Source of the DNA: Laetmonice hystrix
Lineage: Eukaryota
Reading direction: 5' to 3'
NCBI GenBank assembly: GCA_965235115.1
Contig: OZ249448.1
Coordinates: 23,684,001 to 23,748,000, forward strand
Length of the DNA stretch: 64,000 nt
Part shown: piece by piece, positions 1-64,000 of the stretch
How positions within the stretch are numbered: the stretch's first letter is position 1
How the letters are laid out: each line of letters starts with the position of its first letter
Position numbers and translations under genes: made by a program
The notes under the pieces: model-generated
What the model was told of the DNA's origin: nothing
Seen by the model: only the letters and a program-made list of their open reading frames with translations
Database searches by the model: none

Positions 1-1220
1 AAGTACAAACCGGCGAGGGCCACCGAAACGTTAACCACAGACCACTTTACTCAACTCGGGCATCGCAACTGCGACCTGTCCCGCCTACAAATGGACAAAG
101 GTCATATAAAAGGTCAACCTTTTGAGGATGAGATAAATTCTCCAGACTTCAATGTAGACTCGGAAGTCTTTTCGATTTAACATGTCTTGTCTTGTGCATG
201 CTCTCCCGAAGGTGACCTTGGAAGTGTAGGATCCGGAGGGAGAATGTGGAAGGGGTTCCACCCTCCTTTAAAATATGTTAATGCTATTTCTTTCTAGCCC
301 ATTAAATAAACAATTTGTATAAATAAATTCACTAAATTCGTTGTGCATCTTCGCACTTATCAACATTATCTCAAATGACCAGATCCCCATTAAAAGTATG
401 AACTTCTCCATTAAAATGAGTTTGGATATAGGGAAAACGGTAACATGCCATGACTTTTAACGCCACGGTCATCCTACTCCATTATCCTCGGATTCCAGAG
501 AGCTTAGCTCTCCAATCAGTTCATCATTGCTTCATATCATTACCCAAAGTATAACTATTACTTTGTTAGTGTTCATCAGGTCAACTAGTCTGTTAAACTC
601 AAAGAAAAAAGCAGCCAGAGCATTACAATGTTACCACCAAACTTTTGTTTAGTTAGGCTCGGTTTGTTATGTAAATGTAGTTTGTATACTAGCCCCCCAC
701 CTAGGTTTACCTCTGGGGAAGGTTAAACGCGATGCAGGGAATAAACCCTCGCTTACCTTGATAGGGAGTCTGCCGTGGTTCAGGATTAATTCGTGTTGAG
801 ACAGTTGTGTATTCTTACCTTAATGTCAGCCTTTCAAAGCCCGACCTAGCACCAACTTACTGCTGTCTTTTTTCGTGTAACAGATGTTCTTTCAAAACGC
901 CTTTATCTTTGTTTAAAAAATGTAGCGGTACCCTTCTTCATTTTATATCAGCCAAGACGGCTCCATATTCTCCGTGTCACTCTACAACTGACATTAGAGA
1001 AGGCAAATACATTGACCTTTCTGAAGTTAACTGAGTATTTTGACTTTGCAGACGTACAAGTCTGCCCTTTTCACTCTGTACACTGCGAGTATTCATCACT
1101 GCAGACAAAATTAAATCATTTGCTCTCATTATGTTAACAAAGTGTCTTACTGGTAGGTTATTGACTTTTATTTGAAATTCCCATATTTATGAAAAATGTC
1201 AAATGCCCACTAATTCGCAC

Positions 1221-1316
1221 ACTCATGGTATGATGGCGGGGCAGAGTTGGAAACTCATGGTATGAAGGCGGGGCAGAGTTGGAAACTCATGGTATGATGG
1301 CGGGGCAGAGTTGGAA
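1221..1316. repeat. 32-bp tandem repeat x3
   Basis: Unit actcatggtatgatggcggggcagagttggaa. Confidence 0.9.
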
Positions 1317-1364
1317 AGCCTCGTTAAGCCTGATAAACGCCCAGTGAGTATCCTAGGTGTGTGA

Positions 1365-1612
1365 TTTCTGATTGCAGCTACGTATTGAATGTGCCTTCTG
1401 ATTGCAGCTACGTATTGAGTTGCCTTCTGATTGCAGCTACGTATTGAATGTGCCTTCTGATTGCAGCTACGTATTGAATGTGCTTTCTGATTGCAGCTAC
1501 GTATTGAATGTGCCTTCTGATTGCAGCTACGTATTGAATGTGCTTTCTGATTGCAGCTACGTATTGAGTGTGCCTTCTGATTACAGCTACGTATTGAGTG
1601 TGCCTGATTGCA
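1365..1612. repeat. 30-bp minisatellite x~8
   Basis: Unit gtgccttctgattgcagctacgtattgaat; explains ORF 1402..1722. Confidence 0.92.
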
Positions 1613-3119
1613 GGTATTATTGTCTATGTACAGAGGAGGGACACATTCTCAATCACTCTGTATGTATTCTCACGCTATCAGCCACATGTATACACTCGTT
1701 GTATAGATCTTGCCTAGCGTAGGTGGTCTTCCCCGCGTACTCCAGTTTCCACCACCAGTAGAACTGACCACGAATAGACCCTGGCTGTAGGGGAAGCGTA
1801 AAATCTCAATCCATAACGGAATCCCCTCACTGTCCCTCAGCATAATCGATATTTCAGTACTTTGACATTTTTTGTGCAATCATTGATATGAGCAAAATAT
1901 GCTCGGCATTCAGTCCAATGTAGGCATCGAAAATCTCCGCTCCAAGTTCAATATAAATTAAGTAGTAAATCGAAGGTGCATTGTTTCAACTTGAACGACA
2001 AAATAAACACAGTGTAGACCTATCTATGTCTCTACTTTGAACCTTTACTATAAATTATATCGAACATAAGTGAACGATACGTAAATCGGTGAATATCTAC
2101 CACTACCGTGCAGCAATGAGCGCGTTTGGTGGTGCATGAGCGAACCCTGTCTCAGTTCAGCGATAAGAAACGCCTTTAGTTCCGATTCCTCCCACCAGGT
2201 GGCCTTGCTGCCGACCTTCTCGAAACGATCTGGCAAAAAGGCCAGAAAACCGTGACATGCATGCTTCCGTTTGGCGCTCAAAAGCTGTACAATGGGAACT
2301 TATCGTTCAACAAAAACAAAACAAAAAAGTCTAAAAAATATTCGATAAGATACTGCTTCAAAATATACACGTGAAATGTCAAGGACAATCATACTAAAAT
2401 ATGCTTAGGTCGTAAAATGTGCCTTACCCCCCCCCCCCCCCCGGAAAAAAGCCGTCATGTCGAAAAGGCTCACGGAAGAAAATGTAGTTGGACAAGTAGA
2501 GAAAGCGAGTTGGCGATGGTGGGACTCGCCACCGCTTGGTCACATCTATATGCGGTGAAAATTCGATGTCAAACCAATTTAGTCTTGGAATATTCACCAA
2601 TGGGAGAAATTATAGCATATTTTGGCCACTATGAAAAGTAGCATATATGCTTATATAGCGCCTTATCAGATTAAGTATATTAAACTCATCTAATGTTAGA
2701 TGTAAAAAAACCCGTGGCTTTAATTGTTATGTCGACACAGTGTGAGTTTATAGAGACAGAGTCACTGCACGAAGGTCAAATTTCCATATTAACTTTGTGA
2801 AAATTCCCCCCAATTCGGATGTTAAGAGAAATGGTATGGTGCAGAGGATGTTCACGCTCACCGCCCACCTCAAACGACTACACACTACCATCCCCCACAA
2901 ACGACATCCTCTCGGCTCCCAACGGCGCCACTAACCAGGAGTTTTAGAATAAATCAAACCACATTACTGCATCAAGAAAATTCTCTGGTCAAATCGGTTT
3001 TCCATTTTCCTTTTTTTCAAAGGCGGGGTACGTCCGAAGAGGAATCTCGATTTGGTGGTCAACGTTGGAAACAATAAGAGAAGGCACGTGTAACGTTACC
3101 GGTCACGGGGTCACCCTAC

Positions 3120-3229
3120 CTGTTGTACATAAGTATATCAGGGTTCCAGATCTCCTTAGAGGGGAGACGAATACTGTGAACACCCCCGTACTCTGATTCG
3201 TTCCAAGTCATCTTGTAGTCTGCCCACTC
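3120..3229 (-). CDS. nAChR subunit, exon 4 variant d
   Basis: ccttactgcag|GAG, 110 nt, donor AACAG|GTAGGG. Translates EWADYKMTWNESEYGGVHSIRLPSKEIWNPDILMYN(S). Confidence 0.93.
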
Positions 3230-3268
3230 CTGCAGTAAGGAATCACATGGGTCAGGACAGACGCCTAC

Positions 3269-3378
3269 CTGTTATACATAAGAATATCTGGGTTCCAGAT
3301 CATTTTCGACGGAAGTCGTATACTATGTATGTCTTCGTATTCCGACTCGTTCCAGCCCAGCTTGTAGTCCTTCCATTC
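3269..3378 (-). CDS. nAChR subunit, exon 4 variant c
   Basis: cttacttgcag|GAA, 110 nt, donor AACAG|GTAGGC. Translates EWKDYKLGWNESEYEDIHSIRLPSKMIWNPDILMYN(S). Confidence 0.92.
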
Positions 3379-3415
3379 CTGCAAGTAAGCATGTCTCAGT
3401 TTGGATCGAGCCTAC

Positions 3416-3525
3416 CTGTTGTACATGAGTATATCGGGTGTCCACACCAGTGTGGATGGCAGCCGTATACTATGCACGCCAGCGAACTCTGACTCGTCCC
3501 ATCCAAGTTTGTAGTCCTTCCATTC
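3416..3525 (-). CDS. nAChR subunit, exon 4 variant b
   Basis: cttggttgcag|GAA, 110 nt, donor AACAG|GTAGGC. Translates EWKDYKLGWDESEFAGVHSIRLPSTLVWTPDILMYN(S). Confidence 0.92.
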
Positions 3526-3575
3526 CTGCAACCAAGCACACGCACAGGGGGCTCAGTACACATCCCAACCCCTAC

Positions 3576-3685
3576 CTGTTGTACATAAGTATATCCGGTG
3601 TCCATACTAACGTCGAAGGCAGCCGAACGCTGCCTACGTCACCGTATTCCGTTTCGTTCCATTTCAACTTGTAATCCGTCCAGAT
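3576..3685 (-). CDS. nAChR subunit, exon 4 variant a
   Basis: Long pyrimidine tract ...gttttgtcgtttttag|ATC, 110 nt, phase 0 to 2, donor AACAG|GTAGGG. Translates IWTDYKLKWNETEYGDVGSVRLPSTLVWTPDILMYN(S), with the loop A WxPDxxxYN motif. Confidence 0.93.
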
Positions 3686-5116
3686 CTAAAAACGACAAAA
3701 CACGGTGAAACGGGCAGACGACAAAAGTAAAGCCCATTCGGCACTTTCCGTACGCCGACCTCCACACGCCCCGGGTCAATGGGACCCCCACTTCGGCTCT
3801 GGTTGAGAAGATACATTGTGTAAAGGGCTTATCAATTAAACTATGCGATTTCTGCTCATCTACATTGGCCAGCCGAGAGGCAAAACGAACTGAGAGCAAA
3901 GGAAGTATCTAGACATGGGTGGGCTCGTGTGGAACTCAGTGACGTCACATTAAACACCAGCATGGAGTCGATGGACTGAGAGCAAAACCTAATTTTGCCA
4001 CAGAATTAAAGTTGTCATAGATAAATGAGATCTGTGGGGTTAAATGTCAACCGACTAAAGGAATAAAGGAATTAGTCTACATATATAGCGAAAACATAGT
4101 ATGCCATGCACTGCAAAGAAACTACTGGAGATAAATGGTTAGCTTGGGCATGTATGTACTAGGTAGGGGTTGGGCGCAATGTTAACATTTGAAAACAATA
4201 GGCCTATTCATAATCATACAGTTATCAACAGTAATAAACTTTCAAATTCAGTAGGTCATGAAGAGGAAGTTAGACTTGATTCTGTCACAAAAATTGGCGA
4301 TCTCTTCTTCGCGATTTCTCTGTTACATTTTAAGTCTGCTGCACAGTAGGACAAGCTATGGTAAACACCTGTTTACGGGCACAAGTTTGGCGAAAAGCAA
4401 GCGAATCCGACTTTTAGTAAACAGGAAAAGTAACGTGGTGAGGACAAACCTTTTTGTGACAGTTCTCGTGGGCTTTAGAGTTTTACTGATACAAGACAAA
4501 TATTTTTCTCAATGATATATTTAAACGGTTTTCCTATTGATTTAGAGAGGAATGATTTGGCAGATTGCTGAGAATGTCAGGAGATCACAATACATAACCT
4601 GGTATCACATGTATCACATCATTTCATGTATGGCATTCGAGTGAAACTTTTGAGGATATCAGTTTTGTTCAGTCTTCAATGAGTTCAAATGGAATCTCGA
4701 CCACAAGCCCGATACAACTGACCCTGTATTAACCACACACAAAACACACAATATCAACGTTTTTCTTCCTGTTTCGTTGTAGTCCTGCCACAATGTGCTC
4801 ATGTAATCTATATAAATATGCAGTTGACCACACCCAAGCTGTTTTATTATAACGGTTAACAGACTACGTGGTGACAGAGAATACTAGATAGACTGTTAGA
4901 TGTTAGATGATAACACTTTGAGAGGTTCGAAGTGGTAAAACTGATACCGACAGTTAAATAAATAGACTGTTAGACGCATTCAGCATTATTATAATACCTT
5001 AACCATGTTAGACACAGATCGTTTTAGAAATTGTAACAGTGTACATTATGACGATCGATCTAATTCAACAATTTACTTTTCTTGGCCACTCACTAATAAT
5101 TCCTGCGTATACTCAC

Positions 5117-5161
5117 GTAGTTCAGCCACATGTTCGTATGCAGCATCTCGTTCTTTTCATC
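5117..5161 (-). CDS. nAChR subunit, exon 3 (45 nt, single copy; contains loop D Trp)
   Basis: catttccag|GATGAAAAGAACGAGATGCTGCATACGAACATGTGGCTGAACTAC|gtgagt translates to DEKNEMLHTNMWLNY. This is the canonical 45-nt phase 0-0 nAChR exon (DEKNQ..TN.WL). Confidence 0.95.
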
Positions 5162-6779
5162 CTGGAAATGCAAGGCAGGAATGCAACAGAATATAATTTA
5201 GTATATACCATGCCTAATAAAAATCAAAGTTTTGTTCACCTTTGATGAGGTGCTACCATGGAACGTGAAGAATATGTACATACAAGTCTCTCTATAATCG
5301 TTACCACTTCTTTTTAGTTTCTTTCATTGATGACATAGTCCTTCATGCGAATGGTTTCATTTGGAATATTGAAACGAAATAAACATGATTCACTAAAAGA
5401 GAAAATTTTAAATTTTAAGAAGCCTTAGGAATTAAAAAAAATAAGAGGGAAGTACCCACCCAAAATATGCATGTATATATAGAGATGCACATCTTACTTT
5501 TGCCATTAGTAATTTCAAACGTCTCACAATGATAGACATAAAATACGGTTCATCAACACTCGCATTTACTGCGCCTTTTAGATTTATGCAATATTTCAAA
5601 AGCTCCCTTCGGAAGTCTATCGTCGAAAAGTAAATAATCCTATCGCATACTTATATAGAATGAAAGAATTGATGAATTACTTCCACTCTGTCACAGAGAG
5701 GTTTAACGGTGGTGATTCCAATCGATAGTTTACACAGAAAATGAGAAGGGCACACTGAATGGCCTCAATACTCGCACACATGATACCAATCGTTTAGAAC
5801 AAACTGAAAGTCTCTCCTCTCTTTACACGACCATCCGAGTGGCATACATTATTCAGCTCTGTCATGTTCATTTGCTCTTTTACTTCAAAGGCCCCGCTGG
5901 CATTACATATACACTAGGATCACACAGAAAACAGCGCATATTTGTGGCCGAGGAATAATATCACCGACTCATCTCAGTCTACAAAATGGATTATTCGAAT
6001 TTAAGCGACAGCGACTGGGGCTGCCTCTAGTGGACACCGTGCCAAACACTGCCATGGCAGAATACGGATCGTCCCGGGACCTGAGGCCTTGGCAGAATGA
6101 ATGAATTATTCTCTTGGCGTTAATTGTGCTAAAACAAATGGTCGTACAATTGTCAAGATCCTAATTTCATTAAAGGCTGCCCATTGAGCGGCGATCATTC
6201 GCCGACATTGTCGTGAATTTTAATGAAATCCTTGTTGTTTTTATCCATGGCTGATCGTGAAAAGCGCCTTATTATTTTTGTTTGTTAAACATAACGCACT
6301 TTTATTCATGATGCTGAGGCGAATACTTAATACTGAACAGTTGCCCTTGGGAAAATTAGTAATATGGAATAACAACAATGAAATCAGTTGATTTTGTTGG
6401 ATTATACTTTCACAAATGTTGCATGACACACAGAATTCTTTGTATCGTTTACCATTATGATTGACTTCATTGTCACTATGAGTATCATAAAAAATTCAGG
6501 GTTAGCTTCGTGATTAATGGCACCACATTGTCGTTTTAACAAGGAATATTAAGCCTATCACTTTTTAAAAATCTCAAATATTCACTTGTAACCATTTATT
6601 TTCTATAAACTTATATACTCGTCAAGCTGATAGGTTTACGAATAAATAAAATCACTTCCACGATAAGAGATGGAAACGTTGTTGATGCGGCAATCAGTAC
6701 AAAAGGCAATAAGTAGTTAACACAAGAGAAGAGGGGGGTTGTTTAGGGGTGTCTGGCATACAGTTAGTAAGGCGCCTAC

Positions 6780-6925
6780 CACGTCAATGATTTGCTGAAG
6801 AGCGATACCAAATTTGACCTCAATGGAATCCATCTCCTTGGGAACGGGACGCGAGAGTCGGTTGTAGTTTCGTCTGCCGAATATGTCATTTATGAGTCTC
6901 TCCTCGTGCGGACCCTGCAGGCTCT
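6780..6925 (-). CDS. nAChR subunit, exon 2 variant b (partial CDS)
   Basis: Pyrimidine tract, CACTAAC/GACTAAT branch-like motifs, acceptor ttcacag|AG, 146 nt, phase 1 to 0, donor GTG|GTAGGC. Translates (E)SLQGPHEERLINDIFGRRNYNRLSRPVPKEMDSIEVKFGIALQQIIDV. Confidence 0.93.
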
Positions 6926-7499
6926 CTGTGAACCACCATATTAGTCGCGTTAGTGCCAGACAGAGAGAAAACACAGCAAGACGTCAAGACAATGCAGACG
7001 TTCACCACGCACACATCATCAAACACAAAACAAGGGTGGCAGGTCCAGCAGCATCAGCAGCAACCGGGCAGCGTGTTAGTGTGGCAACCACGCCCATCTG
7101 TTATCTGTAGAGAACGCGTAATCAGGTAAGCAAGAGGGATTAAGGGAGCCGCCGTTGTCTCCGAAGAGCGATTAGACAGTTTGCAGCAATTGCGACTGTC
7201 CCTCGCCTGTCACCTACGATTACCGCTAGGCAGTGCTCGAGGTCAATAGGCCGTGAAGACACTCGTGCACGCCAAAGGGCGAAGGTGGTTTTGTTTTTGG
7301 GGTCTTTCAATACATCTAAAGTCACCAACGTCCAGATATCGATAGAAAGACGGAACTGAATGTAATGGCGGGAGGGTCCGTCCAATGTACACGTATCGAC
7401 ATGTTTCCTTGTCTAATTTTTGGGTGATTCAGAACTTTTTGGTGATTGCAGTAGGATTTCGGATAGGGTAAAGTGCAGGGAGACAAAAGCGGCTTACCC

Positions 7500-7680
7500 T
7501 TAACGACCAACAATAGTTAAACGTTTATTAAGGTTGTTAACGATATTGTTAATTTACCTGGCCGTGAATGGAAGACCTTCGGTTAATGGGATCGTTATTA
7601 ATCAAAGACTTCTTGTTAACGTTAACGTTGTTGAAGTTAACGATATCGTTAACAACCAGACCGTAGTAAAACAGGCCCTG
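7500..7680. mobile_element. Remnant of a non-autonomous DNA element (Harbinger/MITE-like) with an internal inverted repeat, in the intron between exons 2a and 2b
   Basis: ggttgttaacgatattgttaa (~7532) is the reverse complement, with 1 mismatch, of ttaacgatatcgttaacaacc (~7637). It ends in a TIR-like acaggccctg; the partner TIR was not found. Confidence 0.4.
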
Positions 7681-7759
7681 GATGGGTAAATATATTAAAC
7701 AAACGGTAATGGGACAAGAATCTCTTGGCCTCGGTGATTCTTAAATAAGGTAAGGTGGC

Positions 7760-7812
7760 AATGGTATGGTCACAATGGTATGGGCAAAATGGTATGGGCA
7801 AAATGGTATGGT
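7760..7812. repeat. 14-bp tandem repeat x~4
   Basis: Unit aatggtatgggcaa. Confidence 0.8.
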
Positions 7813-7939
7813 TACAAGGTCGTGTGTTCCCCCACAGCCTCGCATGCTCTCGGGTGGCAATGGATAAATCTCGCGAACCGCGAGAGGGAGAAACCCAGAG
7901 TGTTTTGCTGCGTCATTGCACCGGAAGCCAACGTCTTAC

Positions 7940-8079
7940 CACGTCGATGATTTGCTGAAGGGAAATGCCGAAGTTAACCTCGACGGCGTCCGATTCCTTT
8001 TCTACTGGTCGTGCTAACTTATTGTAGCGACTGAAGATATCCTCTATAAGCCGTTCCTCGTGCTGTCCTGCTCGGGCGC
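7940..8079 (-). CDS. nAChR subunit (alpha7-like group), exon 2 variant a (partial CDS)
   Basis: Acceptor ...ttgcccacacag|GC, 140 nt, phase 1 to 0, donor GTG|GTAAGA. Translates (G)ARAGQHEERLIEDIFSRYNKLARPVEKESDAVEVNFGISLQQIIDV, the nAChR N-terminal helix to beta1 (compare Drosophila alpha6 GPHEKRLL...RPV.NESEPLEVKFGLTLQQIIDV). Confidence 0.93.
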
Positions 8080-11000
8080 CTGTGTGGGCAAACGGTGAGA
8101 AATACCAAGAACACAATCGATTAAACAAAAGGTGTGGTGAATATAGGCCTATATTATTTCACTAAAAAGGCAGTGACATTGATTAAAACTGTCTACTTTA
8201 TCATTTATGTGGACCAAACTCAGTGTGATATTTTATTTATCTATCTGATCCCTTGGGAAGATATCAGCTAAGCAGTGGCGTACCCAGAAACTGGACCCAG
8301 GGGGGTGCTGGAAATAACCTTTAAAATTTTTTGGGGGGTAAATTGAGGGGGTGCTTGAGCACCCCAAGCACCCCCTGAGACTACGAATCGGACAAATGGG
8401 TTTCCTCCATCGACCCTTAATCCGCATGTATCAAGTGCATGCCATGTGAGGTCCCCATTCATCGTGGTATCAAACTTTAACTTTTAAAGTAGCAGTATTG
8501 ATGCCACCATCCCTGTGCCTGTACGGCATGGCATCCTGAACACTTTAATAGATGTAGCACGCATGCTGAAATAAAACCTTACAACGGAAGTCGATTAGAC
8601 ATACCAATGCAGCATGCAACATGTGGGATTTTTACTGTCTACGAACATGTCATAATATTAGTCACATATAACAAAGCGAAGACATGTTATAAATTCAAAG
8701 ATATCAAGCCATCACAGCCTCACAGGAAAGATGAACAATTTTCTCAGCATTATCGTTTTCAGAAACTGAAGGTCAACAGTCATTTGTAGCTGTAACCATG
8801 GAAACGACCTTCGTTATACACAAAACGTAAATGTATCCGATATCAGCAAAGTCGAGCAATTAACAAGCTGTCTGATGCACACCTACATAACTGATATAAA
8901 ATTCCGTTTTTAACGAAACTTCGGACCGTCTTGAGTTTATTTTGATGACTGCACTGTAGGCGTGTCGCTAAACTCATCAAATAGCTGTGTGGGCACAGAG
9001 TTTGAGTGATTACTGCCCACGCCAAGGTAAATAGCGTGATCATAGGGTGATTCCCTGAATAATACATATCTTACAGACGGCTAAAGCTATTTGTTGCAAC
9101 GGAGGATGCAGCAAAGAGCCTATTTTAAACACTTCACAGATGATCGATTTTACAAACATTCAAACTGTGCTTCATATATTAAATTTTCCCCAGTTAATCG
9201 CAATTTATACACCAGATATGGTTAAACCGTTGTCCCAAACCCCCGTCCGAACAATTCCCGCTGAACACATCCTGTAAATGATGACTCACCGCTAGGAGTC
9301 GCCACCAGTCCGTCCCAGATTGAATCCAGTAAATCTAATTTTACATTATTCGCACGTAATCGACCAACGGGGGAGTATCGTTGAGAGAAGTTGGGAGAGA
9401 ACCGCCATATTGAAACTCCCGGTCTCATTAGAGCGGTAATTGCCTTACAATTACCGCTCAATCGGAGATCTGCGTTTCAGGGAAATACCGCACTCAATGA
9501 AGGAAATACCGCACTTAATGTAGGCACGGCAGGTACCGCGGCAGTCGCCTACTCCCCGGCGGAAATTGTGCTCAGTGGTCAGGTTTCGGTCAAATCATTG
9601 CTGCCAGTGTGTGCAGTGACTAATTTCTTGTGTACGGATATAAACGGGGAGGAGGTAAGAAGGGATGGAGTCGGCTAAAGGATGTTAGATGGATATGGTT
9701 TTAATTTTTGTATTTATTGCATTTTTGTTGATATACGTTATACATAGATGCAAGTCAGCAGGAATGTGTTTACATAATGCTGCCCCTTAAAGTCTAACAC
9801 AGACATCAAAATTAATATGAAATTTAGTGCCAGATCTTGATGATACATGTAATTTGTTGTTGTTTAACCTAAAGGAGCGGTTATTGTACAAGAACTTGAA
9901 CTGTATGTAAGCCAATTCCCCTAATGACGTCATCAGGGGCAATGTTAAAGAATAGGCGGGAGTGAGACTGTAATGTGGCGCGCGATTCTAATTGTCAATT
10001 TTTTTCTAAATTGAGAGAACTTCTCAGAAAACCTATCAGGGACACATCTAGAACTCAAAGTGATCTATCTAGATCAGTAAAGTTACCCATGTGATGTCAG
10101 TTGGACTTTAAGAATCGTGTAAGAATGATCCTGAGCGCAACCTTTGGCTGGTCGTAAGAGGCGAGGAATGGGGCGAGGGCTGGTTGGGGGAGTGGTCGGG
10201 TGTCGGATTGCAGAATTATCTGTGTGGCACAGATTGGTCCTTCCAGCACCATTTCTCTCATTGACCCTCCCCAGTGCTCCACAACAGGGTCGTCAAATGC
10301 TGGTGTGTCCGGTCATGTTTGTGTGTCTGGACATATAAATGTACACTTGCCATGTGTTCGGAAATCGAAAGGGATCGCCTCGCGATGGTGTTTCATGACT
10401 AAATATAAGTTTTATTGTTTTGTGATTTGTGAGCTACAATCTGCACAATCACTACATCAGTCATGGTGCTGGCATGCCCACAAACATCCATAGAGCTCCC
10501 CAGTACCACGGTACTTCACCCCATCCCAACCGACTGCACCAAGACAACAAACTTCCCAGCACAAATCGACTTAATGTTAAGCCACTAAGATTTGAACACA
10601 GTGAATTGTAGCTGGTATGTCGTGCCGGTGGCCGACTGAATAGCGCGCATAATCGGCCACGCATCATTGAGGCCCGGTCAATAAAGTCCGCGAGCTTCCG
10701 GAAGATTGTACCGAATAGCTCTGTCGTAACTTCGATCTCGACCTCGCTCCATCCCCACACCCCAACCCCCACCTACACACACCCAACCCCAACACCCAAC
10801 ATTTTCTGAAAACTGTGCTTGAAAGTAGTTCAGACATGTTGTTCATTCCGAGAGAGCGCCAGGAGAAAAAAGATCCAATATTTCAGATTTTCTTGCGGTA
10901 TGGCCTGAGCATGCAGAAAACGGTGGTCAAGGGATCGGGCACTACAGACCCCAATATCCAATAGCTTGAAATGACAAGATTTTAATTATCCTTCAAATGG

Positions 11001-12244
11001 CGAGTGAAACCGACGCCAATAAGCGTCAGTTTGCAATAGGAGACTGGTGGCTTATTCCGATTATCCATGGGACGCCGTCTTCAATTAATACTCAGGTAAT
11101 ATTCCCCGTAATGGACGACGATGGGCCTTCTATTATTTATATCTTGGTAGTAATTGCGCTTTTAAGAACTTAGTGAGTGATAACGCGATTGTGACAAATG
11201 AAATATAATGTCGGACAGCAGCAAGGCCTGAATGGGATGGCTTTCCATTTTTACCTTTAACCCAGTAAAGTTAGAACTCTGACACATTCTGCTATGTTTA
11301 CTATGTCGTATCTATCCTGTTTCTGAAAATTAATCAAACATATACCATCGTGTCTGAACAACGAGACATTTCGTGGGCACGTATTTTTTTTTCTTTTGCT
11401 GCATTTATGATTTGTTTCATTACAGGAGACAAAAATTCAAATTGTAGATGTGTTAGCTAGGCTAAGCACACGCTTAAATGTAACCGTTTAAATTCGGCAG
11501 TGAGCCAATGCAGATGTTGCATTCGCCGGGCACGTTCTCGTGTTTCATGCCCGAAATAAGCTCTTGTCTCCGCCTCGAGCATGAATCGCTCGAGCATTAC
11601 CACCTCCATGCAATATCCACTAAACATTCAATTCAATTATTGATTCCGAAATACAAATATAGTCACAATATCATAAAAAATATGATATGTCTCACGGAAA
11701 CAAAGGGGACTGACTCCTAAATGAATGAAGAGACATGAAGTTGTTCCACGTAAAATAATACTGGCGATCAAGCTATCAACTTCTCCCTGGCTGGACGGAA
11801 ACATTAGAATGGTGACAGAATGTATGTTAGAGATTGTGGGCGAGTTCTAAGATCTCTGATAATCCTGTACAACTGAACCGTCGTCTCATTGTTATCATAT
11901 GTCCCGAGGCAGGGATTATAAAACTTTCATTTCACCATCATGGTTGCTGTTTCCACAGGAAGCGGAGAGGACTGATGATCAAACAGACAGATGCCAGCTG
12001 TACGGCCAGGTGTCTGCTCGGAGCTGGAAACGCTCAGCCAACACATCCATCTGCCGCCTGATCATGTCTGCGCTAATTCTCTCCAACTGAAGTTCGTAGA
12101 TCCATTTAAAAACGAAATCGCTTTGTTGGAACAGGAAAAAAAGAAGCAGTTGAGCATGGACTGGCTTGTGGAGTTGACACACCTGCTGGGCCTACAGCGG
12201 CGAGCCGGATACTGAGTGAAAGGAGCCTTGCATACATAAAAAAC

Positions 12245-12580
12245 AACTTTGACGTTAAATATTTCAAAAATCCTACGTCACAAGCTTCTGAGACGTTATA
12301 TGAGTAAACATCTTGATGTGTTTAACATCTGCTGACATTTTTAAGTGGATATCTCAAAGAGTCCTTACATGAGACCAAAATTTAAAAATGTGTCCAAATG
12401 ACCACCTGTTCAAGAAAAAACCAGGTAGGACGTTATTACAACAATCTTTGAGACATAATCTTAATTTTGGTCTCATTTTTATCTAAACTTTATCAGATAT
12501 CAAGAACATCGAGGGGATAACTACTGTAAATTTTTATAAGCTTGTGATATAGGGTTTTTGAAATATTTAACGTCAAAGTT
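12245..12580. mobile_element. Foldback/MITE-like element with ~43-bp inverted termini
   Basis: aactttgacgttaaatatttcaaaaatcctacgtcacaagctt vs aagcttgtgatatagggtttttgaaatatttaacgtcaaagtt. There is also an inner IR, tgagaccaaaatt / aattttggtctca. Confidence 0.75.
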
Positions 12581-13959
12581 CGGCAAATTTTTTTGTTTTT
12601 TTTTTGGGGGGGGGGCACAAGTCAGCCTCTGGTCGAATAGTCCGGGCGTAGTTACTTCCCTTCCATGACGCTATGGACTCAACCTGATCACATCCAAGCG
12701 ATAATATATATTTTGCATGACGTCACGGCCATTCCTTGGCTTGAGCCAGTTTTTTTATGGCCACCAGATACATATACTATTGTATAATAATACCGCATTC
12801 TTTTCTCGGAACCGTGTCCTGTTCGCCAAGCCTTACTAATACAGATAGGAAATCCAGTCTCTGTCTCTCTCCGCCTCTCTGCTCTCCTCTCGCCGTCTGT
12901 TTCTGTCCGTCTGCCTGTCTTTCTCTGTTTCTGTCTCTCTGGGAACAACAGTCATCACTAGCAGTTGCTGGAGCCTATACGTCTAGCCGATCTTCGCTGA
13001 ACCCGAATCTAGACTGACAGATTTGATCTTTATGAACTTCAGGCACACTCAGACGGAAATGAATGACTTGCCATGCGCAGTCAAACTAAGGACCGGGACA
13101 GATTGGAGGCGAGGCGACATAAACGGCAGCGTACTCGGTCACGTGACGGTCCCGGAAATCCGCCCGTAATGACTGCAGTATTGGATACGGTAGGCCAGCG
13201 TGTCCCGGCATGCTCTGCGAGCAGAATTCGCCTTCTGATGAGGACCATTCTGCTTATTTGCAATGATTGTGTTTGGGGTGCGTGGCTCTAGCCGTCAAAT
13301 GTCAAAATTAGCTTGTTAGGATCGCGACTCTGGCGTTCTTGTGGTTGCGGATGACGCGGCGTCTGGTGGGGGAGTGGATACGCCGGGGGGGGGGGGGGGG
13401 CTTCTGGCACGGCGGTTTTTGAAATAAGATATTTCTAGAAATTGGGAAAATATATATCAGCTGTATTGCCAACATGAAAACTCTTACTGTTCTAGGGTGA
13501 GTAATTCCTTAGCATCTGCTTTCAATCCATTGATTCGCCTACGTTATTATTCGCAGTCTAATTAGATGGATAACTGCCCCCGAGGAATGTCTCATTCCAG
13601 CTTGCCTGAATGCATACATCCACAGTTGTGAAGATACTATAATGGCGGGGAAAAGGTGGACATTGTGTACACGTTGTATCATTTCTCCACACTCCTGTTT
13701 CTACTTAGATGGGAACGGAGAGGCATATGTTCAAACATATGGGGGTACGGTAAATAAGCAGATGTGCACCAAGAGAGGCAAACGCACAAGCACAAACACC
13801 GTATGCCAATAACATACTTTTTATGTCTTTGGTCTTCAAGACATTTACACATCTGCAAAGCGGGCAGAATTCGCTCGGCGAATATGAAGATGGGAAAGAG
13901 TAGAATGAATGGTGCTCGGTGCTCAAAGTCAGATGTAATATATACCTCTCAACGAGTGT

Positions 13960-14747
13960 GGCAGTAGATTCTCTACATCTTGTAATGCCAGGTCCCTATG
14001 CCTCTCAACGAGTGTGGCAGTACATCTTGTAACGACAGGTCCCTATGCCTCTCAAAGAGTGTGGCAGTACATAACGACAGGTCCCTATGCCTCTCAACGA
14101 GTGTGGCAGTAGATTCTCTACATCTTGTAACGACAGTTCGCTATGCCTCTCAACGAGTGTGGCAGTACATCTTGTAACGACAGGTCCCTATGCCTCTCAA
14201 CGAGTGTGGCAGTAGATTCTCTACATCTTGTAACGACAGGTCCCTATGCCTCTCAACGAGTGTGGCAGTAGATTCTCTACATCTTGTAACGACAGGTCCC
14301 TATGCCTCTCAACGAGTGTGGCAGTAGATTCTCTACATCTTGTAACGACAGATTCCTATGCCTCCCAACGACTGTGGCAGTAGATTCTCTACATCTTGTA
14401 ACGACGGGTCCCTATGCCTCTCAACGAGTGTGGCAGTACATCTTGTAACGACAGGTCCCTATGCCTCTCAACGAGTGTGGCAGTACATCTTGTAACGACA
14501 GGTCCCTATGCCTCTCAACGAGTGTGGCAGTACATCTTGTAACGACAGGTCCCTATGCCTCTCAACGAGTGTGGCAGTACATAACGACATGTCGCTATGC
14601 CTCTCAACGAGTGTGGCAGTACATCTTGTAACGACAGGTCGCTATACCTCTCAACGAGTGTGGCAGTAGATTATCTACATCTTGTAACGACAGGTCCCTA
14701 TGCCTCTCAACGAGTGTGGCAGTACATCTTGTAACGACAGGTCCCTA
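13960..14747. repeat. Minisatellite with 56-, 47- and 42-bp unit variants
   Basis: Core cctatgcctctcaacgagtgtggcagta[gattctcta]cat[cttgt]aacgacaggtc. Confidence 0.93.
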
Positions 14748-15304
14748 AATGACCAAATGCAATCAACTGAATCATCCGAAGTTCCACTATGATCTTTTTC
14801 CGAAAGGGTCCTAATTATGACCAAATGGGTATCCAGGGATATACAGGGAATGAATTCGGTGGTCTACTTCCAGTAAACCTAGAGCTAAGAAACAATCTAG
14901 GGTTGTTTGCCTTGCGAAAGAGAACAATACCTTTGTGTAAATGATTTTTAAAACCTCAGTACCACAGTTGTACATGCATTCCTATTGTTGTCATTATGAT
15001 GTCATTAACGTTACAGCAGATTTGTGCGTATAGCTAGGGCGCATGCCTGACGCCCTAGTAACCGAAACAAATAATCCACGACATGTGATCGTTTTATTTC
15101 TGGGGTTCACTCTCGGATTCTGAGAGATAGCGCTAATGGCTCCGGGCCCGTTTGAGTTCCCCTGAAGATTACAAGCCATGGCATGAGCTTCAATCGAATC
15201 CAATTTGAAATCAAATCAAGAATTCAATTTGGACTGAAGGAGTCCTGAGTGGCTGAGATATGATGATGATAGGAGGAACTGTGTGACAGTGGGTGTGTAG
15301 GTTT

Positions 15305-15500
15305 TGGTGTGTGGGGTGGGGTTGGGGTATATATCCTAGGGGTGGAGGTTGGGGGTGTGTGGGGTGGGGTTGGGGTATATATCCTAGGGGTGGAGGTTGG
15401 GGGTGTGTGGGGTGGGGTTGGGGTATTTATCCTAGGGGTGCAGGTTGAGGGTGTGTGGGGTGGGGTGGGGTTTTTTTTATCCTAGGGGCGCAGGTTGGGA
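15305..15500. repeat. 48-bp G-rich tandem repeat x~4
   Basis: Unit gtgtggggtggggttggggtatatatcctaggggtggaggttgggggt. Confidence 0.88.
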
Positions 15501-16209
15501 TAGCAGTATCTACAACAGTCCAAGGGATTGTTTCATAAATCATGATCATTGCCCTGACATAATGTGATGAAAAGTTTGCCCTGAGGGTACATGAAGACGT
15601 TGATCGATCAGCGGTGAAGAGTGCCGCCCGTACACGGTCACCCAGTTGTTATAAAACTTCCTAGAGTTCAACATCAACTGATGCTGCCGGCCGGGCAGCC
15701 AGCTACGGACTGATGGTGTTCCATTAGGGTTCGATTCGTAATCAGGGATGCCCCCGGCAGGTGACCTTGACCAAAGGTCAGGCGTGGCACGCCATGTCTG
15801 TGGACAAAACGAGCCTTTCCTACTTCTCGTAAAGACGGGACATCGTATCCATACCTGATCAACTATCATGGCGTCCAATCGTAAGTCTCAGTTGTGACCG
15901 TAACGTTACGCAGCAATGTATCGCTGTTTCTGGACTGTTTCTTTTCTTTCTAAAGTCAATACAATAAAACAAAGAACTCTTTCTCGTCCGTCTATAGGTG
16001 AGAGAATGACTCACAGTCCTGAAACAACATGTCTGTACTGAGCGCGCAGTCACGGGTTGTCACGTGACCAATGAATCATCCAATCACCTCACTCAAAGCT
16101 GTCCACGTGCTTCGTTATCTCCGCTATCCGAATTGACACAACCGTCAATGACGGCGACCAAATCCACCCTGACACGTGTTGTAGGCTACCAAAATATACT
16201 GTAGTTCAT

Positions 16210-16330
16210 CACAAGTACCCAAGCAGGCTAGACTTAGCTATCACAAGTACCCAACCAGGGTAGACTTAGCTATCACAAGTACCCAAGTAGGGTAGATATA
16301 GCTATCACAAGTACCCAAGCAGGGTAGACA
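16210..16330. repeat. ~32-bp tandem repeat x~3.5
   Basis: Unit acaagtacccaagcagggtagacttagctatc. Confidence 0.85.
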
Positions 16331-16919
16331 TAAAGTTACTCGAATATGTGCAAATTAAAGCTGTCATTGTGTGTTTTACATGAATAAATGAAGGCGGACT
16401 GGGGTGAGGTGGTAATCCTTCTCCTGCTAACCGGGGCTGTTCACAGATTAACGACACGTCGGCATAGAGTATTAGCAGCATTAGATCCTTGTTTATCTGG
16501 CAATAATTATGCAATAAGTAGTGCTAATTAGTAAATGCATTGTTCGCACACTAATGATGGATAGCTGCGCGAATCCCCTGGCAGAGAGGATGTCATAGAA
16601 TTTATCATTTACTGCATAAGTAACAGGGCTAGCTTTTACTGGTATTTTTTTCTTTGTTTTTGCGTTAGAAATTGTAATGTTGACATGGTTGGATCCTGTC
16701 CGCGCTGAATCATTACCGCAGATTGACGAAACGGTCACGTACATCCACGACGGACGCAATAAAGAGATTATGTAATTTGGATCAGTGGATGTCACCTTAA
16801 TCTGCCGGATTTCGTCTGCCAAGATTACAATCTGTCTATCTCCATGGTAATCTTCCACGAAATTTGGCGGCAAAAATTACCCATCTCCCACTATTCCTAA
16901 CCGTAAATCTGCCACCAAT

Positions 16920-17000
16920 ACTAACCTATCCCTATAGCGCTGCCACTAACCTATCCCTATAGCGCTGCCACTAACCTATCCCTATAGCGCTGCCACTAAC
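16920..17000. repeat. 25-bp tandem repeat x3
   Basis: Unit ctaacctatccctatagcgctgcca. Confidence 0.85.
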
Positions 17001-18005
17001 TCTAACTCGTGGGAATGGCACCATGGAGGAATAACCTTGAACAATTAGCAATGTCGGATGTCGGATGTCGGTCAGATTGTGACCAATGCAATCACAAACT
17101 TATCCCCCGACAATAACAATTTAAATCTACACGGACCACACTACAGGAATATCATTGAGGAACATAATTTGGTCCCATTACTCATATTCCTCCGACTTTG
17201 TAATTTTCCCAACTGACACATCATCGCTTTATCCTCAGTATCGATAATCATGCACGCCTAATTTGAACTTCAATGGTTTTATGACCAACATATTCCCACC
17301 ATATTCTCACATGAAGTAAAGCTGTTTGTATCTACAAACAAATGATAGGATGGCAGAGGCAGAGATTCTCTTTAACGTTTACCGAAGGCAGAGGGTTGAA
17401 GGACAAGTGATAACCATATTTATCATGGCAGTAATGAATGCTGTATGGGACAAACTCGCCATCGCCCGTACCTGGCGCTGCCGTTGTGTTGGCGAGTTGA
17501 GCACACGGCAGCAAGCGCGGATAAAATCATGAATTATTACAACAAGCTCTGCCAGCAACATGACACTCTGTAAATTATCACAAACTGTTCTCACAGCAGT
17601 CCAGTCACAGTGGCGGTCAACTTTCACAGCCTCCTTCTGTGTCAAGTCGCAGACGGTCTTGTCAATGGGAGGGGGTTGCCATTTGACATCTAGTTGGGCC
17701 TGCAGTTTTTGCCTAGCCATTTTTTAAAGTCACGCTATGGAATTTTTTTCCTGTCAAGCGATTTGATGATGAATATTTATTTCCACTCGTGCCTTGTGGC
17801 AATTTATTCATTTCACCTACTTTCCCCTATAAAAGGAAATTCAAACCCAAAACCTCCAGCCCCCTAATGGTGGCCCCCTAGGCAGACAAGATGGTGGTGG
17901 GTATTTCCTCACCTAACAACGCGACTTGACTCAACTGCGATTAAAAAAATCGGAATTGCTTTTGGAAAAATGACAAAACTCCCTGGCAGTACGGGAAATT
18001 TACAA

Positions 18006-18216
18006 NNNNNNNNNNNNNNNNNNNNNNNNNNNNNNNNNNNNNNNNNNNNNNNNNNNNNNNNNNNNNNNNNNNNNNNNNNNNNNNNNNNNNNNNNNNNNNN
18101 NNNNNNNNNNNNNNNNNNNNNNNNNNNNNNNNNNNNNNNNNNNNNNNNNNNNNNNNNNNNNNNNNNNNNNNNNNNNNNNNNNNNNNNNNNNNNNNNNNNN
18201 NNNNNNNNNNNNNNNN
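18006..18216. other. Assembly gap (N run), followed by a (GA)n microsatellite to ~18312
   Basis: Run of n followed by gagagaga. Confidence 0.98.
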
Positions 18217-18261
18217 ACAGGGAGAGAGAGAGAGCTACAGAGAGCGGTTAGGCCTAGCAGG

Positions 18262-18305
<44 letters not shown>

Positions 18306-21300
18306 GAGAGAGGGAGGGGGTTCCAGCAACTTGGAAACCCCCTGTAACATTGTGTGATAAAGAAGCATTACGGTAGAAGGTCAAATACTAATTATAATAT
18401 ATGCTCTAATTTCATGCGGAGCTTAAGATGTAGCGCTGCATATGTTTGAATTAAATTCTTGGACAATTCTTGGGGAATGATCTGCCAACAATTTTGCTAG
18501 AGGGGTAAGCATATTTGACGTCTTAAATGGCATATTTTATTACGGAACACATGCAATTATAATGGCAAATACGGGCGTGCTCATTGAGAGCGTAATTGTG
18601 TTAGCAATTCAATTTACTTTGCATGGATTTGGGGTAAAAATAAGATTCGTTCCAATTGAATAAAAGGAAAATGGTATTGATGTTTGGAGAAAGGCTGATC
18701 CATGGCAGTACGTGAACAATTTGCTTCCCACCACTGACGTATGTATGAATAATGATTAGTCTGCTGATGGTGTTCACATCCTAGCATTACATTATTAGTT
18801 AGTTTGCATAAGCTTATCGGTCTCTAGCGCGTTCAAAGTTGTTTTTCCATGTTGAATATCATGATGTGGCAGTTCGATATCCTAACTCTGGTCTCGAAGC
18901 CATCAGTCTTAGTGTAATAGATCCACTCAAATTTCGATATGATTGCATCGTTTTTGCACCCCACTGTGCATCTTCTTGACGTCGACGGGGCAGACATTCT
19001 TTGAGGAGAATTTTGTATTTTATATCTGAATTTTTGTAAGCAAAATGTACTGCGTTAAGCTTTTAGCATAATTGCTTTTGGCTTCTGGAGATAACACATA
19101 AAGAAACGATTGAACACCCAGTTCGTCTGTCCCGGCTGTATCTCACAGCGGTCGTGTCCAAGGTGTCGGCCAGTCACCGGTTATAGTAGTATAATCAAAG
19201 TCTCCTATGATTCAGGTCAAAGGTTATCTTACCAACCGTATCCGCACCGCACACAAACCAACATAAATACATAAATTTAATACAAGTGGCTCTTGTCCCA
19301 GGAAACAGAGCTTCCAGATTATCACCGGAAAGATGGGGAGAGAAAATGTAAAGATCTTGTCGAAAAGCTATGGGCTAGCAAGTTTGAAAACTCTGCCACA
19401 CAATATACCTCATGTATACCTCGGTTCTGATAGTCTGAGTTCTCTGATAGACTTCACGCTGCATCACGTGATGTCTCCACATGTGACGACACAATATCGA
19501 CTCAGCGCTATCCATTGTCAGAGTCGCTTTAAGAGTCGGTTGTATCCCACTAATACGCTGAAAGCATTCCGGAGGGTCACGAGTGGACCACGACTGTTGT
19601 GTTACCCGTTTACATCCCTGGATTAGGGTGACAGTCGCCATGGGTTGGCACATTTCGTCAGGTTACCGGAAGTGCTAAGTCATCCGCTTATCTCTCCATC
19701 AAAGAAGTTCTCTTGAGAAGAAACTTTCGGATTCTTCGGCTGAAATCACTTTGTAGTAACACTTTGGTGGTTGTTTCCCGAATGTTAACATTGGGCACAC
19801 CTGGCCTGTACGTTATGTGCCCCAGACATCACATAATAGCCACGCTAAGTGAGGAGAGCTTGCTTCATTAGCAAACTTACGGACCTTTCAACGGAACGCA
19901 AACAGTGGCCTTTAGCTAACACTTAGCGACTCTTGGCGTGGCCGTTCTCTCAGCGTCCATCATCACCGTTTGTGTCGAACCTCTATAGTTTATACCGACC
20001 ACCATGGATGCTCTAGCTTACCACAATTTTGATTTTCTTGGTCAGTTATGTAAACCATGATGCGGAATGTTCAGCTTCGATAAACTGAACAAATTGGGCT
20101 TGTTATAAATTTTTTAAACCCTTATTCACAATTTTACGGTACTCAGTCATGAGGGGGCGTCTCAGTAGCCGGGAAAATGATCCCGAGAAACAGCGATGAC
20201 ATTAAAGAAATAGTATCTCGGCATGGCCCGTATTAAAAGCACACACACCATGTGGCCACTAAACACTATCTGTAAAATGTCGGGCAGGTGTTGTCGTAAT
20301 GGCGACGTGGTAAGTCAGGTCGCACATAGAGGGCGCCACTGAAGGCAGTGCACTGTTTCCACACGTGGTCGGAGTCAGCTGGCGGTCGGACGCTACGTAA
20401 ACGTCTAAACACTCGCCCTACAGGGCGCCCAGTTGAGTAGCACGGCTGCAGCAGCTGTCAGAGTCCGTCCGGGTTGTTAGAGTTGTTAACCTGCCTTGCG
20501 TTCAACCGGGTTCGTTAACACTTGGCCCTCCCTTGGAATGCCAATTAGATTGAGCTCGGCGCGGGCCTCCGTCCTTACTCAACACGTAAACGATACAGAG
20601 GTAGATACTCGGATACTCTGTGTCTAAACCCGGGCAGGTTGGCCCCAGAACGTTAGGGGTAAATATAGGATGGTCCAGATGGGAACCACCCAGCACGTGT
20701 TGTGGCCTACGACTGAGGGCGCTTAGTGCTTCCCAAGAATATAATTTAGAGGCGTTTAGCGCGTTCACATAAAGCCATCTATCCCATTTATGTATTATAC
20801 AATAACAATATATTTAGGAGACTTTTAAGACAGTCAATATCGCGATGGTTTTAGTCCATTAGAAGAATTACTAGAAACCCTCAGATTCAATATAATAAAT
20901 CCCGGTGTCTTTCCTTATCTTACACGACCAATGACCATGACATGTCATGACATGACATGACATGTGATCACTAAATCATGTTTGCAGTGGTATACAAACT
21001 TTGCAGGCACATTACATGCACTGGGCCGACGAAATAAGACCCCCACCCTCTAATACAAGATTCATTGATAGACCTGTGTAGGCCACCAAAGCCAGTCCTC
21101 GCGACAGTGCCCAGTTTCCAGACAGAAAAGGATTCCACCCACATACATAATTCAAGCCGGACACTTGATCAAAGAGCACGAATTGCAATGTCCGTGCCAA
21201 TACCTCCGTATTGAAATGTTGTCCTAAACCTTTGTCAGTGTATAGTTCACAGCAGTTTTAACTGACTGAAACTTTACCAGATGAATAATTCGCGTATATC

Positions 21301-21639
21301 ATCCATTGAAATGATGCCTCATGTCTTCAGGAAATGGAGAGAACGTTTGAGTCGCGATAAGTATCAAACATTGATGGGTTGGTGGCGGTGGTGGCGGTGG
21401 CGGTGACCTGAAGGGCAAGAGGCAGTAGTTGGCTTCGTTGGAAACATCACCTACCCCTTGTGCATGCCGTCTCGCGGATATCCTGCGATAATCGGGAAAG
21501 TGGATAGGAGCAGCCAAGGTTAGCTTGCCTCAAACGTGCAGTGTACGATCGACAATCCCCACCGCCCCCCCCCCTGAAGGAATGGAGTAAGATAATCTTA
21601 CTCACCAAGCCGCAAAATGTTCAAAAGTCTGAATCTCAA

Positions 21640-21854
21640 CAGGTCAGGGTCACATCGAGGCATTCCGCCATTGGTGGCGGAAACCGTAACACTCGGATAA
21701 AACTACAGACCTGCCACCTGGCGCCAGTTAACTGAACTCCTTCTAAAACATGGCTAGAGGGGGATTCGAACCCAGCGGCAGGGATTCGAACCCAGCGGTG
21801 AGCTGGTCTTTGTTCACGAGCGGAAGCCTTAGACCCATGAAGCACAGCGGCTCC
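21640..21854 (-). mobile_element. tRNA-derived SINE copy with a tandemly duplicated B-box
   Basis: Minus strand reads ggagccgctgtgcttcatgggtctaaggc (A-box-like) ... ccgctgggttcgaatccc tgccgctgggttcgaatccc (B-box twice), then a ccgagtgttacggtttccgccacca core resembling the ccgggtactccggtttcctccacca motif of invertebrate SINEs. Confidence 0.6.
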
Positions 21855-22639
21855 TCCCTCCATGCGACCAATACCGTCTTTAGGAGCACTACTCGACATC
21901 AAGGTATACAGTTCCCATCACCACGACGTTATTATGTTCCTATAGTGACAGATCGCGTGTTTCTCTCCCCGACTACCTCATTTATTAATCTAATCAGGCG
22001 AGCCCCAGTAAGATACTGCGAGGGATTGTTTTTTTAAAGATTAAGTTCGACCAATTGCATGTGAAGTAAACAGGAACCAGGACAACACATCAACTTTCGA
22101 GTTGGGAAATTATCCTAAATGACAAATAATTTGATAAACTGAAGAACTGTGCGTCCATGAGAAACATTTGAAAATGCTGACGCCATGTCAACAGGGACTC
22201 ACCTTCCTGAAATACTCTCCAAGAGCGTCCCCAGTCCATTTAACTCACCTCGAAATCCCTCAAAGGAAATTCCTCAAAAGTATTACCTAGTTACCGGTAT
22301 GGAGTTACTCCATATAGTAACTTTGCCAAATTTGGTGGTTGGAAGTAAAATCCTATCGTTATGCCCTATCCTGTACCTCTACTCACAATATACCCTTGTT
22401 CATAGACCTGCCCCTCCCCCTGGCTTCGTATACCATGGCGAATACCCTACCTCCGTGCAGAGAAGGCTAAGTGTTCCAGCGAGAACAACTTTAACTTCTG
22501 ACGTCTATCGGAGGAGAAGAAGAATCCACCCCGACGTGGAACACGGAAGGTTAACAAGGCTCAGACTTGCCTACCACAGTGTTGATACCTCCGTGCCCAT
22601 TGCGAGCTACAGCTCAGTGACCTTCACCAGTTACCGGCG

Positions 22640-23037
22640 NNNNNNNNNNNNNNNNNNNNNNNNNNNNNNNNNNNNNNNNNNNNNNNNNNNNNNNNNNNNN
22701 NNNNNNNNNNNNNNNNNNNNNNNNNNNNNNNNNNNNNNNNNNNNNNNNNNNNNNNNNNNNNNNNNNNNNNNNNNNNNNNNNNNNNNNNNNNNNNNNNNNN
22801 NNNNNNNNNNNNNNNNNNNNNNNNNNNNNNNNNNNNNNNNNNNNNNNNNNNNNNNNNNNNNNNNNNNNNNNNNNNNNNNNNNNNNNNNNNNNNNNNNNNN
22901 NNNNNNNNNNNNNNNNNNNNNNNNNNNNNNNNNNNNNNNNNNNNNNNNNNNNNNNNNNNNNNNNNNNNNNNNNNNNNNNNNNNNNNNNNNNNNNNNNNNN
23001 NNNNNNNNNNNNNNNNNNNNNNNNNNNNNNNNNNNNN
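22640..23037. other. Assembly gap (N run)
   Basis: Run of n; ORFs spanning it are artefacts. Confidence 0.98.
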
Positions 23038-25709
23038 ACTCCCGGGGAACAGTGTTGGCCGTACCCCGCCTTTATCACATGTCGATAACACGGGCCCCCG
23101 CACAGGACGACCCGACCTAGGCCCAGATTGAACGGGCCATCCCACAGACGCGGCACGAAAACGTGTCGTCTGTAATTTGTCAGCGATTGCGAGCCGACAT
23201 TTTGACGCGACGCGATAGGAGAACGTCATGACGTGACGTACTGGCGACGCCGCACCAGATTGACGGTGACATCGACCGTGCTATCGCTCAATTCGATCCT
23301 GAATATCGACCCGTATTCAGCCCCTGTGTACGTGAGACAGACTAACCTGTGTTGGGGACGGAGTGTAGGTGGAACAGCATTCACTTTCACGCCAGTGGCT
23401 GTATAATATGTCGTCTCGGAGACGAGTGAGCCTGGCTAGCTGTGAAATATGCTGAGAGCGTCGAGAACAGAGCCACAACCAGGAGCAAGGCTGTTTGCCT
23501 GTTATTCGATCGACCACAACGACACTCGCGCGCACAAAGAGAACAATTGAATCAAAATTGTTTTGCCTCCTGATAAATTCTCCAGGCACTGTCTTTGTAG
23601 GGTGACCCAGCCGCTGTATTGAATTGAGGCATTGGGAAATTTCTTCCTTTCAGGAGTCTGGCAAAATATCAATCATCGTATTAACCAGCAATTTCGGTAT
23701 TCCAGCTAGACTGCATGGGATGGGGCGTGCCACAACATTCGCTTAATTAAAGCGAGGTAAAAGAATAACTTTGAAGAATACATTCCTCAACAACCCCAAA
23801 ATATAGTCCCTGTCTCAATCGCGACCATTATCCAACAGTGACATAAGTACATGTATATTTCATTGTATTTATTTATAGGAGAGACAAAAATCAGACTCAT
23901 TTTACAACACTTTCCTTCACGTTTGGTCATGGATATTTTTTAAATTTCCATTATAATTCCTCTTTGAATTCTAATAAAAGAATGGTTATAAAAACAGACT
24001 CTGCTCCAACTGTTGCAGAAGGCCATGCAGTACCTTAATACACTGCCTCCTGCCTCTGACAGTTATCATCTAATTTGCAATGACGCTTTTTCTCTTGATC
24101 CGAACACTACTACAAACAGGAAATACGTCAGATTGGTGTATTCTCAGTTAGAGGGTCAATGCTTTGGTATGTATGACACATCATTCCACAGTGAGAACGA
24201 AATCTTGGGATGCCTCTTGATATCATCAACCGTGGACATCTGAAATGTGGCTTCGGACTCAAAACGAGCTACGATTGCACGCCACTTGTTATGTTGCATT
24301 GGGCAGGGCCCATTAAATCCTTGACCTTCTTAACCAGGATCCAGCCTTTCATAACACCCGAAGGTTAATGCCCAGTTTTGCTCAACTTAAGTTGTTGCTA
24401 AAGTTAAGTTTAACACATCTGATTGTCTAAGTAAACCAGCCAAAACGTTAGGTTTAATTACAAAATGGTCGGTAGAAGACAATGTTTGTGCGGATGAACT
24501 GCCAGCGAGAGAGTCTGTCTGAGAGCGAATCTCTGGAAACATGCACCACACGTTCATCATCAGATGTGAAGGACTTGGAGCACTTACAGATCACTGTCTA
24601 GATTAAAACTGTAGTGTGATGGCGTATTGTCAGTAAATGCAGGCATTCTGCTGAGACTGACGCTCAATACCCCTGTCCGCTTCATGACGGACAGAGATGT
24701 ATCCACACGTAGGACTAGATGCATCTGTAAAAAGGTAACCTCGGGGAATGTATAGCAGCTGTTTGTTACACGCGCTTGCCTGAATATTGCATGTGCAGTC
24801 CACTTACGCACTTTGAGAGCAAGTTGCCTTTCAGACATGCAACTGTAGCGGAGTGTCTGTCTCTAACCCGAAGCCACATTAAGGGCCTGATCGTACAAGT
24901 GCATTTATCTAAACTGTATTTAACATAATAGGTCTAATAGAAACCTCCTCGGCTGCTCACGGATCAGTGAAGGAGGGCGTATTCAAGAGGCTATATAAGG
25001 CATCCTTTACTATCCACGAATACCAATAATTACTATCAGTCCTGAGTTATGAGGGGAATTGCTGGTTTCCTGTATGGCCAGATATCGGTGAATTACAGCG
25101 GCAGGTCCGCCGGCCGGCGGTCGGCGGCGATAGGCCGGAACACAGGGCGGACAGGGGCCGTCCGGGACCGGCGGGACAACGCAGTACAACCCTGTGGAAC
25201 TCTCTTAAAGAACGGCGGCCCACGGGGCACGGTCGCCTCGCGCGGCGTCGCCGGCTGCGACAAATCAAAGAGCTTCCTGCAGAACCGCTCAGTCCAAGGT
25301 GACCTCTACACGCCATCCATAGGCCTGAGCCACCCCGGACTGGCCTGGATGACCCAAGGTTGAAGCCACAGAATGGCCCGAGTGCCAAGGACGGCCAAAA
25401 TGCGCCTCACAAACCAAACAGTTAATGACAAGACCTCCTTTACCGGTGTAAGCTCCCAGACTATCTCCTATAAAGTATACCACTATAGATTCTGGCTGTT
25501 CCCAGAATATGCCTCGCCTCCCGGAATCTACCCCCAGTACTTCAGGTATTGTTTGCAAACTACCCCACTAAGAACTACCTATAGTTTATGTAGTTTTATA
25601 CATCGAGGCATGGTTGTAGTCTAAATCCCCAGTCAACCCTAGTCACACCTGCTCACGATCATCTGTACTGCACCCAGTAAACGACCTGTCCCGACTGGTT
25701 GCACGTCTT

Positions 25710-25719
25710 TGTCTTTGTG

Positions 25720-25807
<88 letters not shown>

Positions 25808-25808
25808 G
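25710..25808. repeat. (CT)n microsatellite
   Basis: ctctctct run. Confidence 0.95.
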
Positions 25809-26479
25809 TCTTTTTTAAATATAAGCATCATTGAAGGTAGCTATGGGGTAGATTCCAGACTATATTCCCGGAGGATGGAGATAGGGTAGTTCCTGGGGGC
25901 AGGTAGAGGTTGGGACGCCCGGTTATGCCCTGGGAAGGGGGTAAATTGCCAGACCTTAGACCGGCATGCTCGAGGGCGCGCAGAATTACATCCGAGATCT
26001 GCGAACTTCAACCACATCTACTGCATATCTAGAACAGGTTGTTGGGGATGACTGCTCGGAGAGGGTGCTGGGGGTGAGGTGAGGGGGTGAGGAGAGGGGT
26101 GTGGATCAGGGTGAGAGGCACTAGTCGGAATCTACCCTCCAGTCAGACGTTAACGACACGTTAGCAATCACATCCCTGTGTCAGGATCATAGCCAGGTCA
26201 TGACCTCTAGGCAGAGCTGAGGGTCAACCCTCAGGGGTCAGCCGCCCACTCCCCTATCCCACTATCAGGCCACTAGAGGGCAGCACGTCATTCCGCTGGG
26301 ATTGCCCTTGGCGTGAAGGAGGCGGGATGGAGGCGGGACAAGGCGTGGCCTGTCAGTTACCGACGGTACGAACAACCACCCAGAGGTACAAGGATTACTC
26401 TCTCCGACATTGATACCATCTGACGGAGTGGAAACTGGTGCTATTACGTACAGTCTCATGATAACACGTGATAACACGT

Positions 26480-26860
26480 GCAATCTCGGCATATCACATC
26501 CAGTCTCGTTATAATACGTCAAATCTCGGGATATCACACCCAGTCTCGTTATAATACGTCAAATCTCGGGATATCCTGTCTCGTGAAATCACATCAAATC
26601 TCGGGATATCGCGTCCAGTCTCGTTATAATACGTCAAATCTCGGGATATCCTGTCTCGTGAAATCACATCAAATCTCGGGATATCACGTCCAGTCTCGTA
26701 ATAATACGTCAAATCTCGGGATATCCTGTCTCGTGAAATCACATCAAATCTCGGGATATCACGTCCAGTCTCGTTATAATACGTCAAATCTCGGGATATC
26801 CTGTCTCGTGAAATCACATTAAATCTCGGGATATCACGTCCAGTCTCGTGAAATCACGTC
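26480..26860. repeat. Higher-order tandem repeat of alternating 40-bp and 35-bp subunits (75-bp period)
   Basis: A = aaatctcgggatatcacgtccagtctcgttataatacgtc; B = aaatctcgggatatcctgtctcgtgaaatcacatc; order ABABABAB. Confidence 0.92.
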
Positions 26861-27395
26861 AAATTTCGGGACAGCAGGCCCAGTCTGGCGATGCTACTGT
26901 CCACGGCCAGGGTTGTAATCTGGATTAACCAGGGCCTATATCAATATCAAATCTCTGTGCGAGAAACTCAGCAATCAGATCTAATCGCCTTCTCTTACGA
27001 ATGTTGTTTTCGATCGAGAACACTTCCTCTGGTGTGTTATTAGATTTAGTTGCTCGGTCTGTTGTACGTACGATCAATTCTTACAAAGAATATTTGTGTC
27101 CGGAGGTCTACAAGAGTATGTTATAGACTCGCAAAATGACTGTACTAATCAATAAAACTACATTTCCAAACTTTTTCTGTTACGACTCCACCGTTTGCAC
27201 CCATCTGACCTGTCCAAATGTTTGAACAGGTGAAAAGCTGTGTGCTATACGCTTACATGAGCCTAATATTATATCGAACTGCACTTGTGTCTGTGTGTGA
27301 AGCCTTGATCGGGCCAGAGTGTCCACGTTGTTATGTTATAGCATAATACAAGGCAACAAGGGGGTAACATTGCTATCTAGAATCTCCCAGAACAG

Positions 27396-27798
27396 AAATT
27401 AGGTCAAACGAGCATTGAAATCCTCCAATCACCGACAATAAATCAGTAAATTAGGTCAAACGAGCATTGAAATCCTCCAATCACCGACAATAAATCAGTA
27501 AATTAGGTCAAACGAGCATTGAAATCCTCCAATCACCGACAATAAATCAGTAAATTAGGTCAAACGAGCATTGAAATCCTCCAATCACCGACAATAAATC
27601 AGTAAATTAGGTCAAACGAGCATTGAAATCCTCCAATCACCGACAATAAATCAGTAAATTAGGTCAAACGAGCATTGAAATCCTCCAATCACCGACAATA
27701 AATCAGTAAATTAGGTCAAACGAGCATTGAAATCCTCCAATCACCGACAATAAATCAGTAAATTAGGTCAAACGAGCATTGAAATCCTCCAATCACCG
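27396..27798. repeat. 52-bp minisatellite x~7.7, near-identical units
   Basis: Unit aaattaggtcaaacgagcattgaaatcctccaatcaccgacaataaatcagt. Confidence 0.95.
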
Positions 27799-30700
27799 AA
27801 TCAGCCCCAGTCACGTGTTAAACATTGTCACACAAAATAATGGCACAGAAAAGAATCCCACTATTGACTGACTACGTGCTCGGCGCACGGGCATGGCATG
27901 GGGATGACACACACAGAGAAAGATTAAAACTAGTCGAATAACTAGCTCACCAAGCGACACCCATACCACCCCCTAAATATACGGGACAGAGGCCAACAAT
28001 CTTCAGAAACCTCTTTCACCTTTCTTTTCTTTTCCGTTTGTTCTTAATCTTTGTTCCCGACGACTTCAATTAGGTGATCCTCTACCGTGTATTGGAATGA
28101 AAAGTTACCAGCTGGGAACTCTTGGCTAGATTCTTGGCAAAACTGCTCCAAGTTGTATTTCCTTGTAACTAAACTATAATTAAAACGCTGATGTCCCCTG
28201 TGAGTCTTTACATACCATATAAGGGCACAGTTTTACGGTGTGGTCCTCGCGTAATTCTAACTAAACAAAACTTCCCTGACACCATTCTATCCCAAGGTAA
28301 ACTGGAGTGCCACCTTATGAAATTATACGGTATCGCTTGATGTATGTAGGTTATAGTTGTGAGAGTGGATTAACGGAGTAATAATATACACTGGGATGTA
28401 GGTCCAGAACAGCAGGCCCACAAACAAACAGTATAATCAACTTACGTTGTTCCCCTTGGCAACAACCTGCATTCGACTGCTTACCTGAAAAGACAAGGAA
28501 AGTACATATAGATGTATGCGTGAAGATATCAATAGGGGGGGGGACAAGATTAGGAGAAAAAATAATTATAAGAAGGTCTTATCTTTATAAATTCTTTCAT
28601 TTCAACCATTCAACTTTGTATTCCAATCCTTCATCTTGAGACAGTCCTGCATCTCTTGTATCTCTATAGTCATCTTTACCAAACGTGTCACAGATAGCTG
28701 CAGTGCCCTTACATCAGCCTCCCTCGTATTGACCGTAATGTGAGACGGCTAAGCTGCCTCTTTTGCCCCAATGGTTCCTACTGCATTTACATCCTACTTT
28801 AGAAACCTTCCTTCAGTGTCCCCGCGAAATGCGTTCCAGGCCGCCATTTGCCAGGCCCACGTGTTCTCGCTCGAGACGAGACTTTAGACGAGAGACGAGA
28901 TGGCGTCCTGATCAAAGCGCGAACATAATAGCTAATTACGCGAGCGATGGTTCATAGGGGGCGCTACGCAGACTATTGCACTTCGAGGAAGAAGTATCGC
29001 TTACATGTGCCGACGTGCAACCAAATATCAACATAACATTGACGATGGTTTCAGCCCTCCGCCAAAAAGAAACCACTAATTCCCAGAGTGCACTGCGTCC
29101 AGTGGCAACTCGCACTTTGAGGTTCTCGTCTGACATTGCTTCACAACATAACATGTGGCAACATTCCGATCAAAAGCAAAGGAAACGGCTTCTTTTCATG
29201 GTCCAAAACGTTTGCGAATTAGTCTTAAAAAAAACCCCTGTTTGTGTTGTTTATTTCTTGCCCTATTCCGGTGTGGCATTAAAACGGTTTTAATCATTCC
29301 GACCAGCAATGAACGAGTCTAATTGTCAATCGGATACATCAAAGTTTGTTATAGAGGCCGATTTATATTGATGTAAGGCTCCTTGATATCAGAGATGATT
29401 TCCCATGTGATATATCAAAATGACTGCGTTACATATGAGAGCAAATACAAGCTCGAATTATATAGAAGGCCTATGAATCACTTGTATGACACTATCTGGT
29501 CATCATATAAAGTTGAAATCTGCTCTCCAACAAAAAGTAACCGTCGTTCTCGAGTACGTTGAGAATACAAAATAACTGTAAATTTAATTGCACGGAGGAT
29601 AGAGATCAAGTGCAGTTTTTGTTGCACAGAACATTCCGACTCGGCTGGAAGACGCCTCGTTATCGGACGTAGTTCTTCTTCTCTGTCAGGATGAGCTTCT
29701 CTCTTCTGATGAGATTCATCTCCATAGCAACATCCTGACCAAATTTGGCGGTAAGGACAAAAATAATATCATTGTATCACGATTCCGCGCCGCACATTTA
29801 TACACTTTATACATTCCTACCCCCTGCCCTCTCCCTTACCCTAACCCTACTAACATAACATAACCGTTATTTCTCAAACTGAGAATAAAGCAAGTCAGCT
29901 TTCACTTTCCTGAATGGAAAGTCTACACTTCGCCATAATGATTTTATTTTATTGTGGTTTTTAATCAGCCGTACTCGCCCCATGGCGCCACAGCCAACCA
30001 AATCTCGCTCAGCGTCTCCATTTAATTCTCGCTCTCGCGAGATGTGCACGCACATTGCAATTTAATCGATTGCGTGGTAAAACGTGATCATCTAAACGAT
30101 AATAATTCACATCCCTCTTAGTTAATCTATGTCTTTACTGCCGCCCCCAATCTACAGGCATTCTCTGCGGGCCAAAACGTCGTACGGGTGGGTTACGGTG
30201 TATACGTCAGATGGGGGTGGCATGCCATATCGAAACTAAAATCAGAACACATCAAGAAAAATCAATTATTATCTTCGAGTTTCGCAATCCATAACGCCAA
30301 GTTATGATAAAAGTTAGATGTCATCCAAGATTATAATCGAATATTCCCCAGCATGAATCTACCATTCTCTCCTAAATGTCGTACGACTACGGAATCTATG
30401 GAAAGTGTAATATCGTGAATTGAGTAAAACTAGATACCAGCTGACATACATTGAACTCGTACAGATTAGATATGTGCCGACAACAAGGTGTCTGGGAGAT
30501 TATGCGCGCTCGAGGAACGGACGCTAACAGGTAATTTTCACCAGTCACGAAGACATATTTCGTGTTACCATGGAGACTGACACGATCCGTCGTGAGAGGG
30601 GACTGGGCCGTGGGAACATGTACGACGTTACCATGGTACCAGCGTCCTGTCTGGTCTGTAAGCCGAGCGAACGCTGAGGGTGGTAGGGGTAATCCTCTCA

Positions 30701-30878
30701 ATCCAGGGTTTATCTAAATAAATCATTCTGATTACACCCCATCCTACCCGTCCACATGTGGACGTGGGTTGCTGAGGGAAGCGGCTTATCTTCCCGACAA
30801 TTAACCACTAAGTGGATAACGCCATCTAGCGGCCTCTGCCCAACACTTTGCAATAATACCGTGATCAGGAAATGTGTG

Positions 30879-31089
30879 CCTGTCTGCCAGCGTCCAGTAT
30901 TGTGCAATCCTGTCTGCCAGCGTCCAGTGGTGTGCAATCCTGTCTGCCAGCGTCCAGTATTGTGCAATCCTGTCTGCTAGCGTCCAGTGATGTGCAATCC
31001 TGGCTGCCAGCGTCCAGTATTGTGCAATCCTGTCTGCCAGCGTCCAGTGGTGTGCAATCCTGTCTGCCAGCGTCCAGTATTGTGCAATC
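30879..31089. repeat. 30-bp minisatellite x7
   Basis: Unit tgtgcaatcctgtctgccagcgtccagt(at/gg). Confidence 0.93.
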
Positions 31090-33614
31090 AGTGCTTGACG
31101 AGGACGTCCTGTTCATTCTCGGACATTGGCAAAGTGCAAGGATGTAAGATTTTGGAAAGCTTGTGGGCGGTGAGGGCGGTGGACTACGCGGACGTGATGA
31201 CGTCACTTTGTGCGGCGATGCCACTGTGACGTCACTAGCACAGCGTCTGTGGCACGTTATATGACCAATAACGCGGTAGTTCCTTTACTTTTGATCTCCT
31301 CGCTAGGTGAGAATTGACGGACGCTAGGATAGCCTTCCAGTCAGGCAACAAGATGTGGCGATTCGTTTCAATAGTAATATACATTATTACCTATTCTGTC
31401 AGTGTAACTGTCAAATGTAAATTTGGCGTGACGTCACAAACAGAGACCCGATCTGACTTCGTCACACGTTCGCTACTAGTCAACCTCTCTTCTCATGTAG
31501 AAAGTGTTTCCAAACACATTACTGTCATGTCGTCGGCTAGATCAAAGGGTCTCACTGCGGGGCTGGTCATGCAGTCATGCGTTCAAGGCACCCATAAATA
31601 GTTGAGCATTATGATTCGTCATCGTGTCAACTCCCAAACGAATCGTACCCCGGGCCTCAATTGCCTGTCATGTAAAATTTAGTACTCTAATGGGAAATTT
31701 GGTGTCCCTGTGGGTTAGAACTGCTTTTGAAGCACTTCCGCCAATGCTCTAAATCTGCTGATGTCAGCATTACAAGCGTCTAGTCGCGGCTATCCAGTAA
31801 AGTTGAGAATTACTGCTAATTTTGCGGTTATCACCGTTACAATCTATTCAGTAACTTCTTTCAAATTCTCATGTAACATAGATTTGATAAGGCGGATACA
31901 CTCTACTGTCTATGGGGACAAGACGTTGTGCCAGTGTTAACATACATAATTATCCGGTCGAATACAAAAGGCTCTACCTTGTGAACCTATAGGACTGCAA
32001 GAAACCGGAAATACCTCTCACCAGAGCATGAGGACTTTCACATCGGGATAAACTGACATTCTGAATGGCATATCATAAATCGTTTGTGCCTTTTGACATG
32101 GAAAATAAAAGGTATCCGGATCCTTAATGGGTTGCCTGAATCTGGTTAAACCCTGCGTGTCAGATGAGATCTAATGGAAGGATATTGAGGGAGTTGCTTT
32201 ATGATCGGCGCCCCATGCCTCTCGGTGGTCATTCTGTGTAAAGATTCGTAACACACCGGGGACATCCGGGCATTCAGGTCGCATATCACCATAGTTACCG
32301 TTCACCGATCAACCTTCACTTGAACGTTTCCGGCGGTACATTACTTGACGTCTCCATCATCTCGCCACCGCGTGTAACGGCTTGCAAGTTTCTACTCTTA
32401 AGGTTGGGCACTTGAATTTTTGTGGACTAAAAACATCCGACTGCGTAATCACCAAAGCGCCCCCAGCCGAGGAGAAAGCGTTAGATCTTTCGCGCCTTCT
32501 TCCGGTAGGCAATGAAACTTCTGTCCTGATTACTGTATCTCATGAGCATAAACCTTTTTGAAATAATTTCAATTTTTTTCTTTGTTTCGGTTTTACTGTC
32601 TGTACTGTCTGTGTTGGCCAAAACCTACAGATCTCTTTTCGTTCTGCAGTGAGATAGACAGGCCCCCCGTATTTTACCAGAAAGTTTCGATTAGAGGCAC
32701 GTAGCAATAATTCTGGCCCTGAACCATAAATATATCCCATATAAACAGTCAGCCATTTTTTGACTGCCCCAGGCTGGCCCGTTATGATAATTCGGCTCGG
32801 ACCGTTCTAAAGCCCCTACTCCAGCCCGTGTGTGAATTGTCTACGACGGTTAGGATGTATCAAATACCGGGAAATCTTTCCAAGGTTGAAAGCATTAAGA
32901 GGACGCTGATAAGGAGAAGCAGATCTGAGTGGGGTGTTTTTATACACACCGTCAGGCAGCACCAGAACTCGTATGCGATATGATGTGATAATCTCATGTT
33001 ATGACAGAGAAAGGGTCGGACATGTGGAGAATTGATCGTCATGTGTGCACGAGGAACGTCCACGGAGGACGAGGAGGTATGGGTGTAAGCTCGAGGCGTG
33101 GGCGAGGGGGGCGGGGGCTCACGTTCTGCACTAATCTGACAGACCGGCTAAGTCCCTTATTGAATTAAGACAAATTTACTTCAATAATGCATTTTCTTAA
33201 ACTAATGGCCGTTTGTGATGGGCGGACTGAGAGTATACGAGGCAAGATATTTTAAATCCTTTAAACATGATTTCCCTGAATGTCATTACGTATAAAGAAA
33301 CAAGTTTTTCTCGATTGGACTGCTGTCGGTAGAACCCGGCGGCTGCCCCCCCCCCCCCCACCACCACCACCACCTCCCCCGCGCCTCGCCAATCTCGGAG
33401 TCATCTTAACGTCGGCATCATCCTCAAATAATCCAAACTCAATGTTTTATCATCTCTGGGTCTGGGAGATCATTGAGAGTAATTTATGCTTTCCGTTAAC
33501 GCGTTCATCTCTTGTCTGGATGTGTTTTTAATTTCTGACAATGGCGCAGTTCATACGTATCATTTGTGTTGATGTATTGCGTTACTCTATGCGTTATAAC
33601 TCACGTAGATATGG

Positions 33615-34724
33615 ACAACCCCATCCCCTTTAGAAACAATCTTTATAAACAACCCCATCCCCTTTAGAAACAATCTTTATAAACAACCCCATCCCCTTTA
33701 GAAACAATCTTTATAAATAACCCCATCCCCTTTAGAAACAATCTTTATAAATAACCCCATCCCCTTTAGAAACAATCTTTATAAACAACCCCATCCCCTT
33801 TAGAAACAATCTTTATAAACAACCCCATCCCCTTTAGAAACAATCTTTATAAACAACCCCATCCCCTTTAGAAACAATCTTTATAAATAACCCCATCCCC
33901 TTTAGAAACAATCTTTATAAATAACCCCATCCCCTTTAGAAACAATCTTTATAAACAACCCCATCCCCTTTAGAAACAATCTTTATAAACAACCCCATCC
34001 CCTTTAGAAACAATCTTTAAAAACAACCCCATCCCCTTTAGAAACAATCTTTATAAACAACACCATCCCCTTTAGAAACAATCTTTATAAACAACCCCAT
34101 CCCCTTTAGAAACAATCTTTATAAACAACCCCATCCCCTTTAGAAACAATCTTTATAAATAACCCCATCCCCTTTAGAAACAATCTTTATAAACAACCCC
34201 ATCCCCTTTAGAAACAATCTTTATAAACAACCCCATCCCCTTTAGAAACAATCTTTATAAACAACCCCATCCCCTTTAGAAACAATCTTTATAAACAACC
34301 CCATCCCCTTTAGAAACAATCTTTAAAAACAACCCCATCCCCTTTAGAAACAATCTTTATAAGCAACACCATCCCCTTTAGAAACAATCTTTATAAACAA
34401 CCCCATCCCCTTTAGAAACAATCTTTATAAACAACCCCTTTCCCTTTAGAAACAATCTTTATAAACAACCCCATCCCCTTTGGAAACAATCTTTATAAAC
34501 AACCCCATCCCCTTTGGAAACAATTTTTATAAACAACCCCATCCCCTTTAGAAACAATTTTTATAAACAACCCCATCCCCTTTAGAAACAATCTTTATAA
34601 ACAACCCCATCCCCTTTAGAAACAATCTTTATAAACAACCCCATCCCCTTTAGAAACAATCTTTATAAACAACCCCATCCCCTTTAGAAACAATCTTTAT
34701 AAACAACCCCATCCCCTTTAGAAA
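33615..34724. repeat. 34-bp minisatellite x~32
   Basis: Unit aaacaaccccatcccctttagaaacaatctttat. Confidence 0.96.
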
Positions 34725-37542
34725 ATACTCCTATTTCCGACAGCACGTGCTCCTGACTCCACGTTTTATTTGGCTGTTCATGACACACGTGTTTAATGGT
34801 GTCACGTGGAGTCACGTCTTGCACACTGATTTTGACGGAATATGTTTTGCTAACAGCCCCTATTGTAAGTAAGGGATTGGAATGAGGAACGCTGCTCCTG
34901 TTTACTGGCCTTACCATTCACCAGACACACTGTCATGATTAAGCACCTGTTAATGAAAGTCATTAGCACACGCCTATTACGTATACCGAAAGGACGAATG
35001 ATATATGGCAAACAGCGCCAAACGTAACACATTACTAAAGACTAGGCTCAAACAGTGTCAAGGCGTCCAAGTGGCATACCAAGGACCTCATGGTCATAAA
35101 TAAATGTACCGATGTGCTTTATACCGGATTTCCCCTTACCGTTTTGGAAATGAAAGGGGGTGGTGTAAGTAACCCGGTCATCCTGAAGACGGTAAGTATT
35201 GAATGCATCAAATCCGTTCAGATACAGGGGGAAGCATTGCTAAGCATCCTTCGTTTTCCACAGAAACTCTTTAAGAAGCGGTTAGGCATTAAAAGGACCT
35301 CAGATTCCACCAGCACAAATAACATAAGAGCCTATCAAAGTGAAGTGTCTGCTCCTTACTGCTCTGCGTGCTGGGGAGAAAAAGGAAAAGTGGTAAAATG
35401 ATAGGCCATCTCCAATCACGGCAAGAAAACCATGAATGTTGCCTCTCTTAACATTGCGTTAGTTTTCGATGGATGGCCAGCGTAGATTGCCATCTATAAT
35501 TGACAGAATCGATTGCACTGACAGTCGCTTTCATGATTCGTCCCGATTGGGGCGGGTAAGACGTAAGCATGTTGTCGCCACACTCACATGAAAAAAAAAG
35601 CTTTATATTAATCACAGGTGACAGCTGATCCATCTTCGTACCATTATGATCTGGTGATCATTAGATCGTCATCGAGCCATGCTGATGGTTCCATAGATGC
35701 CTGTTCCGCTACAGTCTTGGCAACAATTGGAAGACGCGATTCAATGATAGAGTCACGAATCGGCATCTGTAAAAAAAACCCCGCTCAGATCAGGCCTGCG
35801 GGTGTGGGATTAAAAATTAGACTCTGAGACGGTGCTGCACTGATACATTGTCTCTACCATCCAAAATACATTCCTGTCTTTGGAGCAAAGAGTAAAAGTT
35901 AGACTGTAATAATAGCCAAACGTTCACAGAATGGGTGCGAGTTCGTGGGTTTCCGGGCAGACTTGCGGACTTCCGGGAAGTATCTCGCGAGAAGGGTCTA
36001 TCTCGCGAGGGAAGGCCCGTCTCGCGAGAGATGTCTAACGAGAGCGCGTGTAGCAGCCTATTAGAGAACTCCATGGCAGAGGTAATGTTCCGGGTCGTCT
36101 GTTTGCCATCCCTGACCCACTGGTCAGATATGATAAATGGCAATACCAACTTAATCAGCAGTATAATTACGTGCTGGCAGTAAATCATCCTACACAGACC
36201 TTTCTCTTCCCTAATTCTGCGTGAATTTCTCCCCGTATACGACGGTACAAAATCAGTGGATTTATTGAGATAAAATTTCATATACTCACATCAAAAGTCT
36301 GGATTTTGAGTTTCAATGCCTGGCGATGGGTCAGTAGATTGTAGTTCTGAGATCACATTGACAAATGAGATGTCATGTAAGAAAAATCAATCAGTTGGAT
36401 TTCGCTCAGAACGGCAACCACATAGGGCGCCCCCTCCCGGCAGCGGCACTGACTAAACATATTCAGCACACGAAAGGAATAATGAGGGCCAAGGCAACCC
36501 CTGGCCAATCGAATGCGCCTTGATTTGTGTTTACTCCCGGTAAAACTGTTATTTATGCTCGCGGAGAGACGGCATGCCCGGACCGAGCCAAGGCAACGGT
36601 GGCCGCCCAGGCGGAAAAGTAAGGTATTTGCGGTGATGCTGTGGCAGTGGTAGCGTCGGGACAGCAGCGACAATTATTGACTGGGGGAATTCGACGATTC
36701 ACGCCCAGTGCCTCTCATCTCGCATCCTTGGCCTCGAGACCCGCAACCCAATACTGGCGACTCCGATGAACATGTAGTATTATTACTCCCCCCCCGCCCC
36801 GCCCCGCGGACACTGGACTGGACAGTTTGTGGGAACATGCACTGAAGTATGCGCGTTATCTGCAGAGTATCGGACAAAAATCATAAAGACTAAAGTGTAA
36901 GTCATTCAACAAAAGATAGAGAACATATAAAGCATGACTTCATAGTCTTACTGCTCCTGGTGCGGAAGCCATTTTCACTTAACTGTGACTGCAAATCGAT
37001 GACAAGTGACAAACTACATAGCCGCCAGAATGACATTGTCAAGACGCTAAAGATGGAAGCACCATTGTCAGGGCAGGAGGCCTATTGAAACCGACAAACA
37101 AGAGATAATGCTCGCCACCATATGAGATGTCTGGAGAAGAATTACGTCGATATTGTATGTCGTTCCGATCGGACGGGCACGATGTGTTAGCCTTGGCGCC
37201 CACCCCTACCCCCTCCCTCCTCCCCCTGACGTCTGACGCCACGACTGGCGGCTTCGCGGCTAATCAACTAGTTTAATGCACTTCCACCCACAAAAGAACG
37301 CGCGCGTTTGCAAGCTCAATCCATCTTATAATCTGGGCTCGGCTCAGTTGCGGTCCGTTCTAAAAATCTCCGATGAGAGCCCTATTTTCAGGATAAGTGA
37401 TTTAATCTTTGGCGCCATAAATCAGAGAATGGCAGCAGAGACCGGCGCCATTCGGCCGCCAGAGGGCGCACAGCACCTCCCACATCTTGTCTCGCGAGAC
37501 TCACAGCCAACATGTTAATCCTTGCATTTATCATAAAGGACC

Positions 37543-37728
37543 CATGGCTGATTTTATACAGAGATATACACGACTCATGGCTGACTTTATACAGAGATAC
37601 ACTGACTTTATACAGAGATACACAAGACTCATGGCTGACTTTATACAGAGATACACATGACTCATGGCTGACTTTATACAGAGATACACAAGACTCATGG
37701 CTGACTTTATACAGAGATACACAAGACA
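37543..37728. repeat. 33-bp minisatellite x~5
   Basis: Unit atggctgactttatacagagatacacaagactc. Confidence 0.9.
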
Positions 37729-39294
37729 TACCATTAAAACTCAATAATTTTTGAACTCCGGAATCTTGAAGTGAGTTTCCATATTCTGTAGTTCTAAGTT
37801 CGTTCAATTTTGTTACCCATTAAGAAATTTCCCGGCTGCAAACATTGGCTAGATGCTGTATTTTGTGTGTGGCGATGGTTCTAGGGGAGGGAGTCCTGTT
37901 TGTCCCACACATGTAGAGGCTCCACCAGCACAACATCATCTTTTTGTGTTCTGGAGAAGTTCACAGGTGTCTCGACACTGTTGAGGGTTAAAGGTTCTCG
38001 TTCATCTTCAGTTGTAAACAAATGTCTGGTCGAACAGATGTCCGTCATTCTGTCTAGTTCAACCTTTCCCCAGGTATTCCCTCCTGCTTCTATAAATCCC
38101 TCTACCTGCCAGACGTTTACTGAGCTTTGCCAAACACCACTAGTTTGAACACCGACCCATCTCCCGAAAGTAGCATCCCTATAGTCTATCAGTAAAAAGT
38201 TGAATGTTTCGCTTAGTTTGAGAGACGTTTTGCCAACAACATGTAGGTAGTAGGTACAAACAAATGGGCGTGTTCGGAGACAAACATCCTGAAATGTCCA
38301 AAAATAACGTCCTATATCATAATGACAACTACATTTTTCATGTACAGCGTCCTGGGCCCAGTATCTCGAAACGTCTCAACTTGAGGAAAGGTTACTTAAG
38401 TCAACTTACACGCTTCTGATTGGCTGGTCTAAGCAAATGTTTTAGCACTGTATTATGCCGCTACATAATATTTTTAAAAACCTACGCGGGATGTAGACTT
38501 GTACCCTTTAAATCTCCTCTTGCCGTAAAGTCCTCCAATACACAGTAATGTCGGAGAATGTTTGCTGAGTATCGTTGATACACGACTCCATAGTGACATT
38601 TCCATGCACTACTAACCAGGAAGACGGCAGAAGAACTCCTAGCTCACGCCTGACCCCGAGGGTAAACGGTAATACTACGACTCCTCCCACAAACTGGCAC
38701 CCAACATTCATATCGTGTCAGATAGGCACCACTTAACTTGCCACAGAAAAGATGCATTGCCTTGGTCGTTACATAAAAAATTAACGGCGATGATAAAGCG
38801 CCCCTTTAAGGGTCTACTGGCAGAGGGTCATTGCACCATGCTGTCCTCTTAAACTGGTCATTATACAGAGGTGAGTACATTATAAAAACATTATGTTTAG
38901 AAGTAATCATACAGACATAAGTTAGCAAACATAACATTTACCAAATGTCCACATGTTCTATAGCCCCACTCATGTAACATGAGCCGAAGTTATTTCTATG
39001 ATTTGCCACAGTGGCGAATCTATAATATCTTAGCAGCGGCTGGTCGAGTTGGACAGGGGCCAACATTGAGAATAGATAGAGTGGGTGGTTGGATTTACTC
39101 GAATCCTGTGAGGGATCAGGAAGCCGTCACAATCCCTCGCGAACACAACCTCTCGGTTATCACATCATACTCGGACATCTACAACTTTCTCCTAGCGGCC
39201 GTGAGTGACAAGGTTATATCTTTGGGAGATGTCTTATTAAAACCGTGCATCCAGACGGTATCGGGTCATATCGGGTATGGACGGGGTTAGGACC

Positions 39295-39467
39295 AGGTGG
39301 GGTGGGCTGGCGATGGGGTGGGGTGAGCTGGTGACGGGGTGGGGTGGGACAGGGTGGGGTGGAGATTGGGACAGGGTGGGGTAGGGATTGGGACAGGGTG
39401 GGGTAGGGATTGGGACACGGTGGGGTAGGGATTGGGACAGGGTGGGGTAGGGATTGGGACAGGGTGG
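39295..39467. repeat. 22-bp G-rich tandem repeat
   Basis: Unit gggacagggtggggtagggatt. Confidence 0.85.
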
Positions 39468-39754
39468 CGTGTAGAGGATCTCAATGTGGGTCAGCTGTGT
39501 ATCAATTGATCATGTACTGGAGAATAATATTATTGACATTTGCCTGCGCCGGTATTGTGTTTTCTAGGATGGAAAAGCCAGCTGTAGGTGTCTCAGCTAA
39601 CCCCCATTCCCATCGTCGAAGTCCGGAAAGCGTTATATTCCGTGGATAAGTCACTTTGTGACCTGTACAGTCATCCATGCGATGTAATGCCTATGAAATA
39701 CCACGTAACCAATAAATATATATCTCGCACTAGAAACTTTATACATCAACCGAA

Positions 39755-39950
39755 CGTCTACAGATAGCAATCCTGTGTCCCAGGTGCTGGTCCCAGGCGC
39801 AGCCACGATATAATAATCGTCTACAGACAGCAATCCTGTGTCCCAGGTGCTCGACCCAGGCGCAGCCACGATATAATAATCGTCTACAGGCAGCAATCCT
39901 GTGTCCCAGGTGCTCGTCGCAGGTGCAGCCACGATATAATAATCGTCTAC
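39755..39950. repeat. 63-bp tandem repeat x3
   Basis: Unit gtctacagacagcaatcctgtgtcccaggtgctcg...gcagccacgatataataatc. Confidence 0.88.
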
Positions 39951-40084
39951 TATCACATTTACTCAACATTATAACATCAAGGACGTGGGTACTTGGCTCG
40001 AGGTTCTCATTCCAAACATAATGAAAGCGAACTGATGCATTTCTGAGAGAAACCAAAGACTCATTCAGAACTCACCTATAGTAC

Positions 40085-40316
40085 ATGTGTTTGTACTTAT
40101 GAGACACCGTACTGTAGCATTGACTTATCGGCGACGTGTAATCGGAGAACAATGTTCTCCGGATACAGACTTGATACTACAAACGTACACGGCAGCGTCC
40201 CTGTTTGTACTTATGAGACACCGTACTGTAGCATTGACTTATCGGCGACGTGTAATCGGAGAAGTTCTCCGGACACAGACTTGATACTACAAACGTACAC
40301 GGCAGCGTCCCTGTTT
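40085..40316. repeat. ~116-bp tandem duplication
   Basis: tgtttgtacttatgagacaccgtactgtagc...cggcagcgtccc occurs twice. Confidence 0.88.
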
Positions 40317-41126
40317 TATCCCCCCCCCCCCCCCACCATTTTTACACTGACCTGGACTGAGAAGGCAGAGACCGGATTAGGCCAAGAGTAGCGCTATAAG
40401 TAGTGATATGATAATCAGAGTAAAATATAAAAAGATTTACAATGCGTGCACTGATATTGTTTCCTTCCTCGACAGCAGCTGACACATCTTCACTCGCCAC
40501 GCGTCAAACTACAGTTTTTTAATCTTCGTTTCTGAGAGAGAGTATTTTTATGAAGAAATAGATACTTTGGATTTAATGAAATCCGTTGGGAAAGAAAGCC
40601 GCTCGTCAAGATTAAGACAAGCTTTTGTTGATAATTTCAATTACCAGAGTCTTTGGCCACTTTGAAACGTTCTTCATAAGGACGGGATGATTGGGAAATG
40701 AAAAAGAATTAGTCTGGCTGGTAGCTAGCTATATAATCAATATAAACAATGGATGTCCACATATCGTAAGTTGGCAGCGATAGTCTGTCACTGCAGACAA
40801 TGGTATCAACATTGATATGGCCTGTACTTCCGGTACTGTGGGCTCGTAACTAAGGGCAACCTAACTGTCATAACTAAGGGTGAGTGTCGAACGCTGATAG
40901 CAAGTCTACCGACGTCTGTCTTAGATACCAGACGAATCCACACAAGTTTTCTATAGGTGAGTGTCCTCTGTGGGATATCAGACTGCATTGTCTCATATGG
41001 CCTTTCAAAGTATTCTTTGAAATATACTTAATGACACTTTTGTTATCGAATCTTTACTAAAAACTGAACAAAACTTTACGGATTGTTTCCCAAACAGTTT
41101 CAATGTTTGAACGTTCGACTGCCACT

Positions 41127-41550
41127 CAAGTTCTTTATGAGAGTTAAACCCCACACTATTTGTGTTCCTCCAATGTTTTCAAGTTCTTGATGAGAGTTAA
41201 ACCCCGCACTATTTGTGTTCCTCCAATGTTTTCAAGTTCTTGATGAGAGTTAAACCCCGCACTATTTGTGTTCCTCCAATGTTTTCAAGTTCTTGATGAG
41301 AGTTAAACCCCGCACTATTTGTGTTCCTCCAATGTTTTCAAGTTCTTGATGAGAGTTAAACCCCGCACTATTTGTGTTCCTCCAATGTTTTCAAGTTCTT
41401 GATGAGAGTTAAACCCCGCACTATTTGTGTTCCTCCAATGTTTTCAAGTTCTTGATGAGAGTTAAACCCCGCACTATTTGTGTTCCTCCAATGTTTTCAA
41501 GTTCTTGATGAGAGTTAAACCCCACACTCTGTGTGTTCCTCCAATGTTTT
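41127..41550. repeat. 53-bp minisatellite x~8
   Basis: Unit gagagttaaaccccgcactatttgtgttcctccaatgttttcaagttcttgat. Confidence 0.95.
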
Positions 41551-42596
41551 CAATCTGCTGACCATAAATCATGTTTTACCCTCAGAGTGGGTGGGTGACA
41601 GGCCTGTATTCCTAGCCGTGCCTCACAACCGATATTCTCCCAATGTTAGGGGCAGGGGACGGCACAGGGCGCGGAATCAGTTTTTGAGAAAGTCTGGGCG
41701 GGGGAGGAGGCTAGAGGGTTGAGTTAGGTTTAGGATAGGAACACATGTAGTGATTTATTAGTTCTTAACGTCACCAATACTCGTGTGGATGAACCGTGGG
41801 ATCCAGTCACCGCGTCAGATACCGGCAAACGTTATCTGGCTGTCCTAGGCCTCATACTGAACTTTCCTAAGTACACGGGGGATACAGTTGGGGTACATAG
41901 AACAGTACAGGGGTGAATGCCCGCTGGAGTACGATGAACTCTCCGTCTGTAAACTAGTGAGCAGAGGTCTCACCTCATCTCCTATAGCAGTGGGTGATAC
42001 ACCAGACAACATTGGTGGTACATGTACTTCCGTGGTCTCCCGACACACTGGAGGTCCCTACGCACATCGAGGTTAGTGCAGTCATCACTGCTCCAACCCA
42101 GGCCTCCCGGGGCCCGGTCCGACTCCCTGCCGGCCTGTCCGAGCCTGGACCGTCTCCCCGCCTGCCTACTGGGGCCAGAACCGCCTCCCTGCCGGCCTAC
42201 CGGGGTCTGCCCTCCGCCTGAACCCCGCCACCTGAAGGGTTCCCGGGGTTCCTGGATATCGACGGAGGGAGAAACGTGGGTTGTGGGCGTTATGGATGTT
42301 CGGGATTCCTGCCATGCATTCAGAATCCATCAACCGGGCGAACCACTGCCTGTAGGCCGCTTGGCGGAAACTATTCACAAGGCGAGGAACTCTCGGTCCC
42401 TCGGACTCTCTTTCTGTATGGATCTCTCTTTCTCCCCCTCTCTCTTTCTCTCTCTCTATTTCTCTCTCCCTTTCTGTCTCTCTCTCTCTCCCTTTCTCTT
42501 TTTCTCTCTGAGACAGAGAGATTAAATGATTGCATTATGCATAGCGTCACACATGATATGTGTCCTATTTTATTATCCCCTTTCTTTCTCCTAATT

Positions 42597-43048
42597 CCCC
42601 CAGCTGTTGCAGTCTCTTGCCTTCCCCCAGCTGCTGCAGTCTCTTGCCTTCCCCCAGCTGCTGCAGTCTCCTACCTTCCCCCAGCTGCTGCAGTATCTTG
42701 CCTTCCCCCAGCTGCTGCAGTCTCTTGCCTTCCCCAGCTGCTGCAGTCTCGTACCTTCCCCCAGCTGCTGCAGTATCTTGCCTTCCCCCAGCTGCTGCAG
42801 TCCCGTATACCTTCCCCCAGCTGCTGCAGTCTCGTACCTTCCCCCAGCTGCTGCAGTCTCGTACCTTCCCCCAGCTGCTGCAGTCTCGTACCTTCCCCCA
42901 GCTGCTGCAGTCTCGTACCTTCCCCCAGCTGCTCCAGCCTCGTACCTTCCCCCAGCTGCTCCAGTCTCTTACCTTCCCCCAGCTGCTGCAGTCTCCTACC
43001 TTCCCCCAGTTGCTACAGTCTCTTGCCTTCCCCCAGTGCTGCAGTCTC
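42597..43048. repeat. 27-bp minisatellite x~17, preceded by a CT-rich tract (42420-42510)
   Basis: Unit ccttcccccagctgctgcagtctcgta; explains ORFs 42276..43061, 42560..43246 and 42607..43131. Confidence 0.93.
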
Positions 43049-43480
43049 TTCCCACCATTAATTGCGCCGTGCTCAGACCCCCTGGTCTGCCCCCTTCCTA
43101 CCTGTCATGTCCATTCCGCGCCACCATTTGAACCGATCGTACCCAAAGCCTCACACCCTTTGATATCCTCCCACGGCGGCCGTACCTACATACCCCTATC
43201 TTCTCCACCTCCTCAACCTCAAAGTGCTGCCTGCCCGCCCGGCTGATAGCCTCCGTCTCCGACCCTGCTCAACGGTCGGCCCGTCCTTAACTAGAGAACC
43301 ACCGACCATTTGATGGTTGTATCGGATAGGAGCAGGCCTGGGGCCGTGTCAAACAACCGTATCGTTACCACGGACCTGAGAGCGCGGCCCGCTAAGTTAT
43401 AGCGTCAGGAATGCCGACCCAAACAACCCGAGGCGTCAAGCCAGGTGTATACGGCCAGGCCTTGGGTTGGGGCCCTCGCT

Positions 43481-43657
43481 GGATACAACTGGCCTCCGTA
43501 CAGGATACAACTGGCCTCCGTACAGGATACAACTGGCCTCCGTACAGGATACAACTGGCCTCCGTACAGGATACAACTGGCCTCCGTACAGGATACAACT
43601 GGCCTCCGTACAGGATACAACTGGCCTCCGTACAGGATACAACTGGCCTCCGTACAG
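43481..43657. repeat. 22-bp minisatellite x8
   Basis: Unit ggatacaactggcctccgtaca. Confidence 0.95.
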
Positions 43658-44467
43658 GCTTGGGTTAGGGTCTTCAATGTCGCACGTTTCCTCCTCTGAA
43701 AGGGCTTTGGTTTGTGACCCACCACCTGAGGGCTTAGCGTAGTGTGACAAACACTGAAAACGACTGGCGGGGGCAGGACTTAGCCCCCTGGACCCCAAAA
43801 CACATGAGTCTCTAAAACAAAATATTTCATCTTTTTAATGTTTCTATGACGTTCGACTCATGCATCCTCCTGGATGAAGTTTCTGCAGGATCTTGAGACA
43901 AACTGTGACCATTCATTAATCAAGCAATAAGTGTTGAAGCCACTGTAGAATCCTAGATGCCTTTGCTCGCCCCTGCTTGCCATGTTACAAGCCATCCCAT
44001 GATCTCCCCAATAGGCGAGTCGGACGGGCTGGCTCAAACCTGTAAATATGTAACGGGCGGGGATTTACGAGACTGTGAGAGGGTAATATGATCTGGGGAG
44101 ACCCTCACAACATGTAACAGTTCCCTGTTAAACTCCTCTTCCGTCCACGTGGGCAAACATAGCTGTAATTACCACATAGTCAACCGCTACATACACCACA
44201 GGCTGGGTTGCTGAAAGCAGGGGGAAAAAATAAATGAGGCCGGCACTGGAGGAAGGCCGAAAATAATCTTAAATTTGGAGCGTTCATAGCAAAACATGTT
44301 GCTTGAGGTTCGGGTAATTGTTGGCACATTGAGGTATCACTGACAGTGTGGCTTGCTTGTTCTCCATGGTAACCTGTACTTGAAAGTTTGGGGTAAGAAC
44401 TTCCTGACCTCTACCCCTAACTTCGTGGGAATGTTAGCATGGGGTATAGCCTCAGACCGTACGTCCC

Positions 44468-44604
44468 GTCAACCGGTGACGTCACGGTCCGTCAACCGGT
44501 GACGTCACGTCACGTCAACCGGTGACGTCACGTCACGTCAACCGGTGACGTCACGTCACGTCAACCGGTGACGTCACGTCCTGTCAACCGGTGACGTCAC
44601 GTCC
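44468..44604. repeat. 23-bp minisatellite x6, each unit carrying the palindrome GTGACGTCAC
   Basis: Unit gtcaaccggtgacgtcacgtcac. Confidence 0.92.
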
Positions 44605-45989
44605 CGCTGACTGACCTCTGAACGACGCAGATTATCAGCACTGTTTATTTAGCCGCATGGTGGCGCTGTACACATGGCGCCGCCCCCTCTGACCTGACAC
44701 GGGAACGTTACACAACACTTCTCACCGCCACTTCCCGGCATACTCAGGGGATCGAGAGGTGGAGGGGGCTGAGGCTTACTAATCTACAGCTGTGCGAGGC
44801 CACAGCCTTGCTGGAGGTACACGCCCCACCTCAGTGTTATATCGGGCAGGGGGGGGGGGAGTAGTATGAGGGCATCTTGTTTACTCTAGATATAGGCCTA
44901 CGAACTGTGGACCTATAGCGATGTACTTTGGGTCTTTCAGGAGCCAATTTCTGCCCCCCGGATAATATGCCCCCGGCCACTTTGTCTCATTACCTCTGAC
45001 TGCTGCTCCCAAACTCCCACCAACTGATAGAGATGGCGGGGTCAAACTTCACAAAATCTTTCGGGATCGGTCGAGAAATCCAGAATAATGCGACATCGCG
45101 GGCGCAAATTCGCATGCGACAGATTCATGTCAAGACAGGCAGATGTTTTGGAGACGCGAAAAAACGGCCGCGAAATCTTATCGCTATCCTGCGATCAGCT
45201 TGTAATGTATTCATCATCGGACACTTCGCTCCCCTGGTCGGGGGATGTCGTGCCAGGTGTACATGTGTTTGTGGAAACAGACGACGTACATCTTCCGTAC
45301 GAGATCGTCTAATATTATATACTTGGGGAGTAAACAACTTGGAAAGAGCAGGCACGAGTTCGTTTTCTTCTATCTGGTAAAAGTGAAAAGGATAAATAAT
45401 AAACATGGATAAAGATAATCTTTTGCGGCAGTTCACGTAAAAGAAAGAAAAGAACCAGAACATAATCTTTTGTACTGAATGTATATAACTATCTTCATAA
45501 TTAATACCGATGAGTTACAGCTAATGTCCGTGTGATTAGCAAGTTATAATACCTCACTGACTGAGCTGTATAGCTGGTCATAGGGCATGAAAGAAACTGA
45601 TAGCTTTCTACCCCATCGATAACTAAAGTTTTCCCATTCCAGAAAGTGTTTCCTTTCTTTTTTAAAGCTTGGCAACAATGGCTTCAAACAATATACTGCG
45701 TAAGTACAAGATCCTGGAGCCAATTCCCTACAATAATACCATCAATTTTAGACCGTGTAATGTGGAGACTACAGTTAAACAGATGTCGACGGTAAGAAAG
45801 TTTTAAGACACGAATTCTCCCCATTATGGTCCCTGGATGTCATGGAGTGCTGTTCTTACAAAACCTATAGATGTCGTCACCAAGTCGGGAACTAAATTAT
45901 AATAGTTACCGCACATTTTGGGCAGTTTTATAGGGCCTACATCTTGTGTCACACTAATCTCCTATCTCCTTTCTATACACTGAGGATTA

Positions 45990-46254
45990 CAATTATTGAC
46001 TTACCGGTACGATTATTGGCATACCGGTACGATTATTGGCATATCGCTACGATTATTGGCATATCGCTACGATTATTGGCATACCGGTACGATTATTGGC
46101 ATACCGGTACGATTATTGGCATACCGGTACGACTATTGGCATATCGCTACGATTATTGACATACCGGTACGATTATTGGCATATTGCTACGACTATTGGC
46201 ATATCGCTACGATTATTGGCATACCGGTAGGATTATTGGCATATCGCTACGATT
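45990..46254. repeat. 20-bp minisatellite x~13 with two interspersed variants
   Basis: gattattggcataccggtac / gattattggcatatcgctac. Confidence 0.92.
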
Positions 46255-46489
46255 AAGGCGTACCCCACGGTAAACAGATCGAAAAGCTCTGTTAAAAAAC
46301 AACTAATTTCTTGACACAAAATGACGGTAATCACTTCAAGTTTTTCTCATTTCAGTTCTCATTAAACGTACCCTCATCAAGAGGAACAAAACGTAAGAAC
46401 CTTTCTTTTATCACAATGATCTACTGTAAATTCTCGAGTATTCTCACTCAGCCAACCGATAATCTCTACGGTAACAAAGGTTTTTGGGG

Positions 46490-46575
46490 GTGAGGAGGAC
46501 GACGAGGAGGAGGAAGAGGAGGAGGAGGAGAAAAGGGAGGAGAAGAAGGAGAAAGAGCAGAAGGAGAAAGAGCAA
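46490..46575. repeat. GAG/GAA-rich simple repeat
   Basis: gaggaggacgacgaggaggaggaagagg... Confidence 0.8.
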
Positions 46576-48637
46576 ACAATAATGTGAATCACCTCCGGTG
46601 AATTTGTAAAACGTGTATCAGACGTCTCGTACCACTTCTCGCCCTCGCCTCTCGGATCGCGTGAACGTTTCACACCTTGTCGTGTCGATGAGTTTGACCC
46701 TTTCAGCGCTCAGCAATCTGTTCATCCAAGAAAGACCTCACAAATAACGTGTCATCAGATTAAGAGACCCCCCAACCCCCACCCCGCCTTGCCCCCTCCT
46801 CTACCACCTCTCCTCCTCCTTCCATATCTCCACCAACCCCTGCGGGTTCCCCTTCTGACGTTAACCGCGCCGTCCACTTACTGTGCGCCATGACGACCCG
46901 GAAGTGACTCCCGACGTCAAGGGTTAAGCGCGGACAACCGGAGCGGGCATTAATAATGAAGGCAGCGCCACTTAGCGGCCGTCCTTAAAGGTGCCGGCGG
47001 GAGGTATTTATAAAGACACGTAGTGCTGCCAGAAACCGTCGAGAGGTTCCCTGTGGATTGACAGCCTGGGGGCTGGGAGTGGTTGAGATGGGGTGCCAGA
47101 GCGGATTGCGAGAACAGTGCTCAGGGCGATTTGATCCCCTTGAAAATCTTAATCAACACTGTCCCTAGGGGGCGTAATTACACCTCGACTGCAATGTACA
47201 AAATATAAATGAAGACCTTATCATCAAAACATGACTAGATTTCGGAGGTGATACCGTGGGTACGGTTGATATATTCCATCATGAAGAAGAGACAAGCTGA
47301 AGGAATCTATATATTTATGGGTCGTAGGACGTGGGCAAATGAAGGAGAGCTTGTTGAAACTGCCACATCTCGTCATGAAGTGCTTGGCGACAAAGGTAAC
47401 ATCGCCTCAACAGCGTGATTATAGTAGTGAGGACATGAGTGGTCAGTACCTCGGGTCAGATCTTCGCCCTACAAATGAAGCAATGACCTCTATACACGCG
47501 GGCCCTACCGACGACACACCCCTGTTCGGCTAAAAACTGAAAACTACATTGTGTATTTTGTCTTACAAACGCAAAGCCTATAGCCTACACTGCAACAGAG
47601 TCAGAAGAATTCTCAGTCGTTTACTTGCATGCAATACATCACACTAATGACCAATCTAATCCGATTCGGATGTGGCATGTGGCGCAGTTAATTATGACGT
47701 AAAAAGTAAAAAACTGATCACGTAACGCCTGGACGTGATCGTCAGGAGACATTATTTGTTACGCGCACGTCATACGTCACGTTTTACGTAAACACATTCA
47801 AAGTTCCTCTTCACGTATAGATGGCTACATCGACAGACACAGACGGCACTATCACGTTATACTACGTGATTACCAGTCTCGATATTCCATCTGGGGCGTT
47901 AATCTAATCGGAATAACCGTCCATGTCGTCTGCTTACCGCCGTCCACAACGTCGTGTCGTCATCGTGTGGCGGCATGGGGCGTTTTTTAATTAAAAGAAA
48001 CATTATTACGTTTAACGTCGCTCGACCAACGTTTCTTGAAAGTTGATGAAATAAATCAAATATCGTTACTTTGGATATTATATCTACCAAGCTGTTACTG
48101 AATGATAGTGTGCACTGAGAATAATTACTCATATGTAGTTCACTTTACCATCTGATCAGCAGTAACAGTCAGGCGTCTATATTTAAACGTTACATGGAAT
48201 AACTGTGACTTCGTTTCAGCCAAAGTGAAGGACGGAAACACGTCGATGAGTAACTATACGCATGTTTTCCATGTTGCTAATGGAGACGGAACGCTCTCCT
48301 AATGAAGACACATGTCCTCCACGTCCGATGGGGCATTCCTCCGTGCCACGGACGCTCGCGGACGACCTGATTGTGGCGTTAAGACGCCTGACTTCATTAC
48401 GTCGGACGCCCAGCGTCCCTTATGTAACATGGAACAGTCTCCAAGGGCGACCCATCAAGTTAAGCCTGGTGCTGAACGTGTTCATTTAACTATACTTTGG
48501 CTTTAGACGGAGACCCACCGGTCTGCCTGCTCCGCCGGCTTGGATGTACATGTATAATAATTTGTCAAATCTTGCTAATAAGTATCGTGAGGGGGCGAGG
48601 AAAGGCAATTAGGTGACGATCCATCGCCGTCTTCATC

Positions 48638-49078
48638 AGCGCATCACTACCAAGACATAGCGCATCACTACCAAGACATAGCGCATCACTACCAAGGCAT
48701 AGCGCATCACTACCAAGGCATAGCGCATCACTACCAAGACATAGCGCATCACTACCAAGGCATAGCGCATCACTACCAAGACATAGCGCATCACTACCAA
48801 GACATAGCGCATCACTACCAAGGCATAGCGCATCATTACCAAGACATAGCGCATCACTACCACGGCATAGCGCATCACTACCAAGGCATGGCGCATCACT
48901 ACCAAGGCATAGCGCATCACTACCAAGGCATAGCGCATCACTACCAAGGCATCGCGCATCAATACCAAGGCATAGCGCATCACTACCAAGACATAGCGCA
49001 TCACTACCAAGGCATCGCGCATCAATACCAAGGCATAGTGCATCACTACCAAGACATAGCGCATCACTACCAAGGCAT
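48638..49078. repeat. 21-bp minisatellite x~21
   Basis: Unit atagcgcatcactaccaag(g/a)c; explains ORFs 48636..49073 and 48888..49091. Confidence 0.95.
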
Positions 49079-49189
49079 TTTTATTAGGTAGAAGGAAAAG
49101 GCAATTTCAAACGCTTCGTCTCCAAAAGCGAATTGAAACGATGATTTCTTTTAAGCGCTTGTGAGTTGAAAAATCAAGCTGGAAATATC

Positions 49190-51000
49190 CTTCACCTGCA
49201 AAAATACTAGTCGGTGGGATTTCTGAAATTGATGCTTCCAAATGGGGATGATAATTCCGTGAAGGAGATACAACATGGCAACTGTGATTTCTTGAGTTCT
49301 GGCGGCGAACAAGTGGCCAGCTACTGGTGTTGGTCTACCAGTTGGTGGAGTCCCAGCTGTGTAGGAACATGGCCGCAGTCTCATCACACATATACACGTT
49401 ATCTTTGTTAGCCCTGATAACGGCTGACAGGACCATACTGATTGAGCTGGGCCAGTAATGTTGTCAGGGAGTAGTCGAGAATTAGTTTGGGAGCTGGGAA
49501 TGGTCCTGAGTAAACCTAGCGACCATGACTTCTGACCTCGGACGCCGATGTCCAGTTTCACGGAGTTTCCACAGCGACCTCTGCCGGTATACGTCATCAC
49601 GTGCCCACGGTGAGGGACCAAGTAGCAGAGAGATGGGGTGTATTGGAGGGGGTGATGGGGGTGTATTGGGGGAGAAGGGGAGCATTGGTAAACGAGGGGA
49701 GGGGATGAAAGGGGTGGGAAAGAGAGGACAAGATCAATCAAAATGCCGAGGAACCCTCCCACAGAGGTTTCCCTGGCAACTTGATGAACTGTGAATTCGG
49801 ATTCCACCCGAGGGCTTTGAAAACCGTCCATCCCAAAGTTAACTACCCCGATACTGGTTCCACACCCCTACCCCACCCCGCCCTCCGCGCCCCATTTCTC
49901 TCCCGGGAAACGGAGCTGTGTCCGACCGACCCCGCCCCCATGGTCCAAGGGATTTAATACCCACCATTGTGTGTTTAGGGCCAATTCACGGCCTCATCAG
50001 ACTCTGTCGTACAAACTGCAGGGTCAGCTCTCCATGGAGGAGTTTGGTTTCTCCAGGACATCTCCATTCATACAAGCACTGTGCGGCCAGAATGAACACA
50101 TGAGGTAGAGCGTCCATGTCGGCCCATATAAAGGGTTTGGACTACTGAAAGTATTCCAGGACCAAAATACGGATACATAATCTGATCTGAACACCCACTA
50201 TCATAATACACCTACCTGATCCTGACACCCACTATCATAATACACCTGATGCTAACACCCACTATCATAATACACCTGATGCTAACACCCACTATCATAA
50301 TACACCTGATGCTAACACCCACTATCATAATACACCTGAGGCGTGTACGCAACCCTGACAATGAAGATATGTTGTCGGACACTCGCCTTACGACGACATG
50401 ATTCAAGTATATATACAGGAACTTATCCATGGATTTTCAAGAGTTTGCCAAGAGTCTGTCCTGTATTCTAGGATTTTCCAGGACTGAAAAATAGACCTTT
50501 AATTATCCAGGACTTTTCAGGAGCCAGGTGGCTGATGGGGCGGCTGTTTCTGTGTGACCGGTTCCATCCAGGCGGACTGACCCTGGCGAGGGCCGCCAAC
50601 TGTCTCCAGGCCGCGCAATCAGAGCCCACTCCCTGGCAAAGGTCATACAATGGCACCATGAACGCTCCGATTCTCCTGGGCGTGCTGTGTACCCATATAA
50701 CACACCCCAACCTCCCCACTAGATCAACCTCCACCCACTATGTTTGCCCCTGCTCTCAAACCGACCGTATTAAAGCCCAACACCTCCACTATGAAGCCAC
50801 TTCTTCAGAGGCTCGCGACGCGCCGAAATTGCGCGGTATCTCTCGTGGCCTAATTGGTCTTCTTTAGCGGATGCCGCCACAACCAAGACGCCTTCCTAAG
50901 ATGTTTCGCTTCATCTCACGGTCGCTAGGTGACGCTCCTCAGGGCTCCCTTCCTGCCTGAGTGGACACTGGTGGTAATCCTGTCTAATACCGCCATTATA
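49190..51000 (-). mobile_element. Decayed non-LTR retrotransposon (CR1/L2-like endonuclease region)
   Basis: Frame-broken minus-strand peptides QLGLHQLVDQ../AGHLFAARTQEITV (~49290-49365) resemble the LGLHQLVxxPTHxxGHTLDL end of LINE AP-endonucleases. RRLGCGGIR*RRPIRP (~50840-50900) resembles the basic stretch before L2 ORF2. Many stops. Interrupted by a 30-bp repeat. Confidence 0.3.
50188..50339. repeat. 30-bp minisatellite x~5
   Basis: Unit acacccactatcataatacacctgatgcta. Confidence 0.9.
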
Positions 51001-52390
51001 GTATCCGGGCCCTGCGTGGTTCATTCTAAAGGCTTGGGCTCGGTTCATCCAACGCTCACGGCAATTGCTGTGGTCTCTGGGTGTAAAGCCTGCCGAGTGC
51101 CCTCTAACGGTCAGTTTCCACAACAAGGCCGTTTGGTCGCGGATCCACTTTGCTTTAATTGGGAGCCGTCCTTAAAGGATGCACCAGTGAGAGGTTAAAT
51201 TTCAACTCTGATCCTAATGGTTCCTGGGCGTGTGAAGGGGCGTAGGTTCAGACAGGGGGTGGTCGGGGCTATAGTGTCTGCCTGCAGGAACTCCCACGGC
51301 CAGTGGGTTTAGGTCTCTCCCCTATACGGAACCAGGTCTTGCAGGGTGGATTGATGCCTTGTGGGAAGGTGCGTTGGTCAAGTGAGCTTTAGTGAACGTA
51401 AGACTTGGGGCATGGAGCTTATGAAAGGTATGGAAGGTGATCTGGTCAAAATCTCCCTGCCAAGTGCATGGTGGATGAGGCTGTCGATCCAAGTATATTT
51501 TCAGGTTCTTTCATGGTTTGTTTCTCATACAGTTCGGGGGGAGGTAACTTTCTAGGGGTTCTATGAGCTGGTACCCGGCTCTGACACGCTCGCTCTGCTC
51601 GACTCGCCACGAGCGCCAGCGACCCCTAGCGAGAGGTCCGGGAACCAGCCTAGGGGTTCCATCACCCAAGGGTCTTCCTATGGAGTGTATATTATCGTTT
51701 GACTCAATCCGTTTAGGAGATATGTATTACCTTGGGCTAGTTTAAAGGGACCCAATTGCAGCTTATGTTAGAAAAATTCCAACTCTTTCCGATATACGTA
51801 CCTGCATGTTTGTACATTCAGCTCAGACCAGATGCCAATCATGTTTGGCAGAACATCGTCTTGTAGCCTGTCGTAGACATGAGAACGGGTTTCGATATTG
51901 TTAGAAGTAAATAAACACATAATGAGGTCGATCGTTGGAATATAATATATTTCTGTTCAGACAGGACAGAAAAGTTGATGCAGTTGGAACCCTGTAATAC
52001 CTGGTACATAGAGAGTCACGACCTCTACGTATCAAGTCAGATAATGAGGGTGACATCATCAAACAAACAAGAAAAGATATTCATTATATTGTTTCTGGGC
52101 GGAATTTTGTTATATTGACCTCTATTATCGCCCCTTCGGTGACGTCACAATCAGAGCCTGACGTCCCCTGGTTGTACTCTTCCTCTACTACACTGGCAAC
52201 CAAAATCACCACTGGCTAGCAGAGCTCAAACTATTCTGCTCTTGACCGGAAAACCGACTAGGGTTGTCACGTGACCCGATTAGCCAAATTCCGCCGCAGA
52301 TACCACCGATCACCGTAGCGTTCACTAATGTGGCGTCGGGGAATGGCGCAGTGATCACGGATTTTCACGCCCCTTGAGGGACCCCGGCTA

Positions 52391-52881
52391 GATACGTCCG
52401 CAAACATCAGCTAGATGTGTCCCGTACCGTTGATGTCGAACGGTGCCGGGTACCGTTCGACATATTCATGTGCTCACACACAATCCTCTCGCCCTGACCA
52501 CCAGATGGCAGAATCCATCGCAGTTACTACAAATACCTGCAATGTGGATATTGACGCTTGATGTCACCTTCGTCTATAGGACGTTGGCATGGGTCGTTGT
52601 TGGCCGGATGTAAACAAATTTCTTTGGCTTTCCCAAAACCAAATGTTAAGAATCAAGACAAAATGCAATCTTAAAACTATGTTTATATGTTTACCTACAA
52701 TGGCCTATATGGTGTGTCTCCAGACGCCAGATACGAACGTTAGGAATTGGACCCTGTAACAGTCAGACCAATCACTGATTTTTAGTTGTTCTCCATTTTT
52801 CTTGCTCTCACTTGCTCTCCCATTCATCAGGATCTGAGCGAGACCGCCAGTTTACATCTAGCTGATATTTGCGGACGTATC
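52391..52881. mobile_element. Foldback element with a 28-bp inverted repeat and an internal hairpin
   Basis: gatacgtccgcaaacatcagctagatgt (52391-52418) vs acatctagctgatatttgcggacgtatc (52854-52881), 1 mismatch. Hairpin tgtcgaacggt-gccgggt-accgttcgaca at ~52434-52462. Confidence 0.6.
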
Positions 52882-53059
52882 AATTTCTCCGGACACATCT
52901 AGCTCATGTTTACGGACATACCTCCTGTCGGACATAACTAGCCGTTCGCACATATCTAGCCAGAACACCCCTCTCACCTTTTTGGGGGCGTGTTATTAGC
53001 AGCCACTCCAACTCTTAATATGGTATTCCCACAGGCTCCGTCACGGACCCCTCCGTGAT

Positions 53060-54522
53060 ATTACTGCCCGGCGGAGGTCTTACCGACAGCTCGAGCCCTG
53101 CCTGGTTCTCTGCTTCCCTAGTCCTGTCAGGTGTATGGGTCCGGTGGGCCGACCGGCTCATGGCCTCCAAGGTTTACTGTCTGGCGGAGGTCTTACCGAC
53201 AGATCGAGCCCTGCCTGGTTCTCTGCTTCCCTAGTCCTGTCAGGTGTATGGGTCCGGTGGGCCGACCGGCTCATGGCCTCCAAGGTTTACTGTCTGGCGG
53301 AGGTTTTACCGACAGCTCGAGCCCTGCCTGGTTCTCTGCTTCCCTAGTCCTGTCAGGTGTATGGGTCCGGTGGGCCGACCGGCTCATGGCCTCCAAGGTT
53401 TACTGTCTGGCGGAGGTTTTACCGACAGCTCGAGCCCTGCCTGGTTCTCTGCTTCCCTAGTCCTGTCAGGTGTATGGGTCCGGAGGGCCGACCGGCTCAT
53501 GGCCTCCGAGGTTTACTGTCTGGCGGAGGTCTTACCGACAGCTCGAGCCCTGCCTGGTTCTCTGCTTCCCTAGTCCTGTCAGGTGTATGGGTCCGGTGGG
53601 CCGACCGGCTCATGGCCTCCAAGGTTTACTGTCTGGCGGAGGTTTTACCGACAGCTCGAGCCCTGCCTGGTTCTCTGCTTCCCTAGTCCTGTCAGGTGTA
53701 TGGGTCCGGAGGGCCGACCGGCTCATGGCCTCCAAGATTTACTGTCTGGCGGAGGTCTTACCGACAGCTCGAGCCCTGCCTGGTTCTCTGCTTCCCGAGT
53801 CCTGTCAGGTGTATGGGTCCGGTGGGCTGACCGGCTCATGGCCTCCAAGGTTTACTGTCTGGCGGAGGTCTTACCGACAGCTCGAGCCCTGCCTGGTTCT
53901 CTGCTTCCCGAGTCCTGTCAGGTGTATGGGTCCGGTGGGCTGACCGGCTCATGGCCTCCAAGGTTTACTGTCTGGCGGAGGTCTTACCGACAGCTCGAGC
54001 CCCGCCTGGTTCTCTGCTTCCCGAGACCGGCTCATGGCCTCCAAGGTTTACTGTCTGGCGGAGGTCTTACCGACAGCTCGAGCCATGCCTGGTTCTCTGC
54101 TTCCCGAGTCCTGTCAGGTGTATGGGTCCGGTGGGCTGACCGGCTCATGGCCTCCAAGGTTTACTGTCTGGCGGAGGTTTTACCGACAGCTCGAGCCCCG
54201 CCTGGTTCTCTGCTTCCCGAGACCGGCTCATGGCCTCCAAGGTTTACTGTCTGGCGGAGGTCTTACCGACAGCTCGAGCCCCGCCTGGTTCTCTGCTTCC
54301 CGAGACCGGCTCATGGCCTCCAAGATTTACTGTCTGGCGGAGGTCTTACCGACAGCTCGAGCCCCGCCTGGTTCTCTGCTTCCCGAGACCGGCTCATGGC
54401 CTCCAAGGTTTACTGTCTGGCGGAGGTCTTACCGACAGCTCGAGCCCTGCCTGGTTTTCTGCTTCCCGAGTCCTGTCAGGTGTATGGGTCCGGTGGGCTG
54501 ACCGGCTCATGGCCTCCGAGGT
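53060..54522. repeat. 113-bp satellite array with 83-bp deletion-derivative units in the right half
   Basis: Unit ttactgtctggcggaggtcttaccgacagctcgagccctgcctggttctctgcttccctagtcctgtcaggtgtatgggtccggtgggccgaccggctcatggcctccaaggt; explains the stacked ORFs 53131..54551. Confidence 0.96.
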
Positions 54523-54826
54523 CCTGTTCGACTTTTTCAAGTGACCCATAGTGCCGCTAAAGTGGACCTAATGATTTACTTTCCAAGTCCACTTGTCTGT
54601 GCGCTGCCTCATAATGGACACTAAGCGGCTATGATTTGGTTCGTTTCTTACAGCGAAAGTAAATATTTGTGAGTAAAGATCGAAGGATCAATAATCAATA
54701 GTGCACAATGGTGCAATCAAAAGTGCATATTTCAATCAAGATACGGCCTGGGTTATAAATTCGTGCTGCTGACATCGTCTTGAGTACCAAGTTAGTAAGT
54801 GGGCGTGAGTGAAGATTTCCCTTCAC

Positions 54827-54988
54827 TCTCACGATGATGGCGATGGTCGACCGCCCAATACCAAAAACCCAGGCCTGATCGCTCATCGTTTTCTTCCACC
54901 TTCCCGCGTAGATATATGAAAGAGTAAATAGAAGCTGACGGCCTCGCTCTCCGAGACAAAGGTTGTTATCCCTGCCTGTCGACGCACG
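54827..54988 (-). pseudogene. PIF/Harbinger-type transposase fragment (HTH region)
   Basis: Within ORF 54695..55036: RASTGRDNNLCLGERGRQLLFTLSYIYAG...FGIGRSTIAIIVR, matching the recalled Harbinger pattern T.RN.AIS..ERL.VTLRYLATG...F.IGRSTIS.IV. No DDE domain seen. Confidence 0.45.
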
Positions 54989-57824
54989 TTTGTCATACAA
55001 CCACGTGTTGGAACACCTAATCGGTAAGTCCACCAACCATCGCTTCCCCAGGACGTTGTCAGCCCCGAGGTTGGCCTTCCTTGAGGAGTATTATGCCTTT
55101 CCAATTACACGTAGCGATATCGCGGGGCCTTTGTGTAACATCGGCAGTGGGAAAAGATTATCTCGTGGCGCTTGTTTACATTAGGCGTGCCGCCCACATT
55201 GAGGTACCAAAGACAGGAGCTTCCAGTGTCGGTTAAGGTTTTTGTGACCGTTTGTGCCGGAGAGTTACACACCCACAGGGCTCCATGGCTACAACCACAC
55301 GCGGACCGTGTTTCATGTTGTAGCTTTGGCTCACAGACACACTCTGAGTAGATCTATCATAAACAGCGAACATTTCTGTGAAATGATGCTGTAATGTAAT
55401 GAATTATCATCCCAATACTGGGTCTATACCATCAAGTACGATTGAAGTCACGGTATAATCTGATACATTTAATAGTGCAAGAAGACGGCAAGAAGACATC
55501 TCTGTCAAAGTCTCTGAAGCATAAAACTCAACAGGTCGGCTCGGTGGACATATGAGAAAGTCCAAGAATATTGACATCCGTTGGTCCTTCTATTGACCAT
55601 AGACCTAGAGTACTTAGGTCTATGTATTGACCTACTGAATGGACGGGGTGTGGGGTAGGTGGAAGAGTGGGCCCTGAAGTGAGAAACACAGCCAGGTAAC
55701 CTGGCTCCGTGCATGCCATTTGTGTTAGTCGGCTCAAGATACGTCTGCTCAATGACGTCACATCCGTTGGAGGTCACGTGGCCTACTTACAGCGGCGCGG
55801 CCGATGGGGGCGTTGTATGATTGTCTCGTTGCAACCGATCGAATAGATCAGAGGTAAATCTGTACCTTTGGCAACTGTTTTTTGTGTAGTATTTCTAAGA
55901 ATATTGTTTACATGGAGCAGACATTTGTCTCAGCGCATGCGCCACAAATGTTGTTTTAATACAGGTACCGACAGTTTACTCTATATCATACGACAATCAA
56001 TATCAACAGGGCTGACGTGAGCGACATGGAATGGTCGACCGATGATACAGACCCTCCACGGTATAGTGTTTGTCTATAGCCAGACCTACATAAACCTTCA
56101 ACGCCCGACTCTGAAATATAGGCGGTCGACGGGACCCATGGCGGGCGAGGCGTTTGTTGTAAGGGTTTTAAACATAGCGGCCTCGTGTACGAGTGGAAAC
56201 CGGGCCCCTCAACAGGTGGCTCCTGTTGAGGGATCCTCCTGCGATCTGCCACTGAGAGTATCTGTGCGGCAACACATGAGGAGGTGTGGATACGTGCCGG
56301 GCGGTGGATCCTTCCATGTTAAACTCTCACCAAACTTGATGGTTGGAAACTAAAAACTTTACTAGGCTTGCTTCACAGCCCTGAACGTAATACTCCTACG
56401 CCGTTGTCCCTGTCTCCAAACTTCCCATTCCTAGCCCTGCCACTAGCCCTAACACCTACCCCGACACTGTGGGACTGTTACCTTTGGGTACTAACCTAGC
56501 GGGTGGGTGGGCGGCACCGGGCGGGCTTGCTTAGCGCCCCGGGTAGGCCGCCCGCCAGCCCCGCCGGCCCCACCCGCCGTGAGGTTGCGTCAACAAACTC
56601 CGTACGAGGGGAGGATTGTCACTGTACATCGCCACAGCAATACCAGGTTCCGGTGGCGCCACCATCGCCCCAGCCACCAGGTGGCGTGTATAGTACATAC
56701 TGTTAGGGTATCCCTACCGACCGTCAAGCGTTTACAGTCATAACCTACTTTACGTTCAAGACGATACGATACCCTACCAAGATATTAGAATATCTGGGTT
56801 ACCAGACTTGTGAGAAACGCAGAATCTACCTGTAATTTATAGAAACTTCAGACCCTAATATTACAGTTGAAATTACAAATAGTTTGAAACGTTAGTGATG
56901 TTTGGGATCCTATCGTCTCTTGGTGGAAATAGTACAGGTCCGAACAAGAAGCTTTACCCAGCTCCGTTTATCTGCTCACAAATCAGACAGACCTGTCTGT
57001 GAGAAAATAAAACCTCAAAACGCTGACTGATTGTCATCCTGAGAGCCCAGAAATGACCAAGGCGGGGTTATAATATTATAGCTTCCGTTTCCAGTGCCCT
57101 GCACCCGGGTCGAGCCGGATGACTGCACCCAAACGGACCCACAGGGCTCCGGCAACCATTCAATCCACATAATGCCGGCCTGCTGATGTTCAGAGATTAC
57201 GTTACATGCTCATAAGGAACATGTTATCACAGCGTCGATCCCCAGGGTGGCCTGCCGGGGGGAGAGGGCACCTGTCCCCACCCCCTCAGCGTCTCAAAAT
57301 AGGTCCCCTAGCCCCCATAAATACCAGTTTATATCTTTGGTGTCTCCATAGTGTGCTTCGCGAACGACAACTCCCCTCAACCTGCCCTGATCCCTCCTGG
57401 TTTACTGTTCCGGATCCGACCTGCCCCAAGCAGTACCTTGTCTATGCGTCGTCTCCGCATCGCATGAGATGAGTGCGGACTCCACCCCACACTTCTCCCA
57501 TGTTGATAAAGAGAAGGGAGCAAAGGACAGAGGTATCATCGCTGACGACATATCCACTCGAAATGTTGTTAGGACTGTGTGTACAAATCTGTATCTCTAT
57601 AAACGAAACAAGCCAGTTTGGACACCACCTATACTGGTCAAATAAAAGGTCAGAACATGTTACATGATAACTCAGTGTCGCTGGACTCCTGTTCTTATGC
57701 TGAACCCTATCCTACAGCGTTCCTTTACCCACTGGATTGGGCCAAACGGCTGGCGTGCCCGGCAGAACTTCAAGGAGACCTACACTCTACAACATTGTAT
57801 CCGATATCCTCTGTGGTAGCTGGA

Positions 57825-58198
57825 GATACAGGCGGTTATAGAGAGACTTGGAGGTCCCTGGGAAAGATACAGGCGGCTATAGAGAGACTTGGAGGTCCCT
57901 GGGAAAGGTACAGGCGGTTATAGAGAGACTTGGAGGTCCCTGGGAAAGATACAGGCGGCTATAGAGAGACTTGGAGGTCCCTCGGAAAGATAGAAAGATA
58001 AGGCGGTTATAGAGACTTGGCGGTCCCTGGGAAAGATACAGGCGGTTATAGAGAGACTTGGAGGTCCTTGGGAAAGATACAAGCGGTTATAGAGAGACTT
58101 GGAGGTCCCTCGGAAAGATACAGGCGGTTATAGAGAGACTTGGAGGTCCCTCGTAAAGATATAGGCGGTTATAGAGAGACTTGGAGGTCCCTGGGAAA
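57825..58198. repeat. 41-bp minisatellite x~9
   Basis: Unit gatacaggcggttatagagagacttggaggtccctgggaaa. Confidence 0.93.
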
Positions 58199-59289
58199 TA
58201 TTTCAAATGGTTTAGTAAACCGAGGAATACTTAGGTGGGATGCACGGAGATGGAGTCGCGCACCCGTACGGGTGGGGCCGCGGCATTCCTCCGTGAGGAA
58301 ACATGAGCTCGGTTTCCGAGATAAAGGTCAATACACTGATTGCTGTGCAACAGAAGATGGCGGGTACAACTTTATCGTATCTCTCGTAACATCATAGCGT
58401 ACCTCGCACAGAGATCAACTTAAATCTGCTTCAAAACACCTGCTTCACTAAGGTTGGAACCTTGGGAAGGGGTCGTGTATCTAGGCTTAAGCTTGAATTA
58501 AATCTGTTTCAAACTTGACTAAGTTTTAAACGTTAGGGAAGGTCGTGTTTCTAGACCTCAGTTTATTGGTACGTATAGAAGTCAATTCCAATGCGCAGTC
58601 TGTAGCAGTATTTCTTCCTTTGCACTTTTCTTTGCTCCTGTTAAAAAAAAAGAGCCGCTGTCTTATGATTTCAGCCGTCACCTCCGAGAACTGTAATTCT
58701 CCGGTTAGGCCTAGTCTCTAGTAGCTGAACTCGTGATCGAAATCGATAAACATTGGACAAGCATAAAACTCGGCTGTGGATGGGCCGATCGGATCGATGC
58801 TGTGCCGGGTAGGGTCAGCCCAGGAGGAGGTAGCCCTTATCGCCCCCGGCTCGGTCCGCCCCGGCCCCGCTCTCCCTGCATGCCCGGGCAGTTCTAGCCG
58901 TTCGTTCGGTTGGCCGGTCGCCACTGCAGCCGGTCAGCGGGAGGGGCGCCGCCAATATTTAACCCCAGATAAGGGGCTCGTGTCGGGGCCACGGCAACAG
59001 GGCCCCAGTCATGTTCCCACCCGGCTAATAGCGCTGGTTGGCTGTGTCAATAAGGACTGCACGTGCCATAGGAGTCAGGGGCGTTATACGAGTACCTCCA
59101 GTTAATTGCAGGATGGCGTCGGGCCAGGGACTGCCATTCGGCCAGCGGTCAATAGGCCACTGGATTCATCCAAGACCATGGACCAATTCTATTACAACCA
59201 CGGCCCAATACGCCTCTAGATTCACTTTTGATATTGGGGGGGGGGGGGCTGCAGCCCCCTGCCCCCCGTTCCTACGTCTATGCATAGGA

Positions 59290-59747
59290 CACTGGATTCT
59301 ACACAGACCACTGGATTCTACCAAGACCATGGACCAATATGGCACTGGATTCTACCAAGACCATGGGCCAATAGGACACTGGATTCTACCAAGACCATGG
59401 ACCAATAGGACACTGGGTTCTACCAAGACCATGGACCAATAGGACCCTGGATTCTACGAAGACCATGGACCAATAGGACACTGGATTCTACCAAGACCAT
59501 GGACCAATAGGGCACTGGATTCTACCAAGACCATGGACCAATAGGACACTGGATTCTACCAAGACCATGGACCAATAGGACACTGGATTCTACCAAGACT
59601 ATGGACCAATAGGACTCTGGATTCCACCAAAACCATGGACCAATAGGACACTGGATTCTACCACAACTATGGACCAATAGGACACTGGATTCTACTAAGA
59701 CCATCAACCAATAGGACTCTGGATTTTACCAAGACCATGGACCAATA
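59290..59747. repeat. 34-bp minisatellite x~13
   Basis: Unit ggacactggattctaccaagaccatggaccaata. One detached copy at ~59157-59190 is separated by a GC-rich MITE-end-like insert (ggggggctgcagccccctgccccccgttcctacgtctatg). Confidence 0.93.
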
Positions 59748-60320
59748 GGTTTAGGCATACCTTGACTTGCCCCCAGAGTGACCTAGATGAATTAAATAAA
59801 TTGGTGTTACTCTTCCCTTTTTTACCTCTTCTTCCTTCACTTCTTTTTCCTCCACGCCACCTCCCTTCACTCACTGCGACTCTGCCCCCATAGGCTAGTC
59901 CTTGGTCGGCATCGAAACTATTCAATACTGCATTCGCAGTCATAATGTCAAATATATATCAAGAGAAGTTGAGGCGAAGCTGAAATTATGCTATACTACA
60001 TAATAGCAGTTTACCACTTCTGAGCTTGACGTCCATGTTGATAAATGATTGGTTTAAGGCACGGAGGCAAACACTGCACTACATTACTGTGAGGCCTCAT
60101 CATTTGTTACAGTCCGCCATCAAGCCATTAACTCAACTTCTCTGCCCTGAGAACACGTGTCAAACATACGGTGTATGAGGTCTGTGGAAACCGGGCGGCA
60201 AGGATGCCAACTCCACGATCGGCTGGATAAACGGACTTGGTCGGAGAGTAACGCTGCTATATGAGAAACGACTCGGAACATTTCACGCTACAGCATGACA
60301 GTCGAGTATTTATCAGCGCT

Positions 60321-60357
60321 CTCTGTCTCTGTCTGTCTCTGTCTGTCTCTGTCTGTC

Positions 60358-60388
<31 letters not shown>

Positions 60389-60420
60389 GTCTCTCTGTGT
60401 CTCTCTCTCTCCCTCTCCTT
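60321..60420. repeat. (GTCT)n/(CT)n microsatellite
   Basis: ctctgtctctgtctgtct... run. Confidence 0.92.
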
Positions 60421-63400
60421 TCATCCGGGTAGTAGCGCGAGCCTCGTGATAACCACGGTACCCGTCCCCTGGCATTTTCTGCCATGAAACGCTCTCGGCT
60501 GCCCTGGCTGTACGTCATAGCGTTACGACATGGCGGTACGTCATGGCGGCATGATGTATCCATACGTCATGGCCGCTGGCAGCTCCAAGCCATCCGGCCC
60601 GCTCCGGTGCAATGTTCTGTTAATATATCGTATAGGTTGGGGCGAATCGGTCTGTACTAAATGTCGGGCTTCCCGCCTCGAGGCATTGGCTGCTCGACCC
60701 GGCCGTATATCCCCGCGAACCTCAACATAAAATTAACCTATTGGTCGGTTAAGGACAATTTTCGTATACCTAGACAGCTTCCCCAGCGTTAAATTCCCTG
60801 CACTTCAAACACAGTGTGTAACGTCATCGGGACATGGATACTGTTTCCGGTCAGTGCTACAGACATGCGCAGAAAGATGAATCTTTCATCCGGAGCTAAC
60901 ACGTTTGGGGCAACTACGGCATGTCATTGGTATTTGACCGTACGGTCGTAACCTATTACGAACCGGACGAGCTGCTATAGTTTACTGTGCAGGGCCGTAC
61001 CTAGCGAGGGGCAGGGGGCACCCCCCCCCCCCCCCAGTAATCATGGTGACAAAGTGCCCTTTTTATGAGCAGGTCCCCTTTTTAAGGGTGTGAATTCATC
61101 CTTGTGATCAGGGTGCCCTTCTAAACCTAGTCCCCCCTCCTCGGCAATTTTAGGCTGCGTGTTGTGTCTTGTTTTCAGAAAACTAGGACCTCCTTGGTCT
61201 ATCCCTACCTAGAACAAACCGCAGGCTCAGAGATCTTCCCGCCTGCCCTGTGCAGGATCACTTCGTCTGGCCCTTCAAGGTCCACCCCTGTAACCTCCCC
61301 AGCGGAGGCCCCACCAGCCCCAACCCCCACCGACCCCTTCAATGTGCCAGCCGCTATAGAAAAAGTCAATTATCCGCATACTTGTTGTGCCAAATGAATT
61401 CTCTGCCGACCTTCATTACTGCTGGTTACCGGCGCATATTTTAGGAGTCAGTTGGCAGCTTGAGGGAGCAGATCACGACGGCTAAATGATCAGTCTTCGT
61501 ACCAAACCCCGTTGGAATGCAGAATCAGGTCCATACTGACTCTTTGAATTGACAATCCCTCTGTGTTCCGCCTATTCCTAATGCTGTTATCCGAATCTCG
61601 TAGTTCGAGCCAGCGACCTGCATTTCAGTACCCGGGTTCTTCACCAAGCACTAAGAGAGGCGTGGAGCCGAGCGGGTTTAGGAGCTTGCTGTGTTAAGTC
61701 CCCACAACTATCACTTTGTGAGTTTGCTCCCCGTCTCCCCATAGAGTGCTTCCGATTAAGTTGCTGGCGTGACGTTGTGCCTATGCAGTGCTGCACATTA
61801 AAGAACCCTTGCCACTTATTGGTAACAGTAGGTCGTAATCCCGGTGTGTGGGTTTCTCTTTATAAACTCATCATCCTTACTAGAGAACAAATATCAAAAG
61901 GACTCGTCCTGTTGACAGCTAATAGTTACCTACAGAATATACAACTGCAACCCCCCCCCCCCCCCCCCCCCACCAGCCATGACGTTGGAGCTCAGCATCC
62001 CAAATACAAACGCTCCCTAAGTCACGGGACACCTCTGATGTGAAAGGCAGAAGCTTGATACATGCATTACGTATGAGTAGAACTTTGTAGTGCGAGTTGT
62101 TGGCCACTAGCCGGTTTGGTGTATTGGGGGTATTAGCGGCCAGCGGTGACGGCTGCGACAGGGGCCAGGCAAACTACCGCAGATCTATCATCGGCACATT
62201 TTATTAGGGGCACTCAATGTTCATCAATCAACCACGATGCGTAATATGAAGCGGCCGGGATAAATAGCCCCTTCTTACAATCGTTCAAAATGCAAATGAA
62301 AAAGATTTGCAGCTAAGTCGATATTATGGATCGTGTATGACATTCGGAAACACAGGCGGATTCTCATATAGCCGGAGGTGAGCAGAGCTTTCCTCACTCC
62401 ACACATTATACCCGTCTATCCAGCACCACACCTATGGATCTTCAAATAACCGGAGTATCTTGTATTGGAAGAAAATGTAAAAAGCCAGCAGCCCAGAACT
62501 GTTCTGGCTATCCTTAATAAGGCTGTCTGCAATGGTGTATTGTATGGATTTTTTTTTGAAAAGCATATTTTAAAATCCTGTTAAGAAGGTAGTGAAAGAA
62601 ATGGTGAAAATTTGCGGACAAAATACCAGATCCCGTTTTTAAAAACCTTTAAAGTCACGCAGTTCATGGGCATAAACATTCACAAATAGAATGGGTAACT
62701 TGGCAGGAGTTTATTGGAGATCTGTTGGTGTACGCCTACTGTGTATAGGTGTAGGCCTATCTTCGTAATAGAGTATATCCGTAAGGATACAAACTTGGAA
62801 AAATACAAGAAATGGTTCAGAACTAAAGAGTAGTCCCTGATTCCTTGAATGTAAATTATATGGACTTTTCTATGCAAACATGATGTATAGTTCACGGTGT
62901 AGAAACAAATGCCGGACCACCTTGTTCCGGTTGTAGCGGTAGTATTAGGTCGGTTTGTGTTGGTATCCAAGATGGCTACCCGCTGGGCACGCTGGGAAAG
63001 CACAGCCGATAGCAGTGGTGTTTACTGCGTAATCCAAAAACATTGTTGATCAAGGAATACAACAAAAAGGTGCCAGAAGAAAATGCCAGGTATCCTGGCA
63101 GTTGGCTGTATTATATAAACAGGTGTTTTGCGTACGCCATTACCCTTTGTCCTTTGATATAGTCTGGTTTGTGTCTGAATACCAAACTGAAGGGTAATAC
63201 TGAGTTAACCGTCTCAGATTACACACTGGCGACTAACGTTACATATGAGATTGTGGAACTACTCCCCATCGTAATATTCAGCACCTCCTCTTGGGCATTT
63301 CTTTCTATTATCAGCCATCTTATCTGTCCACCTCATCTTAAACACAGTGAAAAGGTCTGGCACATAAACATTGTTAGCAGTTGCGGTCGTTTTCGAGGCC

Positions 63401-64000
63401 TGTTGGGATCGTTGTCCTAGTATCGAAACACAAAATTCAAAGCCTCGAAGTGACACGAGTAAAATGAAGTCTATCGCAAGCAACATACACAGTGTTTCCA
63501 ATTTTCCTGATATTTTTCCGTCCGATTTCAGCTTGCCAAGTTCAAATTCAATTTCCTGTCAGTGTGGTTATGTTCGCGAGCTGGTCGAACCACTCGGCGG
63601 CGTAACCTTAACAGCAACAGCCAGACCCGAGCAGCCACAGCGGGCGCTGAAAATGCCACCAGGATGCAGCATATGCTGTAATTGATCGCACCATGGCTCA
63701 GACATTTCAATATCGCGCCAGGGTCGCAATTAATTTACTTGAATTCATACACTACCTGAACGACCTCTGACCCGAACACTTGGTCCCCCTGGACACGCCA
63801 GTCGTGTGGGGCTCAGTCAGGGCGGAAAACTTTTAACTGATGGCCACACAAGAGTGGCACGTCCCTGTTGAAGCAAAGGTCGCGCGGAGTGACCTTGTCT
63901 TCACGTTATATTTTTCCCGACGTTGCCGCCGACGTAACGCGTAACGTTGCCGGCGGCGAGGACCTCGTCAACGTTAGTGGTTGGTAGTAATCTAGGGAGG

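Follow-up and report, generated by a model that had tools for sequence, protein, structure and literature searches.

Introduction

The mutually exclusive exons of insect nicotinic receptors alter pharmacology and insecticide sensitivity, and the parts involved are loop D, the Cys-loop and TM2. In the insect alpha6 genes (Dalpha6, Tcas-alpha6), the mutually exclusive exons are 3a/3b and 8a/8b/8c, and for the Tribolium gene 6 of the 6 exon combinations were recovered by RT-PCR (PMC2064938). Like the gene described in the present study, alpha6 encodes an alpha7-like subunit with alternative exons derived from tandem duplication, and the named matches to the relatives of the present gene include insect alpha6 proteins. 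However, the exons duplicated in alpha6 are the one for TM2 and exon 3, which has 45 nt and carries loop D, whereas here exons 2 and 4 are duplicated and exon 3 is single. The earlier note on this DNA had ascribed exons 3a/3b to insect alpha4 as well; in alpha4 the alternatives are instead exons 4 and 4', which encode the Cys-loop (PMC2064938) and are the counterpart of exon 5 here. The alpha4 exons 4/4' and exons 3 and 6 of RDL/GluCl are tandem exons, in pairs or triplets, that exclude each other and encode parts of a Cys-loop receptor's extracellular domain (PMC2064938), as is proposed for the present gene, but at most three alternatives are reported for each of these clusters and the present exon 4 cluster has four.

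Outside the insects, the nemertean Lineus longissimus has an alpha7-like gene with NCBI isoforms X1-X6 (XP_064652926 and others), in which two 110-nt copies of exon 4 lie 52 nt apart and are annotated by NCBI as alternatives, the isoforms being equally long. The likeness to the present gene is that the 110-nt exon 4 is repeated in tandem and its copies are swapped between isoforms, as we predict here. The Lineus gene is not, however, of the same orthologous group (58% identity with the present gene), and it has two copies of exon 4 (47% identical to each other) and one exon 2, where the present gene has four and two. In addition, it carries alternative pairs of exon 3 and exon 6. A paper describing the Lineus isoforms was looked for in the literature and none was found, the record being a database annotation. 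The statement of the earlier note that it knew of no report of such an arrangement holds for the literature searched, but NCBI's annotation of Lineus already swaps two copies of the same 110-nt exon.

Two further systems concern the way in which such exons are chosen. Exons 2 and 3 of alpha-tropomyosin exclude each other sterically because the 5' splice site of the first leaves too little room before the branch point of the second, and these alternative exons lie very close together, as in the present exon 4 cluster. Dscam1 has, like the present gene, several tandem clusters of alternative exons, and its isoforms are combinatorial, as is predicted here, but it yields thousands of isoforms by docking-site/selector RNA pairing, whereas 8 are predicted here and no docking/selector pairing was found between the exon 4 spacers and introns 3 and 4. 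Combinatorial use has been demonstrated in transcripts for insect alpha6 and the alpha-tropomyosin pair has been tested by experiment, whereas the present gene, with its cluster of four copies, is known from genomic sequence alone.

Anatomy and identity of the gene

In the present study, the window was a stretch of 64,000 nucleotides from the annelid Laetmonice hystrix (contig OZ249448.1, positions 23,684,001 to 23,748,000). Seven exons with AG/GT at each, open frames and compatible phases lie in it, all as placed in the earlier note and all on the minus strand (Table 1); the one correction is that exon 2b has 146 nt, not 140. The gene continues past the window, and exon 5 starts 7 nt outside its first base.

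The part of the ligand-binding domain encoded by exon 2a is its N-terminal helix with strand beta1. Exon 2b aligns with this helix/beta1 region in solved chains of alpha2 and alpha4 and retains the GPHEE motif of insect alpha6 and other outgroups. The exon 3 peptide contains the loop D tryptophan, and exon 4b aligns with residues about 59-93 of solved alpha7 chains. Among the four exon 4 copies, the N-x-S/T glycosylation sequon is missing from 4b alone, which reads WDES.

Table 1. Features of the gene in Laetmonice hystrix, with counterparts of the alternative exons in the relative L007. Positions are those of the window unless given as contig positions.
Feature	Position	Strand	Description	Counterpart in L007
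Exon 2a	7940..8079	(-)	140 nt, phase 1 to 0, acceptor cacag, donor gtaaga, open frame	L007:2548-2687, same length, 83% amino-acid identity, pS 0.75 vs pN 0.10, Fisher p 1e-11
Intron between exons 2a and 2b	6926..7939	(-)	1014 nt	
14-nt tandem repeat	7744-7817		inside the 2a/2b intron	
Exon 2b	6780..6925	(-)	146 nt, phase 1 to 0, acceptor cacag, donor gtaggc	L007:3552-3697, 146 nt, Fisher p 2e-16
Exon 3	5117..5161	(-)	45 nt, phase 0 to 0, single copy, peptide DEKNEMLHTNMWLNY	
Exon 4a	3576..3685	(-)	110 nt, phase 0 to 2, acceptor ag, donor gtagg	L007:5890-5999 (positional), YGDV signature in common, Fisher p 9e-11
Spacer 4a/4b	3526..3575	(-)	50 nt; 5' splice site of 4a, pyrimidine tract of 4b, branch-point-like CTGAG (A at +23)	
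Exon 4b	3416..3525	(-)	110 nt, phase 0 to 2, acceptor ag, donor gtagg	L007:6063-6172, 86% amino-acid identity, likewise WDES, Fisher p 6e-9
Spacer 4b/4c	3379..3415	(-)	37 nt; CTGAG motif, A at +20	
Exon 4c	3269..3378	(-)	110 nt, phase 0 to 2, acceptor ag, donor gtagg	L007:6214-6323, 86% amino-acid identity, paired in tree (support 88/85), Fisher p 3e-16
Spacer 4c/4d	3230..3268	(-)	39 nt; CTGAC motif, A at +17	
Exon 4d	3120..3229	(-)	110 nt, phase 0 to 2, acceptor ag, donor gtagg	L007:6377-6486 (positional; ambiguous by identity alone), DYKM signature in common, Fisher p 2e-7
Intron 4	1..3119	(-)	continues past the window to single exon 5	
Exon 5	contig 23683993-23683740	(-)	constant, single, outside window	
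Exon 6	contig 23683103-23682909	(-)	constant, single, outside window	
Exon 7	contig 23682150-23682064	(-)	constant, single, outside window	
Exon 8	contig 23681605-23681496	(-)	constant, single, outside window	
Exon 9	contig 23678692-23678255	(-)	constant, single, outside window	

PF02931 (Neur_chan_LBD) matches the exon 4 copies and exon 5, and PF02932 (Neur_chan_memb) matches exons 6, 7 and 9, in one frame; each exon 4 copy alone matches Neur_chan_LBD positions about 53-95 (E 9e-10 to 8e-8, the latter for 4a). The closest solved chains for exon 5 are those of alpha7 (E 7e-24), and the named relatives carry the annotations alpha7-like, alpha6 or acr-16. The spliced model contains the Cys-loop C-x13-C (CTINIRWFPFDDQLC), the vicinal cysteines of loop C that mark an alpha subunit (YECCPEPY) and a complete aromatic box, to which loop D contributes its W (NMWLNY), loop A a Y that each of the four exon 4 copies carries (LMYNS), loop B its W (GSWTYDG) and loop C the Y..Y. 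On these features, the locus is an alpha7-like nicotinic-type Cys-loop receptor alpha subunit gene, with a predicted function as an acetylcholine-gated cation channel. The nAChR genes are massively expanded in the genome of Laetmonice hystrix, often in tandem (over 150 Pfam matches).

Predicted isoforms and the choice between exons

In the spliced models, the reading frame is kept only by exactly one exon 2 plus one exon 4: 8 of the 8 one-of-each combinations are open over 460/462 codons and end at the same stop, and the other 15 combinations, 15 of 15, run into premature stops. The most likely reading, which we hold with good confidence, is that of one alpha7-like gene in which the tandem-duplicated exons 2 and 4 are alternatives and one of each enters every mRNA, giving up to 8 subunits. 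Tandem duplication would have doubled exon 2 (N-terminal helix and beta1) and quadrupled exon 4 (the MIR-equivalent beta2-beta3 loop, beta3 and loop A), and the two and the four copies would serve as coding alternatives. At the apex of the extracellular domain, established structures of alpha7 and muscle receptors place the MIR-equivalent loop next to the N-terminal helix. The predicted isoforms would differ only at this apex, and those with 4b would be without an N-glycan site there.

From these features we infer how the exons are spliced, how a copy is chosen and what the choice would do to the receptor. Adjacent exon 4 copies would be unspliceable to each other, with the putative branch point of one copy lying just 17-23 nt past the 5' splice site of its predecessor, and the spacers of 37-50 nt between the copies therefore suggest that neighbouring copies are sterically excluded. 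The spacers in the relative L007 have 63, 41 and 53 nt (4a/4b, 4b/4c and 4c/4d), and as the one of 63 nt may be spliceable, steric exclusion may be incomplete. Non-adjacent pairs (e.g. 4a+4c) would be excluded only via frame and nonsense-mediated decay (NMD) or by other regulators; zero, two or more copies of exon 2 or exon 4 would lead to a frameshift, a premature stop and then NMD. Enforcement of mutual exclusion by steric hindrance and by mRNA surveillance are both established (PMC3585155).

The label "Dscam-like", which the earlier note had attached to this diversification, found no support. In what is a weak test, shuffled spacers paired with introns 3 and 4 at least as well as the spacers themselves, the best duplexes of which indicated no common docking site, and the alignment with L007 contained no conserved intronic element near the exon 4 cluster. 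The combination of short spacers with frame and NMD is a better fit than docking of the Dscam type.

Alternatively, 2a and 2b might be selected through separate promoters or first exons, with an exon 1 in front of each; the exon 4 cluster would still be spliced in a mutually exclusive manner. Exon 1 was not located, the 2a/2b intron is long enough to house a promoter and a first exon, and signal-peptide exons are too weakly conserved for alignment to reveal; nevertheless, a crude scan between 2a and 2b, here and in L007, found no ATG-started, hydrophobic, phase-1 exon. The exon 2 pair has intact splice sites in six species, 6 of 6 examined, including Ridgeia piscesae (L011), and on both copies the acceptor AG is in the same phase in the six species, as it should be in internal exons. 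Furthermore, in a siboglinid transcript (P0429) the exon 2 that follows a normal signal peptide is of the second-copy type. We consider separate first exons unlikely. For the preferred alternative splicing of 2a and 2b, a first exon common to both is assumed.

Selection on every copy

The 2/1/4 layout recurs in the relative L007, where the exon lengths are unchanged and each splice site is AG/GT. Between the two species, synonymous sites of the constant exons have reached saturation (pS 0.75), and alignment is confined to the exons, the 2a/2b intron having none. In every alternative exon, nonsynonymous changes are far below synonymous changes (Fisher p about 1e-7 to 1e-16). Positional orthology to L007 is clear for 2a, 4b and 4c, and the trees of the short alternative exons are mostly unresolved. 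The comparison of dN/dS among copies, which had been proposed in the earlier note, gave pS 0.73-1.0 against pN 0.11-0.20 for the exon 4 paralogues, with 17-20 of about 33 differences at third codon positions; 2a and 2b share 70% amino-acid identity, with pS 0.91 against pN 0.20. The search for conservation in related genomes, proposed alongside it, found all seven exons kept in the deeply diverged L007 and under purifying selection. The heterozygous sites listed within exons are synonymous in 4 of 4 cases, three of them in exon 2a. Since selection keeps all copies intact, also in the distant L007, one gene can probably make eight versions of the receptor's outer tip.

Some copies might instead be silent relics (pseudo-exons) of old duplications, in which case the gene would yield only one or two isoforms. 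The splicing is read here from the genome and not from transcripts, and exon 4a is the most diverged copy (pN 0.19 against its L007 counterpart). However, all copies keep their exact length, AG/GT, an open frame and pN well below pS, despite introns that are unalignable and synonymous saturation against L007. An unused 110-nt exon would not survive such divergence, and we therefore regard silent relics as very improbable.

The copies in the genome

Genome-wide (627 Mb), the four exon 4 copies are mutual best matches at 72-75% amino-acid identity, and about 70 other exon-4-like matches have at most 57% identity to them. The array is the sole tandem cluster found among the exon-4-like matches, and it is spanned without differences by short-read-derived contigs of three DNA runs, all of them from the sample that was also used for the assembly. 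In the small run X4, of which the kind is not recorded, the last exon is present and exons 2-4 are absent.

From -20 to +64 kb, Pfam matches (LBD/transmembrane) and tblastn gave no second exon 3 and no second exons 5-9, which the earlier note had named as the sign of separate paralogues. Its view that these are variant exons of one gene and not tandem genes was borne out by the single exons 5-9 downstream, the one exon 3 and a frame that needs one of each. Tandem paralogous genes would require extra downstream exons among the copies; there are none. Although nAChR genes are expanded and often tandem in this genome and one relative (L013) has three tandem exon 4-9 blocks, the contigs of three DNA runs across the array, the same layout in the independent assembly of another species (L007) and the lack of a nearby second exon 3 or 5-9 make an assembly artefact or separate tandem paralogues extremely improbable.

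Relatives and significance

The exon 3 peptide is identical in L007, L010, L013 and Ridgeia (L011). Other exons are multiplied in other relatives: exon 6 (loop C/TM1) has at least six copies in L008, exon 7 and exon 8 have two each in L010, exon 8 has at least five in L006, and in L013 three whole tandem exon 4-9 cassettes stand behind one set of exons 2-3. Related annelid transcripts have one exon 4 between exons 3 and 5 (P0320), the exon copy numbers in those genomes not being established.

The four alternatives in the exon 4 cluster exceed any number reported for a cluster of a Cys-loop receptor in the literature searched. The multiplied parts (N-terminal helix, and MIR-equivalent loop with loop A) would bear on assembly, glycosylation and surface recognition, and not on the pore. 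That they are conserved in deeply diverged annelids speaks for the importance of the isoforms. In addition, the locus may serve as a compact natural test of splicing exclusion through very short spacers. Gene models that read such exons in series (Capitella CAPTEDRAFT_221893) inflate the reports of "duplicated domains" in surveys of spiralian receptors.

We put forward, as a tentative suggestion, that the annelid alpha7-like locus is a hotspot in which different lineages multiply different exons as alternative modules. If so, cell-specific subunit diversity would come from one gene rather than from a gene family, and each lineage would tune a different part of the channel.

Results

In the present study, the exons of an alpha7-like nicotinic acetylcholine receptor (nAChR) alpha subunit gene were read directly from the sequence. 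All seven nAChR-type exons have an AG acceptor and a GT donor, and their phases run from 1 to 0 in exon 2, from 0 to 0 in exon 3 and from 0 to 2 in exon 4. The limits that the earlier note had assigned to these seven exons, with intact splice sites and matching phases, proved exact to the base.

Table. Positions of the nAChR-type exons in the window
Exon	Position	Strand	Length (nt)
2a	8079-7940	minus	140
2b	6925-6780	minus	146
3	5161-5117	minus	45
4a	3685-3576	minus	110
4b	3525-3416	minus	110
4c	3378-3269	minus	110
4d	3229-3120	minus	110

The exon 4 array was resolved by a repeat finder into four units of about 150 nt, and each of 4a-4d independently matched Pfam Neur_chan_LBD. These copies are one another's closest matches in the whole 627-Mb genome (72-75% amino-acid identity), about 70 other exon-4-like matches there reach at most 57% identity to them, and no second tandem cluster of exon 4 was found in the 627 Mb. 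An assembly slip was rejected as the source of the array, since contigs of three DNA runs, made from the same sample as the assembly, cross it without change. Searches for sequencing runs with the 5-kb exon region and with the last exon returned four runs, all of one sample and none recorded as RNA. In X4, a small run whose kind is not on record, the last exon is present and depth over exons 2-4 is zero. In exon 2a another in-frame AG acceptor follows the first after 12 nt (cacag, then GCGCCCGAGCAG, then GAC; window 8067-8079), and the same double-acceptor motif occurs in exon 2a of L007, a contig of another species; the second AG could serve as an alternative 3' splice site close to the region of signal-peptide cleavage. 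Around these exons there are a very high-copy repeat at 8272-8319 (summed contig depth 55,000-89,000 versus about 50 elsewhere), a second stretch at 7500-7683 with depth raised 2-10 fold, and a 14-nt tandem repeat at 7744-7817, inside the 2a-2b intron.

The window covers positions 23684001-23748000 of C18, and single exons 5, 6, 7, 8 and 9 were located just past its first base by Pfam and tblastn, fitted to splice sites. Further copies of exon 3 or of the downstream exons would mean separate paralogues, and tblastn with all exon peptides found no further exon 3 or exons 5-9 in 84 kb (-20 to +64 kb), which upholds the earlier view that these are variant exons of one gene and not tandem genes. 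All eight combinations of one exon 2 with one exon 4 keep an open frame of 460 or 462 codons to a common stop, and a premature stop was met in each of the 15 other combinations tested (none, both, two, three or four copies). The Cys-loop is present in the encoded protein, as are YECC in loop C and the aromatic residues of loops A, B and D, and alpha7 is the closest solved structure to exon 5. Within this genome the nearest paralogue lies on C1; its last exon is just 53% identical, and each of its exons gave one match only. No convincing exon 1 was found by scanning for hydrophobic phase-1 exons that start with ATG, either in the sequence before 2a or in the intron that separates 2a from 2b, and a siboglinid signal peptide compared with Ridgeia had only one, non-significant match upstream of both exon 2 copies. 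Directly after exon 8 (L004, the gene region extending beyond the window start, 7410-7495; window -2590 to -2505), the donor region of that exon is duplicated in tandem over 45 nt; this gives a second in-frame GTATGT donor, which if used would add 15 residues after TM3.

Among the exon 4 copies, 17-20 of about 33 differences fall at third codon positions. The proportion of nonsynonymous differences (pN) was well under that of synonymous differences (pS) when the copies were compared in the way that the earlier note had suggested: pS was 0.73-1.0 and pN 0.11-0.20 among the exon 4 copies, and 0.91 and 0.20 between 2a and 2b. The four heterozygous exonic sites listed, three in 2a and one in exon 3, are all synonymous.

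Conservation in a related genome, also suggested there as a check, was examined in L007 (1.97 Mb, ENA ERZ25767047), which was located by means of the exon 5 peptide. Its orthologous gene has constant exons of 90-100% amino-acid identity and keeps all seven exons in the same layout (two of exon 2, one of exon 3, four of exon 4), with identical lengths (140, 146, 45 and four of 110 nt) and AG/GT at all sites. In the constant exons synonymous sites are saturated between the two (pS 0.75, pN 0.05), and the two species, on this comparison, are very distant. By blastn only the exons of the gene align, together with one block of 37 nt in intron 8 (L004:6569-6605, window -3431 to -3395, against L007:13230-13265; 86%), which may have a regulatory role or be a micro-exon. 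Nonsynonymous changes are far fewer than synonymous ones in each of the seven exons (Fisher p 2e-7 to 2e-16). At the level of sequence, the comparison with L007 is the decisive evidence that the copies are real coding exons. The exon 4 copies of the two species pair by position, 4b with 4b and 4c with 4c each at 86% amino-acid identity; the N-glycosylation sequon is absent from 4b in both, and the signature residues YGDV in 4a and DYKM in 4d are common to both. In trees of the exon 2 and exon 4 peptides most groupings were unresolved and the 4c pair and the 2a pair alone were recovered, and the orthology of the other copies is based on position, identity and signature residues.

Discussion

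Because of their layout and frame, we infer that the copies of exon 2 and exon 4 are spliced in a mutually exclusive manner. The spacers between the exon 4 copies are only 50, 37 and 39 nt in the window and 63, 41 and 53 nt in L007, and each runs from the GTAGG donor of the upstream copy through a branch-point-like CTGAG/CTGAC motif, 17-23 nt past that donor, to a short pyrimidine tract and the next acceptor. Such a geometry would probably block the joining of neighbouring copies by steric hindrance, while frame and nonsense-mediated decay would remove non-adjacent exon 4 pairs and would also cover the exon 2 pair, whose copies lie 1014 nt apart. Steric hindrance and mRNA surveillance are established causes of mutual exclusion (PMC3585155). 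The earlier note had called the system Dscam-like, a likeness that was not borne out: when each spacer was paired with introns 3 and 4 by RNAduplex, in the window and in L007, docking/selector pairing did not exceed that of shuffled spacers and no common site emerged, and blastn against L007 aligned no intronic sequence that might be a regulator other than the intron 8 block. In transcript-derived proteins of related annelids, all from species other than those shown to have the array, exon 3 leads into one exon 4, which is followed by exon 5 (protein entry P0320, 84% identical), and either type of exon 2 is used, in different species.

Alignment to solved chains places exon 2 at the N-terminal helix and beta1, and exon 4 at residues 59-93 or so of alpha7, which we take to comprise the MIR-equivalent loop, beta3 and loop A as far as the conserved Tyr. 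All four copies of exon 4 retain the Tyr that contacts the ligand and the WxPD motif; they vary in the MIR-type loop, where 4b has lost the sequon, and in the residues preceding WxPD. In established structures the MIR loop packs against the N-terminal helix at the subunit apex, and so both exon clusters may act on one surface.

Alternative exons in nicotinic receptors are already known. In insects they comprise exons 3a/3b and 8a-c of alpha6 and exon 4/4' of alpha4, and two or three alternatives are known in RDL and GluCl (PMC2064938); the earlier background was thus right for alpha6 and wrong in giving alpha4 the exons 3a/3b. Exon 4/4' of alpha4 holds the Cys-loop and is therefore the counterpart of exon 5 in the window gene. 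A survey of the lophotrochozoan nAChR expansion did not treat alternative exons (PMC6896357). The earlier note knew of no report of this arrangement, and our literature search likewise returned none in which a nicotinic receptor has alternative copies of exon 2 or exon 4, or in which such exons occur in annelids; the present case is thus a variation on a known kind, unreported in the searched literature. The alpha7-like gene of the nemertean Lineus longissimus is alike in having two 110-nt exon 4 copies, 52 nt apart, which are swapped between NCBI isoforms of identical length, as well as exon 3 and exon 6 pairs; its exon 4 copies are a direct annotated precedent. In Capitella teleta, the model CAPTEDRAFT_221893 (P0256, 657 aa) runs two exon 3 and two exon 6 copies in series, both of lengths that are multiples of 3, and probably represents two clusters of mutually exclusive exons that were mis-annotated as a single long protein; in entries of Owenia and Tubulanus these same exons appear as alternative isoforms.

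The named relatives are annelids, with identities of 72% for Ridgeia and Lamellibrachia, 66% for Hirudo and about 60% for Owenia. L008, L010 and L013, contigs of other worms, and Ridgeia piscesae (L011) likewise carry two copies of exon 2 whose acceptors and donors are intact; in Ridgeia the upstream copy is unannotated (L011:2376-2519, JAODUO010000514.1, AG/GT intact). From this Ridgeia copy it is 1.6 kb downstream to the annotated start of KAK2179088.1, whose annotated N-terminus (MVTELCELTGYCLAET) is unlike a signal peptide. The second exon 2 copy keeps the outgroup-like motif GP(H/Y/Q)EE in all six species, and in four of them (window, L007, L008 and L010) this motif is derived in the first copy and the second also has YNR..RPV. 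Since each gene body in L008, L010, L013 and Ridgeia has one exon 4, the quadruplication arose later than the exon 2 pair; it is placed before the split of the window species and that of L007.

Other exons are multiplied at the orthologous locus of other worms. L008 (11526-19499, ENA ERZ25069859), with a single exon 4 and a paired exon 2, has exon 6 (loop C and TM1) in six or more tandem copies of about 195 nt, a multiple of 3, all with an A|GTAAG donor and with no other exons between them, in an array that extends past the end of the locus. L010 (11838-15091, ENA ERZ26052287) has two copies each of exon 7 (TM2) and exon 8 (TM3) besides its exon 2 pair, and its exons 5 and 6 are each interrupted by an extra intron. 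L006 (590-8980, ENA ERZ25070786) has five or more exon-8-like (TM3) copies, with 44-69% identity to exon 8 of the window gene, upstream of an intron-split last exon (88% identical), the upstream exons being beyond the contig. L013 (3420-18082, ENA ERZ25069296, a contig of 2x coverage) has an exon 2 pair and a single exon 3, and downstream of these the set of exons 4-9 is repeated in three tandem blocks that all end in a terminal exon of their own. The blocks may be partial duplicates of the gene or else alternative 3' cassettes that share exons 1-3, and exon 6 of one block has a frameshift that is possibly an assembly error. The differing arrays in L006, L008, L010 and L013 suggest that this receptor locus may be prone to evolving alternative modules in different worms.

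What the first reader, a model, noticed from the sequence alone, without database searches (positions are those of the whole stretch)
3120..3685. Four tandem 110-nt exon 4 copies, diverged but all intact
The copies share 24-29 of 36 residues pairwise (a/b 26, b/c 27, c/d 29, a/d 24, counted by hand). Shared residues often use different synonymous codons (a: CCT TCG ACG TTA GTA; b: CCA TCC ACA CTG GTG). There are no indels or stops, and all end TAYAACAG|GTAGG. This looks like old duplicates under purifying selection, not an assembly collapse or pseudo-exons. Loop A WxPDILMYN is invariant, while the beta2-beta3 loop and the residues just before loop A vary.
Basis: seen in the sequence. Interest (0 to 1): 0.85.

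Follow-up and report, generated by a model that had tools for sequence, protein, structure and literature searches.

The report
Four interchangeable exons, one receptor gene
A worm-like (probably annelid) animal's alpha7-type nicotinic acetylcholine receptor gene holds four intact, long-preserved versions of one 110-base exon. Only one version at a time fits the reading frame, so the gene very probably makes four receptor variants; this is a new example of a known trick and has not yet been shown in RNA.

Summary
On the minus strand lie four 110-nt exons (3685-3576, 3525-3416, 3378-3269, 3229-3120), each AG|…|GTAGG, each open in one frame, separated by 50, 37 and 39 nt. They are the MIR-loop/loop-A exon of an alpha7/acr-16/insect-alpha6-like nAChR alpha-subunit gene, whose other exons I located.

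Synonymous sites between copies are saturated (pS 0.73-1.0) while pN is 0.11-0.20. A deeply diverged relative keeps the same four copies in the same order, all intact (pN/pS about 0.15). More distant relatives have one exon 4.

Independent DNA contigs span the array at normal depth, so it is not an assembly artefact. Only inclusion of exactly one copy keeps the frame; the 12 other combinations hit stop codons.

The best reading is a four-way mutually exclusive exon cluster, enforced by micro-introns too short to splice plus frame-shift/NMD. No RNA run was available, so use of each copy is inferred.

The kind is known: insect alpha6 exons 3 and 8. RefSeq isoforms of the nemertean Lineus already swap two exon-4 versions of this gene. 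The interest is therefore moderate.

The parts
3576..3685 (-). exon 4a (110 nt, first in transcription order)
   Evidence: AG|ATCTGG…AACAG|GTAGG, with frame 0 open. PF02931 hit at E 7.9e-8. It has a positional counterpart in the relative, L011 5890-5999.
3416..3525 (-). exon 4b (110 nt)
   Evidence: PF02931 hit at E 1.8e-8. It is 31/36 identical to the second copy of L011, which is the reciprocal best match. This is the only pair with fair tree support (82/86).
3269..3378 (-). exon 4c (110 nt)
   Evidence: PF02931 hit at E 9.1e-10. It is 31/36 identical to the third copy of L011, the reciprocal best match.
3120..3229 (-). exon 4d (110 nt, last copy)
   Evidence: PF02931 hit at E 4.5e-9. It shares the D-Y-K-M motif only with the fourth copy of L011.
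3526..3575 (-). micro-intron between 4a and 4b, 50 nt
   Evidence: GT…AG, measured. The relative has 63 nt here.
3379..3415 (-). micro-intron between 4b and 4c, 37 nt
   Evidence: The relative has 41 nt here.
3230..3268 (-). micro-intron between 4c and 4d, 39 nt
   Evidence: The relative has 53 nt here.
5117..5161 (-). exon 3 (45 nt, single copy; beta1-beta2 loop and loop D region)
   Evidence: The sequence reads cag|GAT…TAC|gtgagt. It is 100% identical at protein level in L011.
3686..5116 (-). intron 3 (1431 nt), whose donor must choose one of four acceptors
   Evidence: Bounded by the exon coordinates above. There is no sequence conservation with the relative.
1..3119 (-). intron 4 (runs 6 nt beyond the window start). 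Exon 5 (254 nt) lies just outside the window at G000:C18:23683740-23683993.
7940..8079 (-). exon 2a (140 nt; N-terminal helix and beta1)
   Evidence: Conserved in L011/L013.
6780..6925 (-). exon 2b (146 nt; second version of exon 2)
   Evidence: Conserved in L011/L013, and a pair also exists in L012.

Best explanation
The four copies are a cluster of mutually exclusive alternative exons in a single alpha7/acr-16/insect-alpha6-like nicotinic receptor alpha-subunit gene.

- Every mRNA takes exon 3, exactly one of 4a-4d, then exon 5.
- The chosen exon supplies 36 residues equivalent to muscle alpha1 59-94. This covers the end of beta2, the beta2-beta3 'MIR' loop at the apex of the extracellular domain, beta3, and loop A of the agonist site.
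- The loop-A core stays fixed. The apex loop and the three residues before loop A's Trp differ between versions.
- One gene therefore yields four ectodomain variants, or eight when combined with the two exon-2 versions that encode the N-terminal helix packing against that loop.
- These variants probably differ in assembly or partner choice and in agonist sensitivity.

Exclusivity most likely rests on two things.

1. The 37-50-nt gaps between neighbouring copies are too short to be spliced. Each copy's branch-site region lies within about 13-25 nt of the previous copy's donor.
2. The 110-nt length is not a multiple of three, so any other combination shifts the frame into a stop codon and would be removed by nonsense-mediated decay.

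Shown: the anatomy, the selection, the conservation and the frame arithmetic. Inferred: the actual splicing, the steric block and the functional differences.
For: Anatomy:
- Four copies have equal length, equal phase and intact AG/GT sites.
- All eight exon-2/exon-4 combinations give one open frame of 458/460 codons with a Cys-loop (C-x13-C), loop C Y-E-C-C and TM1-TM4.

Frame: only single inclusion is open. Skipping and all 11 multiple inclusions give stop codons.

Selection:
- Between copies pS is 0.73-1.0 and pN 0.11-0.20.
- Against the orthologous copies in L011, pooled pN is 0.125 and pS 0.854 (pN/pS 0.147; Fisher test against neutrality 2e-37).
- Every single copy shows pN 0.07-0.19.
- Copies this diverged cannot have been kept open by recent gene conversion.

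Conservation:
- L011 and L013 keep 2 x exon 2, 1 x exon 3 and 4 x exon 4, with micro-introns of 63, 41 and 53 nt.
- The in-register alignment of the arrays has E 3e-77 against 4e-31 or worse out of register.
- The introns are otherwise unalignable.

Other support:
- Uniqueness: among 42 exon-4-like matches in the genome this is the only tandem array, and the next best match is only 57% identical, so these are not gene duplicates.
- Intron size: in about 20 paralogues the exon 4-exon 5 spacing is roughly 0.13-4.4 kb, never tens of bases.
- Precedent in the same gene family: mRNA-derived orthologues carry exactly one exon-4 segment between exons 3 and 5. Lineus longissimus RefSeq isoforms X1 and X4 differ only in this exon. 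Owenia and Lineus isoforms swap exon 6.
- Structure mapping: the exon aligns without gaps to alpha1 59-94. MIR is residues 67-76 and packs on the N-terminal helix (PMC5404922).
Against: - There is no RNA evidence for this species. Both run searches returned only DNA-like runs of one sample.
- Which copies are used, where, and whether strictly one at a time, is therefore untested.
- The minimum spliceable intron length of this animal is unknown, and the relative's first gap is 63 nt.
- Steric hindrance cannot stop non-neighbouring copies (a+c, a+d, b+d) from being joined. For those only the frame rule, or an unseen regulator, applies.
- The exon-4 tree is unresolved except for the 4b pair, so one-to-one orthology of 4a and 4d rests on position and a few shared residues.
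- Polymorphism depletion in the cluster is only marginal in the relative's two haplotypes (2 substitutions against 6.4 expected, P 0.045).
Confidence: 0.8

Rival explanations
1. Only one copy (or two) is a working exon. The others are silent relics that happen to look intact.
For: No transcript data exist for this species. mRNA-derived orthologues seen in the protein collection each show only one exon-4 version per species. More distant relatives manage with a single exon 4.
Against: Each of the four copies separately shows protein-level constraint across a divergence at which synonymous sites are saturated and introns unalignable. Per-copy pN is 0.07-0.19 against pS 0.72-1.0, with no stop, no indel and all eight splice-site pairs kept in both species. 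An unused 110-nt stretch would not survive that. Copies are too diverged from each other for gene conversion to have kept them open.
Confidence: 0.06
2. The array is an assembly artefact: a collapse or expansion of a repeat, or haplotypes stacked in tandem.
For: It is a tandem repeat of about 148 nt. The DNA runs that hold it come from one sample and may be the one used for the assembly.
Against: Copies differ by 24-31% at nucleotide level, so they are not haplotypes. De Bruijn contigs from three runs bridge the array at flank-level depth. The same four-copy array stands in two long-read contigs of another species.
Confidence: 0.01
3. The copies are mutually exclusive exons, but the choice and exclusivity are governed mainly by competing RNA pairing (docking and selector sites, as in Dscam exon 6 or 14-3-3 xi) or by copy-specific splicing repressors, not by micro-intron steric hindrance.
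For: Steric hindrance cannot exclude non-adjacent pairs. The relative's first gap (63 nt) may be spliceable. Regulated, tissue-specific choice needs some cis-code in any case.
Against: Apart from the exons, nothing in introns 3 and 4 or in the micro-introns aligns between the two species at blastn word size 7, E 1e-3. There is therefore no conserved docking element at that sensitivity. The short gaps are themselves conserved as short in both species (37-50 and 41-63 nt). The shared 3' ends of the copies vary at synonymous sites, so no common RNA element is evident there.
Confidence: 0.2

Closest known systems
Insect nAChR alpha6 (Dalpha6 and orthologues): mutually exclusive exons 3a/3b and 8a/8b/8c
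   Same: It belongs to the same receptor clade: insect alpha6/alpha7 proteins are about 47-52% identical to the orthologue P0227. Both show tandem exon duplication giving alternative versions of one segment, one per mRNA, and combinatorial use of two clusters (PMC1919356, PMC2064938).
   Different: The insect clusters sit at the 45-nt exon near loop D and at the TM2 exon. Here exon 3 and the TM2 exon are single, and the clusters are at the MIR/loop-A exon (four copies) and the N-terminal-helix exon (two copies). The insect isoforms are shown by RT-PCR, whereas these are not.
Lineus longissimus (nemertean) alpha7-like gene, RefSeq isoforms X1-X6 (XP_064652926 and others)
   Same: It is in the same gene family. 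Isoforms X1 and X4 have equal length (480 aa) and differ only within the 36-residue segment equivalent to this exon. Other isoforms swap exon 3 or exon 6.
   Different: It has two versions of exon 4 rather than four. These are annotation models and I did not see the gene structure or read support. The origin is probably independent, because annelid relatives L012 and L017/L018 have a single exon 4.
Insect nAChR alpha4 exon 4 / exon 4'
   Same: An alternative exon pair in an nAChR alpha subunit, also named 'exon 4', and thought to influence assembly (PMC2064938).
   Different: It is not the homologous segment. The insect pair covers the Cys-loop vicinity (PMC2064938), whereas this exon ends before the Cys-loop, which lies in exon 5 here.
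Alpha-tropomyosin exons 2/3 (steric-hindrance type of mutual exclusion; Smith and Nadal-Ginard 1989, from my own knowledge)
   Same: Neighbouring alternative exons are separated by a distance too short for U1 and U2 to act on the same intron. NMD removes frame-shifted double inclusions in many such genes.
   Different: Here there are four exons rather than two, so non-adjacent joins are not sterically blocked. The steric block is inferred from length only and was not tested.
Owenia fusiformis and the L012-species orthologues with duplicated exon 6
   Same: The same annelid gene lineage diversifies by tandem exon duplication. Owenia isoforms CAH1797306 and CAH1797307 differ only in the loop C/TM1 exon. 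L012 has at least six intact copies of it.
   Different: A different exon is involved, and its 195-nt length is a multiple of three, so the frame cannot enforce exclusivity there.

Membership tests
Cys-loop (pentameric) ligand-gated ion channel, nAChR alpha subunit | Neur_chan_LBD (PF02931) followed by Neur_chan_memb (PF02932) | tested here: met
   PF02931 hits on exon 5 (E 3.9e-21) and on each exon-4 copy. PF02931 and PF02932 were called on the orthologous loci and proteins. TM1-TM4 exons were found by tblastn.
Cys-loop (pentameric) ligand-gated ion channel, nAChR alpha subunit | Cys-loop C-x13-C, and vicinal cysteines in loop C (Y-x-C-C) that define alpha subunits | tested here: met
   The spliced translation has C-x13-C in exon 5 and Y-E-C-C in exon 6.
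alpha7 / acr-16 / insect alpha6-like clade | Nearest named relatives belong to that clade | tested here: met
   Best named hits are Ridgeia, Lamellibrachia 'acr-16', Hirudo nAChR 11 and Owenia. Next come 'alpha-7-like'/'acr-16-like' proteins of nemerteans, molluscs and brachiopods, and insect alpha6/alpha7. No phylogeny was built.
Mutually exclusive exon cluster from tandem exon duplication | Adjacent homologous exons of the same length and phase with intact splice sites | tested here: met
   4 x 110 nt, phase 0 start and 2-nt overhang, AG/GT in all copies, 24-29/36 identical.
Mutually exclusive exon cluster from tandem exon duplication | Only one copy compatible with the reading frame | tested here: met
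   Single inclusion is open. Skipping and all 11 multiple combinations hit stop codons.
Mutually exclusive exon cluster from tandem exon duplication | Each copy kept by selection on the protein | tested here: met
   Per-copy pN 0.07-0.19 against pS 0.72-1.0 relative to the orthologous copies. All copies are intact in two species.
Mutually exclusive exon cluster from tandem exon duplication | mRNAs contain exactly one copy, and each copy is found in some mRNA | not testable with these tools
   No RNA run was offered for this animal, and the single read-laying run showed DNA contigs only. Orthologue mRNAs carry one exon-4 segment, and Lineus models swap two.
Steric-hindrance type of mutual exclusion | Intron between alternative exons shorter than the organism's minimal spliceable length, or branch site too near the upstream donor | tested here: inconclusive
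   Gaps are 50, 37 and 39 nt (63, 41 and 53 in the relative). The corresponding intron in about 20 paralogues is about 0.13-4.4 kb. The species' minimum intron length and the real branch points are unknown.
Docking-site/selector RNA-pairing type of mutual exclusion | Conserved intronic element complementary to a sequence next to each alternative exon | tested here: not met
   No intronic block aligns between this genome and L011 from exon 2a to exon 5. Short or diverged pairings would be missed.

The most novel reading that the evidence does not exclude
The two exon-2 versions (N-terminal helix) and the four exon-4 versions (MIR loop, which packs on that helix) may be chosen in a coordinated way. 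One gene would then produce a set of subunits with matched but distinct apex surfaces and loop-A surroundings. These isoforms would co-assemble into 'heteromers of one gene', or sort to different partners or chaperones. That would replace, in this lineage, the gene-duplication route to receptor diversity used by molluscs.
Probability: 0.1. Interest if true: 0.7.

Novelty: new member of a known kind. Interest (0 to 1): 0.4.

Why it matters
- It adds a four-way switch at a part of the nicotinic receptor not previously described in papers as alternatively spliced: the apex (MIR) loop plus the surroundings of loop A. I found no such paper in the searchable library.
- The alpha7/alpha6-like gene has built exon-swap clusters again and again at different exons in different phyla. 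Insects use exons 3 and 8. Molluscs and nemerteans use exon 3. A nemertean uses exons 4 and 6. Annelids use exons 2, 4 and 6.
- The four natural versions, which differ at about 16 of 36 positions around an invariant loop-A core, are a ready-made mutagenesis series. They could be used to ask what the apex loop does for assembly and gating.
- The micro-intron arrangement is a clean natural case for testing steric exclusion with more than two exons.
- For annotation, gene predictors will mis-join or drop such exons. Several database proteins seen here are such mis-joins.

Tried and rejected
- **RNA evidence.** Two run searches (the whole 5.9-kb stretch, then the last exon) gave only DNA-like runs of one sample. 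Run X4 looked as if it might be a transcriptome by size, but laid only 151-nt intronic pieces.
- **Transcripts of close relatives with different exon-4 versions.** Searches with exon 5, with a mixed profile, and with the 84%-identical mRNA-derived P0227 found no closer full-length protein.
- **Short metagenome contigs** (L007-L010, L014-L016) were too short to show the exon-4 region.
- **Tree of the 11 exon-4 sequences.** It was unresolved apart from the 4b pair, so it is not used as evidence of orthology.
- **JC-corrected dS and dN/dS ratios.** These are mostly undefined because pS exceeds 0.75, so proportions are reported instead.
- **Conserved intronic docking elements.** None were found.
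- **Polymorphism depletion as a selection test.** It is only marginal for the cluster (P 0.045). In this species no variant is listed inside the cluster, but 24 variants were not shown.
- **First fragment alignment (A1).** It mis-placed several exons and was replaced by A2.
- **Exon 1 (signal peptide).** It was not located.

Full report
**1. What is in the sequence**

The feature lies on the minus strand. Four exons of exactly 110 nt occupy window 3685-3576 (4a), 3525-3416 (4b), 3378-3269 (4c) and 3229-3120 (4d).

- Each follows a pyrimidine-rich tract and AG, ends …TAYAACAG, and is followed by GTAGG.
- Only frame 0 is open in all four; the other frames carry stops in most copies.
- The gaps between copies are 50, 37 and 39 nt.
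- Tandem Repeats Finder sees the array (period 147-149).
- Each copy separately matches Pfam Neur_chan_LBD positions about 53-95 (E 8e-8 to 9e-10).

**2. The gene around it**

The window is G000:C18:23684001-23748000 of a 627-Mb, 35-contig assembly. Using fetched flanks and reference proteins from the representative search, I placed the other exons on the minus strand.

| Exon | Position (window coordinates) | Length | Content |
|---|---|---|---|
| 2a | 8079-7940 | 140 nt | first version of exon 2 |
| 2b | 6925-6780 | 146 nt | second version of exon 2 |
| 3 | 5161-5117 | 45 nt | single copy |
| 4a-4d | 3685-3120 | 4 x 110 nt | the array |
| 5 | -7 to -260 (just outside the window; C18:23683740-23683993) | 254 nt | Cys-loop |
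| 6 | left of the window | 195 nt | loop C Y-E-C-C and TM1 |
| 7 | left of the window | 87 nt | TM2 |
| 8 | left of the window | 110 nt | TM3 |
| 9 | left of the window | 438 nt | loop and TM4 |

- All eight exon-2/exon-4 combinations give one open frame of 458 or 460 codons.
- Exon 1 was not found.
- Only exons 2 and 4 are multiplied within the 104 kb examined.
- Among 42 exon-4-like matches in the whole genome this is the only tandem array. The next best match is 57% identical, so the copies are not fragments of duplicated genes.

**3. Is it real DNA?**

Contigs that Logan assembled from three DNA runs (one sample) cover the stretch at 30-62x, the same as the flanks. Two records bridge the whole array, and one covers it with no difference.

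The same architecture also stands in two long-read contigs of another species (section 4). An assembly artefact is excluded for practical purposes.

**4. Selection and age**

Between the four copies, synonymous sites are saturated (pS 0.73-1.0) while pN is 0.11-0.20. Differences fall 17-20 on third codon positions against 4-9 on the others.

A search with exon 5 found a 90%-identical fragment on a 2-Mb contig. Its locus L011, and a 98.3%-identical second contig L013, hold the orthologous gene:

- two exon-2 versions, one exon 3 and four exon-4 copies of 110 nt, all with AG/GT;
- gaps of 63, 41 and 53 nt between the exon-4 copies;
- single exons 5-9.

That species is far away. At the single-copy (constitutive) exons protein identity is 90-100%, but pS is 0.74, and nothing outside exons aligns.

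The arrays align in register (E 3e-77 against 4e-31 or worse out of register). Copy-specific residues are shared by position:

- G-W-D-E-S-E in 4b;
- M-I-W-N-P-D in 4c;
- D-Y-K-M in 4d;
- K-L-K-W-N with Y-G-D-V in 4a.

4b and 4c are reciprocal best matches (31/36). A maximum-likelihood tree of these short, saturated sequences resolves only the 4b pair (82/86). Orthology of 4a and 4d therefore rests on position.

| Exon class | pN | pS | pN/pS |
|---|---|---|---|
| Four exon-4 copies, pooled | 0.125 | 0.854 | 0.147 |
| Constitutive exons | 0.043 | 0.736 | 0.058 |

- The test of the exon-4 copies against neutrality gives P 2e-37.
- The alternative exons change about three times faster in protein than the constitutive ones (Fisher 8e-7). 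They are still strongly constrained, each one separately.
- More distant relatives (L012; L017/L018) have a single exon 4. The quadruplication therefore arose within this lineage, before the split from the L011 species.
- Between the relative's two haplotypes the cluster has 2 substitutions, both silent, against 6.4 expected (P 0.045). All exons together have 4 against 20 expected (P 2e-5).

**5. How it most likely works**

- With exon 3 and exon 5 attached, only inclusion of exactly one copy keeps the frame. Skipping, and all 11 combinations of two, three or four copies, meet a stop codon. These stops lie upstream of further exon junctions, which by established knowledge makes such mRNAs NMD targets.
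- The gaps of 37-50 nt are far below the corresponding intron in about 20 paralogues of this genome, which is roughly 0.13-4.4 kb by hit coordinates.
- Branch-site-like motifs for each copy lie only about 13-25 nt from the previous copy's donor (read). Simultaneous use of a donor and the next acceptor is then implausible. This is the alpha-tropomyosin type of steric exclusion (my own knowledge).
- That cannot forbid a+c, a+d or b+d joins. For those only the frame rule, or unseen regulators, applies.
- I found no intronic block conserved between the two species that could serve as a docking site.

**6. What the exon encodes**

- The 36 residues align without gaps to residues 59-94 of muscle/Torpedo alpha1, 59-93 of alpha7 and 66-101 of alpha4 in solved structures.
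- In alpha1 numbering the variable positions are 59, 61, 65-66, 68, 70, 72-76, 78, 83-85 and 87. The W86-x-P-D-I-L-M-Y-N loop-A core is invariant.
- Residues 67-76 are the main immunogenic region loop. It sits at the apex and packs, through Tyr72, on the N-terminal helix (PMC5404922).
- That helix is encoded here by the duplicated exon 2.
- The two clusters thus remodel one contiguous surface plus the immediate surroundings of loop A.
- Effects on assembly or partner choice and on agonist sensitivity are the likeliest consequences. This is inference.

**7. Comparison with what is known**

- The protein belongs to the alpha7/acr-16/insect-alpha6-like clade. The nearest named proteins are from Ridgeia, Lamellibrachia, Hirudo (nAChR 11), Owenia and Helobdella, then nemerteans, molluscs and insect alpha6/alpha7. 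The animal is therefore probably an annelid.
- Insect alpha6 is the textbook case of mutually exclusive exons in a nicotinic receptor, at exons 3a/b and 8a/b/c (PMC1919356, PMC2064938).
- Insect alpha4 'exon 4/4'' covers the Cys-loop vicinity and is not this segment (PMC2064938).
- Equal-length RefSeq isoforms show where relatives swap exons:
  - Haliotis, Biomphalaria, Aplysia and Tubulanus swap exon 3.
  - Owenia swaps exon 6.
  - Lineus longissimus swaps exon 3, exon 6 and, in X1 against X4, exactly the exon-4 segment.
- mRNA-derived orthologues carry one exon-4 segment between exons 3 and 5.
- In the searchable library I found no paper describing exon swapping of this gene in lophotrochozoans. 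The main survey of their nAChRs does not treat splicing (PMC6896357).

**8. Verdict**

The locus is a genuine, selected, lineage-specific four-copy alternative-exon cluster in an alpha7-like receptor gene.

It is a new member of a well-known kind. Its notable points are four copies, micro-introns, and a segment (MIR loop/loop A) not described as alternative in papers.

Earlier notes of this scan on the same window (combinatorial 2 x 1 x 4 system; micro-introns plus frame arithmetic; exon-2 pair) agree with what I found. Notes on other parts of the genome suggest that such clusters are common in this animal.

Noticed in passing
window 6780-6925 and 7940-8079 (minus strand): There are two versions of exon 2 (146 and 140 nt; N-terminal helix and beta1) about 1 kb apart. 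Both are kept in L011/L013, and a pair is also present in the more distant L012. Both lengths are 2 mod 3, so joint inclusion would shift the frame.
   Followed up: partly
L012:11526-19502: A more distant relative of the same gene has one exon 4 but at least six intact copies of the loop C/TM1 exon (exon 6). They are spaced 0.6-2.9 kb apart, and all have AG acceptors and A|GTAAG donors. The locus ends before the array may end. Exon 6 is 195 nt in this genome, a multiple of three.
   Followed up: partly
proteins P0229/P0341, P0339/P0340, P0221 (Owenia fusiformis): Annotated isoform pairs differ only in the exon-6 segment. The 607-aa model P0221 carries both versions in tandem, which is probably a mis-join.
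   Followed up: partly
proteins P0439, P0342, P0440, P0437, P0438 (Lineus longissimus RefSeq X1-X6): Equal-length isoforms of the alpha7-like gene differ by swaps at exon 3, exon 4 and exon 6. Mollusc isoform pairs (Haliotis, Biomphalaria, Aplysia) and a Tubulanus pair differ at exon 3, the position of the insect alpha6 3a/3b pair. This suggests an old exon-3 switch across protostomes that this annelid gene lacks.
   Followed up: partly
protein P0080 (432 aa) and P0012 (580 aa): Database proteins of other species appear to concatenate several alternative exons: four TM2 versions in P0080 and a repeated exon-4 segment in P0012. These are typical mis-annotations of such clusters.
   Followed up: no
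window 1221-1317 and 1366-1605: Two tandem repeats lie inside intron 4: a 32-nt unit x 3 (96% matches) and a 30-nt unit x 8 (95% matches).
   Followed up: no
L017:5714-5827 and L018:5687-5800: A degenerate partial copy of exon 6 lies directly upstream of the intact exon 6 in another relative. It may be a decaying duplicate.
   Followed up: no
G000:C18 about 23651000-23656600 (L004/L005; window -27450 to -32920): A long-period tandem repeat (about 850 nt per unit, at least five units) showed up as repeated spurious tblastn hits downstream of the gene.
   Followed up: no
window 30732-31226 (+) and 41124-41519 (-): Open frames made of short repeated peptide units (C-Q-R-P-V-x-C-N-P-V repeats; a 53-nt periodic repeat) were seen in motif and tblastn scans. 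Their nature is unknown.
   Followed up: no

Follow-up and report, generated by a model that had tools for sequence, protein, structure and literature searches.

Among the closest described counterparts of the locus presented here are clusters in C. elegans in which the intervening intron is too short, namely egl-15 exons 5B/5A (14 nt), let-2 exons 9/10 (30 nt), bet-2, gly-5, and gly-6 (Kuroyanagi et al., 2014, PMC4165533). The intron limit of this species lies at ~40 nt, and clusters with intervening introns of 14-30 nt never join their exons (PMC4165533). In human, 9% of 629 clusters have a donor-to-branch distance of <50 bp (Hatje et al., 2017, PMC5740500), a range that is counted as steric interference (PMC5740500). 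Steric hindrance has also been described in combination with RNA structure, in Dscam exon 17 (cited in PMC6071210). The same review confines steric hindrance to pairs of exons and holds NMD unable to account for clusters with over three exons (PMC6071210). Alternative exons are known from insect nicotinic acetylcholine receptor (nAChR) genes, such as exons 3a/3b and 8a/b/c of D-alpha6 and the alternative exon 4 of D-alpha4 (PMC1919356, PMC8505678). The published account of the nAChR expansion in lophotrochozoans (PMC6896357) contains zero occurrences of the term "alternative splicing."

Here we analyze a window of 64,000 nt from the annelid Laetmonice hystrix (contig OZ249448.1, positions 23,684,001 to 23,748,000), which carries four consecutive copies of one nAChR exon. 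We regard it as probable that these form a mutually exclusive cluster, in which exclusivity would arise from spacers below the minimal intron size acting together with the reading frame and NMD.

Organization of the exon 4 array

The array occupies window positions 3685-3120 on the minus strand of an alpha-type nicotinic receptor gene and consists of four intact, homologous 110-nt exons. Its features are given below in the order of transcription, with their counterparts in the relative L034 (ENA assembly).

3576..3685, minus strand: exon 4a, 110 nt; ortholog L034:5890-5999
3526..3575, minus strand: spacer a-b, 50 nt, GTAGG...TTGCAG, CTGAG with A at +23; 63 nt in L034
3416..3525, minus strand: exon 4b, 110 nt; ortholog L034:6063-6172, 86% amino-acid identity
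3379..3415, minus strand: spacer b-c, 37 nt, CTGAG with A at +20; 41 nt in L034, without a CTGA motif
3269..3378, minus strand: exon 4c, 110 nt; ortholog L034:6214-6323, 86% amino-acid identity
3230..3268, minus strand: spacer c-d, 39 nt, CTGAC with A at +17; 53 nt in L034
3120..3229, minus strand: exon 4d, 110 nt; ortholog L034:6377-6486, 80% amino-acid identity

The cassette measures 566 nt in total, including 440 nt of exon and 126 nt of spacer, and a period of 147-149 nt was detected across it with Tandem Repeats Finder. Every copy has one open frame, with AG directly before and GTAGG directly after, and all four share a common phase and the encoded pattern (I/E)W.DYK..W.E.E...V.S.RLPS...W.PDILMYN, the protein being IWTDYKLKWNETEYGDVGSVRLPSTLVWTPDILMYN and three variants of it. 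Nucleotide identity between pairs of copies ranges from 76 to 84 of the 110 positions (69-76%); exon 4a is the most diverged copy and has the best polypyrimidine tract upstream, and the tracts at 4b-4d are weak. Exons 4a-4d thereby display the hallmarks of mutually exclusive exons, which are equal length, phase, homology, and intact splice sites.

Unbroken DNA contigs from two public runs of one sample cover window positions 2900-3900, with no difference inside 3120-3685 and seven in 435 flanking nt. An assembly artefact was rejected, given that the DNA contigs span the cluster without differences. The seven flank variants among contigs of the one sample lie at 2996, 3002, 3011, 3068, 3818, 3833, and 3865. 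Public sequencing data matched by a largely intronic stretch of 6 kb consisted of three DNA assemblies, all from one sample.

The surrounding exons and introns are as follows.

7940..8079, minus strand: exon 2a, 140 nt
6780..6925, minus strand: exon 2b, 146 nt, second alternative exon 2
5117..5161, minus strand: exon 3, 45 nt, DEKNEMLHTNMWLNY, single copy
3686..5116, minus strand: intron 3, 1431 nt, preceding the cluster; neither a docking candidate nor a conserved block
1..3119, minus strand: intron between exons 4d and 5, 3126 nt, of which the final 7 nt fall outside the window, before its start
G000:C18:23683993-23683740: exon 5, just past the window start; Neur_chan_LBD match

Assembly of one exon 2, exon 3, one exon 4, and exons 5 to 9 of the neighboring DNA results in 458-460 open codons that include a Cys-loop C-x13-C CTINIRWFPFDDQLC, four membrane segments, and the alpha-type loop C sequence YECCPEPY, and homologs carry PF02931. 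A profile search of the genome with Neur_chan_LBD (PF02931) matches the four exon 4 copies and exon 5, amid more than 150 LBD exon matches genome-wide (Pfam search). Judged by this predicted protein, the gene is an alpha-type nicotinic acetylcholine receptor subunit, a Cys-loop channel, in which exon 4 encodes the stretch from just past loop D to loop A (W.PDILMYN). None of the database proteins resembling exon 5, which were searched for spliced exon 4-exon 5 peptides, came from this gene, the best match being 90% identical.

Exons 2a and 2b are both 3n+2 in length, lie 1014 nt apart, and each give an open frame. The pair is present in L034 and also in the more distant L035, which indicates that exon 2 was duplicated before the exon 4 array arose, and a spacer of such length cannot act through a size limit.

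Further repeats were noted downstream in the same gene, outside the window. Just past the TM2 exon (L033:7956-8084, that is G000:C18:23681956-23682084), a 29-nt unit in 4.4 copies consists of exon-end bases and a GTAAGT donor, resulting in a row of decoy donors. Past the TM3 exon (L033:7415-7502), a 42-nt unit with the end of the exon, CTGTGG|GTATGT, is present in 2.1 copies, and this duplication creates a second and a third donor-like site in the intron. The intron between TM1 and TM2 contains a G-rich minisatellite (L033:8560-8837) with a period of ~48 nt in 4.5 copies.

Conservation of the array in relatives

In L034, whose exon 5 protein is 90% identical, the gene has the same layout, with exon 2 in two copies, exon 3 in one, and exon 4 in four copies of 110 nt whose order is kept. 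Only exons can be aligned between the two species, and the introns are saturated and unalignable, pointing to an old split between L034 and Laetmonice hystrix. Since four copies occupy the equivalent place in so diverged a relative, the array is far beyond what chance would give. Differences between orthologous exon 4 copies fall at third codon positions in 75 of 114 cases, a bias that indicates purifying selection on each copy.

These data bear on the reading that the array has a single genuine exon, for example 4a, and that the other copies are unused relics. The weak polypyrimidine tracts of 4b-4d speak in its favor, but in both species, deeply diverged as they are, all four copies have stayed open, bordered by GT-AG, and 110 nt long to the nucleotide, their changes are mostly third-position, and no variant occurs in 440 exonic nt vs. 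seven in 435 flanking nt, so that we hold this reading to be very improbable. A set of pseudo-exons was likewise rejected, with four copies kept in L034 under third-position changes and no variant in the cluster.

A single exon 4 was found in L035, L067, L068/L069, and L071/L072, which are other relatives or paralogs (the count leaves out L036, which comes without upstream DNA), and the four-fold array is therefore limited to one lineage. We also noticed a database gene model from another organism (P0012, 580 aa) that reads in one frame through a tandem pair of exon-4-like segments (...WLPDIVLYNKYEWNDELLRWN...WLPDIVLYNNADDY); here the gene predictor has probably joined the copies of a duplicated alternative exon.

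Spacer length and the intron size of the genome

All three spacers have GT-AG borders. The sequence-only reading of this DNA had described them as micro-introns of 50, 37, and 39 nt, each with a branch-like CTGA(G/C) whose A lies 23, 20, or 17 nt from the donor; the introns match letter for letter and the motifs are at the positions claimed. The three spacers are, though, copies of one another and not independent occurrences of CTGA(G/C), a GTGAC motif is also found after exon 4d without a nearby acceptor, and in L034 the motif is kept in spacer a-b, loosely in c-d, and is absent from b-c. We hence treat the CTGA(G/C) motifs as plausible, putative branch sites. The steric argument is independent of them, because all adenosines of the spacers are within ~30-40 nt of the donor.

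The same reading had named the minimum intron length of the species as a check on this argument. We sampled ~117 introns of ~22 genes from two families, dynein and CCT chaperonin, by exon-by-exon Pfam matches. Exons matching dynein AAA_6 delimit 41 introns with exact GT-AG borders, the shortest being 89, 90, 109, 110, and 112 nt. For dynein DHC_N2 exons, match coordinates gave length estimates for 50 introns, the smallest being 87 nt, and five further introns, of 93-150 nt, were read through within single matches. The CCT chaperonin genes gave ~26 introns with a minimum of ~116 nt, again estimated from match coordinates. The shortest intron in the sample is thus 87-90 nt, where 76 of the 117 introns rest on HMM match ends, and none of the ~117 dynein and CCT introns is <85 nt, which limits introns this short to a share of roughly ≤2.6%. 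An extra stretch of 69 nt in one dynein match was rejected as a short intron, as it is an open protein insertion. The nAChR paralogs (L001-L030) have fused exons in many cases and too few introns for a size sample. Among the dynein genes, two heavy-chain exons (G000:C6:15670526-15670636 and G000:C6:15671728-15671838) both match AAA_6 positions 81-117; lying ~1.1 kb apart, they are candidate alternative exons of the AAA1 ATP-binding module.

Against this sample, the spacers reach ≤57% of the shortest intron (37-50 vs. 87-90 nt) and lie below the range handled in the dynein and CCT genes. The earlier claim that neighboring exons cannot be joined holds insofar as spacers of less than 60% of the shortest sampled intron make a size or steric block plausible, but the identity of the branch sites on which it was built is unproven. 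For the junctions a-b, b-c, and c-d, we infer such a block with good support. The spacers of L034 (63/41/53 nt) are also under the lower edge of the sample, and two of them, at 63 and 53 nt, come closer to what could be spliced.

Reading frame and premature stops

Given the length of exon 4, 110 nt or 3n+2, the downstream frame is preserved by length only with one or with four copies (440 nt). All 16 combinations of the exon 4 copies were translated. Any one copy results in an open frame in the translation of the assembled gene, and full skipping leads to a stop in exon 5. Each of the six doubles and four triples has a stop within the cluster or in exon 5, and even the product a+b+c+d stops within the cluster, since translation enters its second exon in a shifted, stop-containing frame. 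Retention of a spacer gives an immediate stop after the exon 4 copy (AGG TAG). In the 11 multiple-exon products and the full skip, the stops lie 500-813 nt upstream of the last exon junction, so that both sequence features of NMD substrates, an exon length other than 3n and an early stop before the last junction, are present, and mRNAs with several copies or none are probably degraded by NMD.

Several statements of the sequence-only reading can be set against these translations. The non-adjacent pairs ac, ad, and bd and the full skip are indeed frameshifted and have early stops, from which NMD would follow. Its "in-frame triple" of 330 nt was mistaken, for a frame that needs 3n+2 is not kept by 330 nt. 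Its central prediction, that only single-exon products survive, agrees with the early stop of every other combination, but the steric block it invoked is not needed: the frame alone leaves only single-exon mRNAs productive, and a block on neighbors would merely save waste. Such a block would prevent the adjacent doubles, all triples, and the quadruple, with a-c, a-d, b-d, and the full skip left to NMD.

One has therefore to weigh an account by frame and NMD alone, according to which the spacers are short because the duplicated unit was short, are spliced at a low rate, and yield adjacent doubles that are degraded. Each multiple product already has a premature stop, and L034 tolerates spacers of 53 and 63 nt. 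Moreover, the five C. elegans clusters with too short introns are all 3n, where NMD cannot help, whereas exon 4 is 3n+2 (PMC4165533). On the other side, none of the ~117 sampled introns is <87 nt, the spacers of 37-39 nt are at or below even the C. elegans limit of ~40 nt (PMC4165533), and spacers have stayed at ≤63 nt in both lineages, where intron sequence is saturated elsewhere. We consider frame and NMD alone a fairly improbable explanation.

Docking sites and RNA structure

Competing RNA structures, or bound repressors and activators, might instead make the choice, spacer size being incidental; clusters with more than two exons are usually explained in this way (PMC6071210), and as the non-adjacent doubles are sterically unblocked, something may limit them. 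Docking and selector sites were searched for between both flanking introns and the three spacers in both species (RNAduplex), and the energies were like those of shuffled spacers. One marginal docking-like site in the downstream intron reached -26.2 vs. a shuffled minimum of -24.6 kcal/mol, but it has no counterpart in L034, where the value of -20.7 is inside the control range. Short-word blastn between the orthologous introns of the two species found no conserved block above the shuffled level. Folding of the cluster gave inconsistent z-scores (z = -2.1 here vs. +0.7 in L034), and we claim no structure. A conserved docking site with a selector for each exon was thus found in the introns and spacers of neither species, and selectors would hardly fit into spacers of 37-50 nt. 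Taken together, the duplex scans, intron conservation, and folds support, as absence of evidence, the earlier suggestion that the array works without a docking site. Short or non-conserved pairings may occur all the same, yet we deem it distinctly unlikely that RNA structure or bound factors are the main agent of exclusivity.

Origin and a possible mechanism

In their 5′ halves, the spacers are similar to the beginning of the intron that follows exon 4d (GTAGG..TGAC/GCC..TG), and in their 3′ halves to the end of intron 3. These resemblances fit repeated duplication of a unit of ~150-160 nt, comprising the exon and ~20-25 nt of each flank. The same likeness to flanking intron ends, together with the GTGAC after exon 4d, also speaks for the account by frame and NMD alone. 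An origin by such duplication would yield micro-spacers, with immediate exclusivity as a by-product. The spacers are short in both lineages (50/37/39 vs. 63/41/53 nt); they may have been kept short by selection against spacers that can be spliced or, equally, because nearly every base is a splice signal.

For the combined action of spacer size and frame, which we prefer, the following scenario can be drawn. Duplication of the ~150-160-nt unit would have left chimeric spacers of 37-50 nt that hold a donor, a possible branch site, an acceptor, and little else. In spacers so far below the smallest sampled intron, any internal branch point would be within ~30-40 nt of the donor, and U1 on one donor could presumably not coexist with U2 on the next branch site, so that neighbors would not be joined. 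Transcripts with 0, 2, 3, or 4 copies would meet a premature stop, as predicted by their sequence, and be non-productive, NMD being their probable fate. The choice of the single exon itself would probably depend on weak acceptors and trans-acting factors. A further-reaching version, which we advance only tentatively, sees a self-policing four-exon array without any docking-selector structure, where sub-minimal spacers forbid neighbors, stops kill the rest, and the shortness of the spacers is itself under selection.

Comparison with known systems

Exon 4 shares with the short-intron clusters of C. elegans its tandem homologous exons and intervening introns below the species minimum, and with the NMD-dependent clusters of the same worm the non-3n exon length that makes multiple inclusion and skipping NMD substrates. 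The C. elegans short-intron clusters are all 3n, however, and the two mechanisms remain separate there, whereas both coincide here on one four-exon array. Unlike the C. elegans clusters, the annelid array, as predicted from sequence, has three consecutive sub-minimal spacers. In alpha-tropomyosin exons 2/3 and the human clusters, a short donor-to-branch distance likewise blocks joining and a frameshift removes joined products, but these are pairs, and their intron may be of considerable length with the branch point far away, in contrast to four exons separated by introns of 37-50 nt.

Insect nAChR genes provide a parallel of another kind, in which exons for the ligand-binding domain have been duplicated in tandem within the shared receptor family, as with the alternative exon 4 of D-alpha4. 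The annelid four-fold duplication is independent of these and restricted to its lineage. Furthermore, exons 3a and 3b of Bombyx alpha6 can both be included in frame, which is impossible for annelid exon 4. With two exon 2 and four exon 4 copies, the sequence predicts that one gene would give rise to at least eight extracellular-domain variants, which differ in the loop that connects loops D and A and in the residues preceding loop A.

The docking-selector clusters of Dscam exon 6, 14-3-3zeta, Mhc, and srp resemble the array in that one of more than two tandem-duplicated exons is chosen, and differ from it in the conserved docking site and complementary selectors, which we did not find here. 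Short introns and NMD are both known from C. elegans, human, and Dscam, with genome-wide surveys of both mechanisms for the worm and for human, and the present case is a new example and not a new mechanism. What is specific to it, as read from the genome, is the presence of four exons with three sub-minimal spacers, the meeting of both mechanisms on one cluster, and a product of all four exons that is predicted to be stopped although its length is compatible with the frame. The internal stops of this product run against the generalization that NMD has its limit at three exons and steric hindrance acts on pairs only (PMC6071210), and a self-policing array, if true, would contradict these statements of the review. 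Should RNA bear out the predictions, the cassette would be a convenient minigene for studying the minimal intron and donor-to-branch distance of a lophotrochozoan spliceosome, and its 566 nt would represent a case where the two simplest mechanisms police four exons, in the kind of cluster that reviews assign to RNA structure.

What the first reader, a model, noticed from the sequence alone, without database searches (positions are those of the whole stretch)
6780..8079. Duplicated exon 2 (140 vs 146 nt) needs a different exclusion mechanism
Both copies are phase 1 to 0, so including both frameshifts. The 1014-nt intron between them is easily spliceable, so steric exclusion cannot apply. The copies differ strongly (GQHEERLIEDIFSRYNKLARPVEKESDAV vs GPHEERLINDIFGRRNYNRLSRPVPKEMDSI, a 2-aa insertion) and also change the residues around the signal-peptidase site (GARAG vs ESLQG). 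Selection could be through RNA pairing, NMD, or separate first exons. I found no signal-peptide exon between the two copies.
Basis: partly seen in the sequence, partly recalled or inferred. Interest (0 to 1): 0.7.

Follow-up and report, generated by a model that had tools for sequence, protein, structure and literature searches.

The report
Two conserved alternative exon 2 copies
An alpha7-type nicotinic acetylcholine receptor gene carries two old, intact versions of the exon for the receptor's N-terminal helix, kept in tandem in nine species, so it very probably makes two receptor variants by using one version per transcript; this is a new example of a known trick and no RNA data were available to confirm it.

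Summary
On the minus strand, exon 2a (8079-7940, 140 nt) and exon 2b (6925-6780, 146 nt) are paralogous phase 1-to-0 exons of an alpha7-like nAChR gene, each with AG/GT sites, separated by a 1014-nt intron.

They are each other's closest relatives in the genome. Synonymous sites between them are saturated (pS 0.91), yet 70% of residues are identical (pN 0.20).

The same tandem cluster, with 2 or 3 copies, is present and intact in eight other species' contigs. All 20 copies across the nine species have a length of 2 mod 3. The closest relative shows clear 1:1 orthologues of 2a and 2b, each under purifying selection. So neither copy is a relic.

- **Frame:** including both copies gives a stop 12 codons into 2b. 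Skipping both gives an immediate TGA.
- **Steric exclusion:** excluded. The introns between copies are 245-1346 nt.
- **U12 incompatibility:** excluded.
- **Competing RNA pairing:** no conserved intronic element and no stem above shuffled controls.
- **Internal first exon:** no plausible candidate.

The most likely mechanism is ordinary regulated splice-site choice, with the reading frame and NMD as the filter. No RNA data exist for this organism, so exclusivity is inferred. Exon 1 was not found. The scan had already noted this stretch (s1-349209, s1-349250).

The parts
7940..8079 (-). Exon 2a, the upstream variant: 140 nt, phase 1 to 0. It encodes the 46-residue form of the N-terminal helix plus strand beta1.
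   Evidence: AG acceptor and GTAAGA donor. Pfam Neur_chan_LBD positions 1-40, 36.9 bits. Orthologue in L019:2550-2687, 83% aa identity, pN 0.097 against pS 0.75. The 3 variants seen in the DNA contigs (7994, 8006, 8075) are all third-position synonymous changes (codon positions are my own count).
6926..7939 (-). Intron between the copies, 1014 nt. It has a normal branch site (cactaac) about 30 nt upstream of the 2b acceptor.
   Evidence: It holds no plausible ATG/signal-peptide/phase-1 donor exon, no Rfam or tRNA match, and no similarity to the orthologous introns.
7532..7657 (.). Dispersed MITE-like repeat with 21-24 nt terminal inverted repeats, inserted in the intron between the copies.
   Evidence: Inverted repeat I1. 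58 matches to this stretch elsewhere in the genome at 75-91% identity, a lower bound. Raised contig depth. It is the only stem in the region that approaches or exceeds the shuffled controls.
6780..6925 (-). Exon 2b, the downstream variant: 146 nt, phase 1 to 0. This is the 48-residue form, with a 2-residue insertion at the end of the helix.
   Evidence: AG acceptor and GTAGGC donor. Pfam Neur_chan_LBD positions 1-40, 25.8 bits. Orthologue in L019:3554-3697, 81% aa identity, pN 0.186 against pS 0.96. The YNR(L)xRP signature is shared by the last copy in 8 of 9 species.
5162..6779 (-). Intron between exon 2b and exon 3, 1618 nt.
   Evidence: No block is conserved with L019, L009 or L010.
5117..5161 (-). 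Constitutive exon 3: 45 nt, DEKNEMLHTNMWLNY, phase 0 to 0. It is the acceptor for either exon 2 variant.
   Evidence: The peptide is identical in L009 and L019, with 85-90% nt identity.
3120..3685 (-). Context only: four tandem 110-nt exon 4 copies of the same gene. This is the subject of another finding.
   Evidence: Four copies are also present in L019, but only one in L009, L010, L021 and L022.

Best explanation
Exons 2a and 2b form an ancient, conserved cluster of alternative exons in an alpha7-like nicotinic receptor subunit gene. Each transcript that makes protein carries exactly one of them, giving two receptor variants. The variants differ in the mature N-terminus, in the end of the N-terminal alpha-helix (a 2-residue insertion in 2b) and in the helix-to-beta1 loop; the beta1 strand is kept. 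Exclusivity is most likely not enforced by a dedicated structural device. Both exons are ordinary U2-type exons that share one upstream exon 1, and cell-specific factors and splice-site competition decide which is used. Products with both or neither are out of frame, stop at once, and are removed by nonsense-mediated decay. Shown here: the anatomy, the frame arithmetic, conservation and purifying selection, and the exclusion of steric and U12 mechanisms. Inferred: that both are used in RNA, that exon 1 is shared, that NMD is the filter, and that trans-acting factors make the choice.
For: (1) The gene is alpha7-like: it has the Cys-loop, YECCPEPY, TM1-TM4 exons and Pfam LBD and membrane domains, and its best solved relatives are alpha7.
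(2) The two copies are each other's nearest relatives in the genome.
(3) pS is 0.91 (saturated) against pN 0.20 between the copies.
(4) Tandem exon-2 clusters with intact AG/GT sites are present in eight other species' contigs: L019, L009, L010, L011, L021 and L022 with 2 copies, and L012 and L014 with 3.
(5) All 20 cluster copies are 140, 143, 146 or 152 nt, which is 2 mod 3 in every case. Any number of copies other than one breaks the frame.
(6) In the closest relative, 2a and 2b have clear 1:1 orthologues: 83% and 81% within type against 76% and 67% across type. Each shows pN (0.10, 0.19) far below pS (0.75, 0.96), while constitutive exon 5 has pN 0.057.
(7) Joining 2a to 2b gives a stop at codon 12 of 2b. 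Joining exon 1 to exon 3 gives xGA TGA.
(8) The first two bases of every copy would give Asp, Glu, Gly or Ala if exon 1 ends in G, and Asp or Glu in 18 of 20 copies. That fits one shared exon 1.
(9) The intron between the copies in L011 is only 245 nt, which leaves no room for a promoter, a first exon and an intron.
Against: There is no RNA evidence at all. The only runs that hold this DNA are DNA contigs, and no spliced protein fragment containing exon 2 was found in the protein collection. Exon 1 was not identified in the window or in the closest relative, so a shared first exon is an inference. The tree of the copies is unresolved; AU tests reject neither one old duplication nor lineage-specific pairs. 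In L009 and L011 the 3' halves of the two copies look homogenised, which blurs orthology. Failing to find RNA pairing does not exclude short or lineage-specific stems.
Confidence: 0.72

Rival explanations
1. Exclusivity is enforced by competing RNA secondary structures of the Dscam / 14-3-3 zeta type. A docking site in a flanking intron would pair with one selector next to each variant and activate only that exon.
For: It is the established mechanism for several arthropod clusters with long introns (my own knowledge; cited as an option in PMC1919356). Two weak pairings touch splice sites: 7945-7928 (2a donor) with 6987-6970 (upstream of the 2b acceptor), and 6783-6765 (2b donor) with 6274-6256.
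Against: In all four species tested, no stem among the three introns scores above block-shuffled controls, apart from a transposon hairpin and GT-repeats. No intronic block is conserved even with the closest relative, upstream, between or downstream of the copies, whereas known docking sites are the best-conserved intronic elements. A 16-nt cross-species motif turned out to be a chance match with no complement.
Confidence: 0.13
2. Each variant has its own promoter and first exon (1a-2a and 1b-2b), so the choice is made at transcription initiation and not by splicing.
For: Exon 1 was not found, so its number and position are unknown.
Against: No ATG exon with a hydrophobic stretch and a usable phase-1 donor lies between the copies in four species. 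The introns between copies in L011 (245 nt) and L014 (321 nt) are too short to hold one. A transcript from an upstream exon 1 would still have to skip 2b, so this does not remove the need for exclusion.
Confidence: 0.1
3. One copy is an unused relic: a pseudo-exon, or a remnant of a neighbouring gene. The gene then has one real exon 2.
For: Only the lack of RNA data. The 2b copy has a weaker pyrimidine tract and donor (GTAGGC), and its Pfam score (25.8 bits) falls just under the cut-off of 26.
Against: Both copies keep an open frame, AG/GT sites, the same phase and 70% residue identity, although synonymous sites are saturated. Both are kept in nine species, and each orthologue pair shows pN far below pS. 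All three variants seen in 2a are synonymous. No other nAChR exon lies nearby on this chromosome.
Confidence: 0.04

Closest known systems
Insect nAChR alpha6 mutually exclusive exons 3a/3b and 8a/8b/8c (Drosophila, Tribolium, Apis and others; PMC1919356)
   Same: Same receptor group: the alpha7-like / Dalpha5-7 clade. Tandem duplicated exons in the extracellular domain are swapped one at a time to diversify a single subunit gene, and the arrangement is conserved over long evolutionary times.
   Different: A different exon is duplicated: exon 2 (N-terminal helix and beta1) instead of the 45-nt exon 3 or the TM2 exon. The insect exon 3 copies are 45 nt each, so joint inclusion keeps the frame; here every copy is 2 mod 3, so the frame itself forbids joint inclusion. 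The insect case is shown by cDNA; this one is not. A paralogue in this genome (L018) does carry a tandem exon 3 pair like the insect gene.
The exon 4 cluster of the same gene (four 110-nt copies at 3120-3685; earlier finding s1-349214)
   Same: Same gene and the same principle: tandem, intact, frame-breaking copies. It is also conserved in the closest relative.
   Different: The exon 4 copies are separated by micro-introns of about 37-50 nt, where steric exclusion is plausible. The exon 2 copies are 245-1346 nt apart. The exon 2 cluster is phylogenetically wider: L009, L010, L021 and L022 have two exon 2 copies but a single exon 4.
Dscam exon 4/6/9 and 14-3-3 zeta exon 5 clusters (docking site / selector RNA pairing)
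   Same: Clusters of homologous alternative exons, separated by introns long enough to be spliced.
   Different: No docking-like conserved intronic element and no above-background complementarity was found here.
Vertebrate mutually exclusive pairs filtered by frame and NMD and steered by protein factors (for example FGFR2 IIIb/IIIc; my own knowledge)
   Same: Two homologous exons, a long intron between them, U2-type splice sites, and double inclusion or double skipping that gives a premature stop.
   Different: The regulators are unknown here, and no RNA evidence is available.

Membership tests
alpha7-like nicotinic acetylcholine receptor subunit (Cys-loop receptor) | Neur_chan_LBD and Neur_chan_memb domains | tested here: met
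   Pfam: exon 5 ORF 84.8 bits (LBD), last exon 54.9 bits (membrane region). Exon 2a 36.9 bits and exon 2b 25.8 bits, both on LBD positions 1-40.
alpha7-like nicotinic acetylcholine receptor subunit (Cys-loop receptor) | A Cys-x13-Cys loop and a vicinal Cys pair in loop C (alpha-type subunit) | tested here: met
   CTINIRWFPFDDQLC in exon 5 and YECCPEPY in the next exon.
alpha7-like nicotinic acetylcholine receptor subunit (Cys-loop receptor) | Closer to alpha7 than to other subunit classes | tested here: met
   With the exon 5 ORF, the best solved structures are all alpha7 (E 8e-26), ahead of beta3, alpha2 and alpha4. No full phylogeny was made.
Cluster of mutually exclusive exons arisen by tandem exon duplication | Adjacent homologous exons of the same phase and similar length, each with its own splice sites | tested here: met
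   140 and 146 nt, both phase 1 to 0, AG/GT sites, 70% aa identity.
Cluster of mutually exclusive exons arisen by tandem exon duplication | Including both or none destroys the reading frame | tested here: met
   2a+2b stops at codon 12 of 2b, and skipping both gives xGA TGA. All 20 copies in nine species are 2 mod 3.
Cluster of mutually exclusive exons arisen by tandem exon duplication | Both copies maintained by selection | tested here: met
   pS 0.91 against pN 0.20 between the copies. For orthologues, pN is 0.10 and 0.19 against pS 0.75 and 0.96. The cluster is kept in nine species.
Cluster of mutually exclusive exons arisen by tandem exon duplication | Transcripts contain exactly one copy | not testable with these tools
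   No RNA run holds the locus. The runs that were laid are DNA contigs. No spliced protein fragment with exon 2 was found.
Steric-hindrance exclusion (alpha-tropomyosin type) | The intron between the copies, or the donor-to-branch-point distance, is too short to splice (under about 60 nt) | tested here: not met
   The intron is 1014 nt here and 245-1346 nt in the other species. A cactaac branch site lies about 30 nt from the 2b acceptor.
U2/U12 spliceosome incompatibility | One flanking intron has U12-type consensus sites | tested here: not met
   All donors are GTAAG, GTAGG, GTATG or GTACG with AG acceptors. No ATATCC or GTATCC donor was found.
Docking-site / selector competing RNA structures (Dscam type) | A conserved intronic docking element complementary to a selector beside each variant | tested here: inconclusive
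   No conserved intronic block and no stem above shuffled controls in four species. Short or non-conserved stems, and elements near the unidentified exon 1, cannot be excluded.

The most novel reading that the evidence does not exclude
Swapping the N-terminal helix is a conserved splicing switch for receptor biogenesis or partner choice: which subunits or chaperones the alpha7-type subunit assembles with. It would not alter the agonist site. Combined with the exon 4 cluster it would give 8 extracellular-domain isoforms from one gene. Exclusivity would be achieved by a mechanism that leaves no conserved intronic footprint, for example exonic elements or protein factors acting on the exon ends, which are similar within a species.
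Probability: 0.25. Interest if true: 0.55.

Novelty: new member of a known kind. Interest (0 to 1): 0.36.

Why it matters
Tandem exon duplication with mutually exclusive use is a well-known way to diversify ion channels. Within nicotinic receptors it is documented for insect alpha6 (exons 3 and 8; PMC1919356) and, from my own knowledge, alpha4.

In the held library I found no report of an alternative exon 2 in any nAChR. The survey of the lophotrochozoan nAChR expansion does not treat alternative splicing.

If the two variants are expressed, this lineage diversifies alpha7-type receptors at the N-terminal helix. From my own knowledge, that element is implicated in receptor assembly. Together with the four exon 4 versions, this would give up to eight isoforms.

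The pair is also a clean natural case for asking how exclusivity is achieved. Steric, U12 and conserved-docking explanations all fail, and nine independent versions of the locus are available for comparison.

Tried and rejected
- **RNA evidence.** The single run search returned only three runs, of one sample and of unrecorded kind. Laying them showed unspliced contigs spanning the introns, so they are DNA and say nothing about splicing.
- **Spliced protein fragments.** A search with the exon 5 ORF gave 111 fragments. Three are spliced across the exon 4-to-5 junction, and none contains exon 2.
- **Exon 1.** I scanned for an ATG, a hydrophobic stretch and a phase-1 GT in the window up to 64000 and in the orthologous loci. 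I also ran tblastx and blastn of 12 kb upstream in the closest relative against 56 kb of the window. Nothing convincing or conserved came out. The N gaps at 18006-18216 and 22640-23037 were left alone.
- **RNA pairing.** A windowed duplex-fold scan timed out. An ungapped stem scan in four species gave nothing above shuffles apart from a transposon hairpin and GT repeats. The inverted repeats are at chance level. A 16-nt motif shared with L019 has no partner.
- **Intron conservation.** None was found with any of the orthologous loci.
- **Tree of the copies.** With 48 columns it is unresolved. AU tests give p 0.13 for 'last copies form one clade' and p 0.21 for 'the window pair forms one clade'.
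- **P0151 locus.** This 2b-like protein has no DNA available because the sample file is too large.
- **Organism and the other contigs.** Accession searches in the paper library found nothing, and the tools give no taxon. 'Annelid' rests only on the earlier agent's note.
- **Rfam and tRNA scans of 5000-10000.** Both were empty.

Full report
**Observation.** The finding lies on the minus strand.
- Exon 2a is 8079-7940: cacag|GC...GACGTG|gtaaga, 140 nt.
- Exon 2b is 6925-6780: cacag|AG...GACGTG|gtaggc, 146 nt.
- The intron between them, 7939-6926, is 1014 nt.
32 of 46 aligned residues are identical, and 2b has two extra residues.
- Both copies match positions 1-40 of Pfam Neur_chan_LBD. They align to the N-terminal helix and strand beta1 of solved alpha2, alpha4 and alpha7 receptors. 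The 2b insertion sits at the end of the helix.

**The gene.**
- Downstream lie a 45-nt exon 3 (5161-5117, DEKNEMLHTNMWLNY) and four tandem 110-nt exon 4 copies (3685-3120).
- Just beyond the window edge lie an exon with the Cys-loop, an exon with YECCPEPY and TM1, then TM2, TM3, and a last exon with TM4.
- The best solved relatives of the Cys-loop exon are all alpha7.
- The window is G000:C18:23684001-23748000.

**Is the duplication real and old?**
- In the whole genome each copy's best hit is the other (73%). The next paralogue, on C1, scores 61-64%.
- Between the copies only 13 of the 32 identical residues use the same codon. By Nei-Gojobori, pS is 0.91 (saturated) and pN is 0.20.
- DNA contigs of three runs of one sample span both copies and the intron in a single piece.
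- The three variants those contigs show inside 2a (7994, 8006, 8075) are all synonymous third-position changes by my count. None falls in 2b.

**Other species.** ORF fragments in the protein collection led to contigs of eight other, unnamed species that carry the orthologous gene.
- Two copies: L019/L020, L009, L010, L011, L021 and L022.
- Three copies: L012 and L014. In L014 the two upstream copies are a recent duplicate that includes the flanking intron.
- Every copy has an AG two bases ahead of the frame and a GT donor.
- Lengths are 140, 143, 146 or 152 nt, so all 20 cluster copies are 2 mod 3.
- L016/L017, a more distant gene whose exon 2 branches outside all the cluster copies, has a single exon 2 within 3.2 kb.
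- The introns between copies are 245, 321, 508, 559, 635, 743, 864, 888, 1014, 1136 and 1346 nt.

**Orthology of the copies.**
- The closest relative is L019 (exon 5 is 90% identical at the protein level). It has a 46-residue copy, AKAGQHEERLIDDLFDGYNKLARPV..., that is 83% identical to 2a.
- It also has a 48-residue copy, SNQGPHEERLIEDIFSGRKYNRLARPV..., that is 81% identical to 2b.
- The cross-type comparisons give 76% and 67%.
- Even between these two species synonymous sites are saturated (pS 0.75, 0.96; exon 5 0.69).
- pN is 0.097 for 2a, 0.186 for 2b and 0.057 for exon 5. Each copy has therefore been under purifying selection on its own, somewhat relaxed compared with a constitutive exon.
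- Across species, the last copy carries YNR before the RP motif in 8 of 9 species. None of the 11 upstream copies does; 9 of those 11 have K at that position.
- The 46-residue form occurs only in upstream copies.
- This points to one old duplication. However, the 48-column tree is unresolved, and AU tests reject neither that nor lineage-specific pairs.
- In L009 and L011 the 3' halves of the two copies are unusually alike at third positions (0.71 and 0.62). That suggests partial gene conversion.
- L009, L010, L021 and L022 have two exon 2 copies but a single exon 4, so the exon 2 cluster is more widespread than the exon 4 cluster.

**Mechanism.**
- *Frame.* After 2a the frame is 0, and 2b read from its first base stops at codon 12 (RACRVRTRRDS*). 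Joining exon 1 to exon 3 reads xGA TGA. Only single inclusion is productive. The same arithmetic holds in all nine species, including the three-copy clusters.
- *Steric hindrance.* Excluded by the intron lengths and by a normal branch site next to the 2b acceptor.
- *U12 incompatibility.* Excluded. All sites are U2-type.
- *Competing RNA structures.* I found no intronic block conserved between any two species, including the closest pair, upstream, between or downstream of the copies. In four species no stem scored above shuffled controls, apart from a transposon hairpin (7657-7532) and GT repeats. The two weak pairings that touch splice sites are at chance level.
- *Separate first exons.* No ATG exon with a hydrophobic stretch and a usable phase-1 donor lies between the copies in four species. 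The 245-nt intron of L011 has no room for one. The first two bases of all copies give Asp, Glu, Gly or Ala if exon 1 ends in G, as expected for one shared exon 1.
- *Splice-site strength.* Upstream copies mostly have GTAAG(A/G) donors. The last copy often has a weaker one (GTAGGC twice, GTATGG, GTAAAA, GTATGT, GTATGC). In the window 2b also has the poorer pyrimidine tract. This fits regulated use of 2b against a stronger 2a, but it is only a tendency.

**What is missing.**
- No RNA run holds the locus, and no spliced fragment with exon 2 was found.
- Exon 1 was not found.
- The organism and the eight relatives are unnamed. 'Annelid' is an earlier agent's untested suggestion.

**Comparison and verdict.**
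- The nearest known case is the insect alpha6 gene, with exons 3a/3b and 8a-c (PMC1919356).
- That paper quotes the estimate that 99.4% of tandemly duplicated exons are used exclusively, and lists the same candidate mechanisms.
- In the held library I found no report of an alternative exon 2 in an nAChR, nor any treatment of splicing in the lophotrochozoan nAChR survey.
- This is therefore a new member of a known kind. It is real, old and conserved, but not surprising, and its exclusion mechanism is most simply the reading frame plus NMD on top of regulated splice-site choice.

Noticed in passing
L018:6121-6165 and 6269-6313 (G000:C1, about 13,700,120-13,700,312): The closest paralogue is a GPHEKRLL-type gene like insect alpha6/alpha7. 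It has a single exon 2 but two tandem 45-nt exon 3 copies (DEKNQILTSNIWLNM and DEKNQIINTNIWLNL). Each has AG/GT sites, and they lie about 100 nt apart. This is the same arrangement as insect alpha6 exons 3a/3b, which suggests either a very old shared cluster or convergence.
   Followed up: partly
L021:11526-19499: In one related species, six copies of the exon encoding loop C (CCPEPY) and TM1 follow one another over 8 kb downstream of exon 5. They are either a further alternative-exon cluster or partial tandem gene copies.
   Followed up: no
window 8192-8400: A stretch 110-320 nt upstream of the exon 2a acceptor has a summed contig depth of 30,000-88,000, against about 30-60 elsewhere. Many contigs end at 8271-8273 and 8317-8319. 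It is an extremely abundant dispersed repeat, with no tRNA or Rfam match.
   Followed up: partly
window 7532-7657: A MITE-like element with 21-24 nt inverted ends (GGTTGTTAACGATAT...) sits in the intron between the copies. 58 matches to it lie elsewhere in the genome at 75-91% identity. It is absent from the orthologous introns.
   Followed up: partly
window 7740-7815: A short tandem repeat (ggtatgg.caa.at units) shows a 22-nt length difference at 7794 between the assembly and the contigs of two runs.
   Followed up: no
L014:1550-1687 and 2011-2148: The two upstream exon 2 copies of this species share nearly identical flanking intron sequence. They are a recent extra duplication, so the copy number of the cluster is still changing.
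   Followed up: partly
L009:9334-9405 with 10115-10186; L011:2722-2793 with 3113-3184: Within these species the 3' halves of the two exon 2 copies are much more alike at third codon positions (0.71 and 0.62) than the 5' parts (0.47 and 0.13). This suggests partial gene conversion, or an RNA-level constraint near the donor. In the window the last 21 nt of the two copies differ at one base.
   Followed up: partly
P0007 (383 aa): A predicted protein of a related species ends in an exon-2-like peptide (GKHEEKLIDEIFVTRKLNKYARPVENENDAVD) placed after TM4. This is probably a gene model that runs into the next tandem nAChR gene.
   Followed up: no
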